From an uncultured Marinilabiliaceae bacterium (GTDB taxonomy: Bacteria > Bacteroidota > Bacteroidia > Bacteroidales > VadinHA17), in the NCBI GenBank assembly GCA_942491535.1, contig CALOBV010000012.1, positions 137,774 through 201,773 on the forward strand: a stretch of DNA of 64,000 nucleotides, in the 5' to 3' direction. Of the stretch, positions 1 through 64,000 are shown in pieces. The stretch's first letter is position 1; the number at the start of each line of letters is the position of its first letter. A model generated the notes under the pieces. That model worked only from the letters and a program-made list of their open reading frames with translations, did no database searches and was not told where the DNA came from. The position numbers and the translations under genes were made by a program.

Positions 1-513
1 CAGTACGTCTTCTCCAAGGACTGAAAAGGATAGTGCTGTGTGAGTAGCATTTCCGAAAGGGTCCATTATAGCTGCCCAGTCGTCGGGGATACGTTTATCG
101 AGCGGAATAACGTTTTCGGCAGGCACTCTTACATATTCGGCAAAAGACCCGTTGATATTTACTCCTATGCCTACCGTATTTTCACAAACATGTTTCTTGC
201 CACGCCGACAGTTTCTGCAATGTCCGCATGCTATGTGACCTTCTCCTGTAACGCGTTCACCCACTTTCAGGTTTTTTACTCCTTTACCCATGGATTCAAT
301 ATAGCCCATATATTCATGGCCGACGGTCATAGGTGTTTTGATAGTTTTTGCTGCCCATTCATCCCACATATAGATATGCAAATCTGTTCCACAAATCGCA
401 GACTTTTTAACCTTTATTATTACGTCATTTATTCCCGGTTCAGGGATTACAACTTCTTCCATCCATATACCTTTACCCGGCTGTTTTTTTACAAGAGCTT
501 TCATTGTATTCAT
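1..513 (-). CDS. tdh: L-threonine 3-dehydrogenase (5' part; runs off window start)
   Basis: Manual minus-strand translation from ATG 513 (or 504): [21 protein letters not shown]...[32 protein letters not shown]...CGHCRNC, a Zn-dependent MDR signature typical of Tdh. Not in the ORF track. Confidence 0.9.
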
Positions 514-610
514 GGTGCAAATGATTTTCTGTTACTAATGTCAATTTTATACAAAAATATATCAAAAAAAGATGATTTTTCTTAGTTCACTGCTGTTATA
601 ACAGTTTATT

Positions 611-618
611 TATCTTTG
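611..618 (+). promoter_or_regulatory. Bacteroidota sigma-70 -7 element (TATCTTTG) for gltX
   Basis: Matches the TAnnTTTG consensus 24 nt upstream of the gltX ATG. Confidence 0.6.
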
Positions 619-641
619 TAGTCAAATAAAATCAGATTAAT

Positions 642-2159
642 ATGGCTAAAAATTCTGTTCGCGTTCGATTTGCACCCAGTCCGACCGGTCCCTTACATAT
701 GGGTGGAGTGAGGACGGCCCTGTATAACTACCTGTTTGCAAAAAAAGAGGGTGGAACTTTTATTCTGAGAATAGAAGATACCGACCGTAGCAGGTTTGTA
801 GAAGGGGCAGAAGAGTATATAATGGAGTCGCTTGCCTGGTGCGGAATTGTAGTGGATGAGGGAGTAAAGGAAGGTGGAAGTTTCGGGCCTTACAAACAGA
901 GCGAAAGGAAAGAGCTTTATAAACAATATATTGAGGAGCTTATTGATAAGGGTTGGGCTTATTATGCTTTTGACACACCTGAAGAGCTGGAGAGCCTAAG
1001 GTCAACCTATGAATCGCATGGAGAAAAATTCATGTATAATTCAAAGATTAGAAAGTCGTTGAAAAACTCTATCTCACTCGAAAAAGCAAAATATGAGTTT
1101 CTGATTCAATCGGGCACACCCTATGTAGTAAGGTTTAAGATGCCCCTTGATGAAGAGATAAGGATGAAAGATCTTATTAGAGGAGAGGTTAGCGTAAACA
1201 GTTCGACACAGGATGATAAGGTATTATATAAATCGGATGGTATGCCTACCTATCACCTTGCTAATATTATCGATGACCATAAAATGGAGATATCACATGT
1301 TATAAGAGGAGAGGAGTGGCTTCCTTCCCTGCCTCTTCATGTTATGCTATACAGAGCCTTCGGATGGGATGAGCCCGAGTTTGCCCACCTCCCCTTATTG
1401 CTTAAGCCAACAGGAAAGGGGAAACTGAGTAAAAGAGACGGAGATAAGATGGGATTCCCGGTATTTCCGCTCTACTGGAAATATGGCGATACAGCATCGG
1501 GCTACAGGGAAGAAGGATATTTCCCGGAGGCATTTGTCAATATGCTGGCCCTGCTGGGATGGAACCCCGGGACAGAACAGGAAATTTTCACAATGGACGA
1601 ATTAATAAGCCAGTTTTCTATCGGGAGGGTAAGTAAATCAGGAGCCAGGTTTGACCCTGATAAGGCAAGGTGGTTTAATCACCAGTATCTACAGCAAAAA
1701 CCAGATCTCGTTTTAGCCGAAGATTTTAAATCTCTATTAAAAGAGAAGAATATAGAGATAGAAAGCGATCGCCTGGTAAGCCTTATTAAGATGGTTAAGG
1801 AAAGAGCTGATTTTGTAAATGATATATGGACTCAGAGCGATTTCTTTTTTATTGCACCACAGAGCTATGACGAAAAGGTAGTGAAGAAGAGATGGAAGGA
1901 AGAGACTCCGGCCATGATGACTGAGCTTATATCGATTCTTGAGGATATTGATGAATTTTCTTCAGGGAAAACAGAGACTACAGTAAAAGCCTGGATAGCG
2001 GATACGGAACTGAATATGGGAGATGTAATGACAGCATTTCGCTTATTGATTGTTGGCGAGTCACGCGGTCCTCACCTCTTTGATATAATTGAATGGCTGG
2101 GTAAGGAGGAGACTATTGCAAGATTAAAAACCGGCCTGTATTCTTGCGTGTCATCCTGA
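642..2159 (+). CDS. gltX: glutamate--tRNA ligase
   Basis: [14 protein letters not shown] (HIGH-like) and KLSKR (KMSKS-like) motifs; 505 aa. Confidence 0.97.
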
Positions 2160-2176
2160 GCGTAGTCGAAGGATCT
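2149..2176. repeat. REP-like palindromic element, left arm only; overlaps the gltX stop codon
   Basis: TGTCATCCTGAGCGTAGTCGAAGGATCT resembles the arms of the elements at 49108 and 62351. Confidence 0.6.
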
Positions 2177-2188
2177 ATACATTAATTT

Positions 2189-2830
2189 ATGAATAAACCC
2201 CTGAAATCTGACTTTATCAATTTCCACGACCACGGATCTATACCTGTTGACGGAGTTTTCTCTGTTGATAATATAATGGTGCATGAGGGAAGGACACCTT
2301 CAATCCTGGATGGAATTACCCATAGTGTGGGAGCCCATCCCTGGTTTCTTACAGAAGATAATTTTGAGAGGCACCTGCTTAGCGTGAGGGATATGGCTGT
2401 TTCCAGCAATGTAGTTGCTGTTGGCGAGACAGGGTTTGACAAGCTTAAGGGGCCATCGATAGAATTGCAGAGGAGAGCTTTTGAAAGGCATTTCGAGATA
2501 GCCGAAAAATTATCTAAGCCTCTTATTATTCACTGTGTGAGGGCATGGCCTGAAATCCTGGAAGAGAAGAAGAGACTTAAGCCAACAACGCCCTGGGTGA
2601 TTCATGGATTTAAGGGTAAGAAGGAGCTTGCTCAACAATTATGTGATAAGGGCTTTTATCTTTCTGCCTGGGTTGAGTGGGCAATCAGACCTGTATCGTC
2701 TGATACTTTGAATAATATGCCTCTCGACAGGCTCTTCCTGGAAACAGATGGTTTTGATATTGGAATAGAGCCTGTTTATACGGTTGTGGCAGGCTACCTG
2801 AATATGGAAGTCGAGAAAGCAGATGTATAA
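2189..2830 (+). CDS. TatD family hydrolase; last ~10 residues cut by a 15-nt duplication
   Basis: AVGETGFD, IIHCVRAW, IHGF and LFLETD motifs. An in-frame continuation ELKEQMYKRA follows the TAA. Confidence 0.88.
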   Translation: MNKPLKSDFINFHDHGSIPVDGVFSVDNIMVHEGRTPSILDGITHSVGAHPWFLTEDNFERHLLSVRDMAVSSNVVAVGETGFDKLKGPSIELQRRAFERHFEIAEKLSKPLIIHCVRAWPEILEEKKRLKPTTPWVIHGFKGKKELAQQLCDKGFYLSAWVEWAIRPVSSDTLNNMPLDRLFLETDGFDIGIEPVYTVVAGYLNMEVEKADV

Positions 2831-2869
2831 GAACTAAAAGAGCAGATGTATAAGAGAGCATAATTTATA

Positions 2870-3200
2870 CAATAATCCCTTATGCCATTCAACATTGAAA
2901 TTCTTAAAAGGCCAATTCTACATCCTGAAATCTTCAGATAAGTTAGAATCTGAGCTGAATATATTGGGATAAGTGAGTCAACTGCTTTAATCTCTAATAT
3001 AACCTTTTCTTCTACAAAAAATATAATTATACCCACTTGAGTTTTACATTATTATAAAAGTGGTAAGGGGACTGTTTTTTTCACTAAAATGATTAGTTGT
3101 AAGTTCATGAAATAAACATGCTTCATAGGAAGACTCAGAATGACCTAATTCACTGTGAACTTTATATGCACAATCAAAAATGCCTTTGATTCTGAATGCA
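2870..3200 (-). pseudogene. degenerate GxxExxY family gene
   Basis: Minus-strand fragments DCAYKVHSELGHSESSYEACLFHEL and VEEKVILEIKAVDSLIPIYSAQILTYLKISGCRIGLL, separated by frameshifts and stops. Confidence 0.8.
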
Positions 3201-3256
3201 AATATTCCTTGTATATTTTTTACAGCAAGACATTATAAATTTACAATTTTCTTAAA

Positions 3257-3287
3257 CTCTGTGAGATCTCTGTGCTTTCTGTGGTAA
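3257..3287 (-). repeat. CACAGA(G) short repeats upstream of the GxxExxY remnant
   Basis: ctctgtg-agat-ctctgtg-ctt-tctgtg on the + strand, period about 10-11. Confidence 0.6.
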
Positions 3288-3310
3288 ATCTTTTTATTAT
3301 TTTTGTCTTT

Positions 3311-4018
3311 ATGAACTGGCAATCACGAACGGAATTATTACTGGGAAAAGAGAACCTTGAGAAACTGGCCTCCGCCAATGTTCTTGTTGTTGGCCTTGGA
3401 GGAGTAGGAGCATATGCCGCCGAGATGATCTGTCGTGCCGGAGTAGGTAAAATGACAATAGTAGATGGTGATACTGTTAATGAAACAAATATTAATCGTC
3501 AGTTAGTCGCACTCGGGAGTACTGTTGGAGAAAAGAAAACAGATGTGCTGGGGGAGCGGCTGCTGTATATAAACCCTGAGCTTGATCTGACAAAGATTGA
3601 TGAATATATCAAGGATGACAGGATGATAGAAATTCTGGATCAGGGCTACGATTATGTGGTGGATGCCATCGATACTCTCTCTCCAAAGATTTATCTTATT
3701 TACCATGCAATGCAAAAAGGCATTCCTATAGTTAGTTCAATGGGAGCAGGTGGCAAGCTCGATCCTTCAAGGATTGAGATTGCTGATATTGCAAATTCAT
3801 ATAATTGCAAGCTGGCGCGTGTTCTGCGTAAAAGACTTCACAAACTTGGAATAAGGAATGGCTTTATGGCAGTCTTCTCACCTGAGGACGTTCCTGAAGA
3901 AAGTGTTGAATTAACTGAGGAGGAGGATAATAAGAAATCGAATGTGGGCTCCATCTCATATATGCCTCCTGCCTTCGGCTGTGCCTGTGCCTCAGTTGTT
4001 ATTCGTAGCTTTCTGTAA
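3311..4018 (+). CDS. tcdA: tRNA threonylcarbamoyladenosine dehydratase (ThiF/E1-like)
   Basis: RTELLLG...VVGLGGVG...DAID...SSMGAGGKLDP...CKLARVLRKRL. Start placed at ATG 3311. Confidence 0.88.
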   Translation: MNWQSRTELLLGKENLEKLASANVLVVGLGGVGAYAAEMICRAGVGKMTIVDGDTVNETNINRQLVALGSTVGEKKTDVLGERLLYINPELDLTKIDEYIKDDRMIEILDQGYDYVVDAIDTLSPKIYLIYHAMQKGIPIVSSMGAGGKLDPSRIEIADIANSYNCKLARVLRKRLHKLGIRNGFMAVFSPEDVPEESVELTEEEDNKKSNVGSISYMPPAFGCACASVVIRSFL

Positions 4019-6676
4019 AAATGGTATGCCTTTGATCATCCATTCGGGGGCCGGTTTCCCTTTTAAATAATGATCGTAGAACTGTTCCATCCTTGTCTGG
4101 AAGTCGACCTGGTTTTCCCATTTAGCAAGATGATGATCTTCTCCAGGGTAGGAGCACAGGATCACATTCTTATTATTAAATCGTAAGCCGTTGTAAAACT
4201 CAATTGCCTGCAGCCATTCAACCGATCCGTCTTCTTCTCCCTGGAAGAGCAGGAGCGGAGTATTCATATTGCGTGCATGGAATACTGCCGACTGGTCTAC
4301 AAAAAGATCAAAGTCATCGTATGGATTGGTATTAAACCGTCCCTGTCCGTAATAGTCGTAGCTGTGCTGATTTGTGCCCGAGGATTTCCACAGCTGGTTA
4401 AAATCAGCAAGCAGATCGGAGACACCTGCTCCTATAACTGCTGCGGCAAACATATCGCTATGTGTTACAATATAATTACCTCCCTGTCCGCTAAAGCTAT
4501 GCCCGTGTATGCCTATTTTTTCCATATCCACATAAGCCAGTTCGTTTACCTTATTTACCGCCGCTTCTATGCATTCGAGCATGTCGGAGTGGGTTGAGCC
4601 TATATTGAAATGAATATCAGGCAGCAGCACCAGGTATCCATTGCTTGCATATTTTGGAAACATAGGGGTGTCGCGGTATATAATGCGGGACCACCTGTTC
4701 AGGTTCTGAGAGTTCTTTTCATAGAAGTCGACCAGCATGGGATATTTATCTCCTTTCTTATATCCATCAGGGACCATCAGTACAGCCTGGAGTCTAAGCC
4801 CGTTCTTGTTTGTATATTCTATCAGCTCATTATGGTACCACCTGAATTCATCTACAATTGGGTTGGCATCGGTAATTTTATCCAGTTTCTTAAAATTGTT
4901 ATCGCTCAGGTAATAATCGGGGTATTCTTTGGGTGATTCACGTGTAACAAGGTAGGTGTCGGCCTTCTTTGCCTTTACCGGTCGGCCATACCTGTTAGCA
5001 CTGTAAACAAGTTTATTAAGCTTACCATCTTCAAGCTGGTAAAAGCCTGCATCCTTGCTCCAGTAGCCGTATGCAGATAGAAGCATGGGCTTTTCAGTAT
5101 CGATAAATTTCTCTTCGGGATCGGTCTGGACATACCTCAGTTGTATCTCATTATCTGTTCCGTAATTATTGCTCAGATTCTTTGCCGGTGAGCCATCAAG
5201 GGGCTGGAGCCATATATCGTACATGCTGTACAGTATTACACTCATCCCATCTTTTGACCAGCCTGCTATACCATGGGATGGTTTTTGTCCGGCCTTGTCG
5301 AACAGCTCATTGATAAAAGATACCTCTGTATCTTCTGTAATATTAAGCGCTTTGTCAGACTCTTCTGTAAAGGTCCAGAAATTACCCTCTTCCCAGAAAA
5401 TAAATGTTTTGCTGTCGGGAGACAGACCCATAGCTCTTTCGAGACCCTTCCTGATAAGTTTTCTCTCACCGTTCAGGGTATTGACCCAGTAGTAATCTGC
5501 AAGCCTTGGTTTCCAGTCGGATATATATGGCTTATCATTACTGCCGATAGCGACCCTGCCATCCCTGCTGATACTAATATTCTTTATGCTTGAATCGGCC
5601 AGGGGGACAAATTTTTCAGTTTCTGAATTGACTGCCGAGGTATATGTAAAATTTTTATCCCTGTTTGCCTGCTTCTTCTGAACAGACTGTATTCTTTCAT
5701 CCTTCCAGTGCCAGATATCAACATCTGCCACCGGGTCGGCATCTTTCTTTGTTTCTATCTTATTCTCCTGTTTTACGATCCCAAAAAAGTAGACAGAGTT
5801 ATCGTCGCTAAATCCGGGAGTGCTGTTTTCACTAATAATATAATTCTTCGGGAAATTTTGATCCTCAGCCGGATCATACTCAAATAACTGTATATCATCA
5901 TCAAGCTTACTAAACGAAATAAGCGAATTTGATCTGTGCTTTTTGCCTTTTGGAGTTACTCCTTTATATGCAGCCAGAACGGTTCCTTTTTCATTCCATC
6001 CAGCTTTTGAATATATTTCTTTACCTGTATCAAGAGGTTTAATCATTCCATTGCCGGAGTACATCAGGAAGAGTCCGTTGCCTGTACTATCGGGCACCTC
6101 TACGGTAAGTATTGTGTGCGTTCCGGGCCTGGATATTTTATAATCTGTGACATGAGATATCCTTGATGTGTGTCCGGATTTAAGGTCAACAAGAACCAGG
6201 TCCCTGCCTTTGTTTTTTGATTTTGGGTCATCTTTAGCCAGGTGGACTAACAGGAAGTTGGAACCCTTATTAAACTCAAACTTTGCCTGGTTTTCTATAA
6301 TTTCCTTTTTACCTGTCTCAAGGTTTAATAAGACTACGCTGCTGCTTACCGGTTTCTTTTCTTTTTTGAGTGCCTCCTGCTTTTTAAATGGAAGAACAAG
6401 CCTGTATGCAGCCCACAGCTCGTTATCAGAAAATTGTACCTGGTTTGCCAGGGGGATAACATAAGAAGCTTCTGAAGATATACTTTTAATATACAGGGTA
6501 TCATCCATCCTGGGTGTTGAATAACTGTATCCTACCCAGTTTCCCTTTTCGGATAAGGCAATTGAATTAATTGATCTGAAACGACCATAATCTTCGATCT
6601 TAATTGCTTTCTTCTGAGCATAACCGGGCATGCTGATAAGTAATAATACCAGCAGGCTGAGAATTCTGTATTTCAT
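3992..6676 (-). CDS. S9 family (prolyl oligopeptidase/DPP-IV-like) secreted peptidase
   Basis: Signal peptide, beta-propeller region, GHSFSG nucleophile motif, then D and H of the catalytic triad (GEEDGSV, GEDHHL). Confidence 0.88.
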   Translation of the reverse strand: MKYRILSLLVLLLISMPGYAQKKAIKIEDYGRFRSINSIALSEKGNWVGYSYSTPRMDDTLYIKSISSEASYVIPLANQVQFSDNELWAAYRLVLPFKKQEALKKEKKPVSSSVVLLNLETGKKEIIENQAKFEFNKGSNFLLVHLAKDDPKSKNKGRDLVLVDLKSGHTSRISHVTDYKISRPGTHTILTVEVPDSTGNGLFLMYSGNGMIKPLDTGKEIYSKAGWNEKGTVLAAYKGVTPKGKKHRSNSLISFSKLDDDIQLFEYDPAEDQNFPKNYIISENSTPGFSDDNSVYFFGIVKQENKIETKKDADPVADVDIWHWKDERIQSVQKKQANRDKNFTYTSAVNSETEKFVPLADSSIKNISISRDGRVAIGSNDKPYISDWKPRLADYYWVNTLNGERKLIRKGLERAMGLSPDSKTFIFWEEGNFWTFTEESDKALNITEDTEVSFINELFDKAGQKPSHGIAGWSKDGMSVILYSMYDIWLQPLDGSPAKNLSNNYGTDNEIQLRYVQTDPEEKFIDTEKPMLLSAYGYWSKDAGFYQLEDGKLNKLVYSANRYGRPVKAKKADTYLVTRESPKEYPDYYLSDNNFKKLDKITDANPIVDEFRWYHNELIEYTNKNGLRLQAVLMVPDGYKKGDKYPMLVDFYEKNSQNLNRWSRIIYRDTPMFPKYASNGYLVLLPDIHFNIGSTHSDMLECIEAAVNKVNELAYVDMEKIGIHGHSFSGQGGNYIVTHSDMFAAAVIGAGVSDLLADFNQLWKSSGTNQHSYDYYGQGRFNTNPYDDFDLFVDQSAVFHARNMNTPLLLFQGEEDGSVEWLQAIEFYNGLRFNNKNVILCSYPGEDHHLAKWENQVDFQTRMEQFYDHYLKGKPAPEWMIKGIPFLQKATNNN

Positions 6677-6752
6677 AATTAAAAGATAAATATGGTTTGT
6701 TTAAATAAACTTACTATTTGGTGCAGGGTTTAACAAGGAGTGTAATTAGGCC

Positions 6753-8465
6753 TTAGCTTCCTGATTTTTTTGTCCAGGAGTCTCTCAGGGGAACAGTCCT
6801 GTTAAATACCGGGTTGCCGGGCTTTGAATCCTTATCGACACAGAAATACCCTATTCTCTGGAACTGAAATTTATCACCTGGTTTGGCTTCCTTAAGAGAT
6901 GGTTCGAGTTTACAATTTTCGATAATCTCAAGTGAGTCAGGGTTCAGGAATTCTTTGAAATTTTGATCTTTCTGGCCGGCAGGATCTTCATGATTAAATA
7001 ATCTGTCGTACTGATTGATCCTTGCGTCCATAGCATGTTGTACCGAAACCCAGTGAAGAGTTCCTTTAACCTTCCTGTCTGTTTCAAGACCCCCGCTCTT
7101 TGTCTTTTCATCGTAGGTACAATATATTTCTTCAATCTCGCCATTAGATTCATTTTTCTTAAACCCTGTACATTTTACTATATAGGCACCCTTAAGTCTT
7201 ACTTCTCTTTCCGGACCCAACCTGAAAAATTTCTTTGGAGGATCCTCCATAAAGTCGCTCTTCTCAATAAATACCTCCCTGCTGAAAGGAACCAGTCGTG
7301 ATCCCATTGTTTCATCTTCCGGGTTATTTATAATTTCCAGTTCTTCGATATGGTCTTCAGGATAGTTGGTAATTATCAATTTCACAGGGTCCATTACACC
7401 AAATACTCTTGGAGCTATCTTATTAAGATCTTCCTTTACGGCATGCTCCAGGAGGGCTACATCGTTTATTGCTTCAACCTTTGTATAACCTATGCTATCA
7501 ATAAAATTCTTAATAGATTCAGGTGTGTAGCCACGTCTTCTCATACCAGAGATGGTCGGCATCCTGGGATCATCCCAGCCATCAACAAGTTTTTCCTCAA
7601 CAAGTTGCTGAAGCATTCTCTTGCTCATTACAGTATAGGTAAGGTTAAGCCTGTTGAATTCTATCTGTCGCGGCCTGTAATCATCTGTTTTCAGATGATC
7701 AATAAACCAGTTGTATAATGGTCGGTGCACTTCAAATTCAAGAGTGCAGAGGGAGTGAGTTATTCCTTCAAAATAATCACTCTGGCCATGTGCAAAATCG
7801 TACATAGGATATACATTCCACTTATCGCCGGTGCGATGGTGAGATCTTTTTACAATCCTGTAGATTACGGGGTCACGCATATGCATATTAGGAGATGCCA
7901 TATCAATTTTTGCACGAAGAACATGAGTGCCTTCTCCAAACTCTCCCTTCTTCATTCTCTCGAAAATCTCCAGGCTTTCAGCTTCCGGCCTGTTTCGGAA
8001 AGGACTTTCTTCGCCGGGAACATTGGGAGATCCCTTTTGTTTTGCAATTTGTTCTGAGCTTTGATCGTCGATATAAGCCTTGCCTTCTTTGATAAGAGCT
8101 ACGGCAAAGTCATAGAGCCTGTCAAAATAGTCGGAAGCAAAAAACTCTCTGTCTTCCCAATCAAAACCAAGCCAGTGGATATCTTCTTTTATAGAATCAA
8201 CAAATTCAAGCTCTTCTTTTGCAGGGTTGGTATCATCGAACCTGAGGTTGCATTTCCCTCCGAATTTCTGTGCTGCACCAAAATCAAGACATATTGCCTT
8301 GGCGTGACCTATATGCAGGTATCCATTTGGTTCGGGAGGGAATCGGGTATGAACCCTGCCATCGTTCTTTCCCTGTTGCAGGTCTTCTTTAATAAATTGT
8401 TCTATAAAATTCAGGGAATTGCTTTCCTCGTTTGCTTTGTTAGCCTCTATATTACTCTCATTCAT
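6753..8465 (-). CDS. glnS: glutamine--tRNA ligase
   Basis: RFPPEPNGYLHIGH, MSKR and GWDDPRMPT motifs. Confidence 0.97.
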   Translation of the reverse strand: MNESNIEANKANEESNSLNFIEQFIKEDLQQGKNDGRVHTRFPPEPNGYLHIGHAKAICLDFGAAQKFGGKCNLRFDDTNPAKEELEFVDSIKEDIHWLGFDWEDREFFASDYFDRLYDFAVALIKEGKAYIDDQSSEQIAKQKGSPNVPGEESPFRNRPEAESLEIFERMKKGEFGEGTHVLRAKIDMASPNMHMRDPVIYRIVKRSHHRTGDKWNVYPMYDFAHGQSDYFEGITHSLCTLEFEVHRPLYNWFIDHLKTDDYRPRQIEFNRLNLTYTVMSKRMLQQLVEEKLVDGWDDPRMPTISGMRRRGYTPESIKNFIDSIGYTKVEAINDVALLEHAVKEDLNKIAPRVFGVMDPVKLIITNYPEDHIEELEIINNPEDETMGSRLVPFSREVFIEKSDFMEDPPKKFFRLGPEREVRLKGAYIVKCTGFKKNESNGEIEEIYCTYDEKTKSGGLETDRKVKGTLHWVSVQHAMDARINQYDRLFNHEDPAGQKDQNFKEFLNPDSLEIIENCKLEPSLKEAKPGDKFQFQRIGYFCVDKDSKPGNPVFNRTVPLRDSWTKKSGS

Positions 8466-8510
8466 ACCTGCATAGTTTTTGGACTACAAAAGTATAAATA
8501 TTTTACCATA

Positions 8511-8566
8511 GTGTAGCACTAAGTAACACAGTGTCTCACCGTGTAACTCTGTGTAACACCGTGGCG
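8511..8566. repeat. tandem 10-mer repeat (gtgtaacNcN-like, 5-6 units)
   Basis: gtgtagcact aagtaacaca gtgtctcacc gtgtaactct gtgtaacacc gtggcg; the reverse complement contains cacagag. Confidence 0.65.
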
Positions 8567-8573
8567 GGTTAAT

Positions 8574-8864
8574 TTATGGCTTGATATACTGTCCGATGGT
8601 ATTTACATATTCTTCGATTCTCTGCCTCCCAAGCTTTGTAATCCTGCAAAGGGTCTGCGGGTAATTATTTGAGAATTTCTTCTCAACCTTAATATAGCCG
8701 GCATCCTTTAATTTAGTAATCTGAATGCTAAGGTTCCCTGATGTAGCTCCCGTTTGCTCTTTAATAAAGGTAAACTCTGCCGCATCGGCATTCATTAGTA
8801 TAGAGACTATGGCAAGCCGCAACTGTGAATGCAATAGTGGGTCGAGGTCTTTAAACTGTACCAT
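8574..8864 (-). CDS. winged-helix DNA-binding transcriptional regulator (MarR/ArsR-like)
   Basis: LDPLLHSQLRLAIVSIL...FTFIKEQTGATSGNLSIQITKLKDAGYI. Confidence 0.85.
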   Translation of the reverse strand: MVQFKDLDPLLHSQLRLAIVSILMNADAAEFTFIKEQTGATSGNLSIQITKLKDAGYIKVEKKFSNNYPQTLCRITKLGRQRIEEYVNTIGQYIKP

Positions 8865-9437
8865 TGTTCTCTTCTTTACGAAGTAGATATCCAGGGATAA
8901 GATAGCCTAATAGCATGCCAACAGGTATGGTAAGTGATTCAATATGAGGCCCGGAAAAATGACCTGCCAATGCTAATATCCAGAAACATATTCCTCCGAA
9001 AATCAGTGGTTTGAATTTTATCATCACTCCTGACAGAAATGTGGCATAGCAACAAGCATAACATAAATGACCCGATAAAGTTCACATTATTACCTATGAG
9101 CATAATAATCATTATTGCTGCAGTTGGTAATACTGCCATCCATGTCCACATATATACTCTGTCAGTATAGGTATATATAGTTTGTTTCCTTCCCTTGCTG
9201 AATCCGTAAATCATGAAACAAATACTGCTGGTATGGTTAACCACCAGACATAATAGGATTTTTCGAAAGTAGTGAATGCCTGATCAGGTAATCTGCCAGG
9301 CTGCATATCAGGATCAGCCAACCCCACAGAAGAAGGTGAAAACTTCCATGCTTTATGTTACATCGGGTTTTGTGGATCATATCAGTTATAATCCTCAGGC
9401 TTTCTTCGCCCGTCATTTGTTTTGTTTGATTTTCCAT
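8851..9437 (-). pseudogene. membrane protein upstream of the wHTH regulator, broken by at least 2 frameshifts
   Basis: Three hydrophobic segments join across frames: MENQTKQMTGEESLRII.../...MIYGFSKGRKQ.../...FLSGVMIKFKPLIFGGICFW...GYLIPGYLLRKEKNNGTV*. Confidence 0.7.
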
Positions 9438-9585
9438 AATATCTATAAAAATGTGGTTAATATATTTATAAATTTTGTAAATTAAAGTAGTTTATAATAT
9501 AAACCTAATTTTCCTATTTAATTTATTTTTGAACTTCCAATCTCTCCTGGCCCCTGGTTGTTTGCTCCTTCCTTTAGTCTCTTAA

Positions 9586-9734
9586 TTTCAACTTTTTTTA
9601 AACTCTTTCAACCTCCTCCCATTAAAGTTCACCCCAGTTTCAACTTTTTCACCCCAGTTTCAACTTTTCACTTTCAACTCATTTCAACCCAGTTTAAACC
9701 TTATCAACTTTATCAACTTTTTCAACCTTCTTCT
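9586..9734. repeat. pyrimidine-rich TTCAAC repeat tract
   Basis: Nine TCAAC copies, plus a near-tandem 20-nt repeat ttcaccccagttt(t)caacttt at 9628 and 9648. Confidence 0.75.
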
Positions 9735-9746
9735 TATCTTTACCAG

Positions 9747-10097
9747 ATGGGACTTATTAAAATAGAGGACATGGAATTTTATGCCTTCCATGGTCATTTC
9801 AAGGAAGAGCAGATAGTAGGAAATAAATTCCTTATAGATCTTACTATTGAGACAGACCTTAAGCCTGCTGCCAGAAGCGACAGTCTTAGAGATGCTGCAG
9901 ATTACCAGGTAGCCTACCGGGTTGTTAAGGAAGAGATGGGTAAGAAATCTAATATGCTTGAGAATATTGCATCAAGGATTCTTGACAACCTGTATGCCAA
10001 TATTCAAAATATTGATAAGGCCACCATCAGGATAAGGAAAATGAATCCTCCTATGGGAGGACACATTGGGTCTGTAGGAATAATTATGTCTCGCTGA
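9747..10097 (+). CDS. folB: dihydroneopterin aldolase
   Basis: MGLIKIEDMEFYAFHGHFKEEQIVGNKFLIDL...DAADYQ...RKMNPPMGG. True start is ATG 9747. Confidence 0.93.
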   Translation: MGLIKIEDMEFYAFHGHFKEEQIVGNKFLIDLTIETDLKPAARSDSLRDAADYQVAYRVVKEEMGKKSNMLENIASRILDNLYANIQNIDKATIRIRKMNPPMGGHIGSVGIIMSR

Positions 10098-10223
10098 CAG
10101 ATGCCATATGCATTATCACCCATTCACCCTCCACACTCTTTATTCATACTTGACATATATCTAATTTTATCTTAACTTATTAGGTTCAAGTTTGTAGTTT
10201 ACTAACTGCTTAAATTATTTGCC

Positions 10224-11018
10224 ATGAAACCTTATAATGTCATATCATTACTTCTATTTGGCTTATCAATCGGGATCAGTGCACAGGACGTTGAAGGCAG
10301 CAAAGATCCACCACTTTTTGAGAGGTTACCTGGTTTCGTGATTTACGATTTCAGTGTTAATAACTTCGCAGGTTACCAGTTTTGCAATGAGAAAGGTGAA
10401 AATATTGTTATTGATGGCATGGTGACATATTATTACTACGAGACGGATGGTGAGGTTGATCCACAAAAGATTATAGATAAGTTCTCAAGGGCAGTAATTG
10501 AAAGAGGCGGTAAGGTATATGGCGACAACCCTAATCAGAAGTATATGTTCTATCGTGACACAAACAAACTGGTATGGGTCGACCTTTTTGCTGAAGACTT
10601 TTATTATACTCTAAACATTATCGAGAAGGGGGAGATGATAAGTGATATCAGTGCCGGTGATCTTCTAAAAAGTCTTGACCAGACAGGCACAGCTGTATTA
10701 TACTTTAACTTCGACAGCGGCAAATGTGAAATAAAGGAGGAGTGTATGCTTGTGATTGAGATGCTGGCAGGTGTGTTTTTATCAGACCCGGAACTGAAGA
10801 TTAATATTACAGCCTATACCGATAATATAGGCAATAGCGATAATAATCTTAAGCTGTCTGAGAATCGAGCCAGGACTCTTGTAGAGAAATTGATAGAGAT
10901 GGGGGTACCCGAAAACCGGCTAAGCTGGGAAGGATTCGGAGAGAATGATCCCATTGCGGATAATTCAAGCCTTGAAGGAAGAACTCTTAATAACAGGATT
11001 GTCCTGACAAAGAAATAA
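10224..11018 (+). CDS. OmpA family protein (signal peptide plus C-terminal OmpA-like peptidoglycan-binding domain)
   Basis: YFNFDSG...AYTDNIG...NLKLSENRA...GFGENDPIADNSSLEGRTLNNRI. Confidence 0.85.
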   Translation: MKPYNVISLLLFGLSIGISAQDVEGSKDPPLFERLPGFVIYDFSVNNFAGYQFCNEKGENIVIDGMVTYYYYETDGEVDPQKIIDKFSRAVIERGGKVYGDNPNQKYMFYRDTNKLVWVDLFAEDFYYTLNIIEKGEMISDISAGDLLKSLDQTGTAVLYFNFDSGKCEIKEECMLVIEMLAGVFLSDPELKINITAYTDNIGNSDNNLKLSENRARTLVEKLIEMGVPENRLSWEGFGENDPIADNSSLEGRTLNNRIVLTKK

Positions 11019-11115
11019 TAAGACCTCATACATTCCCTTTATATAACTTTCGATTCTTTCCCAACAATCTTTTGAAGAGATTTGTTAATAGTTAATACAC
11101 ATAGATAATTCTATT

Positions 11116-11766
11116 ATGGGTCAGGGTCACTATCATGAAAACGAAAAGAAGACCCTATGGGTAGTTTTGCTTACAGCCGTGACAATGGTTGTGGAGATTA
11201 TCTTCGGCCTTTTATCGGGATCGATGGCCCTTCTTGCCGACGGTATACATATGGGATCCCATGTGCTGGCAATAGGCCTTAGCTGGGTAGCATATATTAT
11301 TGTCAGGAAGTTATCCAGGAACAAGTCATTTACAGGTAACTCCGACAAGATACTGTCGCTTTCTGGCTACAGCAGTGGATTAATCCTGTTAATTTTTGCT
11401 TTTGTGATTATAAGCGAGGCCATACACCGTCTTTCAAACCCTATTGATATAAATTATAAAGATGCTATAATAGTTGCTTTGATTGGACTGATCGTAAATA
11501 TTATTAGTGCCTTCCTTCTTCATACCGATAAGAAGCAATCAGATATTAATATCAGGGCTGCCTATCTCCATGTTATTGCAGATGCCCTTACCAGTTTCAC
11601 TGCAATTATAGGTCTTGTGATTGCCATGATATGGGATATTGTATATATCGATGCAATTGCAGCTCTCTTGAGTTCACTAATAATAATCAGGTGGTCGATA
11701 GGTTTGCTGAGGGACTCGGGTAGAGGTCTTCTGGATATGGAAAGCAGTACAGAGCATAAACATTAG
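11116..11766 (+). CDS. cation diffusion facilitator (CDF) transporter lacking the cytoplasmic C-terminal domain
   Basis: SMALLADGIHMGSH and NIRAAYLHVIADALTS motifs; ends just after TM6. Confidence 0.85.
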   Translation: MGQGHYHENEKKTLWVVLLTAVTMVVEIIFGLLSGSMALLADGIHMGSHVLAIGLSWVAYIIVRKLSRNKSFTGNSDKILSLSGYSSGLILLIFAFVIISEAIHRLSNPIDINYKDAIIVALIGLIVNIISAFLLHTDKKQSDINIRAAYLHVIADALTSFTAIIGLVIAMIWDIVYIDAIAALLSSLIIIRWSIGLLRDSGRGLLDMESSTEHKH

Positions 11767-11809
11767 AATATCTGACCCGGGATAGTCTTTTTCAGTCCTT
11801 AAAAATTAT

Positions 11810-11817
11810 TATATTTG
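11810..11817 (+). promoter_or_regulatory. -7 promoter element (TATATTTG) for tRNA-Cys
   Basis: TAnnTTTG consensus 22 nt upstream of the tRNA. Confidence 0.65.
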
Positions 11818-11838
11818 CAATCCGAACAGTAAGATGAT

Positions 11839-11909
11839 GGTCGGTTGGCCGAGTGGCTAGGCACCGGTCTGCAAAACCGGCTACAGCGGTTCGACTCCGC
11901 TACCGACCT
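11839..11909 (+). tRNA. tRNA-Cys(GCA)
   Basis: Acceptor stem GGTCGGT/ACCGACC, anticodon stem CCGGT/ACCGG with loop CTGCAAA, T-loop GGTTCGACTCC, U discriminator. Confidence 0.95.
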
Positions 11910-12052
11910 CAACTACAAAGCACCGCCACAGTTGCTGCCGGGGCTTATTTATGTGGAGGATTTTCCCTGAATGATATCTGCAAAAAATCTACAAGCTTGC
12001 TTGTAAAGATATTGTTTAAGCAATCCGGATCACGAAATACCGGGTGTAATAC

Positions 12053-12907
12053 AGAAAAGTTAAAGAGGTGAGTGCCAGCATGCTGAAGGTTTATGTTGAA
12101 AGCCACCCCCTCACCGGACGGTGACCCCGAGAACTCGGGGGAACACCCCGCTCAAAAAGTGTTTGTCGGGCTTCGCCCTGTTTTCGGTCTTCGCAGACTT
12201 GTGCGGCCTATTTATAAATTAGCTGTTGAAAAGCTTAAAGATTTTGATGAGTGAGTTTTTCAGCATGCTGTATAAGGTTGTATGTTGAAAGTCTCACCCC
12301 TCACCGGACGGTGATTCCCCGAGAACTCGGGAGAACCCCTATCTGTTTATAAAGTTGTTTGTCGAATTCTCCCTTTTATAGTGTAGAAGGAGGAAAAAAA
12401 TTCTATCCGACAGATTTTTCACTTGTTTTCACCGTTTAACCTTGCTTCCGATATTTCACTGGCTGAAGGTTATGTTGAAAGGCTCCCCTCACCGGACGGA
12501 GACGACCTGGATACATCGCCGGGGAACACCCCGCTGCAAAAATGTTTGTCGGGCTTCGCCCTGTTCTCCGTCAGGCTTACAAGTCCTCCTACTGTCTGTA
12601 AGGTCGTGGCCCTCGATCAGAAGGGAGGATCATCCGAGAGCCAGACGTGGAGTTTTTCCACTCTAAATAATGCTCCAAGGCCATTTAGTCTCATTAATCC
12701 ATACAATGGTGCTACAGGTGTTTCAATTGTTGAGAATTTATCATGGGAAGCCTCTCATGATCCTGATGGTGATCTTGTTAATACGATATTTACTTTCACG
12801 ATACTGAATGTTTAAAAAGTGGACACATATATACCTCACACCAGTAGTTGAAAAAGTCACCCTCACTAGAAGAGGGTGACCCCGAGAACTCGAAAGGGAA
12901 CACCCCG
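12053..12907 (+). repeat. array of four degenerate structured elements (candidate ncRNA or REP/MITE-like)
   Basis: Cores at 12082-12189, 12267-12364, 12462-12572 and 12847-12907 share GTTGAAA, C(A/T)CC..CTCAC..GG(T/A)GA, a hairpin and GAAC(A)CCCC. Copies 1-3 also share TGTTTGTCG. Confidence 0.8.
12590..12800 (+). pseudogene. internal fragment of a tandem Fn3/Ig-like repeat surface-protein gene
   Basis: KVVALDQKGGSSESQTWSFSTLNNAPRPFSLINPYNGATGVSIVENLSWEASHDPDGDLV, then YDIYF after a frameshift. No start codon or signal peptide. Confidence 0.65.
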
Positions 12908-12987
12908 TTCTTCTACCGAAAATGGTTTTGGAATTTTCGATAAAAAATATTTTCGTAATATTGAGATATAAAAGCTAGTTAATTATA

Positions 12988-14085
12988 TTGAACCTGGTTA
13001 TGATAAACTATTGCATCAGAAGATTTATTATTCTTACATCTCTTATACTGATATTTTCTTCATTCCTTGATCTTTATGGACAGCTTACACCTGACTCTTA
13101 TTCGATAGAGGATACCATATCGGTTGATGTAGATATATTTTCTGAGGAAGAGCCTGCTATTATTACCCTGGCATTTAATATTAAAGAATTTATAAAGAAA
13201 AAGAACAGCGATAATTATATTGATGCCAGGCTTTCCTATAAAATTAATGACACTTTAGATATTGAAAAGAATATTAGGATTAAGGCTCGTGGTAACAACA
13301 GGAGAAAGGTATGTTATTTCCCACCTATCTGGATAAATATTAAAAACGCAAATACTAATAATCTCTACCTGCAGGATATAAACAAGATTAAACTTGTAAC
13401 CCATTGTGGCAATAGCTTTAGTAATCAAAATTATGTAATTCTGGAGTACCTGATTTATAAGATGTATAATATTATTAGTCCCTACAGCTTCAGGGTACGC
13501 CTGGCACGGATCAAATACATTGATACAGCAAGGAAAAACAGAGAATTGGAGAAATGGGGCTTCTTGATTGAACCCGAAGAAGTAATGGCAGAAAGACTGG
13601 ATGCCTACCCCTTGAAAGAGAATAAAATAAGCTATAAATCTACTGATCGCATGCAAACAGATATCATGTGTCTATTTCAGTATCTTATTGGAAATGCTGA
13701 TTATTCAATACAATCAAGGCAAAATGTAAAGTTGCTAAATATGAAGGACCCTGATAAGCAAAGACCTATACCTGTTCCATATGATTTTGATTATTCCGGC
13801 TTTGTAAATGCAGAATATGCAATTCCCGGGGATAATCTGGGAATTGAAAAAGTGACTGATAGATATTTCCTTGGCCCATGCAGGAGTAATGAACGTTATT
13901 CTCAGATATTAGATATTTTTTATGATAAAAAGAATGAGATATATAGTCTTGTAAATTCATCTGAGCACCTGCGTGAAAGTTCAAAGAGAACAGCTATCAA
14001 ATACCTTGATGAGTTCTTTCTGCAGGCAAAGAACAAGAATTTTATCAGGAACAATATTCTTATAACCTGCAGGGATACATTGTAG
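12988..14085 (+). CDS. secreted conserved hypothetical protein, possibly CotH/atypical-kinase-like fold
   Basis: Signal peptide and motifs IKARGNNRR, KIKLVTHC, LEYLIYKMYN, GNADY, NVKL, PYDFDYSG. The fold call is inferred from motif order. Confidence 0.5.
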   Translation: MNLVMINYCIRRFIILTSLILIFSSFLDLYGQLTPDSYSIEDTISVDVDIFSEEEPAIITLAFNIKEFIKKKNSDNYIDARLSYKINDTLDIEKNIRIKARGNNRRKVCYFPPIWINIKNANTNNLYLQDINKIKLVTHCGNSFSNQNYVILEYLIYKMYNIISPYSFRVRLARIKYIDTARKNRELEKWGFLIEPEEVMAERLDAYPLKENKISYKSTDRMQTDIMCLFQYLIGNADYSIQSRQNVKLLNMKDPDKQRPIPVPYDFDYSGFVNAEYAIPGDNLGIEKVTDRYFLGPCRSNERYSQILDIFYDKKNEIYSLVNSSEHLRESSKRTAIKYLDEFFLQAKNKNFIRNNILITCRDTL

Positions 14086-14141
14086 ACACTTCAGTCTGAA
14101 GTATTACCAATATGGATCAAATGCTACTACTGGACCCTGTT

Positions 14142-15176
14142 CTAATAGCTGTGTTCATCCAGCTTTACCTTGCCCCAGAAAGTCCGGTATACAATTACAG
14201 TATATGTTACTACCAGAGGAAATCCTATTGCGGCAATAGTTAGCATTATTCCAAGCGATTTTTCAGATGAAGCTGCATTATAAATAGTAAGGCTGTTTAT
14301 TAAGCTTCCCTTATCGATAATAATAACGGGATATAGCTCAATAGCCACAATTATTAGCAGGAAGCTTATAGCAAGGGCAGAAAAGATAAAAGACCGTAGG
14401 TATTTACCTTTGGAGGCCAGTCTTGGAACATTTGCTATGCTCAGGAATGCAAGCAATGGTACAATAAGTAATACCGGCCTGGAAAGGAATTTATCTGTAA
14501 GATGTGGATAGGCTAAAAGAGATATAATTGTTACCAATAAAAACAAAGTAGTAAACACCAGAATAGATCTCCTCAGCAACCTGGAAATCTGCTCAAAGAG
14601 TGCACCTTCAGTCTTCATAGTAAGGTATATGGCTCCGTGAACCATAAAAAGCGACAGAGATGTTAGTCCGACCAGCAATGCGTAGGGATTCAGGAACTGA
14701 ATCCATTTTCCTGTATATACAAACTGTTCATCCATGCTCATACCAATAAGTACATTCCCAAGCACAACACCAAGAAGAAGTGCCAGCATTGCACTTGAGA
14801 CGCTATAGCTGATATCCCATACCTGCCTCCACCACTTCATTGTTTCCTTACTCCTGAATTCAATGCTTACTGCCCTGAATATCAGGAAGCCAAGGAAGAG
14901 AATAAATGGAATATACATAGCCGAAAATAGCGTTGCATACGCCTCCGGAAACCCTGCAAACAATGCTCCGCCACCAATTACAAGCCATACTTCATTACCA
15001 TCCCAGACTGGTCCGATGGCGTTAAGAGCTATTCGTCTGCTTTTATCGTCACGGAAGAATAAATGCCATGCTCCTGCGCCCAGGTCAAATCCATCGAGTA
15101 TGGCATAGCCTGAAAACAGTGCACCTACAACAAGAAACCAGAGAGTGGGGTAATCTATTCCTAATAATGTTTGCAT
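14142..15176 (-). CDS. cydB: cytochrome bd ubiquinol oxidase subunit II
   Basis: LDGFDLGAG...IGPVWDGNEVWLV motif. Confidence 0.95.
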   Translation of the reverse strand: MQTLLGIDYPTLWFLVVGALFSGYAILDGFDLGAGAWHLFFRDDKSRRIALNAIGPVWDGNEVWLVIGGGALFAGFPEAYATLFSAMYIPFILFLGFLIFRAVSIEFRSKETMKWWRQVWDISYSVSSAMLALLLGVVLGNVLIGMSMDEQFVYTGKWIQFLNPYALLVGLTSLSLFMVHGAIYLTMKTEGALFEQISRLLRRSILVFTTLFLLVTIISLLAYPHLTDKFLSRPVLLIVPLLAFLSIANVPRLASKGKYLRSFIFSALAISFLLIIVAIELYPVIIIDKGSLINSLTIYNAASSEKSLGIMLTIAAIGFPLVVTYTVIVYRTFWGKVKLDEHSY

Positions 15177-15181
15177 AGCTC

Positions 15182-16567
15182 TTATATATTTCTTTTTTCA
15201 AATTGATCTGCAATATCTTTTAACCTGAGTCTGTTATCTGATTCGTCTTCTTCGAATGGGCCATTCTGAATCTTTTTATTTGCCAGGTAGAAGAACAGTA
15301 AGAGAAGCAGGAGATATATCAGTGTAAAGAATATCAGTGAAAAGATGATATGACCCGCATTCACAGACTCTGACAGAGCATCTGCTGTTCTGAGATGGCC
15401 ATATACAACCCATGGCTGGCGACCCATCTCGGCAGCAAACCAACCCAGCTGATTTGATAGCTGTGGCAGGATAACAGAGAAAGCCAGTATCCACAATAAC
15501 CATCTTTGCTTGAATATTTTCCCTCTCCACCATTGTATTGTGGCAAACACGCTAATAAGGATAAGCAGTATGCCAATGGCTACCATAAGATGGTAAAACT
15601 GGAATACGTAATTCACCTTACCCGGTCTTTCGTCTTCAGGGAATGATCTTAATCCGACTACAGGTTCTTTGGCATCAAAATGAATAAGCATGCTCAGCCC
15701 ACCGGGGATCTTCAGACCCTTAACCTCCTGCTTATTCTCGTTAACCCAGCCAAAAAGATACATATCGGCTGGCTCGTTTTCAGCATAGTGTCCTTCAAAA
15801 GCGGCAAGCTTTGCAGGTTGATTCACTGCAACGCCATCGGCCGAACTGTGGCCTGTGTATAGTTGTGCGAGGGAGGCGAGAGTTGCAACAACAAGGGCTG
15901 TTTTAAGAGCTTTCTGTGAAAGATCGACATAGCGGTCCTTAAGCAGGTAGTAGGCATGTACACTTATAACCAGGAATGATCCTGCAAGAAAGGCTCCAAG
16001 CCATACGTGGGTAAGACGGTCTATTGAAGATGGATTAAAAATCATTGCCCAGAAATCTGTTATCTCTGCCCGCGCATTAAGTCCTTCGCCAACAATATGA
16101 TAGCCGGCAGGTGTTTGTTGCCAGCTATTGGCTATAACTATCCAAACTGCCGAAAACATTGAGCCGAAAAATACTCCAATTGTTGAAATAAAATGAACAC
16201 GTGAGCTAACCCGGTTCCAACCGAACAGAAGCACTCCAAGGAAAACGCTTTCGAGAGCAAAGGCAAAGATCCCCTCAGCGGCAAGAGCACTTCCGAATAC
16301 ATCGCCAACATAGCGAGAGTATTTTGCCCAGTTTGTGCCAAATTCAAATTCCATTACTATGCCGGTTGCGACACCAATACCAAAAATAAGTGCAAAGATC
16401 CTTGTCCAGAACCTGGTCATGGTTTCATAAACCTTATTGCCTGTTCTTAGATATTTCCACTCCATTGTTACCATTATTAATCCCAATCCGATAGAAAGAG
16501 GTGGGTATATGTAATGGAAGGCTATTGTAAACGCAAATTGTAATCGGGCAAGAATTTCAACATCCAT
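15182..16567 (-). CDS. cydA: cytochrome bd ubiquinol oxidase subunit I
   Basis: [33 protein letters not shown] and [10 protein letters not shown] motifs. Confidence 0.96.
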
Positions 16568-16817
16568 AATCTAAGTTTTGTTGATTTGAAAGTAATTGTA
16601 AAAATATGATCCTTTATCAATAATATAAAACAAATCATAAATAATTTAGCATGCCTTATATCATTCATCAGAATCGCAGGGATATACTGGCAAGGTTTTT
16701 ACAATCTTCCATACGTCAGGGAGGAAATTATTCGTTTCTTAACATCATCATGCGGTAGTTTCTACGAAAATTATTACTTTTAGTAGATTCATATCTGCTG
16801 TCTAATGGAGTTGTGAA

Positions 16818-18965
16818 ATGAAAGCCCTATCATTCTTTGCGTCTTTAATTTTTGTATTCTGCAGTTTGCCTGCAAATGCAGAAACGCAGGGATATATTGA
16901 TGATACCGCTTCTATAAACAGTATCACACGTGAGGCCTATATAGATGCCAGAAGAAACCCTGATCTTTCTATCCTTAAAAGCTATCAGGCTCTTTCCCAA
17001 TCAGTACAAATTGATTACGACAGGGGGAGAGCTGATGCCAGCCTGGCCCTGGGAATGGCTTTTCTTGCAAAATATAACCCGGGGGATAGTGCCACTTTTT
17101 TCAATATGCAGGCCTTAAATATATACCGGCAAACAGGAGATTATACGGGCCAGGCAAGAGCATGTTATGGTTTATCTTACGCTTATAGCTTTAAAGGTAA
17201 TTTACCTGAATCGGAGAAATATGGTGAATTAAGTCTTAGTTATTTTGAACAGGCTGAAGACAGGCTGGGGATGATAAATGCTCTCAGCGTATTAATCTAT
17301 CTGGCAAGGCAATCTGGCAATAACGATAAGGCGCTTGATTATTCAGACAGGGCAATTGAAACTTCAAGGACAGTAACAGATATAAACCTTGTAGCTGATG
17401 CAATCAATACCCGTGGTAATATTTTTAAGGATATGCTCCTTTACAATGAGGCTATCGATTCATATTTTGAGGCGCTTGACCTGTGGGAACTTAAGAGCGA
17501 TTCGGCAGGACTGGCAATTGCATATGGTTCGATTGGATTAATGTATTATTACCAGGAGGAATATTCTAAGGCGCTTGAATTTAATTTTATGAAACTTCCC
17601 CTGTCCCTGAAGAGTGGAAATATATGGGAAGTAAGTAAGACAATGAATAATATTTCTCAGATATATGGCGCAAAAAGTATGCACGATAGCTCTCTCTTTT
17701 ACCTCAGGGAAAGTCTTAAGCTAAACGAAGAGATGAACCTGCCGCAGGGAATAGCCAGTGTTTGCTCTAAAATCGCAGCTACTTTTATCAATTTACAAAT
17801 GATTGACTCTGCATCCTTATATATTAACAGGGCAATTTCCATTGCACAGGAAATTGATGATCCGGAACTGGCTGATTACCTGGTTATAAAAGGTCAGGTA
17901 CTGAAACGTGAAAGAAGATACGGAGAAGCCTTAGAAATAGCTTTGCGCGCCTATAAACTGGTTAGTACAATTAGTAATCCTGAGATACTGGCAGAAACTT
18001 ATGCCCTGATGAGTGATATGTATTACAGAACCGGTGAAGGCAAGATGGCTTATGAATACCTGGTAAGCTATCATATTCTTAAAGACAGTATTACAAATAA
18101 TGAAAATCTTAAAAAGATAACCCGACTGGAAATACAGAATGAATACGATCGTAAGTTAAAGGAAAAGGAATATGAGCAGGAGCAGGCATTACTCGTTCAT
18201 AAGAATAGGATAGAGCAGCAAAAGCTGTTTGTAAGGGGCCTGGCTATTCTGATCCTTCTGATAACGGTAATTCTGGTATTGTATATCAGGCAGAGCAGGT
18301 TAAAATCAAAATTTATAAATATAGATCTTGAGCAAAGGCTTATGAGAGCCCAGATGAATCCACATTTTATATTTAACTCTCTCTGTGCCGTACAGGATTT
18401 TATCCTGGCCTCTAAGCTGAAAAAGGCTAATGCCTTTCTTGTAAAGATTGCCAGCCTGATGCGCAATATACTCGAGAATTCAGGAGAGGAATATATTTCC
18501 CTGGATAAAGAAATTGAAACACTCAAGCTCTACCTTGATGTACAGCAGCTAAGATTTGATGAAGAGTTCGATTATAAATTTAATATTGACAGCTCAATTG
18601 ATACTGAGAATGTTGCGGTGCCTCCGATGCTTGCACAGCCATGTCTTGAAAACTCTATTGAACATGGATTACTCCGTCAAAAAAGAAAGGGATATCTGGA
18701 GGTAAGCTACACCTTGAAAAATGATCTTCTGATGCTCGAAGTTACCGACAATGGTGTTGGAAGAGAAATGGCTGCAGAGAATGAAAATACCGGGATAAAA
18801 AAGAACTCCATTTCAACAAAATTAACCCAGAGGAGACTTGATTATTTCAGGAAAACATTGAAGAAAAAGGAAATTTCTTACGAAATTATCGATCTCTATA
18901 ATATGCAGGAAGCCACCGGCACCAGGGTGGTAATGATTGTGCCCTGCAAGAAGATATTCGCTTGA
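16818..18965 (+). CDS. TPR-repeat periplasmic sensor, LytS-type histidine kinase
   Basis: Signal peptide, TPR repeats, a TM helix, RAQMNPHFIFNSL, ENSIEHG and DNGVGR. Confidence 0.9.
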   Translation: MKALSFFASLIFVFCSLPANAETQGYIDDTASINSITREAYIDARRNPDLSILKSYQALSQSVQIDYDRGRADASLALGMAFLAKYNPGDSATFFNMQALNIYRQTGDYTGQARACYGLSYAYSFKGNLPESEKYGELSLSYFEQAEDRLGMINALSVLIYLARQSGNNDKALDYSDRAIETSRTVTDINLVADAINTRGNIFKDMLLYNEAIDSYFEALDLWELKSDSAGLAIAYGSIGLMYYYQEEYSKALEFNFMKLPLSLKSGNIWEVSKTMNNISQIYGAKSMHDSSLFYLRESLKLNEEMNLPQGIASVCSKIAATFINLQMIDSASLYINRAISIAQEIDDPELADYLVIKGQVLKRERRYGEALEIALRAYKLVSTISNPEILAETYALMSDMYYRTGEGKMAYEYLVSYHILKDSITNNENLKKITRLEIQNEYDRKLKEKEYEQEQALLVHKNRIEQQKLFVRGLAILILLITVILVLYIRQSRLKSKFINIDLEQRLMRAQMNPHFIFNSLCAVQDFILASKLKKANAFLVKIASLMRNILENSGEEYISLDKEIETLKLYLDVQQLRFDEEFDYKFNIDSSIDTENVAVPPMLAQPCLENSIEHGLLRQKRKGYLEVSYTLKNDLLMLEVTDNGVGREMAAENENTGIKKNSISTKLTQRRLDYFRKTLKKKEISYEIIDLYNMQEATGTRVVMIVPCKKIFA

Positions 18966-18978
18966 AAAACAATATGAT

Positions 18979-19728
18979 ATGAAAGTGATTATTGTTGATG
19001 ATGAGGCCTCGGTCAGGAACTCCATAAGCAGGGTTCTCAGAGAGCTCTACCCGGGAATAGAGATTGTGGCAGAGGGCTCGAATGTTGAAGAAGGTTTTAA
19101 TGCAGTTATTAGTAATAAGCCCGATCTTCTGTTTCTGGATGTTGAAATGCCTGATGGCAGCGGCTTTGATCTTATAAACAGGCTTATACCTGTCGATTTC
19201 AAGGTAGTCTTTATAACCGGCCACCAGGAATATGCACTGAAGGCAATAAAGATGAGCGCTCTTGACTTTATTTTGAAACCCTTTGGTGAAGAAGATATCA
19301 GCAATGCTGTACGAAAGGCCATGGAAGCTATAAACAGGGACCAGGAGCATGCAAAATTCCAGGTACTAAAGGAAAATATCGAGGGCAGGAGAATTCTTAA
19401 AAGAATAGTACTGCCTACGGCAGATAATATTCACCTGGTATCTATTTCTGATATTATCAGGGCCGAGGCAGATAGTAATTATACAAGTTTTTTTATCGCT
19501 GATGGTCAGAAGATTATGGTATCACGTACAATAAAAGAGTTCGATACACTTCTGTCCGGTTCGGGAATGATCAGGGTACATCAGTCACACCTGGTTAATA
19601 TTACTTATATCGATAAGTTTGTTAAAAGGGACGGGGGCTACCTGGTACTTAAGGATGGAACAAAGATCCCGGTCTCACAAAATCTCAGGAAACAGGTCAT
19701 CAGTGCCATAAGTAACTCTGTCTATTAG
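18979..19728 (+). CDS. LytTR family response regulator
   Basis: IIVDDE...LFLDVEMPDGSGF receiver domain; EADSNYT...RVHQSHLVN LytTR domain. Start ATG 18979. Confidence 0.93.
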   Translation: MKVIIVDDEASVRNSISRVLRELYPGIEIVAEGSNVEEGFNAVISNKPDLLFLDVEMPDGSGFDLINRLIPVDFKVVFITGHQEYALKAIKMSALDFILKPFGEEDISNAVRKAMEAINRDQEHAKFQVLKENIEGRRILKRIVLPTADNIHLVSISDIIRAEADSNYTSFFIADGQKIMVSRTIKEFDTLLSGSGMIRVHQSHLVNITYIDKFVKRDGGYLVLKDGTKIPVSQNLRKQVISAISNSVY

Positions 19729-19838
19729 CAGATTCTTCCTGATATTACCCATATACTAATCCATTTTACCCCGATTCTAATTCTGGCTGGACTTCGAATC
19801 TATTCCTGCGTAACTTTAGTAAAATAAAATCCGGAATT

Positions 19839-21101
19839 ATGAAATACTCAGCATTAATTACAGTTTTGGCATTGGCCCTGTTCGTCTTTACCCCAGATGC
19901 ATCTGCACAGGTAAAGATCAACCTGAAGGAAAAAATTAACAGGGAGGCTAATAGGCGGGCTAACAGGAAGGCCGATGAGAAAGTAAATAAAGGCTTTGAT
20001 AAGCTGGAGAAGGGCTTGAAAGGGATTATCGTGAATGAGGAAGGATCTGATAGTACAGCTGTTAAGACCACGACTAAAGATCAAAACACGGGTGCCTCTT
20101 CATCCGGGAAGTCTGATACGGATAAGACAATAGCACAACAAGCTGGTTCTGCAGCACCTTCGCTTAGCTGGTCGAAATATGATTTTGTGCCTGGCGACAA
20201 AATCATATTTGAGGATAACCTTATGGGTGAGGAAAATGGGGAGTTCCCATCGCGATGGGACCTATATGATGGTACTGCCGAAAATGCAGTTTTCGGTGGT
20301 GAAAATGTAATGATGTTCAGGGGTGGATCACCAAATATAGTACCTTACCTTAAGAATCCTAAGTTAGACTATCTTCCCGATGTGTTTACAATTGAATTTG
20401 ACCTTTACCTTCCGTCAAATAGCTTTACGGTTCGTTTCTATGACAGAAAGAACCAGGCTACCCAGCATGGACATAACTATCTGAATATAATTGGAGAGGA
20501 GATGAGCCTGCACCCTGCAAGCAGTAAAATTCCAGACGGTAAAACCATCCGTAAAAAGTGGGCTCATATAGCCATTGCATATACAAATGGTAAAATGAAG
20601 TGCTATATCGATGAAACAAGACTTATAAATATTCCTCATCTCGAGTTTAATCCAACCGGGATTTCATTATACGCCAGCAGTGCAAATGATAATAACCTGT
20701 TTTATATCAAAAACTTCAGGATAGCTGAAGGGGGTGTTAAGTATTACGACCGCTTCCTGCAGGATGGAAAGATTGTATCAAATGGGATCCGTTTCGATGT
20801 AGGAAAAGCCTCCTTGCGTCCCGAGTCTATGGGCGTTCTTAACGAGATCTATAAAATGCTTTCCGAACACCCTGATGTTGCAGTGAGCGTTGAAGGACAT
20901 ACCGATAGTGATGGTGATAACGATCTTAATCAGAAACTATCAGAGGACAGGGCTGAGACTGTTATGAAGCAACTTGTGTCTATGGGTTTGTCGAAAGACC
21001 GTCTTAGCTTCAGGGGGTATGGCGAAAGCAAACCAGTAGCACCTAACGATACTCCCGAAGGCAAAGCCAGTAACAGGAGGGTTGAGTTTGTAAAGAAATA
21101 A
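19839..21101 (+). CDS. OmpA family protein with an N-terminal beta-sandwich region
   Basis: Signal peptide; YDFVPGDKIIFEDN...GEFPSRW; C-terminal VEGHTDSDG...LSEDRA...NRRVEF. Confidence 0.88.
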   Translation: MKYSALITVLALALFVFTPDASAQVKINLKEKINREANRRANRKADEKVNKGFDKLEKGLKGIIVNEEGSDSTAVKTTTKDQNTGASSSGKSDTDKTIAQQAGSAAPSLSWSKYDFVPGDKIIFEDNLMGEENGEFPSRWDLYDGTAENAVFGGENVMMFRGGSPNIVPYLKNPKLDYLPDVFTIEFDLYLPSNSFTVRFYDRKNQATQHGHNYLNIIGEEMSLHPASSKIPDGKTIRKKWAHIAIAYTNGKMKCYIDETRLINIPHLEFNPTGISLYASSANDNNLFYIKNFRIAEGGVKYYDRFLQDGKIVSNGIRFDVGKASLRPESMGVLNEIYKMLSEHPDVAVSVEGHTDSDGDNDLNQKLSEDRAETVMKQLVSMGLSKDRLSFRGYGESKPVAPNDTPEGKASNRRVEFVKK

Positions 21102-21181
21102 GTCGCCGGATCACAGTATAATAATCCCATCTGTGGCGGACTACCTTATTAAACATTTTAGTCATTAAATATTTATCTAAA

Positions 21182-22088
21182 ATGAAGAAAGTAATTTTGG
21201 TTCTTTTTGTAAATCTGCTTATCCTGCCTCTCTCAGCTCAATTTAGTGCTGACCTGGCAAATGTTCAGCCAGGAGATAAACGAATCTACAAAGTGCACTC
21301 AAATGGAACAAAGTACCGTTATGACTTTGAAGAAGATGGCATGAAGGGTGCCGTTATTGTAGATCCTGCAGCCAATCAGACAGCCATCTTATATCCTGAT
21401 AAAAAGTATGTTCGTTACGTAGAAACAAGCTCACCTTTTAGCGGGATGATGGATCCAAACCAGGGATTCAAACAGATGCAGCAAAGATTCACGCCTAAAG
21501 ATGCGGGCAGTGAGACCATGCTGGGTTATAAAGTAAAAAAGCTGGAAATATATGCTGGTGAGGACAAAATAGTTACAGGCTGGTATTCTGAAGATCTCGG
21601 ATTCCTGGTTAAAATGATTAAGCATGGCCGGGAGAATGATTATATGGAACTGACTAACATTAAAAAAGGGAAAATTGATGACAGCCTGTTTAAAATTCCG
21701 GAAGACTACATCGAGGTTGATGACCAGATGCGTATTAAAATTCCAGAACCACCGCCTCCTGAATCATGGAATTCAATCGAATTGAATCTTCCTATTAAGG
21801 GAGACTATAAAAGAGGTGACAATATTTCTTTTAGTATTCCTGAGAATAAATCACTACATAGTTATTCTGAAGAATAATACTGATGATCCTTCAAAAGTAA
21901 TCCGGATCTCCATGAGGGATGGTAAAGAGCTTGCTGATGATGAACAGGGTCCTTTGAGTTACAGAACAGAGCGTATCCATGGTGGGGAATCATCCTCAAG
22001 TACTTATGTATGGACAGCCGGAGACAAGAAGATCTTCAAGATCTATGAAGGTGTAATTAATATTGAAATAAAACCTGAAAACAAATAA
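21182..22088 (+). pseudogene. DUF4412-like exported protein with a +1 frameshift near 21848
   Basis: ORFs 21182-21877 and 21816-22088 join if one A is removed at gagaataaatcac. The N-terminal domain is paralogous to 22107-22703. Confidence 0.65.
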
Positions 22089-22106
22089 TATTCAAAACCA
22101 ACTATC

Positions 22107-22703
22107 ATGAAAAAACTAATCCTATTGTTTGTAGTAAGCTTGTTCTTTTTCCCATTATCAGCCCAGTTCAAGGCAAATATGGTATTTAACAGTATGGGGC
22201 AGGCCAGGACGTTTAAAGTATTCTCTTCAGAGCTCGGCTACCGCTATGAATTTAATGAAAGCGGTCAGGAGGGCGTAATAATTGTTAAAAAGGGCTCATC
22301 CGAGGTTATAATCCTGATGCCCCAGCAAAAGATGGCTATGAAAGGGTCGGCTGATAGTCCAATGAGTATGGGTAATGACCCTGTGGGTATGTTTGAATAT
22401 TACAAGTCTAAAGGTAAGCTGAAAGAGATTGGCAAGGAGACAATTAATGGAACTAAATGTACTAAATCAGAATTATGGAACGAATCCGGTAATGAGTATG
22501 GTAAAGTAACACAGCTTATGTTTACTGTCTGGTTGTCAGATAAATATAATTTTCCTGTGAAATTGGTAAATCATATCAACGGATCCGGCGACTCAACTAT
22601 GGAGCTTAAAGATATAGAAACCTGGACTCCCGATCCCAAAAGTTTTGAGATCCCTGATGGTTACCAGGTGATGGATATGCCTGCCGGAATGCCACAGAGA
22701 TAA
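22107..22703 (+). CDS. DUF4412-like exported protein
   Basis: AQFKANM...YRYEF...GKETINGTKCTK...WLSDKYNFPVK...FEIPDGYQVM pattern. Confidence 0.65.
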   Translation: MKKLILLFVVSLFFFPLSAQFKANMVFNSMGQARTFKVFSSELGYRYEFNESGQEGVIIVKKGSSEVIILMPQQKMAMKGSADSPMSMGNDPVGMFEYYKSKGKLKEIGKETINGTKCTKSELWNESGNEYGKVTQLMFTVWLSDKYNFPVKLVNHINGSGDSTMELKDIETWTPDPKSFEIPDGYQVMDMPAGMPQR

Positions 22704-22732
22704 TTAATAGCAATCCATTATAATCCAGGTTT

Positions 22733-24851
22733 ATGAAAAATTTCGCATTTGTTTTTTTCTTCTTTTTTATCCTGACAGGAATTAATCTTAGGTGCCTTGC
22801 GCAGGAGGAGTTCTGCTGTGAAAGAACCATTATGTTCGCGCCAATCGAGATGCCTGCTGAGCAGGAGTGGAACGCATCTCGTTTTTTAGATGCAGTTTTC
22901 TGTAGTGGAATGAATTGGTCAAAGCATCGTTTCAATTGTCCAATCAGACTTGACTGGCAAGATTCCCATGGAAGGGAAATGCTAGAAGAAATGATTAATG
23001 CCATTTCCACTCATTTAGGGGCTCCCCCTACTCCGGATGACATTGAACATTTTAAAGAATTTGGTGAACTGGACTATGTCTTCTTCGGTGAATTGACCTT
23101 AGACAGAATTGACACCATATTCGCGGGTTATTGGCAAGAAGGTAATGCTGGAGCACCTGACTACGAGGCTGCAAATGCATTAGGAGATTATTCTATTAAA
23201 ATCAAATTAGTTAACACTCAGTTCAACGAAAAAGTCTGGGAAGGCCAAACCTTCTGGAACGGGTGCCGAAGGATGGCCAGCAGATTTACAAGGTAGAGAT
23301 ACACCAAATGCTGTTAGAGATCTGGGAGCAAGCATATCGCCCAGTATCGATAAACTAATTTATGATTACGAGCGTACCCCGATGAATTGCAACATTGAAA
23401 TGGAGCAGGAGGAAGTCTCATCAGGCGAAGAAATCGAAATTACACTTACAAACCTGACAGATGAAAAGGGACGCCAGTCACGATACTGGCAGCGGATGGT
23501 AATAAGTCTTGAGCAGGGGGAAATTATAAATGCGACAAAACTTCCAGGAGAGGAAAAACAATGGGTGGTTCTGGTTGGAGAAGAAGGACAGGTCACACTA
23601 AAGTACAAAGCACCCCGGATATGCCAGAAAGAGAAAGAGACCATTAAGATCTTTAACTCCTGTATTGGGGTGGTCCCAGACGAACGCTCCCCGGGACTCC
23701 TGCAAAGAAACAGTTAACATCCAAAACATTTGATATAGTCCCTTCCGAGCCTAAGGACTGTAATCTCGATATTGATTACAGAACCGACTATCCCCCATAT
23801 TTCAAACTGGATATCAACAGTATTATCAATGAAAATGACAAGCAGTATCCCGATAATCTCCTGATTGCCATAAAGGCTGAGAAAGGAAGACTGGAAGGAG
23901 GACAATTAATCGCCGGATGGCATGTCTATCCAACATCCGGGGGCCGGACAACTGAAAAAATAAAATATACTCCACCGCAATGTGCTATCAGTCATACTGA
24001 TATCTTAAGTTTCGCTGCCGTATGTGAAAATAAAAATGGAACAATGAGCATCGGACCGGTCAAATTTACGAAGAAGATCACTAATCCTAAATGTTCCGAT
24101 GCCACTTTTACTCTGACATCCAGGCACCTGGTGGAAAAGAAACTTGACAAAGAGGAGACTGTCGGCAATGATTATGTGAAACACGGAGAATGATTACAGG
24201 TATGACAGAAAAGGTACTATTACAATCCAGTTAAAAAAACATTCTGTATTAGACCTTCCTTCTATAGGAAACCGGAATGTGCTTCCTGAAACATGGGTCT
24301 ATTACATGAGTGAATCCAGAAGTTTTGACAGCTGGGATATAACGTACTTCGAGCATCGAAATGAAGAAAAGACGAGCAAAAGCGGTGGATTCACACAAAA
24401 AATCAGTGAGGAGGCTCAGATATCAGATGTCAGGCTTATAAGTCCAATTCCGGAGGCGCCAATAATGGTTATTGTTGCTTACGACAAAAACACTAAGAAA
24501 GCTAAACGCGTGATGGTCCAGGCAAGTTTTGTGCTGGGTTATACTATGAACATCCTCAGATCCACAGAATCGGAAAGTTGGATGGGAGGTGAGAAAGATA
24601 GCCGCAGTAATTCTGAATCAAAAACAAAAAATGAAAGATATTCTTTTGAAATTACTGGCAATCCGGTTATGGATCCTGCAACCGGCAAGAAATTTCCTTA
24701 CGGATGCCTTGTAAGCGGTGGCGATGGAAAATCCTCCTTTTCCGGTACAGGCAGAAAGGAGGAAATAACTTCAGAGAATAGCGCATACTATGAGAAAATA
24801 TATGATCTGAAAACATCCGATTGGGTCCTCTTGGTCAATGAAAACAAATGA
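22733..24851 (+). pseudogene. large (~700 aa) exported hypothetical protein broken by three frameshifts
   Basis: Signal peptide, then a continuous coding-like reading across frame changes near 23270, 23662 and 24185. Confidence 0.6.
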
Positions 24852-24942
24852 TGTCAAAACCTAAAACGTCTAAGAATTAATCCTTAATAACTCCATGGTA
24901 AGAAAAAAGAGCGAAAAAATAATTGAAATATAAAACGATACT

Positions 24943-25732
24943 ATGAGAAATTTATTAAACATAAAGAGACTTGTGACCGTTTCGTTTGTCCTTACAGGAC
25001 TACTATTCACAATGAACCTATATCCTCAGGAGCCTGAACTTTTTACTAAAATAAGAGATAATGATATTGATGCTGTCAAGACTCTTATTGCAGCCGGAGC
25101 AAATGTTAACGAGGAGGATGATATGATGGGATATACACCACTGTTCCTGGCAATCGTTAATAACAATTTTGAAATAGTAAAATTGCTGTTATCTAATGGG
25201 GCCAATATTAACCATAGATACAAAAGGGGTGGATTAAGTCCTCTGATGTATGCATTAAATTCAAATTATATTGATATGGCAAAATTATTAATTGACCGGG
25301 GAGCGGATATCAATATAAAATCGAATGATGGATCAACAGCGCTGATTTTCGCGGCAGGAAGATCTAAAGAAGCTGTCGAGCTTCTTCTTTCTAAAGGAGC
25401 AGATATAAACGTCCGGACAAAAAATAATCTCGGAGTTTTTACAAATTGCGTTATGGGCCTTTATGTCGGATATGTCTCCTATGATCTGGCTGAGCTTCTT
25501 TTAGAGAAAGGAGCAGATATTAATGAAGAAAACACCAATGAATATATGGCAGGAGAGACTCCTTCTTTTTATTGCTGCAGGCCAGGACAATGAAGAACTG
25601 GTCAGATTTCTGATTAAAAATGGCGCGAATGTCAATGCCAAATCTAAAAAGGGGAAGACTCCCCTATCGATAGCCACAGAGGCAGGGAACGCCAATATAA
25701 TTGAGCTGTTAAAATCCAACGGCGCAAAATGA
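24943..25732 (+). pseudogene. exported ankyrin-repeat protein 1 (+1 frameshift near 25562)
   Basis: GYTPLFLAI, GSTALIFAA and GKTPLSIA ankyrin repeats. Removing one T in ccttcttttt joins the two ORFs. Confidence 0.8.
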
Positions 25733-25758
25733 TCTCTGTCAGATGTAACGGAGATTAA

Positions 25759-26578
25759 ATGGAACAAAAGAAAAATATAAGAATTACCATTATGAAAAAA
25801 CTAATAATGAATAAAAGATCTGCAATCTTATCCGTGGTGTTGATCGGACTTTTTGCCACAACAAACCTGTTCGCTCAGGAAACAGAACTTTTTGCCAAAG
25901 TCGGGGCAAATGATATTGATGCAGTAAAAAAACTGATTGCGTCCGGTGCTGATGTAAACTATCAACAGGATGATATGATGGGTTACACTGCCTCTGGGTC
26001 TGGCTAAGGACACTGTGATGATGGAGGTACTTATCTCCGCTGGCGCCGATATCAACCACCAGGATAATAGAACAGGGTACACCCCACTGATGAATGCACT
26101 TAATGGAAATAATATCATGGTAGCTGGATTTTTAATCAGGCAGGGAGCCGATATTAATATTAAGGCCAATGACGGTGCAACTGCCCTTATTCTTGCATGT
26201 GGCTGCTCAGAAGATATTGCTAAACAGCTGCTTGAGAAAGGAGCAGATATCCATGCATTAACTGACAAAGGGAATGGTGTCTTTACTCAATGTACGAGCG
26301 TGGGTTTAAGAAGAGAAACTGTTAGCTATAAATTTGCCGAATATCTTTTAGCCCAGGGAGCTGACATCGATGAGGCTAATACAACATCCTGGTACAAAGG
26401 CTATACCCCCCTGTTATGGGCTGTGTCATCCGGCGATGAGAAACTGGTTAGCTTCCTTGTTAAAAATGGTGCAAATGTCAACGCTATCGCAGTTGAGGGC
26501 AAAACACCCCTTTCAATAGCGACTGAAGCCGGATACACAAACATCGTTGAGATACTTAAAGCCAACGGCGCAAAATAG
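25759..26578 (+). pseudogene. exported ankyrin-repeat protein 2 (+1 frameshift near 25992)
   Basis: Paralog of protein 1 (ETELFAK..ANDIDAVK..DDMMGYT). Removing one base in actgcctctgggt joins the ORFs. Confidence 0.8.
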
Positions 26579-26608
26579 TTTAAGTTTAAATATAAAAATC
26601 AACCAACC

Positions 26609-26983
26609 ATGAACAATATGAAAAATAAATGCACAATCTTAATCTTACTGGTATGTTCGATTATTGGTCTTGGATCGTGCGAAAAGGATGAAGCCAATCC
26701 CTTTATCGGGACATGGGAAAACTTTGAAATAACAGCTCGTGGTTCCAATGCTACAACCATGGTATACAGGTCGAATATGACCATGACATTTACAATGGTG
26801 GTAACGGTTGACGACGAGGATACCTCAGCTTCAACAGATTATAATTATTCATATACTTCAACAACACTCACTACCTGGGAAGATGGCGAGCAGGAAGAAA
26901 CAACAGAGTATATGATTAATGATACTTACCTGGTTCTTTCCCCCGGGACTGATTTTGAAATAACTCTCACTAAAACTAACTAA
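26609..26983 (+). CDS. small lipoprotein (lipocalin-like beta domain)
   Basis: Lipobox LGSC, then EKDEANPFIGTW...YSYTSTTLT. Confidence 0.65.
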   Translation: MNNMKNKCTILILLVCSIIGLGSCEKDEANPFIGTWENFEITARGSNATTMVYRSNMTMTFTMVVTVDDEDTSASTDYNYSYTSTTLTTWEDGEQEETTEYMINDTYLVLSPGTDFEITLTKTN

Positions 26984-26993
26984 AAATATCTGT

Positions 26994-27524
26994 ATGAGAT
27001 TCGGTAATACGAGAACCAGAAAACCAGGTAACGCCAACCCCATTACTCTTGGTTTGATATTCGCAATTGTAGGAGGAGCAATATTTTTTCTCTTTGCCCT
27101 GCCTCCTATCCAATATGCAGCTACATCAAAGAGCTGGCCAACGGTGCCTGGAATAGTAACCAGGTCTGAGGTAAGTGTCTGGAAAAGAGACAGCCAGACT
27201 CATTACCAGCCTGATATTGCTTATTCATATACAATTGATGGTAAAAAGTACAGCTCTGCAAAGATAACTGTCGGAGAGCCTCCCCTGGATAATAATGTAA
27301 ATACAGCGAAGCGACTACAGGTAAAATATCCGGTAGGTAAGGAGGTGCTTGTATATTTTGACCCTGAATTGCCCGAGTCTTCAGCCCTTGAGCCGGGAAT
27401 AAAAACAGGCGATATTATGCTGGCATCCATTTCAATACTTTTTTTTGCAGTAGGACTGTTTGCACTATACAAAGGATTGAAGGCTAAGAGACAGGCATCT
27501 GAAGCAAAAATGTCACAGCTATAA
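26994..27524 (+). CDS. DUF3592-like membrane protein
   Basis: TM helix, SWPTVPGIVTRSEV...YSYTIDGKKY...YPVGKEVLVYFDPELPESSAL, second TM helix. Confidence 0.8.
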   Translation: MRFGNTRTRKPGNANPITLGLIFAIVGGAIFFLFALPPIQYAATSKSWPTVPGIVTRSEVSVWKRDSQTHYQPDIAYSYTIDGKKYSSAKITVGEPPLDNNVNTAKRLQVKYPVGKEVLVYFDPELPESSALEPGIKTGDIMLASISILFFAVGLFALYKGLKAKRQASEAKMSQL

Positions 27525-27555
27525 TAATAAACCTTTTTTAATAAATATTAAAGCA

Positions 27556-28260
27556 ATGAGAAATAAACGGCTAAACAATAACCTTATAAGAATCAGTACA
27601 TTACTAACCGGACTCTTCCTGACAGCAATTATTTACGCACAGGAAGCCCAGGAGAGCGATCCTCTCTACAGTGCGACCATCCGAGCAGACATCGATGCTG
27701 CGAAAAAGGCCCTGGCTGAAGGTGCCGATATAAACAGGCAGAGCGATAATGGCTATACGGCGCTGATGTGGGCGTCTACATACAGTAACAGGTCTCCATA
27801 TGATGAAATGGCAAAATTTCTTATCAATGCAGGTGCCGATGTGAACATCCGTGCCAATGATGGAACTACAGCTCTTCTTGATGCAGCTGAGAGCTCGAAA
27901 GAAATTACCCTTATGCTCGTGGAAAAGGGTGCAGATATCACTGCCCGGAGAGATGACGGCAGAGGGATATTCACAAGCTGCATTTTTGGCATCCTTATGG
28001 GAGCCACTGATATTGAACTGGCAGAATTTATGCTATCAAAGGGTGCTGATGTTAATGAGGCAGCCACATCCGGTGATGTAGAGGGCTGGGCAGCAATTCA
28101 TTATGCCTGCAGTAACGGTAATGAAGAACTGATTAAGTTTCTTATAAAAAACGGTGCAGATGTAAAAGCAAAAACGGCTGATGGTAAAACGCCCCTTTCC
28201 CTTGTCGGGTCAAAGCATCCGGAAATTGTTGAAATTCTGAAAGCCGCCGGCGCAGAATAG
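27556..28260 (+). CDS. exported ankyrin-repeat protein 3 (intact)
   Basis: Signal peptide; GYTALMWA, GTTALLDA, GWAAIHYA and GKTPLSL repeats. Confidence 0.9.
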   Translation: MRNKRLNNNLIRISTLLTGLFLTAIIYAQEAQESDPLYSATIRADIDAAKKALAEGADINRQSDNGYTALMWASTYSNRSPYDEMAKFLINAGADVNIRANDGTTALLDAAESSKEITLMLVEKGADITARRDDGRGIFTSCIFGILMGATDIELAEFMLSKGADVNEAATSGDVEGWAAIHYACSNGNEELIKFLIKNGADVKAKTADGKTPLSLVGSKHPEIVEILKAAGAE

Positions 28261-28290
28261 TTTTATACGTATTAAATAATACTACATGAT

Positions 28291-29262
28291 ATGAACAATA
28301 GATATTTTTTTAGACTACCGGTAGTTTTTATTCTTTTAACAATTTCATTAATATATATTACTTCATGTGAGAAGGAACCGGATCCTCTTGCTCTGACCAC
28401 ACTGGGTGCATCGGAAATCACTTATTCAGGCGCGATTTCCGGTGGAAATATTACAGCTGACGGAGGAGCAGCAATCACTGCAAGGGGCGTTTGCTGGAGC
28501 ACCTCCCACAAACCCACGGTAGCTGACAGTAAAACAGAAGACGGGTCAGGCTCCGGCACTTTTACAAGTACACTTACAGGCTTAAGCCCGGAAACTCCCT
28601 ATTATGTACGTGCCTATGCAAGCAATAGTCAGGGAACAGCTTACGGAGGAGAGATTTCATTTACTTCAGGCCAACTGACAGATATTGATGGTAACGTGTA
28701 CAATACTATAACTATAGGCAACCAGGTATGGATGAAAGAGAATCTGAAAGTCACCAAATTCAACGACGGAGCTGATATACCATATGTAACAGACAACGAT
28801 ACCTGGTTCCAGACCAACGATCCCGGATACGGGTGGTATGATAACGATGAAGCTACCTATAAAGACTTGTATGGGGCTATGTATAACTGGTACACAGTTA
28901 ACACCGGGAAACTTTGTCCTGATGGCTGGCATGTACCAGGCGATGCGGAATGGACAATCCTGACTGATTTCCTGGGAGGTGAAGAGATAGCCGGTGGCAA
29001 GCTCAAGGAAGCAGGTACTGAACACTGGAGCGATCCCAACACTGATGCCACAAATGTAAGTGGTTTTACAGCCTTGCCAGGTGGATACCGAAGTAACGGC
29101 GGACAATATTACGGTATTGAATGGCAAGGTCGCTGGTGGACTTCCAGTATGATTGATAATAACTTTGTCTGGACCCGACACATGCAAACAGATATCGGTA
29201 ATGTAAACAGGTATGATATGAATAAAAACTATGGATTCTCAGTGCGTTGCATTATGGAATAG
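28291..29262 (+). CDS. lipoprotein with an Fn3 domain and a Fibrobacter succinogenes major paralogous (FISUMP) domain
   Basis: Lipobox ITSC; GVCWST..PT..YYVRAYASNSQGTAYG; DIDGNVYNTITIGNQVWMKENL...YGAMYNWY...CPDGWHVP...GFSVRC. Confidence 0.9.
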   Translation: MNNRYFFRLPVVFILLTISLIYITSCEKEPDPLALTTLGASEITYSGAISGGNITADGGAAITARGVCWSTSHKPTVADSKTEDGSGSGTFTSTLTGLSPETPYYVRAYASNSQGTAYGGEISFTSGQLTDIDGNVYNTITIGNQVWMKENLKVTKFNDGADIPYVTDNDTWFQTNDPGYGWYDNDEATYKDLYGAMYNWYTVNTGKLCPDGWHVPGDAEWTILTDFLGGEEIAGGKLKEAGTEHWSDPNTDATNVSGFTALPGGYRSNGGQYYGIEWQGRWWTSSMIDNNFVWTRHMQTDIGNVNRYDMNKNYGFSVRCIME

Positions 29263-29413
29263 TTAATATAATATAAGTATTTACATCAGTTTATTAGCCT
29301 GATGATCTGTGAATACCGGAGATAATTGATGAAAGTCAGTGAGCATATCCTGAGGGGTTCTGAGTGGAAGCGATACTAATAAAGAAGTTTTATTCAACTA
29401 AAAATATTTGAAG

Positions 29414-30256
29414 ATGAAAATTATTCTTATTTACAAAAACCACATTAAGATAATTTTGCTTTTATGTTTTCTTATAGCTACAGCTTGTAAAAAAGAGACT
29501 ACTAAAAAAGTTGAGGCATCATCGGGCTATCTCAAAGTTGAGTTTACATGCACTTACCCTCCCTGGTCTGTGCAAAGCGTAATGAATGTTGAAATTGATT
29601 CGGAAGGAAACATCGACATAGATCCCGGAGTTCTTCAGTACTCAGGAGAAGTAGAAACAGATGAAACCAGATATACCCGAAGTGGGACATGGCAAATCTC
29701 CCCTGTTGGAGATATAGAGCGTAGCGGGGATGAGACTTATGTAGTTGTTGATCCTGACATTTTTGTTGATAATGACATAACAAGGCTATATGTTGATGGA
29801 ATTCTATTTCTTGAACAGCCATATTCGGTGGTAATAGATGATTCACCTGTAACCTTCAGCTACAGTGAGGCAACAGCTAACCCTGCAGGGTCAATAGAAG
29901 GAGTAAGCGATGCAGGAGGTTCTATAATCTGGTCTCTGAAATTGATTCCTTCAACAACAAATTGCGAATGGATGGCTGGTAACCCATTCGTAGGTACCTG
30001 GAGATACCAGGACGATATAATTACTTCAACTCTGGTGTTCAGTGATGACATGAAAACTACTGCCACCCTTACAACGGATGATGGAATTACCGTAAACACC
30101 ATTACGGAAAATTATACCTATTCATATACAGCAACTACACTTACATTAAGCAAAGCAGGTGATCCGGATTATATAACAGATTACCTTATTAATGCAGAGT
30201 CTTTAACTCTATCAATAAATTGGAGAATCCCATGGACCTTCTCAAAAGTGAATTAG
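29414..30256 (+). CDS. hypothetical two-domain lipoprotein
   Basis: Lipobox ATAC; the C-terminal ~95 aa is homologous to 26609-26983. Confidence 0.65.
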   Translation: MKIILIYKNHIKIILLLCFLIATACKKETTKKVEASSGYLKVEFTCTYPPWSVQSVMNVEIDSEGNIDIDPGVLQYSGEVETDETRYTRSGTWQISPVGDIERSGDETYVVVDPDIFVDNDITRLYVDGILFLEQPYSVVIDDSPVTFSYSEATANPAGSIEGVSDAGGSIIWSLKLIPSTTNCEWMAGNPFVGTWRYQDDIITSTLVFSDDMKTTATLTTDDGITVNTITENYTYSYTATTLTLSKAGDPDYITDYLINAESLTLSINWRIPWTFSKVN

Positions 30257-30303
30257 CACAATAAATTATAAACTAATTATTAATAACTTATTAAATAAAT
30301 ATT

Positions 30304-30861
30304 ATGAAAAAGACATTCTTATTACTTGTAATTGCAATTTTTGCACTGGTTCAAATGTCAGCGCAAACGCCAACTTTTGCCAAGGGAGATAAAGCTCTTA
30401 ATATAGGGATCGGATTGGGTTCATCCTTGTATTCAGGTGGTTTATATAAAACTCAGTTACCTCCCCTGTCAGCTTCTATGGAAATAGGTATCCTGGATAA
30501 TCTCCTTGAAAAGGGTGTGCTTGGAGTCGGCCCATATCTTGGGTTTGCATCTTATAAATGGGAGTATTTAGACTGGGGCTGGAAATATACAAATATTATT
30601 ATCGGTGCCAGGGGAAATTTCCATTATCCTCTTCTGGAAAAGTTTGATACATACACCGGTCTTTTATTAGGTTTTAATATTGTTTCAGCCTCTGAATTTG
30701 GTACTCCAATATTGGGCTATAACTATTCATCCTCTTCAAGTGGTATCGCATGGTCGTGGTTCCTTGGAGCAAAATACTACTTCAAGGAAAACCTTGCTGC
30801 GATGGTTGAACTTGGATATGGTGTAGCGTACCTCAATCTCGGTATAGGAATGAAGTTTTAA
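30304..30861 (+). CDS. small outer-membrane beta-barrel protein
   Basis: Signal peptide, alternating amphipathic strands, C-terminal LNLGIGMKF. Confidence 0.8.
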   Translation: MKKTFLLLVIAIFALVQMSAQTPTFAKGDKALNIGIGLGSSLYSGGLYKTQLPPLSASMEIGILDNLLEKGVLGVGPYLGFASYKWEYLDWGWKYTNIIIGARGNFHYPLLEKFDTYTGLLLGFNIVSASEFGTPILGYNYSSSSSGIAWSWFLGAKYYFKENLAAMVELGYGVAYLNLGIGMKF

Positions 30862-30886
30862 TATTCAATGAATAATAATAGATCCA

Positions 30887-30977
30887 GCAAAAACAGCTGA
30901 CGGTAATACACCCTTTTCTCTTGTAGGGTCAAACGCATCCGGAAATTATTGAAATACTGAAAGCCGCCGGCGCAGAG
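30887..30977 (+). pseudogene. orphan 3' end of an ankyrin gene, paralogous to 28168-28257
   Basis: About 10 substitutions plus 1 inserted base over ~90 nt versus the ankyrin-3 tail, mostly at third codon positions. Confidence 0.85.
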
Positions 30978-31015
30978 TTATTATTTTATGTAGAATTAAT
31001 CAATATAATATAATT

Positions 31016-32119
31016 ATGAAACTAATTAATAAATCAATCCTTAGCATAATCTCAGTTTTGCTGATATTCTTTTTCTATAGCTGCCAGAAGAATGATCCTG
31101 ATACGGAGGATGATATAATAGCTAAAATAGCTGAATACACTGGTGGTTCTTTCAAGATGGTTTATTGCCCGGGTGGGACATTCCTTACCAATGATGATGA
31201 TGATGATCCTGATTTTGAAGACGGGCCTGAAGTAACTGTAGCTCCTTTCTGGATATCTGAGATAGAAGTCACCAATGAACTTCTGGCCTGGATCTATAAT
31301 TGTGCTTCCGGCCTCGATATAGTCCCGGGAGCCATCACGGGAGGAACGCCGATATTTGATACTGAAGATGATAACGCTCCGAACTATCTTTGCGAAGACT
31401 ATGTGAAATGGGGCGATCAGCCTCTTATATATATGGGAGGATCCCAGCTAAATGGCTACCACGATATAGAGCTAAATAATGGCTTCAATCCGAGAGATGG
31501 CCTTGATGACTACCCCTGTACCGATATAACGTGGTATGGGGCAATAATGGCCTGTAACTGGCTTACCGATAAAGGTGTGGGAATAGGCCAGTTAAGTAAG
31601 GTGTACTCTGATATTGATGAGGAGTGGTTGGCCAATGAGACAGTAAGTAATACTAATAAAACAGGATTCAGGCTGCCAACTCCAGCAGAATGGGAGTGCG
31701 CTGCCCGCTGGCAGGGCCCGGATAACTCCGGCGATTGCTATGAATATCCTGCCGGCAGCGGACAGTACTGGACACGTGGTGGTTGTGCAAGTGGTGCGAC
31801 AGCTCTGGCAAACGACGTGACAGCCACTTCTGAAGTAGCCGTCTATAAATATAGTGATGCCAGTATTCAAAATCCTGAAGATGTACAGGAAGTAATTGAA
31901 AACAGGAAACCTAATGCCCTGGGCCTTTACGATATGAGCGGAAACGTATGGGAATGGTGCTACGATGAAGATGAAACCTGGCAAATCAGGATAATAAGGG
32001 GTGGCGGAGCATTCTCTTATTTTAATGATGTAAGGATAACTTCAACATGGGCATATCCTGCAGATGGTACAGCCAGCGATCTTGGCTTCCGGCTGGTGAT
32101 GAGTGCAGACGATAAATAG
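31016..32119 (+). CDS. SUMF1/FGE-sulfatase-fold lipoprotein
   Basis: Lipobox FYSC; FWISEIEVTN, GFRLPTPAEWECAAR, PNALGLYDMSGNVWEWC, IIRGGG, LGFRLV. Confidence 0.88.
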   Translation: MKLINKSILSIISVLLIFFFYSCQKNDPDTEDDIIAKIAEYTGGSFKMVYCPGGTFLTNDDDDDPDFEDGPEVTVAPFWISEIEVTNELLAWIYNCASGLDIVPGAITGGTPIFDTEDDNAPNYLCEDYVKWGDQPLIYMGGSQLNGYHDIELNNGFNPRDGLDDYPCTDITWYGAIMACNWLTDKGVGIGQLSKVYSDIDEEWLANETVSNTNKTGFRLPTPAEWECAARWQGPDNSGDCYEYPAGSGQYWTRGGCASGATALANDVTATSEVAVYKYSDASIQNPEDVQEVIENRKPNALGLYDMSGNVWEWCYDEDETWQIRIIRGGGAFSYFNDVRITSTWAYPADGTASDLGFRLVMSADDK

Positions 32120-32229
32120 GATAATAAATATTATCTGTCTTAAAGGATGAGATTATCAGTTCATTTTTGCAGTTCCTGTCCGTATGATGCATAAAAGATT
32201 AGTATAACTCTAATAAAAAATAACTTATC

Positions 32230-34476
32230 ATGAAAGCATTTACACGATTAAGCGTTTTTTTCTTATTGTTAAGTCTGATACCATCCTGGGCCTTTGCCCA
32301 GTGGAGTACGGATGTTAATGAAAATACTATGGTTACAAATGCGATTAAAGACCAGAGAGAACCCACGGTTATTTCTGATGATAATGGAGGTGTCATAATT
32401 GCATGGCGCGACTACCAGTACAATGAATCTATCTTTGGAGGCGATATACTGGCCCAGAGACTTAACGACGAGGGATACCTTATGTGGCAGACAGGAGGTA
32501 TAGGTGTTAATGCCGGGTCGATAGGTAAGGGTCATTTCAGTCCTGTAATGGTTGAGGATGGCTATGGAGGTGCTGTAATAGCATGGGGACGAACCCCCGG
32601 ATTTTTATATAATTATGACATCTTTGCCCAGAAGGTAAAAAATGATGGCACAAGGCTCTGGGCATCAAATGATGTTACTATCTCAGATCGATCAGGTACA
32701 GAATCATTTCACCAGATGGTAAGCGACGATTCGTGTGGCGCCATACTTACATGGACTCATCTGCCCGGGACTCCCGGATCGACAGATATATATGCTCAGA
32801 GAGTAGACTCAGCGGGTAATCCCATCTGGGACAATAATGGAGTGGAGATTTGTATGGCAGCAGAGAGCCAGTCTTACCCCATGTTGACCAGTGATGGTAA
32901 TAGTGGAGCTATTATTACCTGGGGCGATTCACGCAGGGGAGTGGGACAGTCAGATATTTATGTTCAGAAAATAAGCCACGACGGAGTAGTTCAGTGGGCA
33001 GCCGATGGCGTTATACTTTGTAATAATACTAACTTCCAGGGATATCCTGTAATTATAAGCGATAGCGAGGGAGGTGCAATAATTGCCTGGAGTGATGCCA
33101 GGGCAGGAAACTTCGATATTTATGCACAGAGGATCAATGCGGATGGTGATCTTATGTGGGCAGAACAAGGAATTCCCGTTTGTAGTGCTGCACAGTATCA
33201 GGACATGCCTCAAATCGTAGGAGATGGAGCCGGGGGAGCATTTGTTGTATGGCAGGATCAGCGAAATGGGAACATGGATATTTTTGCCCAGCGGATTAAT
33301 AGTTCAGGAGCATTGCTCTGGGATAACGATGGTGTAGCAGCAGCTAGTGCTCCAAATAATCAGTATGATCATAAGATTGTAAGTGATAATGTGGGCGGGG
33401 TATTGATTGCCTGGACCGATTACCGAAGCGACCCCCTGGGCGATATATATGCTCAAAGGATAGATGCCTCCGGTACTACTCTATGGAATGATAATGGTTC
33501 CATAGTATGTGGAGTGGCAGGTTACCAGGAAACTCCAGTGCTTGCTTCAGATGGAGATGAAGGGGCAATAATTGTATGGGCAGATAAACGCAGTGGAACA
33601 GATTATGATATTTTTGCCCAGAAGATAGATAAGAAGGGAGACCCGGGGATATTTATTGATAGTGACCTTGATGGTATTGGAGACCTGGAGGAGCAAGGCT
33701 CAGCTGGAAATAATCCCGACTACGATGGAAATAATGATGGTACTGCTGACAGGCTGCAGGCTAATGTCGCATCTTTTAAAACCTTTAGCCAGGAACAGTA
33801 TGTAAGCTTAGCCGTTCCTGAGCCGCTTATACTTGAAGATGTGCAGGCAATAGATAACCCCGATCCCGATGCTCCAGGTTCTCCTGAGTCTGATGTAGAT
33901 CCCTATGGCTTCTTCAGCTTTACCATAAGCGGCTTGAGTCCGGGAGGATCGACGATAGCAAAACTTGTTCTTCATGGCGGATCTGAAATAAGTACTTACT
34001 ACAAATATGGACCAACCCCTACTGAGAGTACTGCCTGGTATGAATTTACCTATGATGGTGAAACAGGAGCTACAATAAATGCAGATACAGTATTCCTGCA
34101 CCTGATCGACGGACTCAGGGGTGATTATGATATTACTGCTAACGGAATAATTGTCGAGCCAGGCGGTCCGATCTACCTGGCAACATCTATTATAGATTAT
34201 CATTCTACAGGCTTCGAACTTGAGCCAATTTATCCCAACCCTGTTTCTGGTATATGCACCATACCTTTTTCTGTAGCTTCAACATCAAATATAAATATTG
34301 AAGTATATGACCTGTCTGGCAGACTTATTAAGTGTTTGTTTAAGGAGATAGTTACTGAAGGGAAGTACCAAACAACATTTGATTTCGAAAACTTCAAAGA
34401 AGGCAGCTATATTCTTAAGATGTCTGATGGGAAACAGTCGGTGACCCGGAGAATAATAAAACTTTCTCAATATTAA
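32230..34476 (+). CDS. T9SS-secreted protein: 8-repeat beta-propeller, choice-of-anchor U-like domain, type A CTD
   Basis: Eight DI(Y/F/L)(A/V)Q(R/K) repeats; PYGFFSF...YYKYGPT...LIDGLRGDYD..ANGIIVEPGGP; IYPNP...YDLSGRLI...YILKM. Confidence 0.8.
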   Translation: MKAFTRLSVFFLLLSLIPSWAFAQWSTDVNENTMVTNAIKDQREPTVISDDNGGVIIAWRDYQYNESIFGGDILAQRLNDEGYLMWQTGGIGVNAGSIGKGHFSPVMVEDGYGGAVIAWGRTPGFLYNYDIFAQKVKNDGTRLWASNDVTISDRSGTESFHQMVSDDSCGAILTWTHLPGTPGSTDIYAQRVDSAGNPIWDNNGVEICMAAESQSYPMLTSDGNSGAIITWGDSRRGVGQSDIYVQKISHDGVVQWAADGVILCNNTNFQGYPVIISDSEGGAIIAWSDARAGNFDIYAQRINADGDLMWAEQGIPVCSAAQYQDMPQIVGDGAGGAFVVWQDQRNGNMDIFAQRINSSGALLWDNDGVAAASAPNNQYDHKIVSDNVGGVLIAWTDYRSDPLGDIYAQRIDASGTTLWNDNGSIVCGVAGYQETPVLASDGDEGAIIVWADKRSGTDYDIFAQKIDKKGDPGIFIDSDLDGIGDLEEQGSAGNNPDYDGNNDGTADRLQANVASFKTFSQEQYVSLAVPEPLILEDVQAIDNPDPDAPGSPESDVDPYGFFSFTISGLSPGGSTIAKLVLHGGSEISTYYKYGPTPTESTAWYEFTYDGETGATINADTVFLHLIDGLRGDYDITANGIIVEPGGPIYLATSIIDYHSTGFELEPIYPNPVSGICTIPFSVASTSNINIEVYDLSGRLIKCLFKEIVTEGKYQTTFDFENFKEGSYILKMSDGKQSVTRRIIKLSQY

Positions 34477-34490
34477 GTATTGATTATATT

Positions 34491-34533
34491 AAGGGTAGCA
34501 GGATTAATAAGTTTAATCCTGCCCTTTTCTTTT
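34491..34533 (+). terminator. intrinsic terminator closing the exported-protein island
   Basis: GCAGGATTAA-TAAGT-TTAATCCTGC followed by ccttttctttt. Confidence 0.8.
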
Positions 34534-34607
34534 GGTATGGATTTCTTACTTTTGTGGTGAAACTTCATTGTCAAAACAGGGATGCTTTCCCCCTTAAAAA
34601 GAATTCA

Positions 34608-35480
34608 ATGAAACAAAAAGTAGCCTTAGTATTATCGGGAGGAGGAGCAAGGGGAATAGCTCATATAGGAGCGATTGAAGAACTTGAAGATCAAGGCTTT
34701 GAGATAACTTCAGTAGCAGGCACTTCAATGGGGGCTCTTGTTGGTGGTGTTTATGCCCAGGGCAGGCTTGAAGAGTTTAAAAACTGGATGCTGACACTTG
34801 ATAGAAAAAAGGTTTTTGGACTTGTAGATTTCACTCTTAGCAAGCAGGGCCTGGTAAAGGGAGATAAGGTGTTTAGTGCCATGAAGGAATTTATCCCCGA
34901 TTCCGATATAAGAGATTTAAAAATACCATATGCTGCTGTTGCTGTCGACCTTAATAAAATGGAAGAGGTAGTATTCAGATCAGGCAGCCTCTATGAAGCA
35001 ATAAGAGCATCAGTATCAATACCAACAGTGCTTACTCCGGTTGAAAAAGGAGAGGCACTTCTTGTTGATGGGGGAGTAATGAATAATATCCCAGTTGATG
35101 TGGTGAAACGTCACAGGAGAGACCTCCTGGCAGTGGTAAATGTTAATGCCAATATTCCAAAACCATTACTTCAGCAAGCTAAAAAGGAAGTTGAGAAATC
35201 TGATAGCATCTATAACAAAAAAATTAATGAATTCAGGGCCTACCTTAAAAAGATGTTACCAGAGAAGGATGATGACGAACTTGGATATTTTGATCTTTTA
35301 AACAGGACAATCAGCTCTATGATTTACCACAATGCCCAGGTCAACCTGGATAAATATAACCCCGACATACTGGTTAAGGTATCAAGGAATTCCTGCGGAA
35401 CCTACGACTTTTACAAAGCGGAGGAGATGATTAAATATGGAAGGATGGCTGCAAAGGAGGCAATAGAGAAATATGGCTGA
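34608..35480 (+). CDS. patatin-like phospholipase
   Basis: LSGGGARG, GTSMG and DGG motifs. Start ATG 34608. Confidence 0.92.
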   Translation: MKQKVALVLSGGGARGIAHIGAIEELEDQGFEITSVAGTSMGALVGGVYAQGRLEEFKNWMLTLDRKKVFGLVDFTLSKQGLVKGDKVFSAMKEFIPDSDIRDLKIPYAAVAVDLNKMEEVVFRSGSLYEAIRASVSIPTVLTPVEKGEALLVDGGVMNNIPVDVVKRHRRDLLAVVNVNANIPKPLLQQAKKEVEKSDSIYNKKINEFRAYLKKMLPEKDDDELGYFDLLNRTISSMIYHNAQVNLDKYNPDILVKVSRNSCGTYDFYKAEEMIKYGRMAAKEAIEKYG

Positions 35481-35569
35481 AGGCAATAGAATGATTCCCG
35501 GGAAATAATACTGGATATGTTAAACTGTATCAAACATTTCTGTATTACATTTGTTCTTTATTCAACTAT

Positions 35570-36679
35570 ATGAGAGCAATTTTCCCATTTATCATTATGC
35601 TTATTTTCCTGGCCTTCCTGGTCTGGGCAAATATCTACCTGGCAAGAAGTTTTGGTAAATATTTTGATATTGGAGAACTTAAATCGCTTAATTTATTATT
35701 TGCTGCCGTTACCGTATTAATGATTTTCGGCTTATTCGGCTTTACAAACTCTACAAGCCTGGTGGGTACCATAGTCTATAAGGTATCGGCTGTGTTAATG
35801 GGACTGGTATTATACCTGTTTATAACAGTTATAATAATTAATCTTCTATCCCTGGTTGTTCCGATTAAAGAGATATACCAGGGAATTTCAGTTATTGCAG
35901 CTACGATATTAATTATAGTATTCGGTATTTTCAATTCTTATAACCTTAAGGTCAGCAGGCTGGAAATTCCGATTAAGGGACTTAAGAATGAAGTAGCTCT
36001 TATTCATCTTTCAGATATTCACCTTGGTCATTTCAGGGGTGAGAAATTTCTTGAGAGGATTGTAGATATATCCAATCGGCAGGATCCTGACCTGATATTA
36101 ATTACCGGTGATCTTTTTGATGGCAGGATAAGGCTTAAGGGAGAGACACTTGAAGCTCTACGGGAAACTAAGGTGCCTGTATATTTTGTTGAGGGGAACC
36201 ACGACGGATACACAGGTGTTAAGGTGATAAAAGATTTATTAAGAGAAAAGGGTGTCAGGGTTCTGGAAAATGAAGTGGCATTAGAAGGCGAACTACAGAT
36301 TATTGGACTAAACCACCTTCTCCCTGATAGCACAACGGTTGGAATGCATGCCACACTCGGAAAAGAAACAATTAAGAATATACTTCCCGGGCTAAATATT
36401 GATCGGGAACGGCCTTCAATACTTTTACATCACAGTCCTGATGGCATACAGTATGCCAGTGCCGCAGGAGTAGATCTCTACCTCGCAGGTCATACACATG
36501 CCGGACAGCTCTTTCCGATAACTCTGATTAACGATCTTATATTTAAGTACAACAAGGGTTTGAATGAATACAGGAATACAAGAATATTTGTTTCCCAGGG
36601 AGTAGGAACCTTTGGTCCGCCAATAAGGGTTGGTACCAGAAGTGAGATTGCTCTGATTAAACTTATTCCTGAAAAATAA
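35570..36679 (+). CDS. membrane-anchored metallophosphoesterase
   Basis: Four TM helices; SDIHLG, TGDLFD, GNHD and GHTHAGQ motifs. Confidence 0.92.
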   Translation: MRAIFPFIIMLIFLAFLVWANIYLARSFGKYFDIGELKSLNLLFAAVTVLMIFGLFGFTNSTSLVGTIVYKVSAVLMGLVLYLFITVIIINLLSLVVPIKEIYQGISVIAATILIIVFGIFNSYNLKVSRLEIPIKGLKNEVALIHLSDIHLGHFRGEKFLERIVDISNRQDPDLILITGDLFDGRIRLKGETLEALRETKVPVYFVEGNHDGYTGVKVIKDLLREKGVRVLENEVALEGELQIIGLNHLLPDSTTVGMHATLGKETIKNILPGLNIDRERPSILLHHSPDGIQYASAAGVDLYLAGHTHAGQLFPITLINDLIFKYNKGLNEYRNTRIFVSQGVGTFGPPIRVGTRSEIALIKLIPEK

Positions 36680-36684
36680 TTATT

Positions 36685-37269
36685 ATGCTTTTATACGAAA
36701 AAGTATTTGAGAACAATCGTAGATGGCTTAAGGATAAAAAGGCAGCTGATAAAGATTTTTTTCAAAAGCTTGCTTATGAGCAAAACCCCGATTTCATGAT
36801 TATAGGATGTAGCGATAGCAGGGTGCCACTTGAAAGTATTACCGGTGCTCAACCCGGAGATCTTTTCGTCCATCGCAATGTGGCCAACCAGGCAAGCAAG
36901 TCAGACCATAGTGTATTAAGTGCAATAGAATTTGCCATTAGCAACTTTAATATAAAGCATATTGTAGTTTGTGGTCATACCCAGTGTGGGGGGGTAAGTA
37001 CTGCTATGGAGTCGGAAGATGAGGATACGAACCTCGGATCATGGCTCTCTAATATCAGGTATGTAATGAAGAAACACGATGATGAACTTCACATCCTGGA
37101 TCCGGATAAAAAATATAACAGGCTAATTGAATTAAACACTTTAGAACAGTGCCGTAATATTGCTTCCCTTAAAATTATTCAGTCTTCACAAGGAAAAACA
37201 GGTTTCCCAATTGTTCATGCCTGGATCTATGATATAGAAACAGGTCAGTTGTACGACCTTAATTACTGA
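36685..37269 (+). CDS. beta-class carbonic anhydrase
   Basis: IGCSDSRV, HRNVAN and GHTQCGGV motifs. Confidence 0.93.
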   Translation: MLLYEKVFENNRRWLKDKKAADKDFFQKLAYEQNPDFMIIGCSDSRVPLESITGAQPGDLFVHRNVANQASKSDHSVLSAIEFAISNFNIKHIVVCGHTQCGGVSTAMESEDEDTNLGSWLSNIRYVMKKHDDELHILDPDKKYNRLIELNTLEQCRNIASLKIIQSSQGKTGFPIVHAWIYDIETGQLYDLNY

Positions 37270-38843
37270 ACAAAGCCCGGAACAGTTTCCATATTAGACA
37301 GCTTCTTAGTAATTAAGTAACTTAGCCTGGCAATACTTTCAGCTTTTTCATAATCTATTTTATCGGCATCATCACCCGGTTGATGAAGGTCTCTATGCAT
37401 TCCTGAGAAGAAGAAAAATGCTGGTATGCCTTCATCTATATATGACATATGGTCGCTACCTCCCGGAGAATCTTCGTCGTTATCAAAGATCAGGGGGAAG
37501 TCGGTAACTCCCTTATTGATGTCATTAATAAATGCCTCGATACCGGCTATATACTTTTTATTTGTTACAACATAGTGTGCTCGTGTTTCTTCATTTTCCG
37601 GACCACTTCTTCCGATCATGTCCATATTAAGGTTAAACTTGAGTTTATCCAATGGAACAGCTTTGCTATGTACAAAATATTCCGAACCGTGAAGACCCAT
37701 TTCCTCGGCTGTATATGCAATAAAGATTACCGATCTCTTAAATGGATTCAAGGCAACAGCTTCGGCGATTTCAATTACCCCGGATGAACCGCTGGCATTA
37801 TCATCAGCACCATTACATACCTGTCCCATTACCGGTTTAACATGATCAAGGTGGGCTCCTACAACTATATATTCATCTTTCAATACGGGATCTGTTCCGC
37901 GAACCATCCCGATAACATTCTTTGTTGTGATCATTTCCTCACTCACAACTTCAATTTCACTGTTCAGGTAAATGTCTTTTAATAACTGGGGCTTGTAATT
38001 TATAATTAAGTTCTCCTTGTTGGTAAGGGGGTTGCTTTTATTTCCGGCCATCAGTATTTCAAAAACCTCAGGTTTTGCCAGGTAGATTGAAGGCATTGAT
38101 CGTGATTCTTCATTTTGTTCTGCCCCTTTATAGATATATTTTTCCTTCCCAAACGAACTCGGGATCATTGCATAGGGCAGACCCGCAGATCCGTCAACAT
38201 CGACAATTATTATCCCAGCAGCACCTTTGTTGAACAGTCCGCCTATTTTGCCCTGGAGTCCCTGCATACCTGTATATTTCTTGTGTATTTCAGGGGGTAA
38301 GACAGGCTCTCCTTCTATAACAGGTGCCCCCCCAATAACGAGCAGTATCTTCCCCTCGGTATCCAATTCTTCAAAGTCGTTCCACTTATAATCGGGTTCT
38401 TCAATACCAAATCCGACATAAACCAGCTCTGTATTATCGTTAGTAATATTACTGGCAAATAATACTTTGAAATCCTTTATATGTGCCAGCTCGGTTGAAC
38501 TACCATCTTTGGAGATCTTCCAACTCAGTTCATTCCCAAATACTGTTTTAGCAAAGGGTACACCCTGGAAAAACGAACTGGATCCATCTTCTTCAGTAAT
38601 CAAAGGTTCCAGGCCTGCAGCAGCAAATTGTGCAGCAACATACTGAGCCGCAATTTCATATTCGGCCGAGGGTCCGACCCTCCCACCCATAAAGTCAGAT
38701 GCCAGAAAATAAATATGTCCTTTAAGTTCATCTGCAGTAATTGATTGGAGAGCTTTATCTGACTGGGCAAGTGCTCCCTGAAACAAAAATATTGAGAGGG
38801 TGGCCAGACCGATAATTCTTGTGCTTTTAAATATTTTAAACAT
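37263..38843 (-). CDS. M28 family peptidase with a PA domain
   Basis: GAHLDH, GADDNASG, AEEMGLHGS, NMDMIG, SDH and LHQPGDD motifs. Confidence 0.9.
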   Translation of the reverse strand: MFKIFKSTRIIGLATLSIFLFQGALAQSDKALQSITADELKGHIYFLASDFMGGRVGPSAEYEIAAQYVAAQFAAAGLEPLITEEDGSSSFFQGVPFAKTVFGNELSWKISKDGSSTELAHIKDFKVLFASNITNDNTELVYVGFGIEEPDYKWNDFEELDTEGKILLVIGGAPVIEGEPVLPPEIHKKYTGMQGLQGKIGGLFNKGAAGIIIVDVDGSAGLPYAMIPSSFGKEKYIYKGAEQNEESRSMPSIYLAKPEVFEILMAGNKSNPLTNKENLIINYKPQLLKDIYLNSEIEVVSEEMITTKNVIGMVRGTDPVLKDEYIVVGAHLDHVKPVMGQVCNGADDNASGSSGVIEIAEAVALNPFKRSVIFIAYTAEEMGLHGSEYFVHSKAVPLDKLKFNLNMDMIGRSGPENEETRAHYVVTNKKYIAGIEAFINDINKGVTDFPLIFDNDEDSPGGSDHMSYIDEGIPAFFFFSGMHRDLHQPGDDADKIDYEKAESIARLSYLITKKLSNMETVPGFVQ

Positions 38844-39042
38844 GTCTGAATATATATTTGTGGTTTTTCACTGTATTATCCGCATAAGCTGTGTTAAATA
38901 ATTTTTCGCAAATGATTAATATTTAACGACGCAATAAATTGTATTATGTTGCAGATTGGGCAATTTATGAAAAAAATCAGCGAATTATGGGACGTAATTA
39001 ATTTTTTTTCGTCATTTATCAGAAACCAACATAACACCAACC

Positions 39043-41421
39043 ATGATCAAGAACTTCATTAAGATTGCTATGCGCAGTCTGTTAAAACACAAATCATCGA
39101 CGATAATAAATATCACCGGATTAGCGATTGGCCTGGCTGCCACAATTATGATACTGATGTGGATCCAGCAGGAGTTAAGCTATGATAAATTTTTTACGGA
39201 TGCTGATCTCCTGTACAGGGTAGAACAGGATCAGAGCTATGGCGAAGGCGATCCCTATCACGTAAATGTAACACCTGTACCCAGCGGACCCGTATGGAAG
39301 TCCGATATTGCTGAGATTACAGATGCTACAAGAACAATGTATCTCCCAAGGCTTCTCTTTGAGAAGGATGATCTTATCATTTATGAATCGGGTGTCAGAG
39401 GAGTTGATTCAACCTTTTTCAGGATGTTTGATTTTAACTTTAAATATGGCGAGCCTGGAACAGCCCTGAACGAACCTCATTCTATCGTAATAACTGAAGA
39501 ACTTGCGGAAAAATATTTTGGAGACGAAAACCCAATTGGGAAACAGCTAACTATTGAGAGAGAGGCGGAATTTCTTGTAACAGGGGTCCTTGAAAAACTG
39601 CCCGATAACACAATACATAATTTTGATGCTGTTTTACCATTTGAATTTCTGTATGAGATTGGCGTGGCAAATGACGATAGCTGGGGCTCAAATTCTATTA
39701 TCACTTACGTGAAGCTTGTTAATAATGCTAACCTGGAAGATGTCGGGAAAAAAATCACAGATGTAATCACAGAACACAGGGAGAGATCCACCACCCAGTT
39801 TATGGTTAATCCCGTAACACGGATAAGGCTTCATGGTTATTTCGGATTTGCAAAACCAGTAGGAGCAATAATATATATCTATATATTTGGGGCAATATCC
39901 CTGTTTGTGCTTGTTATTGCATGTATCAATTTTATTAACCTCTCAACGGCAAGATCAGCGAACAGGTCAAAAGAGATTGGGATTAAGAAAGTATCAGGGG
40001 CACTCAGTGGATCTATCAGGACACAGTTCCTTATAGAATCGGTTTTCCAGGTCTTTATTGCTCTTATACTTGCTCTTATACTGGTAGGTCTTTTAATGAG
40101 TGTCTTTAATACTATCTCCGGGAAAAATTTTACAGTCTCAGATTTGTTTAAGCTGGAGTATATTGCCGGCTATGTACTTCTGTCTCTTTTTACAGGTATT
40201 ATCGCCGGTCTGTATCCCTCTTTCTACCTGGCTTCATTTAAACCACTGGATGTTCTGAAAGGAGAGCGATCTGGCGGATCAAAAAGCGGAAGGCTGAGAA
40301 AAATACTTGTAATAGTACAGTTTGTGTTGTCAATTTTTCTTGCTACAAGTGGTCTGGTTATTTATTCACAGGTAAAATACATGCGGGATATTGATATTGG
40401 ATATGATAAGGATAATACTATTAGAATATCAATGTCTGAAAATATGCAACCCGACTACGCACTATTAAAGACCGAATTGGAAAGACATCCGCTTATTGAT
40501 GGTGTTTCAGCAACAATGTCGATGCCACACAATATGGGAAGTAACTCCGGAGGTTCAGACTGGGAGGGAAAAGATCCTGAGAAACAAGTCCTTATCGGGT
40601 TTAATGGTATAGACTATGGATATGTCTCTACTATGGGAATTAATATGAAATATGGCAGAGCATTTACAGAAGACTATGAAGGAGATAAGCTTACAGATTC
40701 TACTGCTAATTTTATAATAAATGAAGAAGTAGCCAGGCTAATGGGAAAAGAAAATCCGGTTGGTTTGAGATTCGATTTTGCAGGTTTTTCAGGAACCATT
40801 ATTGGAGTAATGGAAAACTTTTATTTTAAGCCTGCAAGCGAGGTAATTGAACCGATGGCATTTATATGTGCTCCGTTACCTTATCTTCAACATATTGTAG
40901 TTAGAATAAATCCTCAGAACAGGGAAGAAGCTCTTGCTGCACTGGATGAGATATGGGCAAAAGTAATACCAAACTACCCTCTTGATTACAGGCTTATTGC
41001 AGATGAAGTTGATGGACTATATGTTGCGGAAACCCGTATGGGTGACCTGTTTAAATATTTTACTTTTCTTGCAATATTGCTTGCATCTCTCGGACTTTAT
41101 GGTTTATCATCTTTTATCGCAGAACAGAGAACAAAAGAGATTGGAATAAGAAAAGTTATGGGTGCCTCTGTTGGTAAGGTGGTCAGTGGTCTGACAAAGG
41201 AATTTATATTTCTCGTTATGCTGGCTCTTGTTGTTGGTCTTCCCCTGGCGTGGATCTATATGAACAAATGGTTGGCCGACTTCCCATATAAGGAGGGAAT
41301 TGACGCACTACTTTTTGTACTTGTAGCTATTGGGTCTCTGTCTATTGCTGCAATAGCAGTGAGTTTCCAGTCCTTCAGAGCAGGAAGAACCAATCCGGCA
41401 GACACTTTAAGAACTGAATAA
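39043..41421 (+). CDS. FtsX/MacB-like ABC transporter permease (duplicated architecture)
   Basis: MIKNFIKIAMRSLLKHK, IACINFINL..RSKEIGIKK, EQRTKEIGIRKVMGA. Confidence 0.92.
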   Translation: MIKNFIKIAMRSLLKHKSSTIINITGLAIGLAATIMILMWIQQELSYDKFFTDADLLYRVEQDQSYGEGDPYHVNVTPVPSGPVWKSDIAEITDATRTMYLPRLLFEKDDLIIYESGVRGVDSTFFRMFDFNFKYGEPGTALNEPHSIVITEELAEKYFGDENPIGKQLTIEREAEFLVTGVLEKLPDNTIHNFDAVLPFEFLYEIGVANDDSWGSNSIITYVKLVNNANLEDVGKKITDVITEHRERSTTQFMVNPVTRIRLHGYFGFAKPVGAIIYIYIFGAISLFVLVIACINFINLSTARSANRSKEIGIKKVSGALSGSIRTQFLIESVFQVFIALILALILVGLLMSVFNTISGKNFTVSDLFKLEYIAGYVLLSLFTGIIAGLYPSFYLASFKPLDVLKGERSGGSKSGRLRKILVIVQFVLSIFLATSGLVIYSQVKYMRDIDIGYDKDNTIRISMSENMQPDYALLKTELERHPLIDGVSATMSMPHNMGSNSGGSDWEGKDPEKQVLIGFNGIDYGYVSTMGINMKYGRAFTEDYEGDKLTDSTANFIINEEVARLMGKENPVGLRFDFAGFSGTIIGVMENFYFKPASEVIEPMAFICAPLPYLQHIVVRINPQNREEALAALDEIWAKVIPNYPLDYRLIADEVDGLYVAETRMGDLFKYFTFLAILLASLGLYGLSSFIAEQRTKEIGIRKVMGASVGKVVSGLTKEFIFLVMLALVVGLPLAWIYMNKWLADFPYKEGIDALLFVLVAIGSLSIAAIAVSFQSFRAGRTNPADTLRTE

Positions 41422-41422
41422 G

Positions 41423-41510
41423 TAAGATAAAAGACAAAAGTATAAAGTTAAAAGTCATTTAATCAGAGAGTTGGAATATAAACTTTTGTCTTTTCCCTTT
41501 TGTCTTTAGG
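41423..41510. repeat. inverted pair of 7-mer tracts between convergent genes
   Basis: taagata aaagaca aaagtat aaagtta aaagtca ... cttttgt cttttcc cttttgt cttta. Confidence 0.55.
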
Positions 41511-41973
41511 AGAACTGTTTCCCGGATATAGAATCAATATCCAATCGTAAAATGGTGGTCTTAAGCATTGTGCCGGGTTTAAAGGTATAATTATCTTTCC
41601 CGGTATAGTGCTTCATCAGGCAGTTTAGTCCTATGTTTCTCTCTTCTTCGTCCTTTACAATATATATTTTCCCCGTACCCATAACCGAGCTGTACAGCAT
41701 TGAGTAGTCGCAGGCAGCATCGCCATCGGTAAGGATATGATCGGTGTCCATCTCAAAACACACATTATTGTTTTTAGCTATTATATCTATCTTTCTTCCT
41801 CTGGTGGCACAATGAAAATATAAGCATGAAGGATCCCCTTTCATATACCCGAAGTTAAGAGGTACAATATAGGGCATGTTGTTATCTGAAAGACCGATCC
41901 GGCAGACATCACACCTGGAAATTATCTCCTCAATTACCTGATTATCTTTTATTTCTCTCTCTTTTCTTCTCAT
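41506..41973 (-). CDS. pyridoxamine 5'-phosphate oxidase-like (NimA-related) flavin-binding protein
   Basis: MRRKEREI...CRIGL...PYIVPLNFGY...YFHCA..GRKID...NVCFE. Confidence 0.88.
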   Translation of the reverse strand: MRRKEREIKDNQVIEEIISRCDVCRIGLSDNNMPYIVPLNFGYMKGDPSCLYFHCATRGRKIDIIAKNNNVCFEMDTDHILTDGDAACDYSMLYSSVMGTGKIYIVKDEEERNIGLNCLMKHYTGKDNYTFKPGTMLKTTILRLDIDSISGKQFS

Positions 41974-42029
41974 ATTATATGCAATTTACTTAGTATTCGA
42001 AATATATCACCTCGAATATCAAATGTCGC

Positions 42030-42383
42030 CTATCCAATAATATCCCAGAAATACTGAAATTCTATTGCCCTTCCATCGGGATCTAAGGCATAGAAGTGGT
42101 AGATCCTGTAATCGGGGTTATCAACCGGCCTGGCTTCTGCTATATCTTTGATTTTCTGATAGATCTTATCAACTCCATCCCTGTCAGGGTAAACAAAGGT
42201 AAGCAGCCCGCCGGTTTCAATCTTATCGCGCTGACAGAATCCGAAAAGCATATTGCCGAATTTATAAATCCTGCATCCTCCCTGGTCGAGCCACAGAGTG
42301 GCACCTATTAGATCAACATAAAACCTGTGGAGCTCTTCAAGATTTGTGGTCTGGTAGAATATTATTCCTCCATGTTCGTGCAT
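42030..42383 (-). CDS. VOC/glyoxalase family protein
   Basis: FYVDLIG...YHFYALDPDGRAIEFQ. Confidence 0.8.
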   Translation of the reverse strand: MHEHGGIIFYQTTNLEELHRFYVDLIGATLWLDQGGCRIYKFGNMLFGFCQRDKIETGGLLTFVYPDRDGVDKIYQKIKDIAEARPVDNPDYRIYHFYALDPDGRAIEFQYFWDIIG

Positions 42384-42592
42384 ACGATTAAAGATTATAA
42401 GATTATAATATTTTAAGATTAAAGATAGAAATTTAAGCGAGCTTTTCCGGCTTCACGATACATCTTCTAAAAGGATTATGAGATATAATCAAGGTATCTG
42501 TCTATATAATATCCCTCTACATCTATTTCATTTCAGATATGCCTGCCTTCTGATATACATTTGAAGTGGAAATCACAACAAAATTTAGAAAG

Positions 42593-43921
42593 ATGAAAGG
42601 ACATAAACTAATAATAACACTTTTTCTGATGGGACTTTCTTCTATCCTGGTTGCCCAGGATCTTAAGGTATGGACGCTTGAAGAATGTATTGATTATGCG
42701 CTTGAACAGAATATCCAGATAAGGAAATCTGAGGTGTCGAATCGTATTAATTCTGTAAACGTACTTCAGAGCAAAGCAGAGCAGATACCTTCTCTGGGTG
42801 CAAATGTGAGGCAAAGCTTCGACTGGATGAGCCAGGAAGACATTATAAGTGGAGAAGAGGAGTTTAATAATATAAATGGAACCAGTTACTCGATAAATTC
42901 CAGCATTACCTTGTTTAACGGTTTCAGGCTTAAGAATAATATCCAGGGTGCTGAGCTTGATTATGAAAAAGGACTATATGATTCTGAAGTAATAAAAGAA
43001 AGTATTACTGTAAGCATACTGGAAGCCTATCTTAATTTATTGTACTCTGATGAGCAGATTAAAAACAGTAATGAACAATTGGAGTCTACCAGGGAGCAAC
43101 TTAGATTGGCAGGAGAAAGGCTGAGTCTTGGTAGTATCTCACAAAGCGACTACCTGCAGGTAAAGAGCCAGCTATCCACTGAGGAATTGACCCTTGCAAA
43201 TGCAAACAGCCAGAATGCCATGGCCAGAGTTAATCTGATGCAACTGCTTGAGCTTCCTGTCGGCGAAGGTTTTGAAATAGCTATACCCGATCTTGACAGG
43301 TATATCCTTATAGAACTCGAACCTGATCCACAGGAGATTTATAACACGGCACTTCAGATAAAGCCACAGGTAAAAAGTGCTGAGCTGCAGGTTGAAGGAT
43401 CCCAGCTGAATGTAGAAGTAGCAAAGGCCGGATATATGCCTAGTCTATCTCTCGATGCCGGCCTGTCAACATCATATAGAGGCAGCAATGGTTCAGACAG
43501 CTATGCTATGCAGATTCAAAACAATATTAATCCGACTGTCGGCTTGAGCCTCTCCATCCCGATATTCAGCAACAGGCAGACAAAAAGCCAGGTTGAAGTA
43601 GCCCGACTGGGAATAGAAAATGCAGAGCTTGAGATGATTAATACTGGCAACCAGTTGAGGAAGGCTATTGAGCAGGTATGTGTTGATGTTAACTCTTCAG
43701 AATCTGAATATATGGCAAGTAAGCAGCAATATCTGGCCACAACAGAATCCTTCGAGGTGGCAACAGAAAAATATAAGCAGGGGATGATGAACTCGGTTGA
43801 TTACCTCTACGAGAAAACAAAGCTGATTGTATCAGAAAGCGAACTATTGCAATCAAAATACAATATGATTTACAATTATAAGATGCTTGATTATTACAGG
43901 GGAATACCCTTTACTCTTTAA
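42593..43921 (+). CDS. TolC family outer-membrane efflux protein
   Basis: WTLEECIDYALEQN; duplicated OEP repeats; YLPSLSL-type and LSLSIPIF motifs. Confidence 0.92.
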   Translation: MKGHKLIITLFLMGLSSILVAQDLKVWTLEECIDYALEQNIQIRKSEVSNRINSVNVLQSKAEQIPSLGANVRQSFDWMSQEDIISGEEEFNNINGTSYSINSSITLFNGFRLKNNIQGAELDYEKGLYDSEVIKESITVSILEAYLNLLYSDEQIKNSNEQLESTREQLRLAGERLSLGSISQSDYLQVKSQLSTEELTLANANSQNAMARVNLMQLLELPVGEGFEIAIPDLDRYILIELEPDPQEIYNTALQIKPQVKSAELQVEGSQLNVEVAKAGYMPSLSLDAGLSTSYRGSNGSDSYAMQIQNNINPTVGLSLSIPIFSNRQTKSQVEVARLGIENAELEMINTGNQLRKAIEQVCVDVNSSESEYMASKQQYLATTESFEVATEKYKQGMMNSVDYLYEKTKLIVSESELLQSKYNMIYNYKMLDYYRGIPFTL

Positions 43922-43923
43922 AT

Positions 43924-45219
43924 ATGAATACCAGAAATAAATATACAATGAAAAAGAAAAGACTTTATATCGGACTAGGACTGGCTACTACACTTGTCAC
44001 TGTCGTACTGATAGTGAATGCATGCCAGAAGAATAATAGCAACGTTACTTTCGAAACGGCAAAGGTGGAAAGAATGACAATTACCAATACGGTTTCTGCT
44101 ACAGGAACTCTTGAGGCTACAACAACTGTTGAGGTAGGCACCCAGGTTTCTGGTGTAATTGAGAAAATTCATGTTGATTTTAATTCGGTTGTAAAAAAGG
44201 GTCAGTTACTGGCAGAGATCGACCAGACTTCATTAAAGAGCAGTGTGGATGAAGCAGAGGCATCTCTTGATAACGCAAAGGCCGAGCTTGAGTATCAGGA
44301 ATCTACTTTTAAGAGAGTAAGTGCTCTTAGGGATAAGAAACTTGTTGCAGATGCAGATTATGACCTCGCCAAATATAATTATGATAAGTCCAAATCAAGT
44401 CTTAAGACAGCACAGGCACGCTATGATAAGGCAATTGTAAATCTGAATTATACAAGAATTTACTCTCCTATTGATGGTGTTATAATGAACAGGGCCGTTG
44501 ATGAAGGACAGACTGTTGCTGCAAGTTTTAACACTCCAACCCTTTTTTCAATAGCAAATGATCTTACACAGATGCAGGTTGAGGCAGATATTGACGAGGC
44601 TGATATTGGCATGGTTAAACAAGGGCAAAGGGTCGAATTCGAAGTTGATGCTTTCCAGGATGAGGTGTTCGATGGTAAAGTGCTGGAAGTGAGATTGCAG
44701 CCTGTTGAATCCTCAAATGTTATCACCTATACTGTAGTAATTGATGCTCCTAATCCGGACCATAAGCTTATGCCAGGAATGACGGCAAGTATTACTGCCT
44801 ATGTGGAGGAGGTGGACAATGTACTTGCAATTCCAGGCAAGGCATTAAGATTCACTCCAGACAGGGATGTGATGACAGCTTATATGAGTAAGCAGGAACC
44901 CGAGCCTGCAGGAAGGGTAATAGAAGGCCCAAAAGTGGTTGGTGGAATGCCTGCTGGTGGTGGAATGATGATGGGAGGAACTGATGAGATCTTAGCCGAA
45001 GATGAAAATATCATAAATGTATGGATAAAGGATAATGAAAAAATATACCCCAGGCGAATTGAAATAGGAGTATCCGATGGTTCTAATGTTGAAGTTCTGT
45101 CAGGACTTAATGAAGGCGATGAGCTAATAATTTCAATGAGTGCAGATATTAAAATTGCTAAAGCAGATGCAGAGACTTCAAGTACGTTTATGCCCCAGAG
45201 TCCTGGTGGAGGAAGGTAA
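43924..45219 (+). CDS. efflux periplasmic adaptor (MacA-like)
   Basis: TGTLEATTTVEVGTQVSG, IYSPIDGVI, PTLFSIANDL and KLMPGMTA motifs. Confidence 0.92.
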   Translation: MNTRNKYTMKKKRLYIGLGLATTLVTVVLIVNACQKNNSNVTFETAKVERMTITNTVSATGTLEATTTVEVGTQVSGVIEKIHVDFNSVVKKGQLLAEIDQTSLKSSVDEAEASLDNAKAELEYQESTFKRVSALRDKKLVADADYDLAKYNYDKSKSSLKTAQARYDKAIVNLNYTRIYSPIDGVIMNRAVDEGQTVAASFNTPTLFSIANDLTQMQVEADIDEADIGMVKQGQRVEFEVDAFQDEVFDGKVLEVRLQPVESSNVITYTVVIDAPNPDHKLMPGMTASITAYVEEVDNVLAIPGKALRFTPDRDVMTAYMSKQEPEPAGRVIEGPKVVGGMPAGGGMMMGGTDEILAEDENIINVWIKDNEKIYPRRIEIGVSDGSNVEVLSGLNEGDELIISMSADIKIAKADAETSSTFMPQSPGGGR

Positions 45220-45232
45220 AATAGGTATAAGA

Positions 45233-45973
45233 ATTAAAACGATAATAGAAATAAACAATTTGAAGAGAGACTTTCAGGTAGGCGAAGTTACCGTACATGC
45301 TCTCAGAGGTGTGGATCTGAAAATTGCAGAAGGAGAGTTTCTTGCAATTATGGGAACCAGTGGATCGGGTAAATCTACAATGTTAAATATCCTGGGGTGC
45401 CTTGACCGGCCTTCCGATGGAACTTACCTGCTAGACGGGACAGACACTAGTGTCATGACAAAGAATCAGCTGGCTACTCTTCGTAACCGTAAACTTGGGT
45501 TCGTGTTCCAGTCGTATAACCTGCTATCCAGAACTAGTGCCCTGGATAATGTTGAACTGCCCCTTCTTTATAATGCTGATGTGAGGTCAAAAGAGAGAAA
45601 GGAAAAGGCCGAGCATGCCCTGGAGTCGGTCGGGCTGAAAGACCGGATGCACCATATGCCTAATCAGTTATCAGGCGGGCAGCAACAGCGCGTGGCAATA
45701 GCCAGATCGTTGGTAAATGATCCACTGGTCATATTCGCCGATGAACCAACAGGAAACCTTGATACAAGAATGTCGTACGAGGTGATGTCGCTTTTCCAGG
45801 AGCTTAATGATAAAGGTAAGACTATCGTATTTGTTACTCACGAGAATGATATAGCTCTTTGTACCAACAGGAATGTTGTTTTTAGAGATGGCAATATTGT
45901 TAGGGAGGTAATAGTTGAGAAGAAGGTTGATGCAGCTCTCATGCTTGAGAGTATGCCTATTGAGGATAACTAG
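45233..45973 (+). CDS. ABC transporter ATP-binding protein (MacB NBD-like); start codon uncertain
   Basis: GTSGSGKST, LSGGQQQRVAIAR and ADEPTGNLD motifs. ATT sits where ATG is expected at 45233. Confidence 0.88.
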   Translation: MKTIIEINNLKRDFQVGEVTVHALRGVDLKIAEGEFLAIMGTSGSGKSTMLNILGCLDRPSDGTYLLDGTDTSVMTKNQLATLRNRKLGFVFQSYNLLSRTSALDNVELPLLYNADVRSKERKEKAEHALESVGLKDRMHHMPNQLSGGQQQRVAIARSLVNDPLVIFADEPTGNLDTRMSYEVMSLFQELNDKGKTIVFVTHENDIALCTNRNVVFRDGNIVREVIVEKKVDAALMLESMPIEDN

Positions 45974-45986
45974 AAAAGAATAAGTC

Positions 45987-47207
45987 ATGAATTATAAGAA
46001 TCTTTTAAAAATAGCTACTAATGCCCTGATGAGGAATAAATTCAGATCTTTCCTTACAATGCTTGGTATTATTATCGGTGTAGGTTCTGTTATTGCTATG
46101 CTGGCCATAGGACAGGGCTCTAAGCAAAGCATAACCGACCAGATCTCTGATATGGGGTCTAACCTTGTAATGGTTATGCCAGCTTCCAACAGGATGGGTG
46201 GTGTACAGATGGGTAATTCAAATACTCAAAGTATTGAAGTTAGCGATATTGACGCTATCCTGGAAGGATGTCCGTCGATAAGCATGGTATCTCCGGAAGT
46301 AAAAGGCAGCGGCCAGGTGGTATTTGGGAATGAGAACTGGCCAACGCAAATTTTCGGTGGTGACATAGAATTTCTTGATATTAAGAAACTCGGGGTGGAG
46401 AGTGGCAGGATGTTTACGGAGAAGGAAGTAAGTTCTTCATCAAAGGTATGCCTGATAGGAAAGACAATCCAGGAGGAGGTCTTTGGTCTGAACAGCGATC
46501 CCGTAGGACAGACTATCAGGTTTAAAAGCATTCCTTTTAAGGTAATAGGTGTCCTGGAAGAAAAGGGAAACAATACTTTTGGCCAGGACCAGGATGATAT
46601 TATGCTGGCACCGTATACAACCGTTCAGAAGAGGATCCTTGCTATAACACACCTGCAGACTATCCTCTGTTCAGCAGTCAGTGAAGAGGCTTCAGCTCAG
46701 GCTGAGATTGAGATAGAAGAGGTATTGAGAACAGAGCACAGGCTTTCCGAAGATGAGGAAAACGATTTTGAAGTAAGAAGCCAGCAGGAACTTGTTTCAA
46801 CATTTAGTTCAGTTAGTGATATCCTTACGGTATTATTGGGAGCCATATCAGGTATATCCTTACTGGTAGGGGGGATAGGCATAATGAATATAATGTATGT
46901 TTCTGTTACTGAGCGTACCCGTGAGATCGGATTAAGAATGTCTATTGGGGGCAAGGGCAGAGATATATTAATGCAATTCCTGATAGAATCAGTATTATTA
47001 AGTGTTCTGGGTGGCATACTGGGAATCCTCCTGGGTCTTGCGGGATCCCAGGTAGTAAGTATGGCAATGTCGTGGCCCGTGGTAGTGACAGTAAATTCTG
47101 TTATCCTGTCTTTTCTTGTGTGTACGGTAATCGGAGTGTTTTTTGGATGGTACCCGGCACGCAAGGCTTCTGAGCTTGATCCTATAGATGCCCTGAGGTA
47201 CGAATAA
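45987..47207 (+). CDS. MacB-type ABC permease
   Basis: RSFLTMLGIIIGV, LLVGGIGIMNIMYVSVTERTREIGLR and LDPIDALRYE motifs. Confidence 0.94.
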   Translation: MNYKNLLKIATNALMRNKFRSFLTMLGIIIGVGSVIAMLAIGQGSKQSITDQISDMGSNLVMVMPASNRMGGVQMGNSNTQSIEVSDIDAILEGCPSISMVSPEVKGSGQVVFGNENWPTQIFGGDIEFLDIKKLGVESGRMFTEKEVSSSSKVCLIGKTIQEEVFGLNSDPVGQTIRFKSIPFKVIGVLEEKGNNTFGQDQDDIMLAPYTTVQKRILAITHLQTILCSAVSEEASAQAEIEIEEVLRTEHRLSEDEENDFEVRSQQELVSTFSSVSDILTVLLGAISGISLLVGGIGIMNIMYVSVTERTREIGLRMSIGGKGRDILMQFLIESVLLSVLGGILGILLGLAGSQVVSMAMSWPVVVTVNSVILSFLVCTVIGVFFGWYPARKASELDPIDALRYE

Positions 47208-47280
47208 GACTTTATTTTGTGGTATTTAAGAAGTAAAACAATTAGTTTTGATTTATAATTCACTTAACAGGCATTTATTT

Positions 47281-48354
47281 ATGGAGAAGGGGAAGAAAAG
47301 ATCACCGGTAATCCTGCACCTGATAGGTTGGATAATACTCTTTATCCTTCCACAATTTATTCTGTTTATTCATACCGATGAATTAAGTAGCCGTTTTTTT
47401 TGGAGACTGGCTCCGACCACCCTGATTTTTGCCGGGGTGTTCTACCTCCATTACCTGGTGCTGATCCCGGCTATGATAAATGGTAAGAAAAAATGGTTAT
47501 ACCCAATTATCAGCCTGGCAGTGGTGGTTGGCCTGTTTGTGGGGATGAATTTACTTCTTAAAACTATTATGCCACGGACTGGTGATATTCAGGAACAGGT
47601 GCAGGAGCTCAGGCAGGAGAAGGAAAGACCCGATCGCAGAGGACCTGACCCAAGGAAGATGGCTGCTTATAACTATTTTATCCTTAATGCTCTGGCAATA
47701 GGTTTTGCCTACGTACTGAGGGTGAACGAGAAGGTAAGAGAAACAGAAAAATCTAAAAAGGAACTTGAAGAAGCTCACCTCAATTCAGAACTCGCATTCC
47801 TGAAGAACCAGATAAGCCCTCATTTCTTTTTTAACACACTCAATAATATTTACTCTTTGATAGAGCTCGACGGTAAAAGTTCGCAGGAAGCAGTGCTTAA
47901 TCTCTCAAAAATGATGCGCTACCTCTTGTATGAGTCTGAGCAGCAGGATACAACTCTTGGCGATGAGATTAATTTTATGAAGAATTATATTGGCCTGATG
48001 AAGTTAAGGGTTAGTGATAAGGTGAGTGTAAATGTCAGGTTTACAGAGAAATATAATGATCTTAAAATACCTCCGCTATTATTTATTCCTTTTATAGAAA
48101 ATGCATTTAAGCATGGTGTAAGCTTAACAGATGAATCTTATATAGATATCTCCCTTACGGCCAATAATAAGGAGTTAATGTTTACTTCGACCAACCCGGT
48201 AAACCTGTCAAAGGGAGATAAACCTGAAGTTGCTTCGGGTATTGGACTGGATAATGTTAAGAAAAGGCTTAAGCTTCTGATGAAAGACAGGTATAAGCTG
48301 ACAATTGATGATGGTGATGGTGTATTCAGAGTACTTCTAAAAATAGATATCTAA
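47281..48354 (+). CDS. LytS-type membrane sensor histidine kinase
   Basis: TM helices; LKNQISPHFFFNTLNNIY, PFIENAFKHG and GIGLDNVKKRL motifs. Confidence 0.92.
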   Translation: MEKGKKRSPVILHLIGWIILFILPQFILFIHTDELSSRFFWRLAPTTLIFAGVFYLHYLVLIPAMINGKKKWLYPIISLAVVVGLFVGMNLLLKTIMPRTGDIQEQVQELRQEKERPDRRGPDPRKMAAYNYFILNALAIGFAYVLRVNEKVRETEKSKKELEEAHLNSELAFLKNQISPHFFFNTLNNIYSLIELDGKSSQEAVLNLSKMMRYLLYESEQQDTTLGDEINFMKNYIGLMKLRVSDKVSVNVRFTEKYNDLKIPPLLFIPFIENAFKHGVSLTDESYIDISLTANNKELMFTSTNPVNLSKGDKPEVASGIGLDNVKKRLKLLMKDRYKLTIDDGDGVFRVLLKIDI

Positions 48355-48359
48355 GCGAT

Positions 48360-49073
48360 ATGATCAGGACTGTTGCCATAGACGATGAACCACTGGCTTT
48401 GAAGCTGATAAAGGGCTATATTGATAAAACTCCCTACCTGGAAATGGTGGAATGTTTTGAAAGCTCCGTTGAGGCACTAAGTTTTCTCTCGGGAGCAAAT
48501 ATTGACCTGATATTTCTGGATATCCAGATGCCGGATCTTACAGGTACGGAGCTGGCCCGGCTGATTGAAGGAGGATCGAGAATAATTTTTACCACTGCAT
48601 ATGAAAAATACGCACTGGAAGGCTTTAAGCTAAATGCTGTAGACTATCTTCTGAAACCATTCAGCTATGAGGAGTTTCTGAAAGCTGCCGGAAAGGCTCA
48701 AAAGATAATAGATCTTGAGCTGGGCGCTGCATCTGAAACCGAAGTGAAGGATGGATTCCTCTTTCTTAAGTCAGAATATAAAATACGAAGAATAAACTTT
48801 AAGGAGATACACTATATAGAGGGCCTGAAGGATTATGTAAAGGTATACCTGAGAGATGAGAAGAAACCTGTACTTTCACTCTCATCCCTCAAGGCTATGG
48901 AAAGTAAATTGCCGGCTAATATGTTTATGAGAGTTCACCGATCATATATAGTTAACCTTGATACGATTCACACTATTGAGCGTAGCAGGATTGTATTTGG
49001 AGAGCTTCGGATTGCAATTGGCGACCAGTATAAGGACAAGTTCCAGAAGTTTCTGGATAAGAACTTTTTGTAA
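48360..49073 (+). CDS. LytTR family response regulator
   Basis: IDDEPLA, FLDIQMP and FMRVHRSYIVN motifs. Confidence 0.94.
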   Translation: MIRTVAIDDEPLALKLIKGYIDKTPYLEMVECFESSVEALSFLSGANIDLIFLDIQMPDLTGTELARLIEGGSRIIFTTAYEKYALEGFKLNAVDYLLKPFSYEEFLKAAGKAQKIIDLELGAASETEVKDGFLFLKSEYKIRRINFKEIHYIEGLKDYVKVYLRDEKKPVLSLSSLKAMESKLPANMFMRVHRSYIVNLDTIHTIERSRIVFGELRIAIGDQYKDKFQKFLDKNFL

Positions 49074-49107
49074 TATTCCCCCGTACAGGTAAGCCATGAC
49101 GAGCTGT

Positions 49108-49234
49108 GTCATTCCGACAGAGCGAAGCGACGAGGAACCGAGAATTACGAGTTAGTCTCAAACGAGTGATTCAAGCTCGCCGAAGGCAATCTGTGAAAAG
49201 CTGCTTGCAGATCCCTCATTTCATTCGGGATGAC
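49108..49234. repeat. REP/MITE-like palindromic element between convergent genes
   Basis: Terminal arms GTCATTCCGA...TCGGGATGAC, with internal GAGCGAAGCGACGAGGAACC and GATCCCTC. Confidence 0.75.
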
Positions 49235-49244
49235 AGCTATCCAA

Positions 49245-51857
49245 TTACCTTAATCCAAATCTGTAAGAGAATTTTATAAGGAAGGTATTATTTGCTTTTT
49301 TATCTGAAAACAGATAATCCAGGTTCTCACCTAAATCATATGTACCTGATCCTCCTTCATAAGCTCTTGTTTGCGACCATACAAGATAGGCTGTTGAGCC
49401 AGGAAGAAATTCCCATCTTACAACAAGATTTGAGAGCCACTCATTGGTCATGAAATCGGGATTATCAAAATCTTCAGTATATCCGCTTGTAGTAATATAA
49501 TACCTGTCATCTACCAGGTCAATCTCTGATCCTTCCTCGTAGGTATGGAACCTGTCTGTATATTCTTCAGCTCTGGGATCAGTAATTATTTTATACTGAC
49601 TGAATTTAAAATCACCCGAGAATGGCTGTCCCCAGTATTGTATTGTCAGATCAGGTGTAATATTATAATTTATCCTGAGTGACATTGCTAATATTTTCTG
49701 ATCGAGCGCTGCAAAGAGGTAATTGTTGTCGTCGTTGAAGAAGTACTGTAATTCATTTCTGGTAACACTGTAGCCTGGAGATAGTGAAATTGTGAGTGTA
49801 TTCATTGGACGCACCAGCAGTGAAACATTAAAGGATGTTCTTTTATTTTGATCCTCTACATCGCGATTAACAGAAGTACTAAAGGATAAGGATACTTTCT
49901 TTCTGTTGTCTGTGCTGCACCAATAATGAAATCTCATACTATTGGGTGACAGCATTGAGGGACCCCCTCTGAGCAGGGTGGTTGACACCTGGTTAAAGTT
50001 AAATCCGCCGCCAAATCCTGAATTCCATTGGTTTTTAAAGTTAGCACTAACATTATATTCGTAGCCTACTCCGTTAAGATTACCACCGAAATCCCATACT
50101 GTATAGATATCATTATTCAGATTCAAACTTCTGAAGATGCTGAATGGTTCGATAAAGTTATATCCGGTCCATGCAACGTTCAGGATCTGGTCGGCCTGCC
50201 TGGAGAAGCCCATATCATTTATCTCAAGGCCCGGGCTTGTCCATGTATTCATAAAAAGGAAATTCCATTTTCCACCGAGCTTACCAAACTCCAGCTTACC
50301 TCCGTATCCGGACAGGCTTGTACGCGTATCATCATATTCAAGGTGCCTGGCATCAGGTCGATTAAAGTACCTGGCTGATGATTCCTGTGTTCTTGCTATT
50401 GCATCGGCGCTTCCTCTCACATTGCTCATATATAGTGATGCAGCAAGCTTGTAGTTTCGGTCCTTAAAAAACTGAGTGAAGTCTATGCCTCCTGTTGTTG
50501 CATCCTTATGGAGCCAATCAAGGTCGGTGCCGTCGAGTTTCCTGATAGTACTGGTAACCGCTCCACCGATGATAGTATTTCCTTCCTTAATATCTTTCTG
50601 AACCCTGACAAGAGAATAGTTAGACAGGGGTTCAATGGTTTGGTACGATCTGTCTCCATCAGTGTCAATTTCGGCCTTTACTTCTTTTGTAATACTTTCA
50701 AGGAAACCAATAGAAATCCCGTTCTTTGTTTTCCCCGTAAGTTTGGCTGCCCCTATTATATCGGTAAAGTGCGGTACATTGGCATATTCTGTATCGGAAT
50801 CATAGTCGGGGTACCCATGAGGCCTTCGGCCGATACGCCTGGAATAAAACAGGTTATCATTTCCTGCATCACCGTCTCCAAGTCCCACGTTGAAACTGGT
50901 AATATTTTTTCCTTCAATAAAGAAGGGTCTTTTTTCTTCGAAGTAGGTTTCAAATGCCGACAGGTTAACCTCAGAAGGGTCGGCCTCGACCTGTCCAAAG
51001 TCAGGGAACATAGTGAGGTCTAGAGTGAGATTATTGGTAACACCTATTTTTGCGTCAAAACCAATATTGCCTTTAAGATCACTACCATCGGCAAAGGGAT
51101 TTCCCTCCTCTGCCTCGTAGGTGTTTATTGCTCCTACAGCATAGGGAGTAATATCAAATTGTTTTCTTGGTTTCACTTCCTCAAGTCCATTAATTTCTCC
51201 TATTGCATGCACAAATCCCGGTGCTGTTCGGGGGATATGCTGCCAGAGGCTTAGTTCGTTATGCCTGAAAATCTGCCTTGCAGCCAGGAAGCCCCAGACT
51301 TCAGCGGAGTTTTCCTGGAACCTCAGCTGGGTAAAGGGTATTTTCATTTCGGCCGACCAACCCCAGTCCTCAATTTTCGCCCTTGCCATCCAGATGGGAT
51401 CCCACGTTTCATCCTGGGACTGTCCGTCGTTAGCCCATATCCCATCAAATCGAACACCTGCTGAACTTACGCCAAAAACAAAACCTGTTCTCAGATCATG
51501 GTAACTGTCTATCATTACAAAGACCATATCTCCATCGGCCTGGTCTCTGCGGCTCATACGGGTGGTGATACTATCGGGTGATGAGTCGTAAGCCTTCATG
51601 GCAATGTAGAGATTGAGGTCGTCGAAGCAAACTTTAAATTCGGTAGGTTGTGAAGGCCTGGCTCCATCATAAGGCTCGTGCTGGGTAAAATCGCCGTCCC
51701 AATCGCCATTAATCCAGGCATTGTCGTTGAGGTCTCCGTTTATTACCGGAGCTTCTGAAATCCGATTGGCTGTATATAAGCGCTTTGCTATTGGCCCCTG
51801 CCCGAAGGCAATCTGAGTCGCTCCAATAAACAGAGCGATAAGCAACAATTTCTTCAT
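49245..51857 (-). CDS. DUF5916-like outer-membrane protein with an N-terminal CBM9-like domain
   Basis: APVINGDLNDNAW...FDDLNLYI; PDFGQVEAD...LSAFETYFEEKRPFFIEG; C-terminal FLIKFSYRF. Confidence 0.8.
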   Translation of the reverse strand: MKKLLLIALFIGATQIAFGQGPIAKRLYTANRISEAPVINGDLNDNAWINGDWDGDFTQHEPYDGARPSQPTEFKVCFDDLNLYIAMKAYDSSPDSITTRMSRRDQADGDMVFVMIDSYHDLRTGFVFGVSSAGVRFDGIWANDGQSQDETWDPIWMARAKIEDWGWSAEMKIPFTQLRFQENSAEVWGFLAARQIFRHNELSLWQHIPRTAPGFVHAIGEINGLEEVKPRKQFDITPYAVGAINTYEAEEGNPFADGSDLKGNIGFDAKIGVTNNLTLDLTMFPDFGQVEADPSEVNLSAFETYFEEKRPFFIEGKNITSFNVGLGDGDAGNDNLFYSRRIGRRPHGYPDYDSDTEYANVPHFTDIIGAAKLTGKTKNGISIGFLESITKEVKAEIDTDGDRSYQTIEPLSNYSLVRVQKDIKEGNTIIGGAVTSTIRKLDGTDLDWLHKDATTGGIDFTQFFKDRNYKLAASLYMSNVRGSADAIARTQESSARYFNRPDARHLEYDDTRTSLSGYGGKLEFGKLGGKWNFLFMNTWTSPGLEINDMGFSRQADQILNVAWTGYNFIEPFSIFRSLNLNNDIYTVWDFGGNLNGVGYEYNVSANFKNQWNSGFGGGFNFNQVSTTLLRGGPSMLSPNSMRFHYWCSTDNRKKVSLSFSTSVNRDVEDQNKRTSFNVSLLVRPMNTLTISLSPGYSVTRNELQYFFNDDNNYLFAALDQKILAMSLRINYNITPDLTIQYWGQPFSGDFKFSQYKIITDPRAEEYTDRFHTYEEGSEIDLVDDRYYITTSGYTEDFDNPDFMTNEWLSNLVVRWEFLPGSTAYLVWSQTRAYEGGSGTYDLGENLDYLFSDKKANNTFLIKFSYRFGLR

Positions 51858-51964
51858 TCTTTTCCCAGGTTAAGGTGTTAAACAATAAAATGACGAAGAA
51901 ATGCCTGAGTTGTTGCAGTTATATATTAATTAAAATGATTCTAATTAAGGACATGGCAGCCGGC

Positions 51965-52462
51965 TCAGTCGTCGTAAAGCTTAATAAACTCGTAGGTATT
52001 ACCATGGTATTCGATAAAGCGAATAAGATCAGATTTCAATACAACAATCGATGCAGTATTAATATTCGGGTGAAACGAAAGTTTTTCAAACTCATTAAGT
52101 TTTTCATCTATAAAGATATGCACGTGATGTTCAATATCATTAATTATTCCAAATGGAGATACAGATCCTGGAGTAAGCCCAAGGTATTTTTTAAGTCTTT
52201 TTTCGGATGCAAATGTGAGTTTTCCCTGCCTGAGTCTCTGCTCCAGGTCTTTCATCATAAGGTTTCTGGTGTGTTCGAGTATCACCAGGTAGTGCTTATT
52301 ACCTTTATGGTTACGAAGAAATATATTTTTACATCTTCCCGAGTCGAGGTTTTTCCAGTAAATTTTTGCTTCCTCAATTGTTGCAACCGGAGGGTGTTCC
52401 CTGTAGCCGTATTCAATATTTAAGTTATTAAGAAGTTCGTAGAGCTCTTTTTGTCCTCTCAT
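51965..52462 (-). CDS. prolyl-tRNA editing protein (YbaK/ProX family)
   Basis: EHPPVATIEEA...CKNIFLRN...LGLTPGSVSPFG...SFHPNINTAS. Confidence 0.9.
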   Translation of the reverse strand: MRGQKELYELLNNLNIEYGYREHPPVATIEEAKIYWKNLDSGRCKNIFLRNHKGNKHYLVILEHTRNLMMKDLEQRLRQGKLTFASEKRLKKYLGLTPGSVSPFGIINDIEHHVHIFIDEKLNEFEKLSFHPNINTASIVVLKSDLIRFIEYHGNTYEFIKLYDD

Positions 52463-52466
52463 ATCA

Positions 52467-52871
52467 TTACTTGGTGATATACGCAAAATCTATCTCAGCA
52501 AGATAGGAAAGGTCTTCTCCGGCTTCTTTCATATCGGTATCTTCTTCATCCCACATCCAGGCAACTTCTAAATTTACTCCATCTTCAGAGATCTGTTTTA
52601 ATGCTTCCACAATATCGAACAGGAACTTTGCAGATGAGGAGTTAAAGTATTCGAGGTCGAATTGGAATATTAGCGGATCGTCTTCAGTAAAATGATTAGC
52701 AGCATTATTCTTTAAAAACAAACGATAATCATGCAACCATTTAACAACGGGGAAATATATCTCTCTTACATCTTCAGGCCTGCTGTTTCCTTTAATGCTG
52801 AAGACTTTATTATCGTGATCAAGAATAATTTCGGGACTGAAGGTATCTTTATTAAACTCTAATCTTTCCAT
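52467..52871 (-). CDS. DUF1987/SiaC family protein
   Basis: TFSPEI...IKGNSRPED...LEYFNSSSAK...W.WDEEDTDMKEAGED. Confidence 0.85.
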   Translation of the reverse strand: MERLEFNKDTFSPEIILDHDNKVFSIKGNSRPEDVREIYFPVVKWLHDYRLFLKNNAANHFTEDDPLIFQFDLEYFNSSSAKFLFDIVEALKQISEDGVNLEVAWMWDEEDTDMKEAGEDLSYLAEIDFAYITK

Positions 52872-52942
52872 GCTGATTATTAATGATTTAGGCAAATATG
52901 AGATTTTAGCTTAGGATTGTCAAGAGGAGTTATTAACAAAAA

Positions 52943-53422
52943 TCAAAAAAGGGATGGGTCAATTGTTGATTCTTCATAGCCTTTATCTATGGCCAGCTTA
53001 TCCTGATGTGAGGCTTCAACGGCCAGCTGGTCGCACCTTTCGTTGCCAGGAATGCCGGCATGACCTTCGACCCATTGGAAGGTAATATTGTGCTTTGGAT
53101 AGATTTTCAGGAATCTTCGCCACAGGTCGGGGTTTTTCTTCTTTCTAAATCCTTTCTTTTCCCATTCGAAAACCCAGCCTTTACTTACAGCATCGGCAAC
53201 ATATTTAGAGTCGGTATATACAGTAACATTTGATCCCTTATTTTTCAATGCTTCCAATCCAACAATAACAGCCAATAGTTCCATGCGGTTATTGGTGGTT
53301 TCACGAAAACCTTCTGAAATTTCCTTTCGGTGTTTTCCTGCCATTAATAGCACCCCGTATCCTCCCGGTCCGGGATTCCCCCTTGCTGCGCCATCGGTAT
53401 ATAATGTAATTCTATTTGACAT
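52943..53422 (-). CDS. rnhA: ribonuclease HI
   Basis: YTDGAARGNPGPGG, TTNNRMEL, TDSKYV and WVEGHAGIPGNERCD motifs. Confidence 0.96.
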   Translation of the reverse strand: MSNRITLYTDGAARGNPGPGGYGVLLMAGKHRKEISEGFRETTNNRMELLAVIVGLEALKNKGSNVTVYTDSKYVADAVSKGWVFEWEKKGFRKKKNPDLWRRFLKIYPKHNITFQWVEGHAGIPGNERCDQLAVEASHQDKLAIDKGYEESTIDPSLF

Positions 53423-53996
53423 GGGGGAGTATAATGCCTGTATTGCTAATGAATAATTTTACTGCTATGGCCAGGAGGATTATCCCAAACATTTTTCTCA
53501 GGATGTGTATACCCGCCGGTCCGAGTGCACGTTCGAAAAATGATGTAAGCCTGATTACGAAGAATACAACAACCATGTTAAGGGTAAGTGCAATTAGAAT
53601 ATTAATTGTCTCGTATTCGGCTTTCAGGGAGAGCAGTGTTGTTATAGATCCTGCTCCTGCAATAAGAGGGAAGGCTATTGGGACGATTGTTCCACCACCG
53701 GGAGCGTCGTGTTTAAATAGTTCTATTCCCATTACCATTTCCAGACCGAGCAGAAGAATTACTATTGAACCTGCTATAGCGAAAGACTGAATATCAACAC
53801 CGAATAATCCCAGCAGCGGTTTACCTGCGAAGAAGAACATAATAAATATAATAAAGGCAACTAGAGTAGCTTTAGCTGAGCCGACTTCTCCGGATTTTAC
53901 TTTAATATCCAGGATAATAGGGACAGATCCGAATATATCAATAATGGCAAATAATACCATAAAGGCTGCAAGGATCTCCTTTATGTTAAACTCCAT
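53412..53996 (-). CDS. MarC family membrane protein
   Basis: LFAIIDIFGSVP...IVPIAFPLIAGAGSIT...RKMFGIILLAIAV. Confidence 0.9.
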   Translation of the reverse strand: MEFNIKEILAAFMVLFAIIDIFGSVPIILDIKVKSGEVGSAKATLVAFIIFIMFFFAGKPLLGLFGVDIQSFAIAGSIVILLLGLEMVMGIELFKHDAPGGGTIVPIAFPLIAGAGSITTLLSLKAEYETINILIALTLNMVVVFFVIRLTSFFERALGPAGIHILRKMFGIILLAIAVKLFISNTGIILPHVK

Positions 53997-54034
53997 TTCA
54001 GTGCTGTGTTAAATTAATTTTTGCAAAGATAGTT

Positions 54035-54080
54035 AGAAGAAGGTTGAAAAGGTTGAAAACTGGGTTGAAAAAGATGAAAA
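54035..54080. repeat. GTTGAAAA tract upstream of the MarC gene, adjoining a TATCTTTG (-7) box on the minus strand
   Basis: Three GTTGA copies. The reverse complement of 54035-54050 is identical to 9719-9734. Confidence 0.65.
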
Positions 54081-54084
54081 GGTA

Positions 54085-54120
54085 AAAAGAAAGGATGCCT
54101 GGTTTTCCAGGCACCCTTCT
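54085..54120 (-). terminator. intrinsic terminator of the S46 peptidase gene
   Basis: Minus strand: GGGTGCCTGG-AAAA-CCAGGCATCC then TTTCTTTTT. Confidence 0.7.
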
Positions 54121-54148
54121 AGTATGTGAAATTAGTCCTTAATCCGTG

Positions 54149-56296
54149 TTAATCTCTTATATCAAGTTCATCGATTATATTAGTTGCTCCCGCATATTTA
54201 TCGATTACCCACAGAACATATCTTACGTCAACACTGATAGTTCTCTGAAGGTCGGGCTCGAAAGCAATATCTCCACTCATAGCTTCCCAGTTTCCATCAA
54301 AAGCAAGACCAATAAGTTCACCTTTTCCGTTAATTACCGGGCTGCCTGAATTACCTCCTGTTATATCATTATTTGTCAGGAAGCATATTGGCATATAACC
54401 GTCTTTATCTGCATAGCGGCCATAATCTTTATTTTTAACCAGCTTAAAAATATCTTTTGGAAGATCAAATTCATAATCGCCCTCAACATATTTTTCCATA
54501 ACGCCCTCCATGGTTGTATAATACTTGTAGATTACGGCATCTTTTGGCTGGTAGGGAAGAACAGACCCATAGCTTAAACGCATTGTGAAGTTTGCATCGG
54601 GATATTTTACCAGGTCGGGGTCCATTTCCTTAAGTCCTGCAATCCATAGTCTGCGAGCCTTAGCCAGCTCTGAATTGTTTCCACCCATAGCTCCTATTTT
54701 CATACTAACAGCCATAATATCTCCCAAAGTCTTATAGGCTAAATCATTCTCCATCTTTTCAACATCCGGATTCTCAAAGAAACTTTCCAGTTTCTCTTTA
54801 GATGTATAGATTGAATTATCGAACATATAGTCAACAAATTTCTTTACATCACCGCCATATTCACTGTCGATTGTATTAAAAAAATCAGGCCAGTATTCCT
54901 TATCAATATCTTCTTTATAAAGGCTGAACATAGCAGTTGTTGCTTTCCTGTCTGTAGGTTCGTTATAATTTTTGTAGAACCTGTCTGCATTTTCGAGGAA
55001 CTCATTAATAGCTTCTTCCTTAGCTGTTTCATCATCACCCTTAAGTGCTGAGATTACTCCCCGAGTCCTCATTGAAAACATTGTAAGTTCAGTTCCACGG
55101 CCGAAGCACTCATTTAAGTACTGTGACAGGTGATTTGATTTTGCGCGATCAGCGATCGAGGTCTTTATAGTTTCAAGAACTGATCCGTATTTATTGCTTA
55201 ATTTTTTCTTCGATCCTATCCATTTTGTGAATTCTGCTTCTATCTCTTCCTTTTGTCCTTTTACATTCAGTCTTTCAAGACCGGCCTTCTGGCCAATTGA
55301 GAATTTCCAGTAGTTGGATGATCCTGAGTATTTGCTTGCATACTGGATATTTACTTTCTGGTCGGCAATCATATCTTCCATCCATACTTCCTGCAGCGCG
55401 CCCCTTATTTTTATCCTGTTAGGGTGTGTTATCTGAAGTTGTTCGTCTATTTCAAAGGAAGTCATATACCTTGTTGTACCACCCGGGTAACCAAGTATCA
55501 TAGCAAAATCATTTTCCTTTACTCCCTTAATGGAGACCGGCAGATAGTGTTTTGGTTTCAGAGGAATATTATCTTCAGAATATTCGGCTGGCTTGCCATC
55601 AGGGCTCATATATACCCTGAAAATACTGAAATCACCGGTGTGGCGGGGCCATTCCCAGTTATCAGTATCGTGTCCGTATTTCCCAATTGATGAAGGAGGA
55701 GCACCTACAAATCTCACATCGGTATATGTTTCATAAACAAGAAGATAATAGTTATTACCTCCAAAGAATGAAGATACTGTTGCCCTGTAATTGTTTCCTT
55801 CTGTTGCAGCATCAGCTATCTCTGTTCGGGCACTTCTAATAAGAGCGCCTCTTTCTTCTTCGGTCATATCATCTTTAACATCTTTCAGGATATCATTGCT
55901 TACATCCTTAATACTTACAAGGAATCTAACGGAAAGACCGGGATTTGGTAGTTCTTCTTCGAGGGACTTTGCCCAGAAACCATCCTTCAGGTAATCGTGC
56001 TCGACAGAACTATGAGACTGGATAGATCCGTATCCGCAATGGTGATTAGTAAACAGGAGGCCTTTGGATGATACAATCTCACCTGTACATCCTCCACCAA
56101 AAATAACTATCGCATCTTTTATACTGGCCTGATTAATACTGTAGATATCTTCTGCAGTCAACTCAAGGCCCATCTCTGTCATGGTCCCGATATTAAGCTG
56201 ATCGAGAAGAGGCAGAAGCCACATTCCTTCATCAGCTTTAAGCTGGGCATTAATACCAAGAATAATGGCAAATAAAATAGTAATTAATCTTTTCAT
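54149..56296 (-). CDS. S46 family dipeptidyl peptidase (DPP7-like)
   Basis: ADEGMWL, TNHHC and DITGGNSGSPV motifs. FDGNWEAMSGDI is the DPP7-type Gly form, not the DPP11 Arg form. Confidence 0.92.
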   Translation of the reverse strand: MKRLITILFAIILGINAQLKADEGMWLLPLLDQLNIGTMTEMGLELTAEDIYSINQASIKDAIVIFGGGCTGEIVSSKGLLFTNHHCGYGSIQSHSSVEHDYLKDGFWAKSLEEELPNPGLSVRFLVSIKDVSNDILKDVKDDMTEEERGALIRSARTEIADAATEGNNYRATVSSFFGGNNYYLLVYETYTDVRFVGAPPSSIGKYGHDTDNWEWPRHTGDFSIFRVYMSPDGKPAEYSEDNIPLKPKHYLPVSIKGVKENDFAMILGYPGGTTRYMTSFEIDEQLQITHPNRIKIRGALQEVWMEDMIADQKVNIQYASKYSGSSNYWKFSIGQKAGLERLNVKGQKEEIEAEFTKWIGSKKKLSNKYGSVLETIKTSIADRAKSNHLSQYLNECFGRGTELTMFSMRTRGVISALKGDDETAKEEAINEFLENADRFYKNYNEPTDRKATTAMFSLYKEDIDKEYWPDFFNTIDSEYGGDVKKFVDYMFDNSIYTSKEKLESFFENPDVEKMENDLAYKTLGDIMAVSMKIGAMGGNNSELAKARRLWIAGLKEMDPDLVKYPDANFTMRLSYGSVLPYQPKDAVIYKYYTTMEGVMEKYVEGDYEFDLPKDIFKLVKNKDYGRYADKDGYMPICFLTNNDITGGNSGSPVINGKGELIGLAFDGNWEAMSGDIAFEPDLQRTISVDVRYVLWVIDKYAGATNIIDELDIRD

Positions 56297-56368
56297 GTAG
56301 TTTTATTTTAGTATTGATCGACTTTTAGAAAGCCAAATATAGCTTAAAAAAATTATAGTAAAAAAGAC

Positions 56369-56965
56369 TTAAAACAGGTCCATCTGTGAGTCACCCAGGT
56401 TGAATGTTTTTCTGTGATAATCGCATGTTCCATGTTCTGCGATAGCATCCCTGTGCTCCTGTGTAGGATATCCCTTGTTGGTATTCCATCCATATACCGG
56501 ATGTTCTTCATGCAGCTTGTTCATCAGCTCATCCCTGTAAGTTTTTGCCAGAACCGATGCTGCGGCTATTGACATGAATTTACCATCTCCCTGGATGATT
56601 GTCTTAAAGGGAATGTCTTTAAAGGGGATGAAATTATTTCCGTCTACCAGCAGTAGTTCTGGTTTTTTCTCCAATCCTTCTATAGCCAGGTGCATTGCCT
56701 TATATGTTGCCCTCAGTATATTAATCTTATCAACCATATGGTTATCAACGGCAGCTATATTCCATGCAATAGCTTTTTCCCTAATTATTTCGCGTAGCTC
56801 TTCTCTCTTAATAGCAGATAGCTTTTTTGAGTCGTTAAGAATATCGTTTTTAAAACGTTTTGGAAGTATTACTACGGCTGCGACAACAGGTCCGGCAAGT
56901 GCCCCTCTGCCCGCTTCATCACATCCTGCCTCAATTAATTTTCTGCTAAAAAATGATCTTAACAT
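56369..56965 (-). CDS. rnhB: ribonuclease HII
   Basis: AGCDEAGRG, LNDSKKL, VDGN, SIAAASVLAK and NKGYPT motifs. Confidence 0.96.
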   Translation of the reverse strand: MLRSFFSRKLIEAGCDEAGRGALAGPVVAAVVILPKRFKNDILNDSKKLSAIKREELREIIREKAIAWNIAAVDNHMVDKINILRATYKAMHLAIEGLEKKPELLLVDGNNFIPFKDIPFKTIIQGDGKFMSIAAASVLAKTYRDELMNKLHEEHPVYGWNTNKGYPTQEHRDAIAEHGTCDYHRKTFNLGDSQMDLF

Positions 56966-57236
56966 TATATACTGATTTAACTTGATTTCAATGTTTCAAA
57001 GCGTTAGAGCTACTACTAATCGATGTTATTCTCAGGGATATGCATATATTCTGTAAGGTCGGAAATAATTTTAAAATTTCCTATCCCGGTCCTAAGACGA
57101 AGACCCGAATGCACCTTAGAGTATATTTTATATACTGATTTGGGGATAATTTGCGATTAAAATGTTAATAAGTTGTTGAAAAGTATAGATAATTTCAAAA
57201 TATTTATATTTTTGAAGTCCACTATTTCTAAAATAA

Positions 57237-57735
57237 ATGCAGAAGAGGGGAATCTTCATATTATTTATAGTGATTGTTGGGGTGAATGTTTGTGCACAGA
57301 AAATTTCGCATGAGGTTATGGTCCCGGCATCATCAGTTGCATCTTCGGGTGGTTACTTTATTAGTCAGACTATAGGAGAGTCTGTAACTACATTAGTTCG
57401 CAATGAAAGCTATATTTTCACACAGGGCTTTCAGCAACCCTCTTCCATGAAGTTTACTCCTGTTGATCATTCAGGAAGCGGAGTGAAGGTTTATCCTAAT
57501 CCGGTACAGGATTGTCTTACCCTGGAATTGTTTGGTGAGAAGGATTTAGAATATCATGTAACAATTTTTGGGTTTAATGGTGCCATATATTTTTTAAAAG
57601 ATTATCCTTGTAAAGGGTATTTTCAGACATAGAATTCCTATTGATGTTAGTAATTACCATAGAGGAACCTATTTTGTTAAAGTTGTAACTGAGGACGGGA
57701 TGATCTCAAGGCTTTTTAAAATTGAAAAAATGTAA
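57237..57735 (+). pseudogene. small T9SS type A CTD protein with a frameshift near 57625
   Basis: SQTIGES..TQGFQQP..VKVYPNP. The shifted frame continues IDVSNYHRGTYFVKVVTEDGMISRLFKIEKM*. Confidence 0.75.
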
Positions 57736-57746
57736 AACTAACTGCC

Positions 57747-58994
57747 ATGAACTACAGGAAAATGTTTTTAAGCTTTGTGGCCTTATTGTTATGGCTAACC
57801 GGCATCGTTGCCCAGCAGGTGCCTTATGGAATAAAATACCAGGCTGTTGCCAGGAATAGTTATGGAGAGGAGCTGGTATCTGAGCAAATAGATGTCAGAT
57901 TCAGTATTCGTTCGGGTTCTAGCGAAGGTAATCTTGCATACCAGGAAGTTCATTCCAATGTTGTAACATCTCAATTTGGTGTCTTTGATGCAATTATAGG
58001 TGCCGGAACGCCGTTTGCAGGAGATAAAGAGAGGTTCCAGGATATTACCTGGGAGACCGATAATTATTTTCTTGGGATTGAAATAAAATTTGATAATGAT
58101 TTTCTTTATATGGGATCTATGCAGTTTCTGAGTGTGCCATACGCACTTTATGCCGGCCGTTCTCTTGAGCCCGGGCCGGAAGGCCCTCCAGGCCCTCCGG
58201 GAGATCCAGCTTCTGATGATCAGACCCTGTCTTTTAATGGCGTAAATCTTGCAATTTCAGGCGGAAATGAGGTAAATCTGGCAGCCTTTTTAGCGGTTAA
58301 TGATGCCGACCCTGATCCTGAAAATGAGATACAATCACTGAGTTTTAATTCGGTTAATTCGGAACTCGAGATTATCGGAGCCAACAAGGTTGATCTCTCA
58401 CCACTGATTAATTCCGACAACCAGGAACTTTCATACAATCCGCTTACTCATATTCTGACCATATCAAATGGAACTATTCCTGTAGACCTTGAAGAGTTAA
58501 AAGATGATGCAGATGCCAGCCCAACCAATGAGCTTATCTCAAATATTCAGATTGTTGGGTCCAGTCTGGTAATAGATGAGGGTTCTTCCCAGCATTCGGT
58601 TGATTTAAGTAGTAATCTGGTGGCTTTCAGGGTAAAGAAAACTATCTCAACAGACGCACCAATGCCTTTGTCTAACGTTGATTTTTTACCAGATGATGAG
58701 GACTATAATGATGGTTTAACTTTCAATATGGGGACAGGAGAATTCACAGCTCCTATGAATGGCATTTATGCATTTGATATAAACTATACAGCAGCGAGTA
58801 GCGCTGTTGAATTATCTATTTTCAAAAATGGAAATATTTTTGAAAAAATTGGATCAAACCTGACAACAAATCAACAGATTTTCAGGCATAAAACTATCAA
58901 ATTGAATTCTGGCGATAGAATCAAATTAGTAGTATATACTGGAACGGGTCTGGCAATTGGAACCGGAATTTTTTCAGGATTCCGGGTGTATTAA
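57747..58994 (+). CDS. secreted fibre-like protein: short collagen-like segment, beta repeats, C-terminal C1q-like domain
   Basis: QVPYGIKYQAVARN N-domain; GPEGPPGPPG; repeated Q.LS...L.I....VDL units; AFRV...FTAPMNGIYAF...LNSGD...FSGFRVY. Confidence 0.7.
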   Translation: MNYRKMFLSFVALLLWLTGIVAQQVPYGIKYQAVARNSYGEELVSEQIDVRFSIRSGSSEGNLAYQEVHSNVVTSQFGVFDAIIGAGTPFAGDKERFQDITWETDNYFLGIEIKFDNDFLYMGSMQFLSVPYALYAGRSLEPGPEGPPGPPGDPASDDQTLSFNGVNLAISGGNEVNLAAFLAVNDADPDPENEIQSLSFNSVNSELEIIGANKVDLSPLINSDNQELSYNPLTHILTISNGTIPVDLEELKDDADASPTNELISNIQIVGSSLVIDEGSSQHSVDLSSNLVAFRVKKTISTDAPMPLSNVDFLPDDEDYNDGLTFNMGTGEFTAPMNGIYAFDINYTAASSAVELSIFKNGNIFEKIGSNLTTNQQIFRHKTIKLNSGDRIKLVVYTGTGLAIGTGIFSGFRVY

Positions 58995-59024
58995 TAAGGT
59001 TTTTAATTTATTACAGATATTGCA

Positions 59025-59052
59025 GGGGCGCATCTATTGCGCCCCTTTTTTA
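59025..59052 (+). terminator. intrinsic terminator
   Basis: GGGGCGCA-TCTAT-TGCGCCCC followed by TTTTTT. Confidence 0.85.
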
Positions 59053-59071
59053 ATTTTCATTTGCTTCAATA

Positions 59072-59113
59072 GCCCTTTGCCCTTAGCTCTTAGCCCTTAG
59101 CCCTTTGCCCTTT
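59072..59113. repeat. six tandem heptamers GC(C/T)CTT(T/A)
   Basis: gcccttt gccctta gctctta gccctta gcccttt gcccttt, abutting the amidohydrolase stop codon. Confidence 0.85.
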
Positions 59114-59114
59114 G

Positions 59115-60656
59115 CTACCTCTCCACTTCCTCAAGGGCACTCCTGAAGCGATCCATAAGCTCCTTATTAAGATCCAGTGGTGGATCGGAGTCTTCGCCAA
59201 GGAAAGACTTATAGGGATGCTCGGCACTGTATGTTTTAAATTCTTCCTTTATCTTATTTAATTTATCAGGTTCTGTAAGAAGGTCTATAGCAGAAGCAGC
59301 CATTACCCTTGATCCCGTATTGAGACCCTTCCATGCTGCACTGCCATAATATGCCGATACTGCAGACCAGTGGTGACCAATCATACCGGGAACTCCTCCG
59401 GGGAATCGTAATGTGGCGCAGGGGGCAACAAGTGTTACTTCGCCCACATCGGATGAACCTCCACCTACCTGGATACCTGAAGGCATATTTAGCTTATTTA
59501 CTTCTATAGGGTATCCTGCTTCCTTTTTACCCAGATTCTTCTGGAGAGCTTTAGCATATTCGTTTTCTTCCTCTGTCCACTGCGGCATACCAACCAGTTC
59601 AATATTCGACTGGATCAGTTCGGCCATTCCCCTGTTTGAATGTCGCTGGTGAACACCGGTAAGGACCCTTACCTCTTCAAGTGTTGTACCTGTTGCAAGA
59701 GCAGCTCCTTCGGCACATTTTACAACCCTGTCGTACATATCTTCCAATCGTTCATCGGTATTTCTTACATAGTACCAGACTGAAGCTTTATCGGGTACAA
59801 CATTTGGTGCTTCCCCTCCCTTTACAATAACATAATGCATCCTGTGGGTGTAATCAAGGTGCTCTCTGAGGTAATTTGTTGAAACATTCATTATTTCAAC
59901 TGCATCAAGTGCACTTCTGCCATCCCAGGGTGCACCGGCCGAGTGTGCTGTTTTTCCACTGAAAGTGAATATTACCGAGATTACAGCATTACCGCTCACT
60001 CCAAACCCGGTACCCATATTACTCGATGAATGATTATCAATTACTGCATCGACATCATCAAAAACGCCGGCTCTTACCATATATGGACGGCTAATAATAG
60101 TTTCTTCTGCCGGAGAACCATAAAATCTTATTGTACCCTTGATATTGTTCTTTTCCATGCTCTTTTTGGTTGCTATTGCCGCTGCAATAGCTGCTGTTCC
60201 CATCATATTATGTCCGCAGCCATGACCTGGCCCTCCCTCTATAAGAGGTTCCTGTTCGGGAACCCTTCCTTTCTGTGAAATCATTGGCAGGGCATCAAAC
60301 TCACCGAGTATTCCTATAACGGGTTTGCCGCTGCCCCAGCTGGCAATAAAGCATGTAGGCATGCCGGCCACATTCCGTTCAATAGTAAATCCTTCTGATT
60401 CAAGAGTTTCCATAAGAAGAGCAGATGATTTAAACTCCTGCATACCCAGCTCGGCATAGTGCCATATTTTATCAGATATTTGTCCGAATTTTTCTATTGT
60501 CTCTTCCTGCTCAAGCCATGATAGGGCCGTCTTTTTTTCTTTATAATTTTTTGCGGCAGGAACATCTATTACATTTTTATTTTGCGCAAACAGAAAGTTT
60601 ACTGAAAATAATAATACAGTAATTATCGAGACGAATGATTTAGCCTGGCGATTCAT
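59115..60656 (-). CDS. M20 amidohydrolase (p-aminobenzoyl-glutamate hydrolase subunit B-like)
   Basis: ELGMQEFKS, GEFDALP, GHGCGHN, GSPAEE, GRSALDAVE and GSSDVG motifs. Confidence 0.88.
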   Translation of the reverse strand: MNRQAKSFVSIITVLLFSVNFLFAQNKNVIDVPAAKNYKEKKTALSWLEQEETIEKFGQISDKIWHYAELGMQEFKSSALLMETLESEGFTIERNVAGMPTCFIASWGSGKPVIGILGEFDALPMISQKGRVPEQEPLIEGGPGHGCGHNMMGTAAIAAAIATKKSMEKNNIKGTIRFYGSPAEETIISRPYMVRAGVFDDVDAVIDNHSSSNMGTGFGVSGNAVISVIFTFSGKTAHSAGAPWDGRSALDAVEIMNVSTNYLREHLDYTHRMHYVIVKGGEAPNVVPDKASVWYYVRNTDERLEDMYDRVVKCAEGAALATGTTLEEVRVLTGVHQRHSNRGMAELIQSNIELVGMPQWTEEENEYAKALQKNLGKKEAGYPIEVNKLNMPSGIQVGGGSSDVGEVTLVAPCATLRFPGGVPGMIGHHWSAVSAYYGSAAWKGLNTGSRVMAASAIDLLTEPDKLNKIKEEFKTYSAEHPYKSFLGEDSDPPLDLNKELMDRFRSALEEVER

Positions 60657-60761
60657 AGTATTTTGATTGGATTAATAATACCTTAAACTTAATGTTTTTA
60701 GCTATTATTCCTGTAAAATATCCTGTTAAAGTAAGTTAAGAAGGAACTTGCTGATATTTTA

Positions 60762-61157
60762 TTAATCTAAAAGTCTGTTAAGCCAGAGGGTGAAGAAGAT
60801 GCCAAGTATTATTCCAAGAAAATTGGCTATCATATCGTAGATGCTAAAAGATCTGGCAACAATAATAAGTTGATGAGTTTCATCAGCAGCAGCAAATGCT
60901 ATCAGGCAGAGCATCAGAATGCTCACTTTTTTGGACCATAATTTAATTTCTGTTTTTGCAAAGGTCAGAAATGCCAGGAACGCAAGTGCAAAGTATTCGG
61001 AGAAATGCATAAGCTTATCAAAGTATCGTTCCAGCAATCCATTATTAATATTAATCTGTGGTAATCTTGGAAGAGATGAAAAAATCAGAATAATTAGTAC
61101 CCACGCCGCAAGAAGGTATGGGGCTGCTGATTTTATATATCCAAAAAGGACTTTCAT
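60762..61157 (-). CDS. VanZ family membrane protein
   Basis: DKLMHFSEYF...DETHQ....RSFSIYDMIANFLG. Confidence 0.85.
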   Translation of the reverse strand: MKVLFGYIKSAAPYLLAAWVLIILIFSSLPRLPQININNGLLERYFDKLMHFSEYFALAFLAFLTFAKTEIKLWSKKVSILMLCLIAFAAADETHQLIIVARSFSIYDMIANFLGIILGIFFTLWLNRLLD

Positions 61158-61259
61158 ATTACCTTTATTTTTCGGCCTGCTAAATTAATCATTCGATATT
61201 AATAATCTAAACTTGGCTGAAAGTCGTCTTTATGCTACTTTTATATAAAATTTACAGAG

Positions 61260-62349
61260 ATGATAAGTAACGATCAGTTAGATGGACTTATTAAGCGCCG
61301 TGATGCGCTGAGGAGGTTCCTTTGACATAGATGTCAAATTAAGCCAGATAGAAGAGAAGGAAAAAATTACACAGGATCCCTCGTTCTGGGACGATCCAAA
61401 GGCTGCTGAAGATCATATGAAAGGCATTTCGCTCTTAAAGGGGTGGACAACATTATTCAAGGATGTTGAGGATTCTATCGACGATCTGCAGGTATTATTT
61501 GATTTTCACAAAGATGGAGAAGCCAGTGAGGAGGAGATAGAGGAGAATTATTCAAGGTCTTTAAGACTGATTGAGGAGCTTGAACTTAAAAATATGCTTC
61601 GTAAGGAGGAAGATCAGTTTGGAGCGATCATGAAAATAAATGCAGGGGCAGGTGGAACAGAAAGTAACGATTGGGCTGAAATGCTGATGAGGATGTACCT
61701 TAGATGGAGCGAAACGAACGGGTATAGCGTTAAAGAACTGGATTTTCAACCCGGTGATGAGGTTGGAATAAAATCGGTTACACTTGAGATTTCAGGAGAT
61801 AAGGGCTATGGCTACCTGAAAAGTGAGAACGGAGTACACAGGCTGGTAAGGATCTCACCTTTTAACGCACAGGGTAAGAGGCAGACTACATTTGCATCAG
61901 TATTTGTGTCTCCGCTGGTGGATGATGAAATAGAGATTGATATAAACCTTTCCGATATTACATGGGAGACCTACAGGGCAAGTGGTGCCGGAGGTCAGAA
62001 TGTAAATAAGGTTGAAACGGCAGTGCGACTGCGACATGCTCCTACAGGGCTGGTAATAGAAAACCAGGAAACACGATCGCAGCATAAGAATAAAGAAAAT
62101 GCACTGAGAATACTGAAATCGAATCTATATGAGCTGGAGCTCAGGAAGAGGATGGAGGAGCAGTCGAAAATTGAAGGAACCAAGCTTAAGATAGAATGGG
62201 GCTCGCAGATCAGATCTTATGTAATGCAGCCCTACAAAATGGTGAAAGACCTCAGAACCGGTTTTGAAACAGGTAATGTTCAGGCTGTTTTAGATGGCGA
62301 CCTGAATGGTTTTATTAAATCTTTCCTGATGGAATTCGGAGCTGATTAA
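61260..62349 (+). CDS. prfB: peptide chain release factor 2 with programmed +1 frameshift
   Basis: [21 protein letters not shown], then AGGAGG-TTC-CTT-TGA-C at 61311-61326. The +1 frame is in frame with the ORF containing SPF and GAGGQNVNK. Confidence 0.96.
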
Positions 62350-62350
62350 T

Positions 62351-62441
62351 TGTTATCCTGAACAAAGCAAAGCCTGCCTGCCGCCAGGCAGGGATCTATA
62401 ATGTAATATGGGAATAGATTCCTTGATACCCCGGAACGATA
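62351..62441. repeat. REP-like element with a nested 20-nt palindrome CCTGCCTG-CCGC-CAGGCAGG (62373-62392)
   Basis: Left arm TGTTATCCTGAACAAAGCAAAG|GATCT is interrupted by the palindrome; right arm AGATTCC...CCGGAACGATA. Confidence 0.65.
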
Positions 62442-62448
62442 TTCCAGA

Positions 62449-63510
62449 TTAGTTTTTCCCACGAAATCCCGGCGCGAGATATCTTCTCCAGTATTTCATC
62501 GGGGTAGTAAATGCAAACAGATGGTTAAATAGTCTTATCCTGTTGAGATAGAATATTATCACATAGAAAATCCAGGTGGCAAATATCGTGACGATCCAAA
62601 GCATAATATAGTAGATCACATCCCTTGGAATAAAATCTAACTTATCGGTAATAATTGAAATAAGTCTGCTGAAATAGCTTATCTGTCCAATTTTAAAAAT
62701 AAGAATTGTATAGATAGCCATCAGGGGAACAGAAGAGTTTACTGATTTCTTCGGACATATATTAGAACATCTCATGCAGCTCTCGCATTTATATGTCCAC
62801 CAGGGCCTGTTATTTACCATTTTTATTGCTCCTACCGGACAGCTTTCGGCGCATAATCCGCAACCATTGCAATTTACATCAGCAAGGTATGTCCTGGCCA
62901 GGATAAACCTGCCGAAGAAAATATATCCCAGACTGATGGGTATAATAAAAATATCAACAGGCAGGAGAACAAAGAATTTTATAGGATAGAACATTTTCTT
63001 CCTGCTAAGGCTATCCCAGAGCTTTGATATCTCTCTGTCACGGCGACTGAAAATTGAATCAACTACCTTTTTGCGGATACCCGGGTGGATACTAATCCAG
63101 TTAGATGGTGTGTCGAGTGGAACAACACCATGAATATGGTAGCCTTTAAGTAGCAGAATCAGCATGGGCAGCAGTATGGCCATCCCGCTTATGCCGGGAG
63201 TGAACAATTTACCCATCTTCATTCCGGCACGGTTATTTATCAGGATCACCCTTCCCTTTCCCCGCGGAAATCTCAGGATGAACTTTAACATATACCAGGG
63301 TAAAGAAAAGCCATGTGTTGGATAAGAGAAGCCAAAAATATTGTTAGAGTTTAATGATCCCTTGAGTGGTAATGATTCAGCCCCGGCAGGGCTTAATGTA
63401 ACATTGTTGTATGATTCTTTAGCAAGCTCTGAAAATCGTGTTGCAGCCCAGTATGAATTGCCTGTGCCGGTCATAAAGTAAATAATGACTGATGTTTCTG
63501 TTTCTGACAT
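62449..63510 (-). CDS. EFR1-family flavodoxin/4Fe-4S ferredoxin membrane protein
   Basis: YFMTGTGNS, FSYPTHGF, CNGCGLCAESCP and CESCMRCSNICP motifs. Confidence 0.88.
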   Translation of the reverse strand: MSETETSVIIYFMTGTGNSYWAATRFSELAKESYNNVTLSPAGAESLPLKGSLNSNNIFGFSYPTHGFSLPWYMLKFILRFPRGKGRVILINNRAGMKMGKLFTPGISGMAILLPMLILLLKGYHIHGVVPLDTPSNWISIHPGIRKKVVDSIFSRRDREISKLWDSLSRKKMFYPIKFFVLLPVDIFIIPISLGYIFFGRFILARTYLADVNCNGCGLCAESCPVGAIKMVNNRPWWTYKCESCMRCSNICPKKSVNSSVPLMAIYTILIFKIGQISYFSRLISIITDKLDFIPRDVIYYIMLWIVTIFATWIFYVIIFYLNRIRLFNHLFAFTTPMKYWRRYLAPGFRGKN

Positions 63511-63567
63511 AGATATAAAGTTACAATATATGACAAAAAACATTGATTTTCTATGTCTATTTTCTTT

Positions 63568-63575
63568 TACCTTTG
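63568..63575 (+). promoter_or_regulatory. -7 promoter element (TACCTTTG) for mutA
   Basis: TAnnTTTG consensus 25 nt upstream of the ATG. Confidence 0.55.
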
Positions 63576-63599
63576 CACAAAATAAAACAAGATATAATA

Positions 63600-64000
63600 A
63601 TGTCAGAAAGCAAGAATTTATTCACACAATTTCCTCCTGTCTCTACAGAGGAGTGGATGGATAAAATTAACAAGGACCTGAAGGGAGCTGATTTTACAAG
63701 AAAGCTTGTATGGCGGAGTACTGAAGGTGTGGATGTAAATCCATTTTATCGCGAAGAAGACCTGGAAGAACTTTCTCATATTGATTCTCTCCCGGGAGAA
63801 TTTCCTTTTGTAAGGGGTAATGGTAAAACAACTAATGAATGGCTTATAAGACAGGACATAGTGGTTGATGACCCTGCTGAGGCTAATAAAAAAGCACTGT
63901 ATATTCTGAACCACGGGGTAAATTCTCTTGGGTTCAGGTTCGGCAGGGATGTTAAGTATTCAAGTGATCTTTTCGGGACACTTCTGGATGGTATATTTAT
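63600..64000 (+). CDS. mutA: methylmalonyl-CoA mutase small subunit (5' part; runs off window end)
   Basis: Manual translation: MSESKNLFTQFPPVSTEEWMDKINKDLKGADFTRKLVWRSTEGVDVNPFYREEDL. Not in the ORF track. Confidence 0.88.
   Translation, partial: MSESKNLFTQFPPVSTEEWMDKINKDLKGADFTRKLVWRSTEGVDVNPFYREEDLEELSHIDSLPGEFPFVRGNGKTTNEWLIRQDIVVDDPAEANKKALYILNHGVNSLGFRFGRDVKYSSDLFGTLLDGIF

What the first reader, a model, noticed from the sequence alone, without database searches (positions are those of the whole stretch)
12053..12907. Regularly spaced array of four structured GC-rich elements directly downstream of tRNA-Cys
Seen in sequence: four degenerate copies whose GTTGAAA anchors lie at 12095, 12284, 12474 and 12847. 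Spacings are 189, 190 and 373 nt, so the last interval is about two periods. Approximate consensus: GCTG..AAGGTT.ATGTTGAAAG-C(A/T)CC-[CCTCACCGGAC]-GG(T/A)GA-hairpin-GAACACCCCG..TGTTTGTCG-(GGC TTC GCCC). Helix P1 is CACC/GGTG in copies 1, 2 and 4 but CTCC/GGAG in copy 3, a compensatory A-T to T-A pair. Helix P2 is CCCGA-GAAC-TCGGG in copies 1 and 2, has an AAA bulge in copy 4, and in copy 3 is replaced by an unrelated sequence that still pairs (CCTGG/CCGGG, with a U-G wobble that favours the + strand). The loop motif CTCAC is kept in all four. Copies 1 and 3 end in a GGGC-TTC-GCCC hairpin plus a T-rich tail. Copies 1 and 2 share upstream GAAAAG(C)TTAAAGA..GTGAGT..CAGCATGCTG, and that GTGAG could pair with the CTCAC loop. 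Sequences between copies differ. Inference: a tRNA-linked multi-copy ncRNA array, or a structured DNA element that accumulates at this site. I cannot assign it to any family I know.
Basis: partly seen in the sequence, partly recalled or inferred. Interest (0 to 1): 0.8.

Follow-up and report, generated by a model that had tools for sequence, protein, structure and literature searches.

The report
Repeat element overwriting a lipoprotein gene
A roughly 115-base GC-rich element that sits next to the tRNA-Cys gene in a few Bacteroidales genomes has, in this genome, been copied three more times over pieces of the neighbouring lipoprotein gene and destroyed it, so the apparent "array of RNA genes" is one resident element plus three patchwork overwrites.

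Summary
The four copies are real, at the stated coordinates, and are the only ones in the 64 kb window. No match was found in Rfam or in the phage, plasmid and viral collections.

One copy of the roughly 115-nt unit lies just downstream of tRNA-Cys in several Marinilabiliales assemblies and one Rikenellaceae MAG. Close relatives lack it, and gene content after tRNA-Cys differs in every lineage.

The decisive comparison is with L032, a sister genome about 95% identical in the flanks:
- Copy 1 is the resident element.
- Copies 2, 3 and 4 sit where L032 has the promoter and start, the first DPDGD motif and the 3' end of an intact two-domain Ig/FN3-like lipoprotein gene.
- They replace gene sequence of similar length. 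They stay in register and retain some gene bases. DNA between them is 97-100% identical to L032.

Covariation is weak and folding is unexceptional.

Best reading: a hairpin-rich, recombination-prone DNA module at a variable tRNA-Cys site, spreading locally by microhomology-bounded templated patch replacement (SPDIR-like). The function of the resident unit is unresolved. Read-level validation is still needed.

The parts
11839..11910 (+). tRNA-Cys (GCA). This is the conserved anchor next to which the element is found in every genome that has it.
   Evidence: ARAGORN. Rfam tRNA model, 61.4 bits. The same tRNA precedes the element in L004, L005, L032, L037, L038 and L039.
11911..12052 (+). Spacer between the tRNA and the resident unit. 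It holds a degenerate tRNA terminator hairpin and a palindrome at 11981-12014. It resembles L004 rather than L032, and carries a 14-nt stretch, TTGCTGCCGGGGCT, identical to the terminator arm of the Rikenellaceae locus L005.
   Evidence: Alignment A2. Inverted repeat I3. No BLAST alignment to L032 over this stretch.
12053..12075 (+). Short partial duplicate (GAAAAGTTAAAGAGGTGAGTGC) of the end of the spacer that natively lies after the resident unit (12228-12261).
   Evidence: Alignment A1. The native copy is colinear with L032 6785-6813.
12070..12190 (+). Copy 1, the resident unit of about 115 nt. In order it contains the palindrome CAGCATGCTG, the GTTGAAAG anchor, the C-rich CCCCCTCACC, the P1 hairpin TCACC/GGTGA, the P2 hairpin CCCCGAG/CTCGGGG, GGAACACCCCGCT, and GTTTGTCGG-GCTTCGCCCT-GTTTTCGG.
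   Evidence: CM hit of 131 bits and nhmmer E=1e-34. It is orthologous by downstream context to L032 copy B, with 95-97% identity over the first 60 nt.
12191..12255 (+). Native spacer after the resident unit. It contains a terminator-like hairpin at 12191-12206 followed by a T run.
   Evidence: Terminator scan. 90-100% identical to L032 6754-6813.
12255..12379 (+). Copy 2, a mosaic patch. It replaces the promoter region, start codon and signal-peptide codons of the lipoprotein gene (L032 6814-6955).
   Evidence: Identity to L032 falls to 17-60% here, against 97% or more on both sides. In the three-way alignment, 38 positions match the element only and 27 match the gene only, kept in register. 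CM hit of 80 bits.
12380..12449 (+). Remnant of the lipoprotein gene, covering the N-terminal codons after the lipobox.
   Evidence: 93-97% identical to L032 6960-7040.
12450..12568 (+). Copy 3, a mosaic patch. It replaces the codons for ...EPMVWQDAVDPDGDDLVYDLYLGTTPVQSSALVSALTVTE of domain 1 (L032 7051-7178). Its centre, GGAGACGACCTGGATACATC, is retained gene sequence.
   Evidence: 31 positions match the element only and 13 the gene only, with a gene-compatible run of 15. CM hit of 89 bits.
12569..12829 (+). Remnant of the lipoprotein gene, covering the end of domain 1 and most of domain 2 (PFSLINPYNGATGVSIVENLSWEASHDPDGD...). Several small deletions lie at 12781-12830.
   Evidence: 97-100% identical to L032 between 12602 and 12762, then 60-75%. 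Translations.
12830..12944 (+). Copy 4, a mosaic patch with its core at 12846-12915. It replaces the last roughly 30 codons and the stop of the lipoprotein gene (L032 7475-7567). It lies about 85 nt upstream of the next gene.
   Evidence: 20 positions match the element only and 8 the gene only. The 'AAA bulge' aligns with CAGAAAGTGAG in the gene. CM hit of 56 bits.
13000..14085 (+). Conserved hypothetical secreted protein gene of 361 aa from the ATG, with no Pfam family. It is a neighbour of the lipoprotein gene in both genomes and is not part of the element.
   Evidence: 84% identical to the L032 protein P0241. Exact product P0363 is on record.
14142..15176 (-). cydB, convergent. In L004 the single, truncated element copy abuts the cydB stop codon directly.

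Best explanation
Only copy 1 is the native element. It is a roughly 115-bp, GC-rich, hairpin- and palindrome-dense DNA module. It marks the start of a highly variable region just downstream of tRNA-Cys in a small set of Bacteroidales genomes.

Copies 2, 3 and 4 are not genes and not tandem duplicates. Each is a whole-unit-length copy of the genome's own resident unit laid over the adjacent Ig/FN3-like lipoprotein gene. In each case about 90-135 bp of gene was replaced by about 65-115 bp of element. The junctions fall at short or imperfect microhomologies. Some recipient bases were kept in register. The gene is now a pseudogene.

The most likely process (inferred, not shown) is templated short-patch replacement. 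A single-stranded copy of the unit anneals ectopically at a replication fork or repair gap and is built into the new strand. This resembles short-patch double illegitimate recombination or homeologous gene conversion.

Direct copies of the unit also bracket a two-gene outer-membrane-protein cassette in the sister genome. The unit therefore probably also mediates gain and loss of gene blocks by recombination between copies. I do not think it encodes a structured RNA whose helices are under selection.
For: Shown:
1. The window at 12076-13999 is colinear with L032 6652-8651. Identity is 97-100% between the copies and 17-60% inside them.
2. The L032 sequence at those places is an intact 227-aa lipoprotein with two Ig/FN3-like domains. 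Domain 2 in both genomes carries the same W..A..DPDGD motif that copy 3 destroyed in domain 1, so the intact gene is the ancestral state.
3. The patches replace sequence rather than add it (89 vs 105, 114 vs 135 and 66 vs 93 nt). They are element/gene mosaics in register.
4. The intact L032 gene has no above-background similarity to the element at these sites. The copies are therefore not eroded ancient repeats.
5. Copies 1, 2 and 3 share the window-specific variant GTTTGTCG, where L032, L038 and L039 have GGTTTATCG. The donor is therefore intragenomic.
6. In L032 two direct copies flank a 1.76-kb segment carrying two OMP_b-brl genes that the window lacks.
7. L038 and L039 encode the same CDF protein. 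They differ at 24 positions inside the unit and at about 3 in roughly 750 nt of flank. Both arms of P2 changed together and P1 is deleted. The unit is a hot spot of clustered change.
8. Gene content after tRNA-Cys differs in each of eight locus types.
9. SPDIR is a documented process. Ectopic single strands anneal at extended microhomologies that may contain mismatches and gaps, and give replacements of 3 to about 100 bp (bioRxiv 10.1101/2023.11.22.568220).
Against: - SPDIR is extremely rare in the laboratory, at about 1e-12 to 1e-13. Three events from one donor into one gene, within the time needed for about 3-5% flank divergence, need a special cause. That could be abundant unit-length single strands, one complex event, or selection, and none has been shown.
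- The patches are at or above the upper size reported for SPDIR.
- The core is about 88% identical between a Rikenellaceae and the Marinilabiliales copies. That suggests sequence-specific constraint or horizontal transfer, which a purely passive 'fragile DNA' view does not explain.
- All patches span the whole unit with the same ends. This would fit a discrete RNA or cDNA donor as well as a DNA donor.
- The near-equal spacing of 189 and 190 nt is left as coincidence.
- I could not inspect reads, so the mosaics rest on a single assembly.
Confidence: 0.45

Rival explanations
1. The unit is a small RNA gene. It would be on the + strand, running from about CAGCAUGCUG to the GGGCUUCGCCC hairpin and U tract, or on the - strand, ending at the hairpin that always follows CUUUCAAC. 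Copies 2 to 4 would then arise because the abundant, discrete RNA (directly or after reverse transcription) templates repair or conversion of the neighbouring gene.
For: - All three patches and the L032 A/B duplication share the same unit boundaries, as expected from a donor molecule with fixed ends.
- A 4-bp hairpin with a U-rich tail follows copies 1 and 3, L032 copy A and L038.
- In every locus type a hairpin directly flanks the GTTGAAAG end, although its sequence differs between loci.
- The core is conserved across two families.
- P2 keeps pairing through a double change in L038.
Against: - No Bacteroidetes-type promoter (TAnnTTTG) is convincingly placed on either strand (read by eye).
- On the + strand the unit lies behind tRNA-Cys terminators, and in L005 it starts inside the terminator tail.
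- Folding z-scores are ordinary.
- RNAalifold keeps only P2.
- P1 is broken or deleted in several copies.
- L004 and L005 lack the 3' hairpin.
- No reverse transcriptase was found among the window ORFs examined.
Confidence: 0.2
2. The unit is the recombination site of a site-specific recombinase encoded elsewhere, analogous to integron attC/attI or to an att core. Gene cassettes would be inserted and excised at it, and copies 2 to 4 would be aberrant events at secondary sites.
For: - Direct copies bracket a two-gene cassette in L032 that is missing from the window, which has one unit at that place.
- The site next to tRNA-Cys is a hot spot of gene-content change. L044 carries an HTH_17 (excisionase-like) island and a pseudo-tRNA-Cys.
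- The unit contains several short direct and inverted repeats (TGCTGAAGG / TGTTGAAAG, and GTTTATCGG twice) that could be protein-binding sites.
- Full units are nearly always followed by a gene on the same strand.
Against: - No integrase, transposase or recombinase was found in the window ORFs examined.
- There is no second copy of the tRNA-Cys 3' end.
- A single crossover at a secondary site gives one sharp junction plus an insertion or deletion. It does not give a two-ended, in-register mosaic patch.
- The cassette indel is equally explained by ordinary homologous recombination between 110-nt repeats.
- The attC hallmarks are absent.
Confidence: 0.12
3. Copies 2 to 4 are an assembly or consensus artefact, for example a chimeric consensus of two co-assembled haplotypes. 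Only the resident copy would be real.
For: - Nucleotide-level mosaics that keep register in both parents are what a consensus over misaligned reads could produce.
- The window comes from a single NCBI contig of 225 kb, and the ORFs spanning copies 1 and 3 have no other cluster members.
- A second NCBI contig of a near-identical strain carries frameshifted fragments of the neighbouring gene, so assemblies of this organism can be noisy.
Against: - The rest of the window has long intact ORFs.
- A haplotype mixture would affect the whole variable stretch, not three unit-sized blocks separated by 97-100% identical DNA.
- No known allele would provide the second haplotype.
- Independent assemblies (L037, L039) also show rearranged or truncated units.
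Confidence: 0.08
4. The unit is a non-autonomous transposable element (a MITE, or an IS200/IS605-type palindrome-associated element) that inserted three times into the gene.
For: - The element is short with defined ends and internal hairpins.
- Several left junctions follow TTTCA.
- Its phylogenetic distribution is patchy.
Against: - The copies replace target DNA rather than add to it, and they contain recipient bases inside.
- There are no terminal inverted repeats or target-site duplications.
- TTTCA is part of the unit's own palindrome.
- There is no transposase in the window.
- Strict pattern scans found only one copy per genome in L004 and L005.
Confidence: 0.05

Closest known systems
[quoted passage not shown] 2016, as described in bioRxiv 10.1101/2023.11.22.568220)
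   Same: A short heterologous segment from elsewhere in the genome replaces a stretch of similar length. The junctions lie at microhomologies or at extended microhomologies with mismatches and gaps. The result is a clustered 'microindel'. Triple alignment of recipient, mutant and donor shows the same picture.
   Different: Here there are three events from the same donor into one gene. Each spans the whole donor unit (66-114 nt, at or above the reported size range) and has several internal switches. SPDIR is known only as a very rare laboratory mutation in Acinetobacter baylyi. No natural element is known to spread this way.
Intergenic repeat elements of bacteria (REP/BIME, Correia/NEMIS, ERIC, BOX)
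   Same: These are short, GC-rich or palindromic, non-coding and hairpin-forming. They lie in intergenic DNA near terminators, vary between strains and are prone to recombination.
   Different: Those families have tens to hundreds of copies per genome, and defined inverted repeats or a RAYT or other transposase. This unit is single-copy in most carriers, is always next to tRNA-Cys and lacks terminal inverted repeats.
tRNA-linked genomic-island att sites and integron attC/CALIN arrays
   Same: Direct repeats bracket a gene cassette at a tRNA-adjacent hot spot where gene content differs between strains.
   Different: The repeat does not overlap the tRNA. There is no integrase, no RYYYAAC/GTTRRRY core pair and no ORF-plus-site periodicity. 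Three of the four copies lie inside a gene.
Segmental gene conversion systems (Neisseria pilS to pilE, Borrelia vls) and diversity-generating retroelements
   Same: A nearby non-expressed template is copied in short tracts into a surface-protein gene.
   Different: Those donors are homologous to the target and keep it functional. Here the donor is unrelated non-coding DNA and the target is destroyed. No reverse transcriptase or adenine-specific pattern is present.

Membership tests
Any Rfam RNA family | Covariance-model score at or above the family's gathering threshold | tested here: not met
   The only match in the window is tRNA-Cys. With E up to 10 over 11700-13100, nothing credible overlaps the copies.
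Structured non-coding RNA (generic) | Helices supported by compensatory changes across homologues | tested here: inconclusive
   Ten copies were compared. Two pairs are counted with a double change: one in P2 (two cells, G-C in L038, while U-A in copy 3 is an alignment artefact of gene-derived sequence) and one in the 3' hairpin (U-A in one copy). P1 is broken in 3 of 9 copies and deleted in L039. RNAalifold keeps only P2. There are too few independent sequences to decide.
Structured non-coding RNA (generic) | Folding more stable than shuffled sequence | tested here: not met
   z-scores are -1.04, -0.39, -0.26 and -1.99 on the + strand, and 0.09 and -1.36 on the - strand.
Tandem repeat array (duplication of a unit plus spacer) | Successive units share homologous spacers and add length relative to an unduplicated allele | tested here: not met
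   The 'spacers' are colinear, 97-100% identical pieces of a single gene in L032. The window stretch is shorter than the L032 stretch.
Integron attC / CALIN | Inverse core RYYYAAC and core GTTRRRY 57-141 bp apart, enclosing an imperfect palindrome | tested here: not met
   The anchor is GTTGAAA, with A rather than Y as the seventh base. The only TTTCAGC-like partner lies about 25 nt away. No attC-sized palindrome is present (read).
Integron attC / CALIN | IntI-type integrase and attI next to the array (for a complete integron) | tested here: not met
   No integrase or recombinase domain was found in the window ORFs examined. ORFs at 16-30 kb were read only as translations.
tRNA-targeting integrative element (att site) | Direct repeat of the tRNA 3' end at the far boundary, with an integrase nearby | tested here: not met
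   There is no second copy of the tRNA-Cys 3' end in the window with up to 3 mismatches, nor in the fetched loci. No integrase is present.
MITE / IS200-IS605-type palindrome-associated element | Simple insertion relative to an empty site, with TIRs and a TSD, or a fixed target tetra- or pentanucleotide and no loss of target DNA | tested here: not met
   Each copy replaces 93-135 nt of target with 66-114 nt and keeps some target bases inside. No TIR or TSD is visible.
CRISPR array | Near-identical 25-40-nt repeats, unique spacers of uniform length, and a leader or cas genes | tested here: not met
   The units are about 115 nt and 55-90% alike. The intervening DNA is a gene. No cas domains were found.
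Diversity-generating retroelement | Reverse transcriptase nearby, and a TR/VR pair differing at adenines of TR | tested here: not met
   No RT was found among the ORFs examined. Differences between the copies include many indels and are not adenine-specific.
SPDIR-type microindel | Replacement patch with an identifiable ectopic donor and illegitimate junctions at (extended) microhomologies | tested here: met
   Triple alignments of gene, window and unit. The donor variant is shared within the window. The intact gene has no significant prior similarity to the unit.
SPDIR-type microindel | Formed by single-stranded DNA annealing at the replication fork | not testable with these tools
   This needs genetics (recJ/exoX/recA backgrounds) or a selection assay in a carrier strain.

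The most novel reading that the evidence does not exclude
The unit is an active, self-propagating element of a new kind. It would produce a discrete unit-length single strand (RNA, cDNA or ssDNA). It would spread not by insertion but by overwriting nearby DNA in register at weak microhomologies, inactivating or rewiring surface-protein genes at a tRNA-Cys-linked variable locus.
Probability: 0.15. Interest if true: 0.85.

Novelty: new variant of a known kind. Interest (0 to 1): 0.58.

Why it matters
There are two points of interest.

First, the roughly 115-nt unit is an undescribed element strictly linked to tRNA-Cys. It is almost as conserved between two Bacteroidales families as the tRNA itself. 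Yet it is absent from close relatives and hypervariable between near-identical strains. That combination is unusual and asks for a function or a mode of transfer.

Second, if the assembly is right, this locus would be a rare natural example of repeated short-patch templated replacement. A non-coding donor destroys a coding gene three times, each time across the full length of the donor. Processes of this kind are known mainly from rare laboratory mutants. A natural hot spot would make their cause (source of the single strand, strand bias, enzymes) experimentally accessible.

There is also a practical lesson. Apparent compensatory base changes among local repeat copies can be leftovers of overwritten sequence, so a sister-genome comparison should come before any covariation argument.

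Tried and rejected
**Database and collection searches with no result**
- Rfam, at gathering thresholds and at E up to 10: nothing.
- Phage and plasmid collections by blastn: no match.
- Three pattern scans of viral contigs: nothing, or one chance hit in a response-regulator gene.
- The genome-collection pattern scan gave 5 hits. Two were nuoB coding sequence.
- The metagenome scan gave 19 hits. Only L013 and L020 were real, and both are identical to L005.

**Searches for more related loci**
- Loci found through cydB homologues had no tRNA-Cys and no element, so that synteny is not conserved.
- Homologues of the 365-aa neighbour were too distant, at 61% or less apart from L032, to give more sister loci.
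- The literature search on tRNA-Cys integration in Bacteroidetes gave nothing relevant.

**Interpretations rejected**
- Protein-coding: the frames differ between copies, and indels shift the frame while the nucleotides stay conserved (reading).
- A 5' leader of a shared downstream gene: the downstream genes are unrelated.
- Pre-existing homology between the intact gene and the unit: the local alignment scan shows background scores only.
- Sigma-70 or Bacteroidetes promoter assignment on either strand, and an ECF-type reading (TGAAAG-N15-17-CGGT): suggestive at best and not testable here.

**Spurious hit**
- The extra CM hit at 58144-58239 is collagen-like coding sequence.
Full report
**1. The observation**

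The window carries tRNA-Cys(GCA) at 11839-11910 on the + strand. Downstream are four copies of a GC-rich motif, with GTTGAAA anchors at 12095, 12284, 12474 and 12847.

The shared order is GTTGAAAG, then CCCTCAC, then a CCCCGAG-AA-CTCGGGG hairpin, then GGAACACCCCG. Copies 1 and 3 continue into GTTTGTCGGGCTTCGCCCTGTT.

The motif counts are far above chance. A covariance model built from ten copies and run without filters finds only these four in 64 kb. The next hit is collagen-like coding sequence.

**2. Known families**

Rfam finds only the tRNA, both at gathering thresholds and at E up to 10. The unit has no blastn match among 50,697 phage and 72,556 plasmid records. It has no real match in viral contigs.

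**3. Relatives elsewhere**

Exact-pattern scans of the species-representative genome collection and of the JGI metagenome contigs gave very few true hits:
- L004, a Marinilabiliaceae MAG.
- L005, a Rikenellaceae MAG, with two metagenome contigs (L013 and L020) identical to it.

In both, a single copy lies directly downstream of tRNA-Cys.

I then walked out from homologues of the cation-efflux gene that precedes the tRNA. This gave more loci of the window's own clade.
- Loci with the unit after tRNA-Cys: L032, whose CDF protein is 99% identical, and L037, L038 and L039.
- Loci with the tRNA but no unit: L033, L034, L035 and L044.

What follows the tRNA differs from locus to locus:
- nothing before cydB (L004);
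- two OMP genes plus a lipoprotein gene (L032);
- an ECF sigma/FecR/TonB-receptor operon (L038, L039);
- a Type ISP restriction enzyme (L033);
- an MFS transporter (L035);
- an HTH_17 island with a pseudo-tRNA-Cys (L044);
- a glycosyltransferase (L005).

The link to tRNA-Cys is therefore real, the distribution is patchy, and the site is a hot spot of gene-content change. cydB synteny is not conserved.

**4. What the four copies are**

L032 is about 94-97% identical to the window upstream of the tRNA. Downstream, window 12076-13999 aligns colinearly with L032 6652-8651.

Copy 1 corresponds to L032 copy B. The spacer after it (12197-12255) is 90-100% identical. Beyond that, L032 has an intact 227-aa lipoprotein gene with a lipobox and two Ig/FN3-like domains, each with a W..A..DPDGD..Y motif.

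In the window this gene is cut into pieces that are 97-100% identical to L032. They are separated by three blocks where identity collapses to 17-60%. Those blocks are copies 2, 3 and 4.
- Copy 2 covers the promoter, start codon and signal peptide.
- Copy 3 covers the first DPDGD motif.
- Copy 4 covers the last roughly 30 codons and the stop.

Each block replaces gene sequence of somewhat greater length: 89 for 105 nt, 114 for 135 and 66 for 93. The window stretch is therefore shorter than the L032 stretch. This excludes simple insertion and tandem duplication.

Three-way alignments of gene, window and unit show nucleotide-level mosaics that stay in register with both parents:
- copy 2: 38 positions match the element only, 27 the gene only;
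- copy 3: 31 and 13;
- copy 4: 20 and 8.

The centre of copy 3, GGAGACGACCTGGATACATC, is the gene's own GAT GGA GAC GAC CTG GTA TAC GAT C with two single-base losses.

The intact gene has no above-background similarity to the unit at these sites. The copies are therefore not eroded old repeats. Because domain 2 keeps the motif in both genomes, the intact gene is the ancestral state.

Copies 1, 2 and 3 share the window-specific variant GTTTGTCG, where L032, L038 and L039 have GGTTTATCG. The donor is therefore the window's own unit.

**5.

- The CTCC/GGAG 'compensatory' P1 of copy 3 uses GGAG from the gene's GAT GGA GAC codons.
- The 'unrelated sequence that still pairs' in P2 of copy 3 is coding sequence.
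- The AAA 'bulge' of copy 4 aligns with the gene's CAGAAAGTGAG.

Across ten copies:
- P1 is broken in three and deleted in L039.
- One P2 pair shows a genuine double change (G-C in L038).
- RNAalifold retains only P2.

Folding energies are not unusual.

L038 and L039 encode the same CDF protein. They differ at 24 positions inside the unit and at about three positions in roughly 750 nt of flank. Both arms of P2 changed together. Such a clustered, symmetric change between near-identical strains fits templated change within or between palindromic DNA better than slow compensatory evolution.

**6. Other anatomy**

- In L032 two direct copies of the unit (4893-5008 and 6652-6752) bracket 1.76 kb with two OMP_b-brl genes. 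The window has a single unit there.
- The unit has fixed ends in all full copies. It runs from the palindrome (C)TTTCAGCATGCTGAAGG to GCCCTGTTT(T/A)TCGGTCT.
- It contains short direct repeats: TGCTGAAGG / TGTTGAAAG, and GTTTATCGG twice.
- A hairpin always directly flanks the GTTGAAAG end, but its sequence differs between locus types.
- No integrase, transposase or reverse transcriptase was found among the window ORFs examined.
- No second copy of the tRNA 3' end exists.

**7. Explanation**

The anatomy is well supported, given the assembly: one resident unit and three whole-unit-length, in-register mosaic overwrites of a neighbouring gene.

For the process I favour templated short-patch replacement. 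A single-stranded copy of the unit anneals at weak or extended microhomologies and is incorporated. This is described as short-patch double illegitimate recombination. Homeologous gene conversion with patchy repair would give the same outcome.

The unresolved points are these:
- why one donor was used three times in a short evolutionary time;
- why each patch spans the whole unit, which hints at a discrete donor molecule, possibly an RNA;
- what the resident unit does;
- why its core is about 88% identical between two families.

The rivals are weighed in the structured fields. They are an sRNA gene with RNA- or cDNA-templated conversion, a recombinase site for cassettes, an assembly artefact, and a transposable element.

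**8. Novelty and verdict**

The unit is not in any library searched and behaves unlike the classic intergenic repeat families. The overwriting resembles a known but very rare mutational process. I rate it a new variant of a known kind, of moderate to good interest, conditional on read-level confirmation.

The interpretation as an ncRNA array with compensatory helices is not.

Noticed in passing
window 9585-9725 (upstream of folB, whose coding part starts at about 9745): A run of about 12-nt tandem units, (C/T)CCAGTTTCAAC / TTATCAAC. Their number differs from L032, which also has an extra insert of about 63 nt there. GTTTCAAC is the reverse complement of GTTGAAAC, close to the element's invariant GTTGAAA anchor.
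   Followed up: partly
window 11920-11965: The hairpin after tRNA-Cys is itself a mosaic. It has an L004-type 5' arm and 3' arm (CCGCCACA...TGTGGAGG), interrupted by TTGCTGCCGGGGCT. That stretch is identical to the 3' arm of the terminator in the Rikenellaceae locus L005.
   Followed up: partly
L038 1795-1903 versus L039 1952-2040: These two assemblies encode the same CDF protein. They differ at 24 positions within the unit, including a 13-nt deletion that removes P1 and a joint change of both P2 arms. Only about 3 differences occur in the surrounding 750 nt.
   Followed up: yes
L038 1905-1990 (same sequence in L039): Directly after the unit comes GAGTGAGTTTGTTTTTTGCATGCTTGTGATATGATGTTTACGAAAGGC. 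This looks like a degenerate second unit 5' part, lying upstream of an ECF sigma/FecR/TonB-receptor operon. It may be another overwrite, but no comparator was available.
   Followed up: no
L043 4730-4855 and L037 2260-2330: Extra 37-nt tandem repeats, GGCACTCCTTCGCTGAAGCTACGGAGTACAC, lie between the tRNA-Cys promoter and the tRNA. There are three copies in L043 and a related stretch in L037. They are absent from the window.
   Followed up: no
L044 1085-1170 and 1570-3821: A degenerate tRNA-Cys-like pseudo-copy lies upstream of the real tRNA-Cys, and a small island with an HTH_17 (excisionase-like) gene lies downstream. This indicates that integrative elements use tRNA-Cys in this clade.
   Followed up: no
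L033 6189-8651 and L034 2727-5153: A Type ISP restriction-modification enzyme (Mrr_cat_2, ResIII, N6_Mtase, Type_ISP_C) lies in the variable region after tRNA-Cys, in relatives that lack the unit.
   Followed up: no
L037 2545-2579: The unit is cut inside the P2 loop (GGTGACCCCGA|ATTCTAAGACTAAAAC) and continues into unrelated AT-rich sequence up to the contig end. This is another rearranged copy in an independent assembly.
   Followed up: no
window 12781-12830: Several small deletions (1, 2, 1 and 9 nt) relative to L032 cluster just upstream of copy 4. They lie in gene sequence that is otherwise almost identical.
   Followed up: partly
window 24943-28260: A cluster of paralogous genes for secreted proteins with a repeated GADIN/GADVN motif (ankyrin-repeat-like, judged by eye), seen in the translations. 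No family search was run on them.
   Followed up: no
window 57747-58994: A protein with collagen-like Gly-Pro repeats and a C-terminal C1q/BclA_C-like domain.
   Followed up: no
window 61417-62349: A release-factor ORF (PCRF plus RF-1) matches the PCRF profile only from position 33. The N-terminus may lie in another frame, as in the programmed frameshift of prfB. This was not checked.
   Followed up: no
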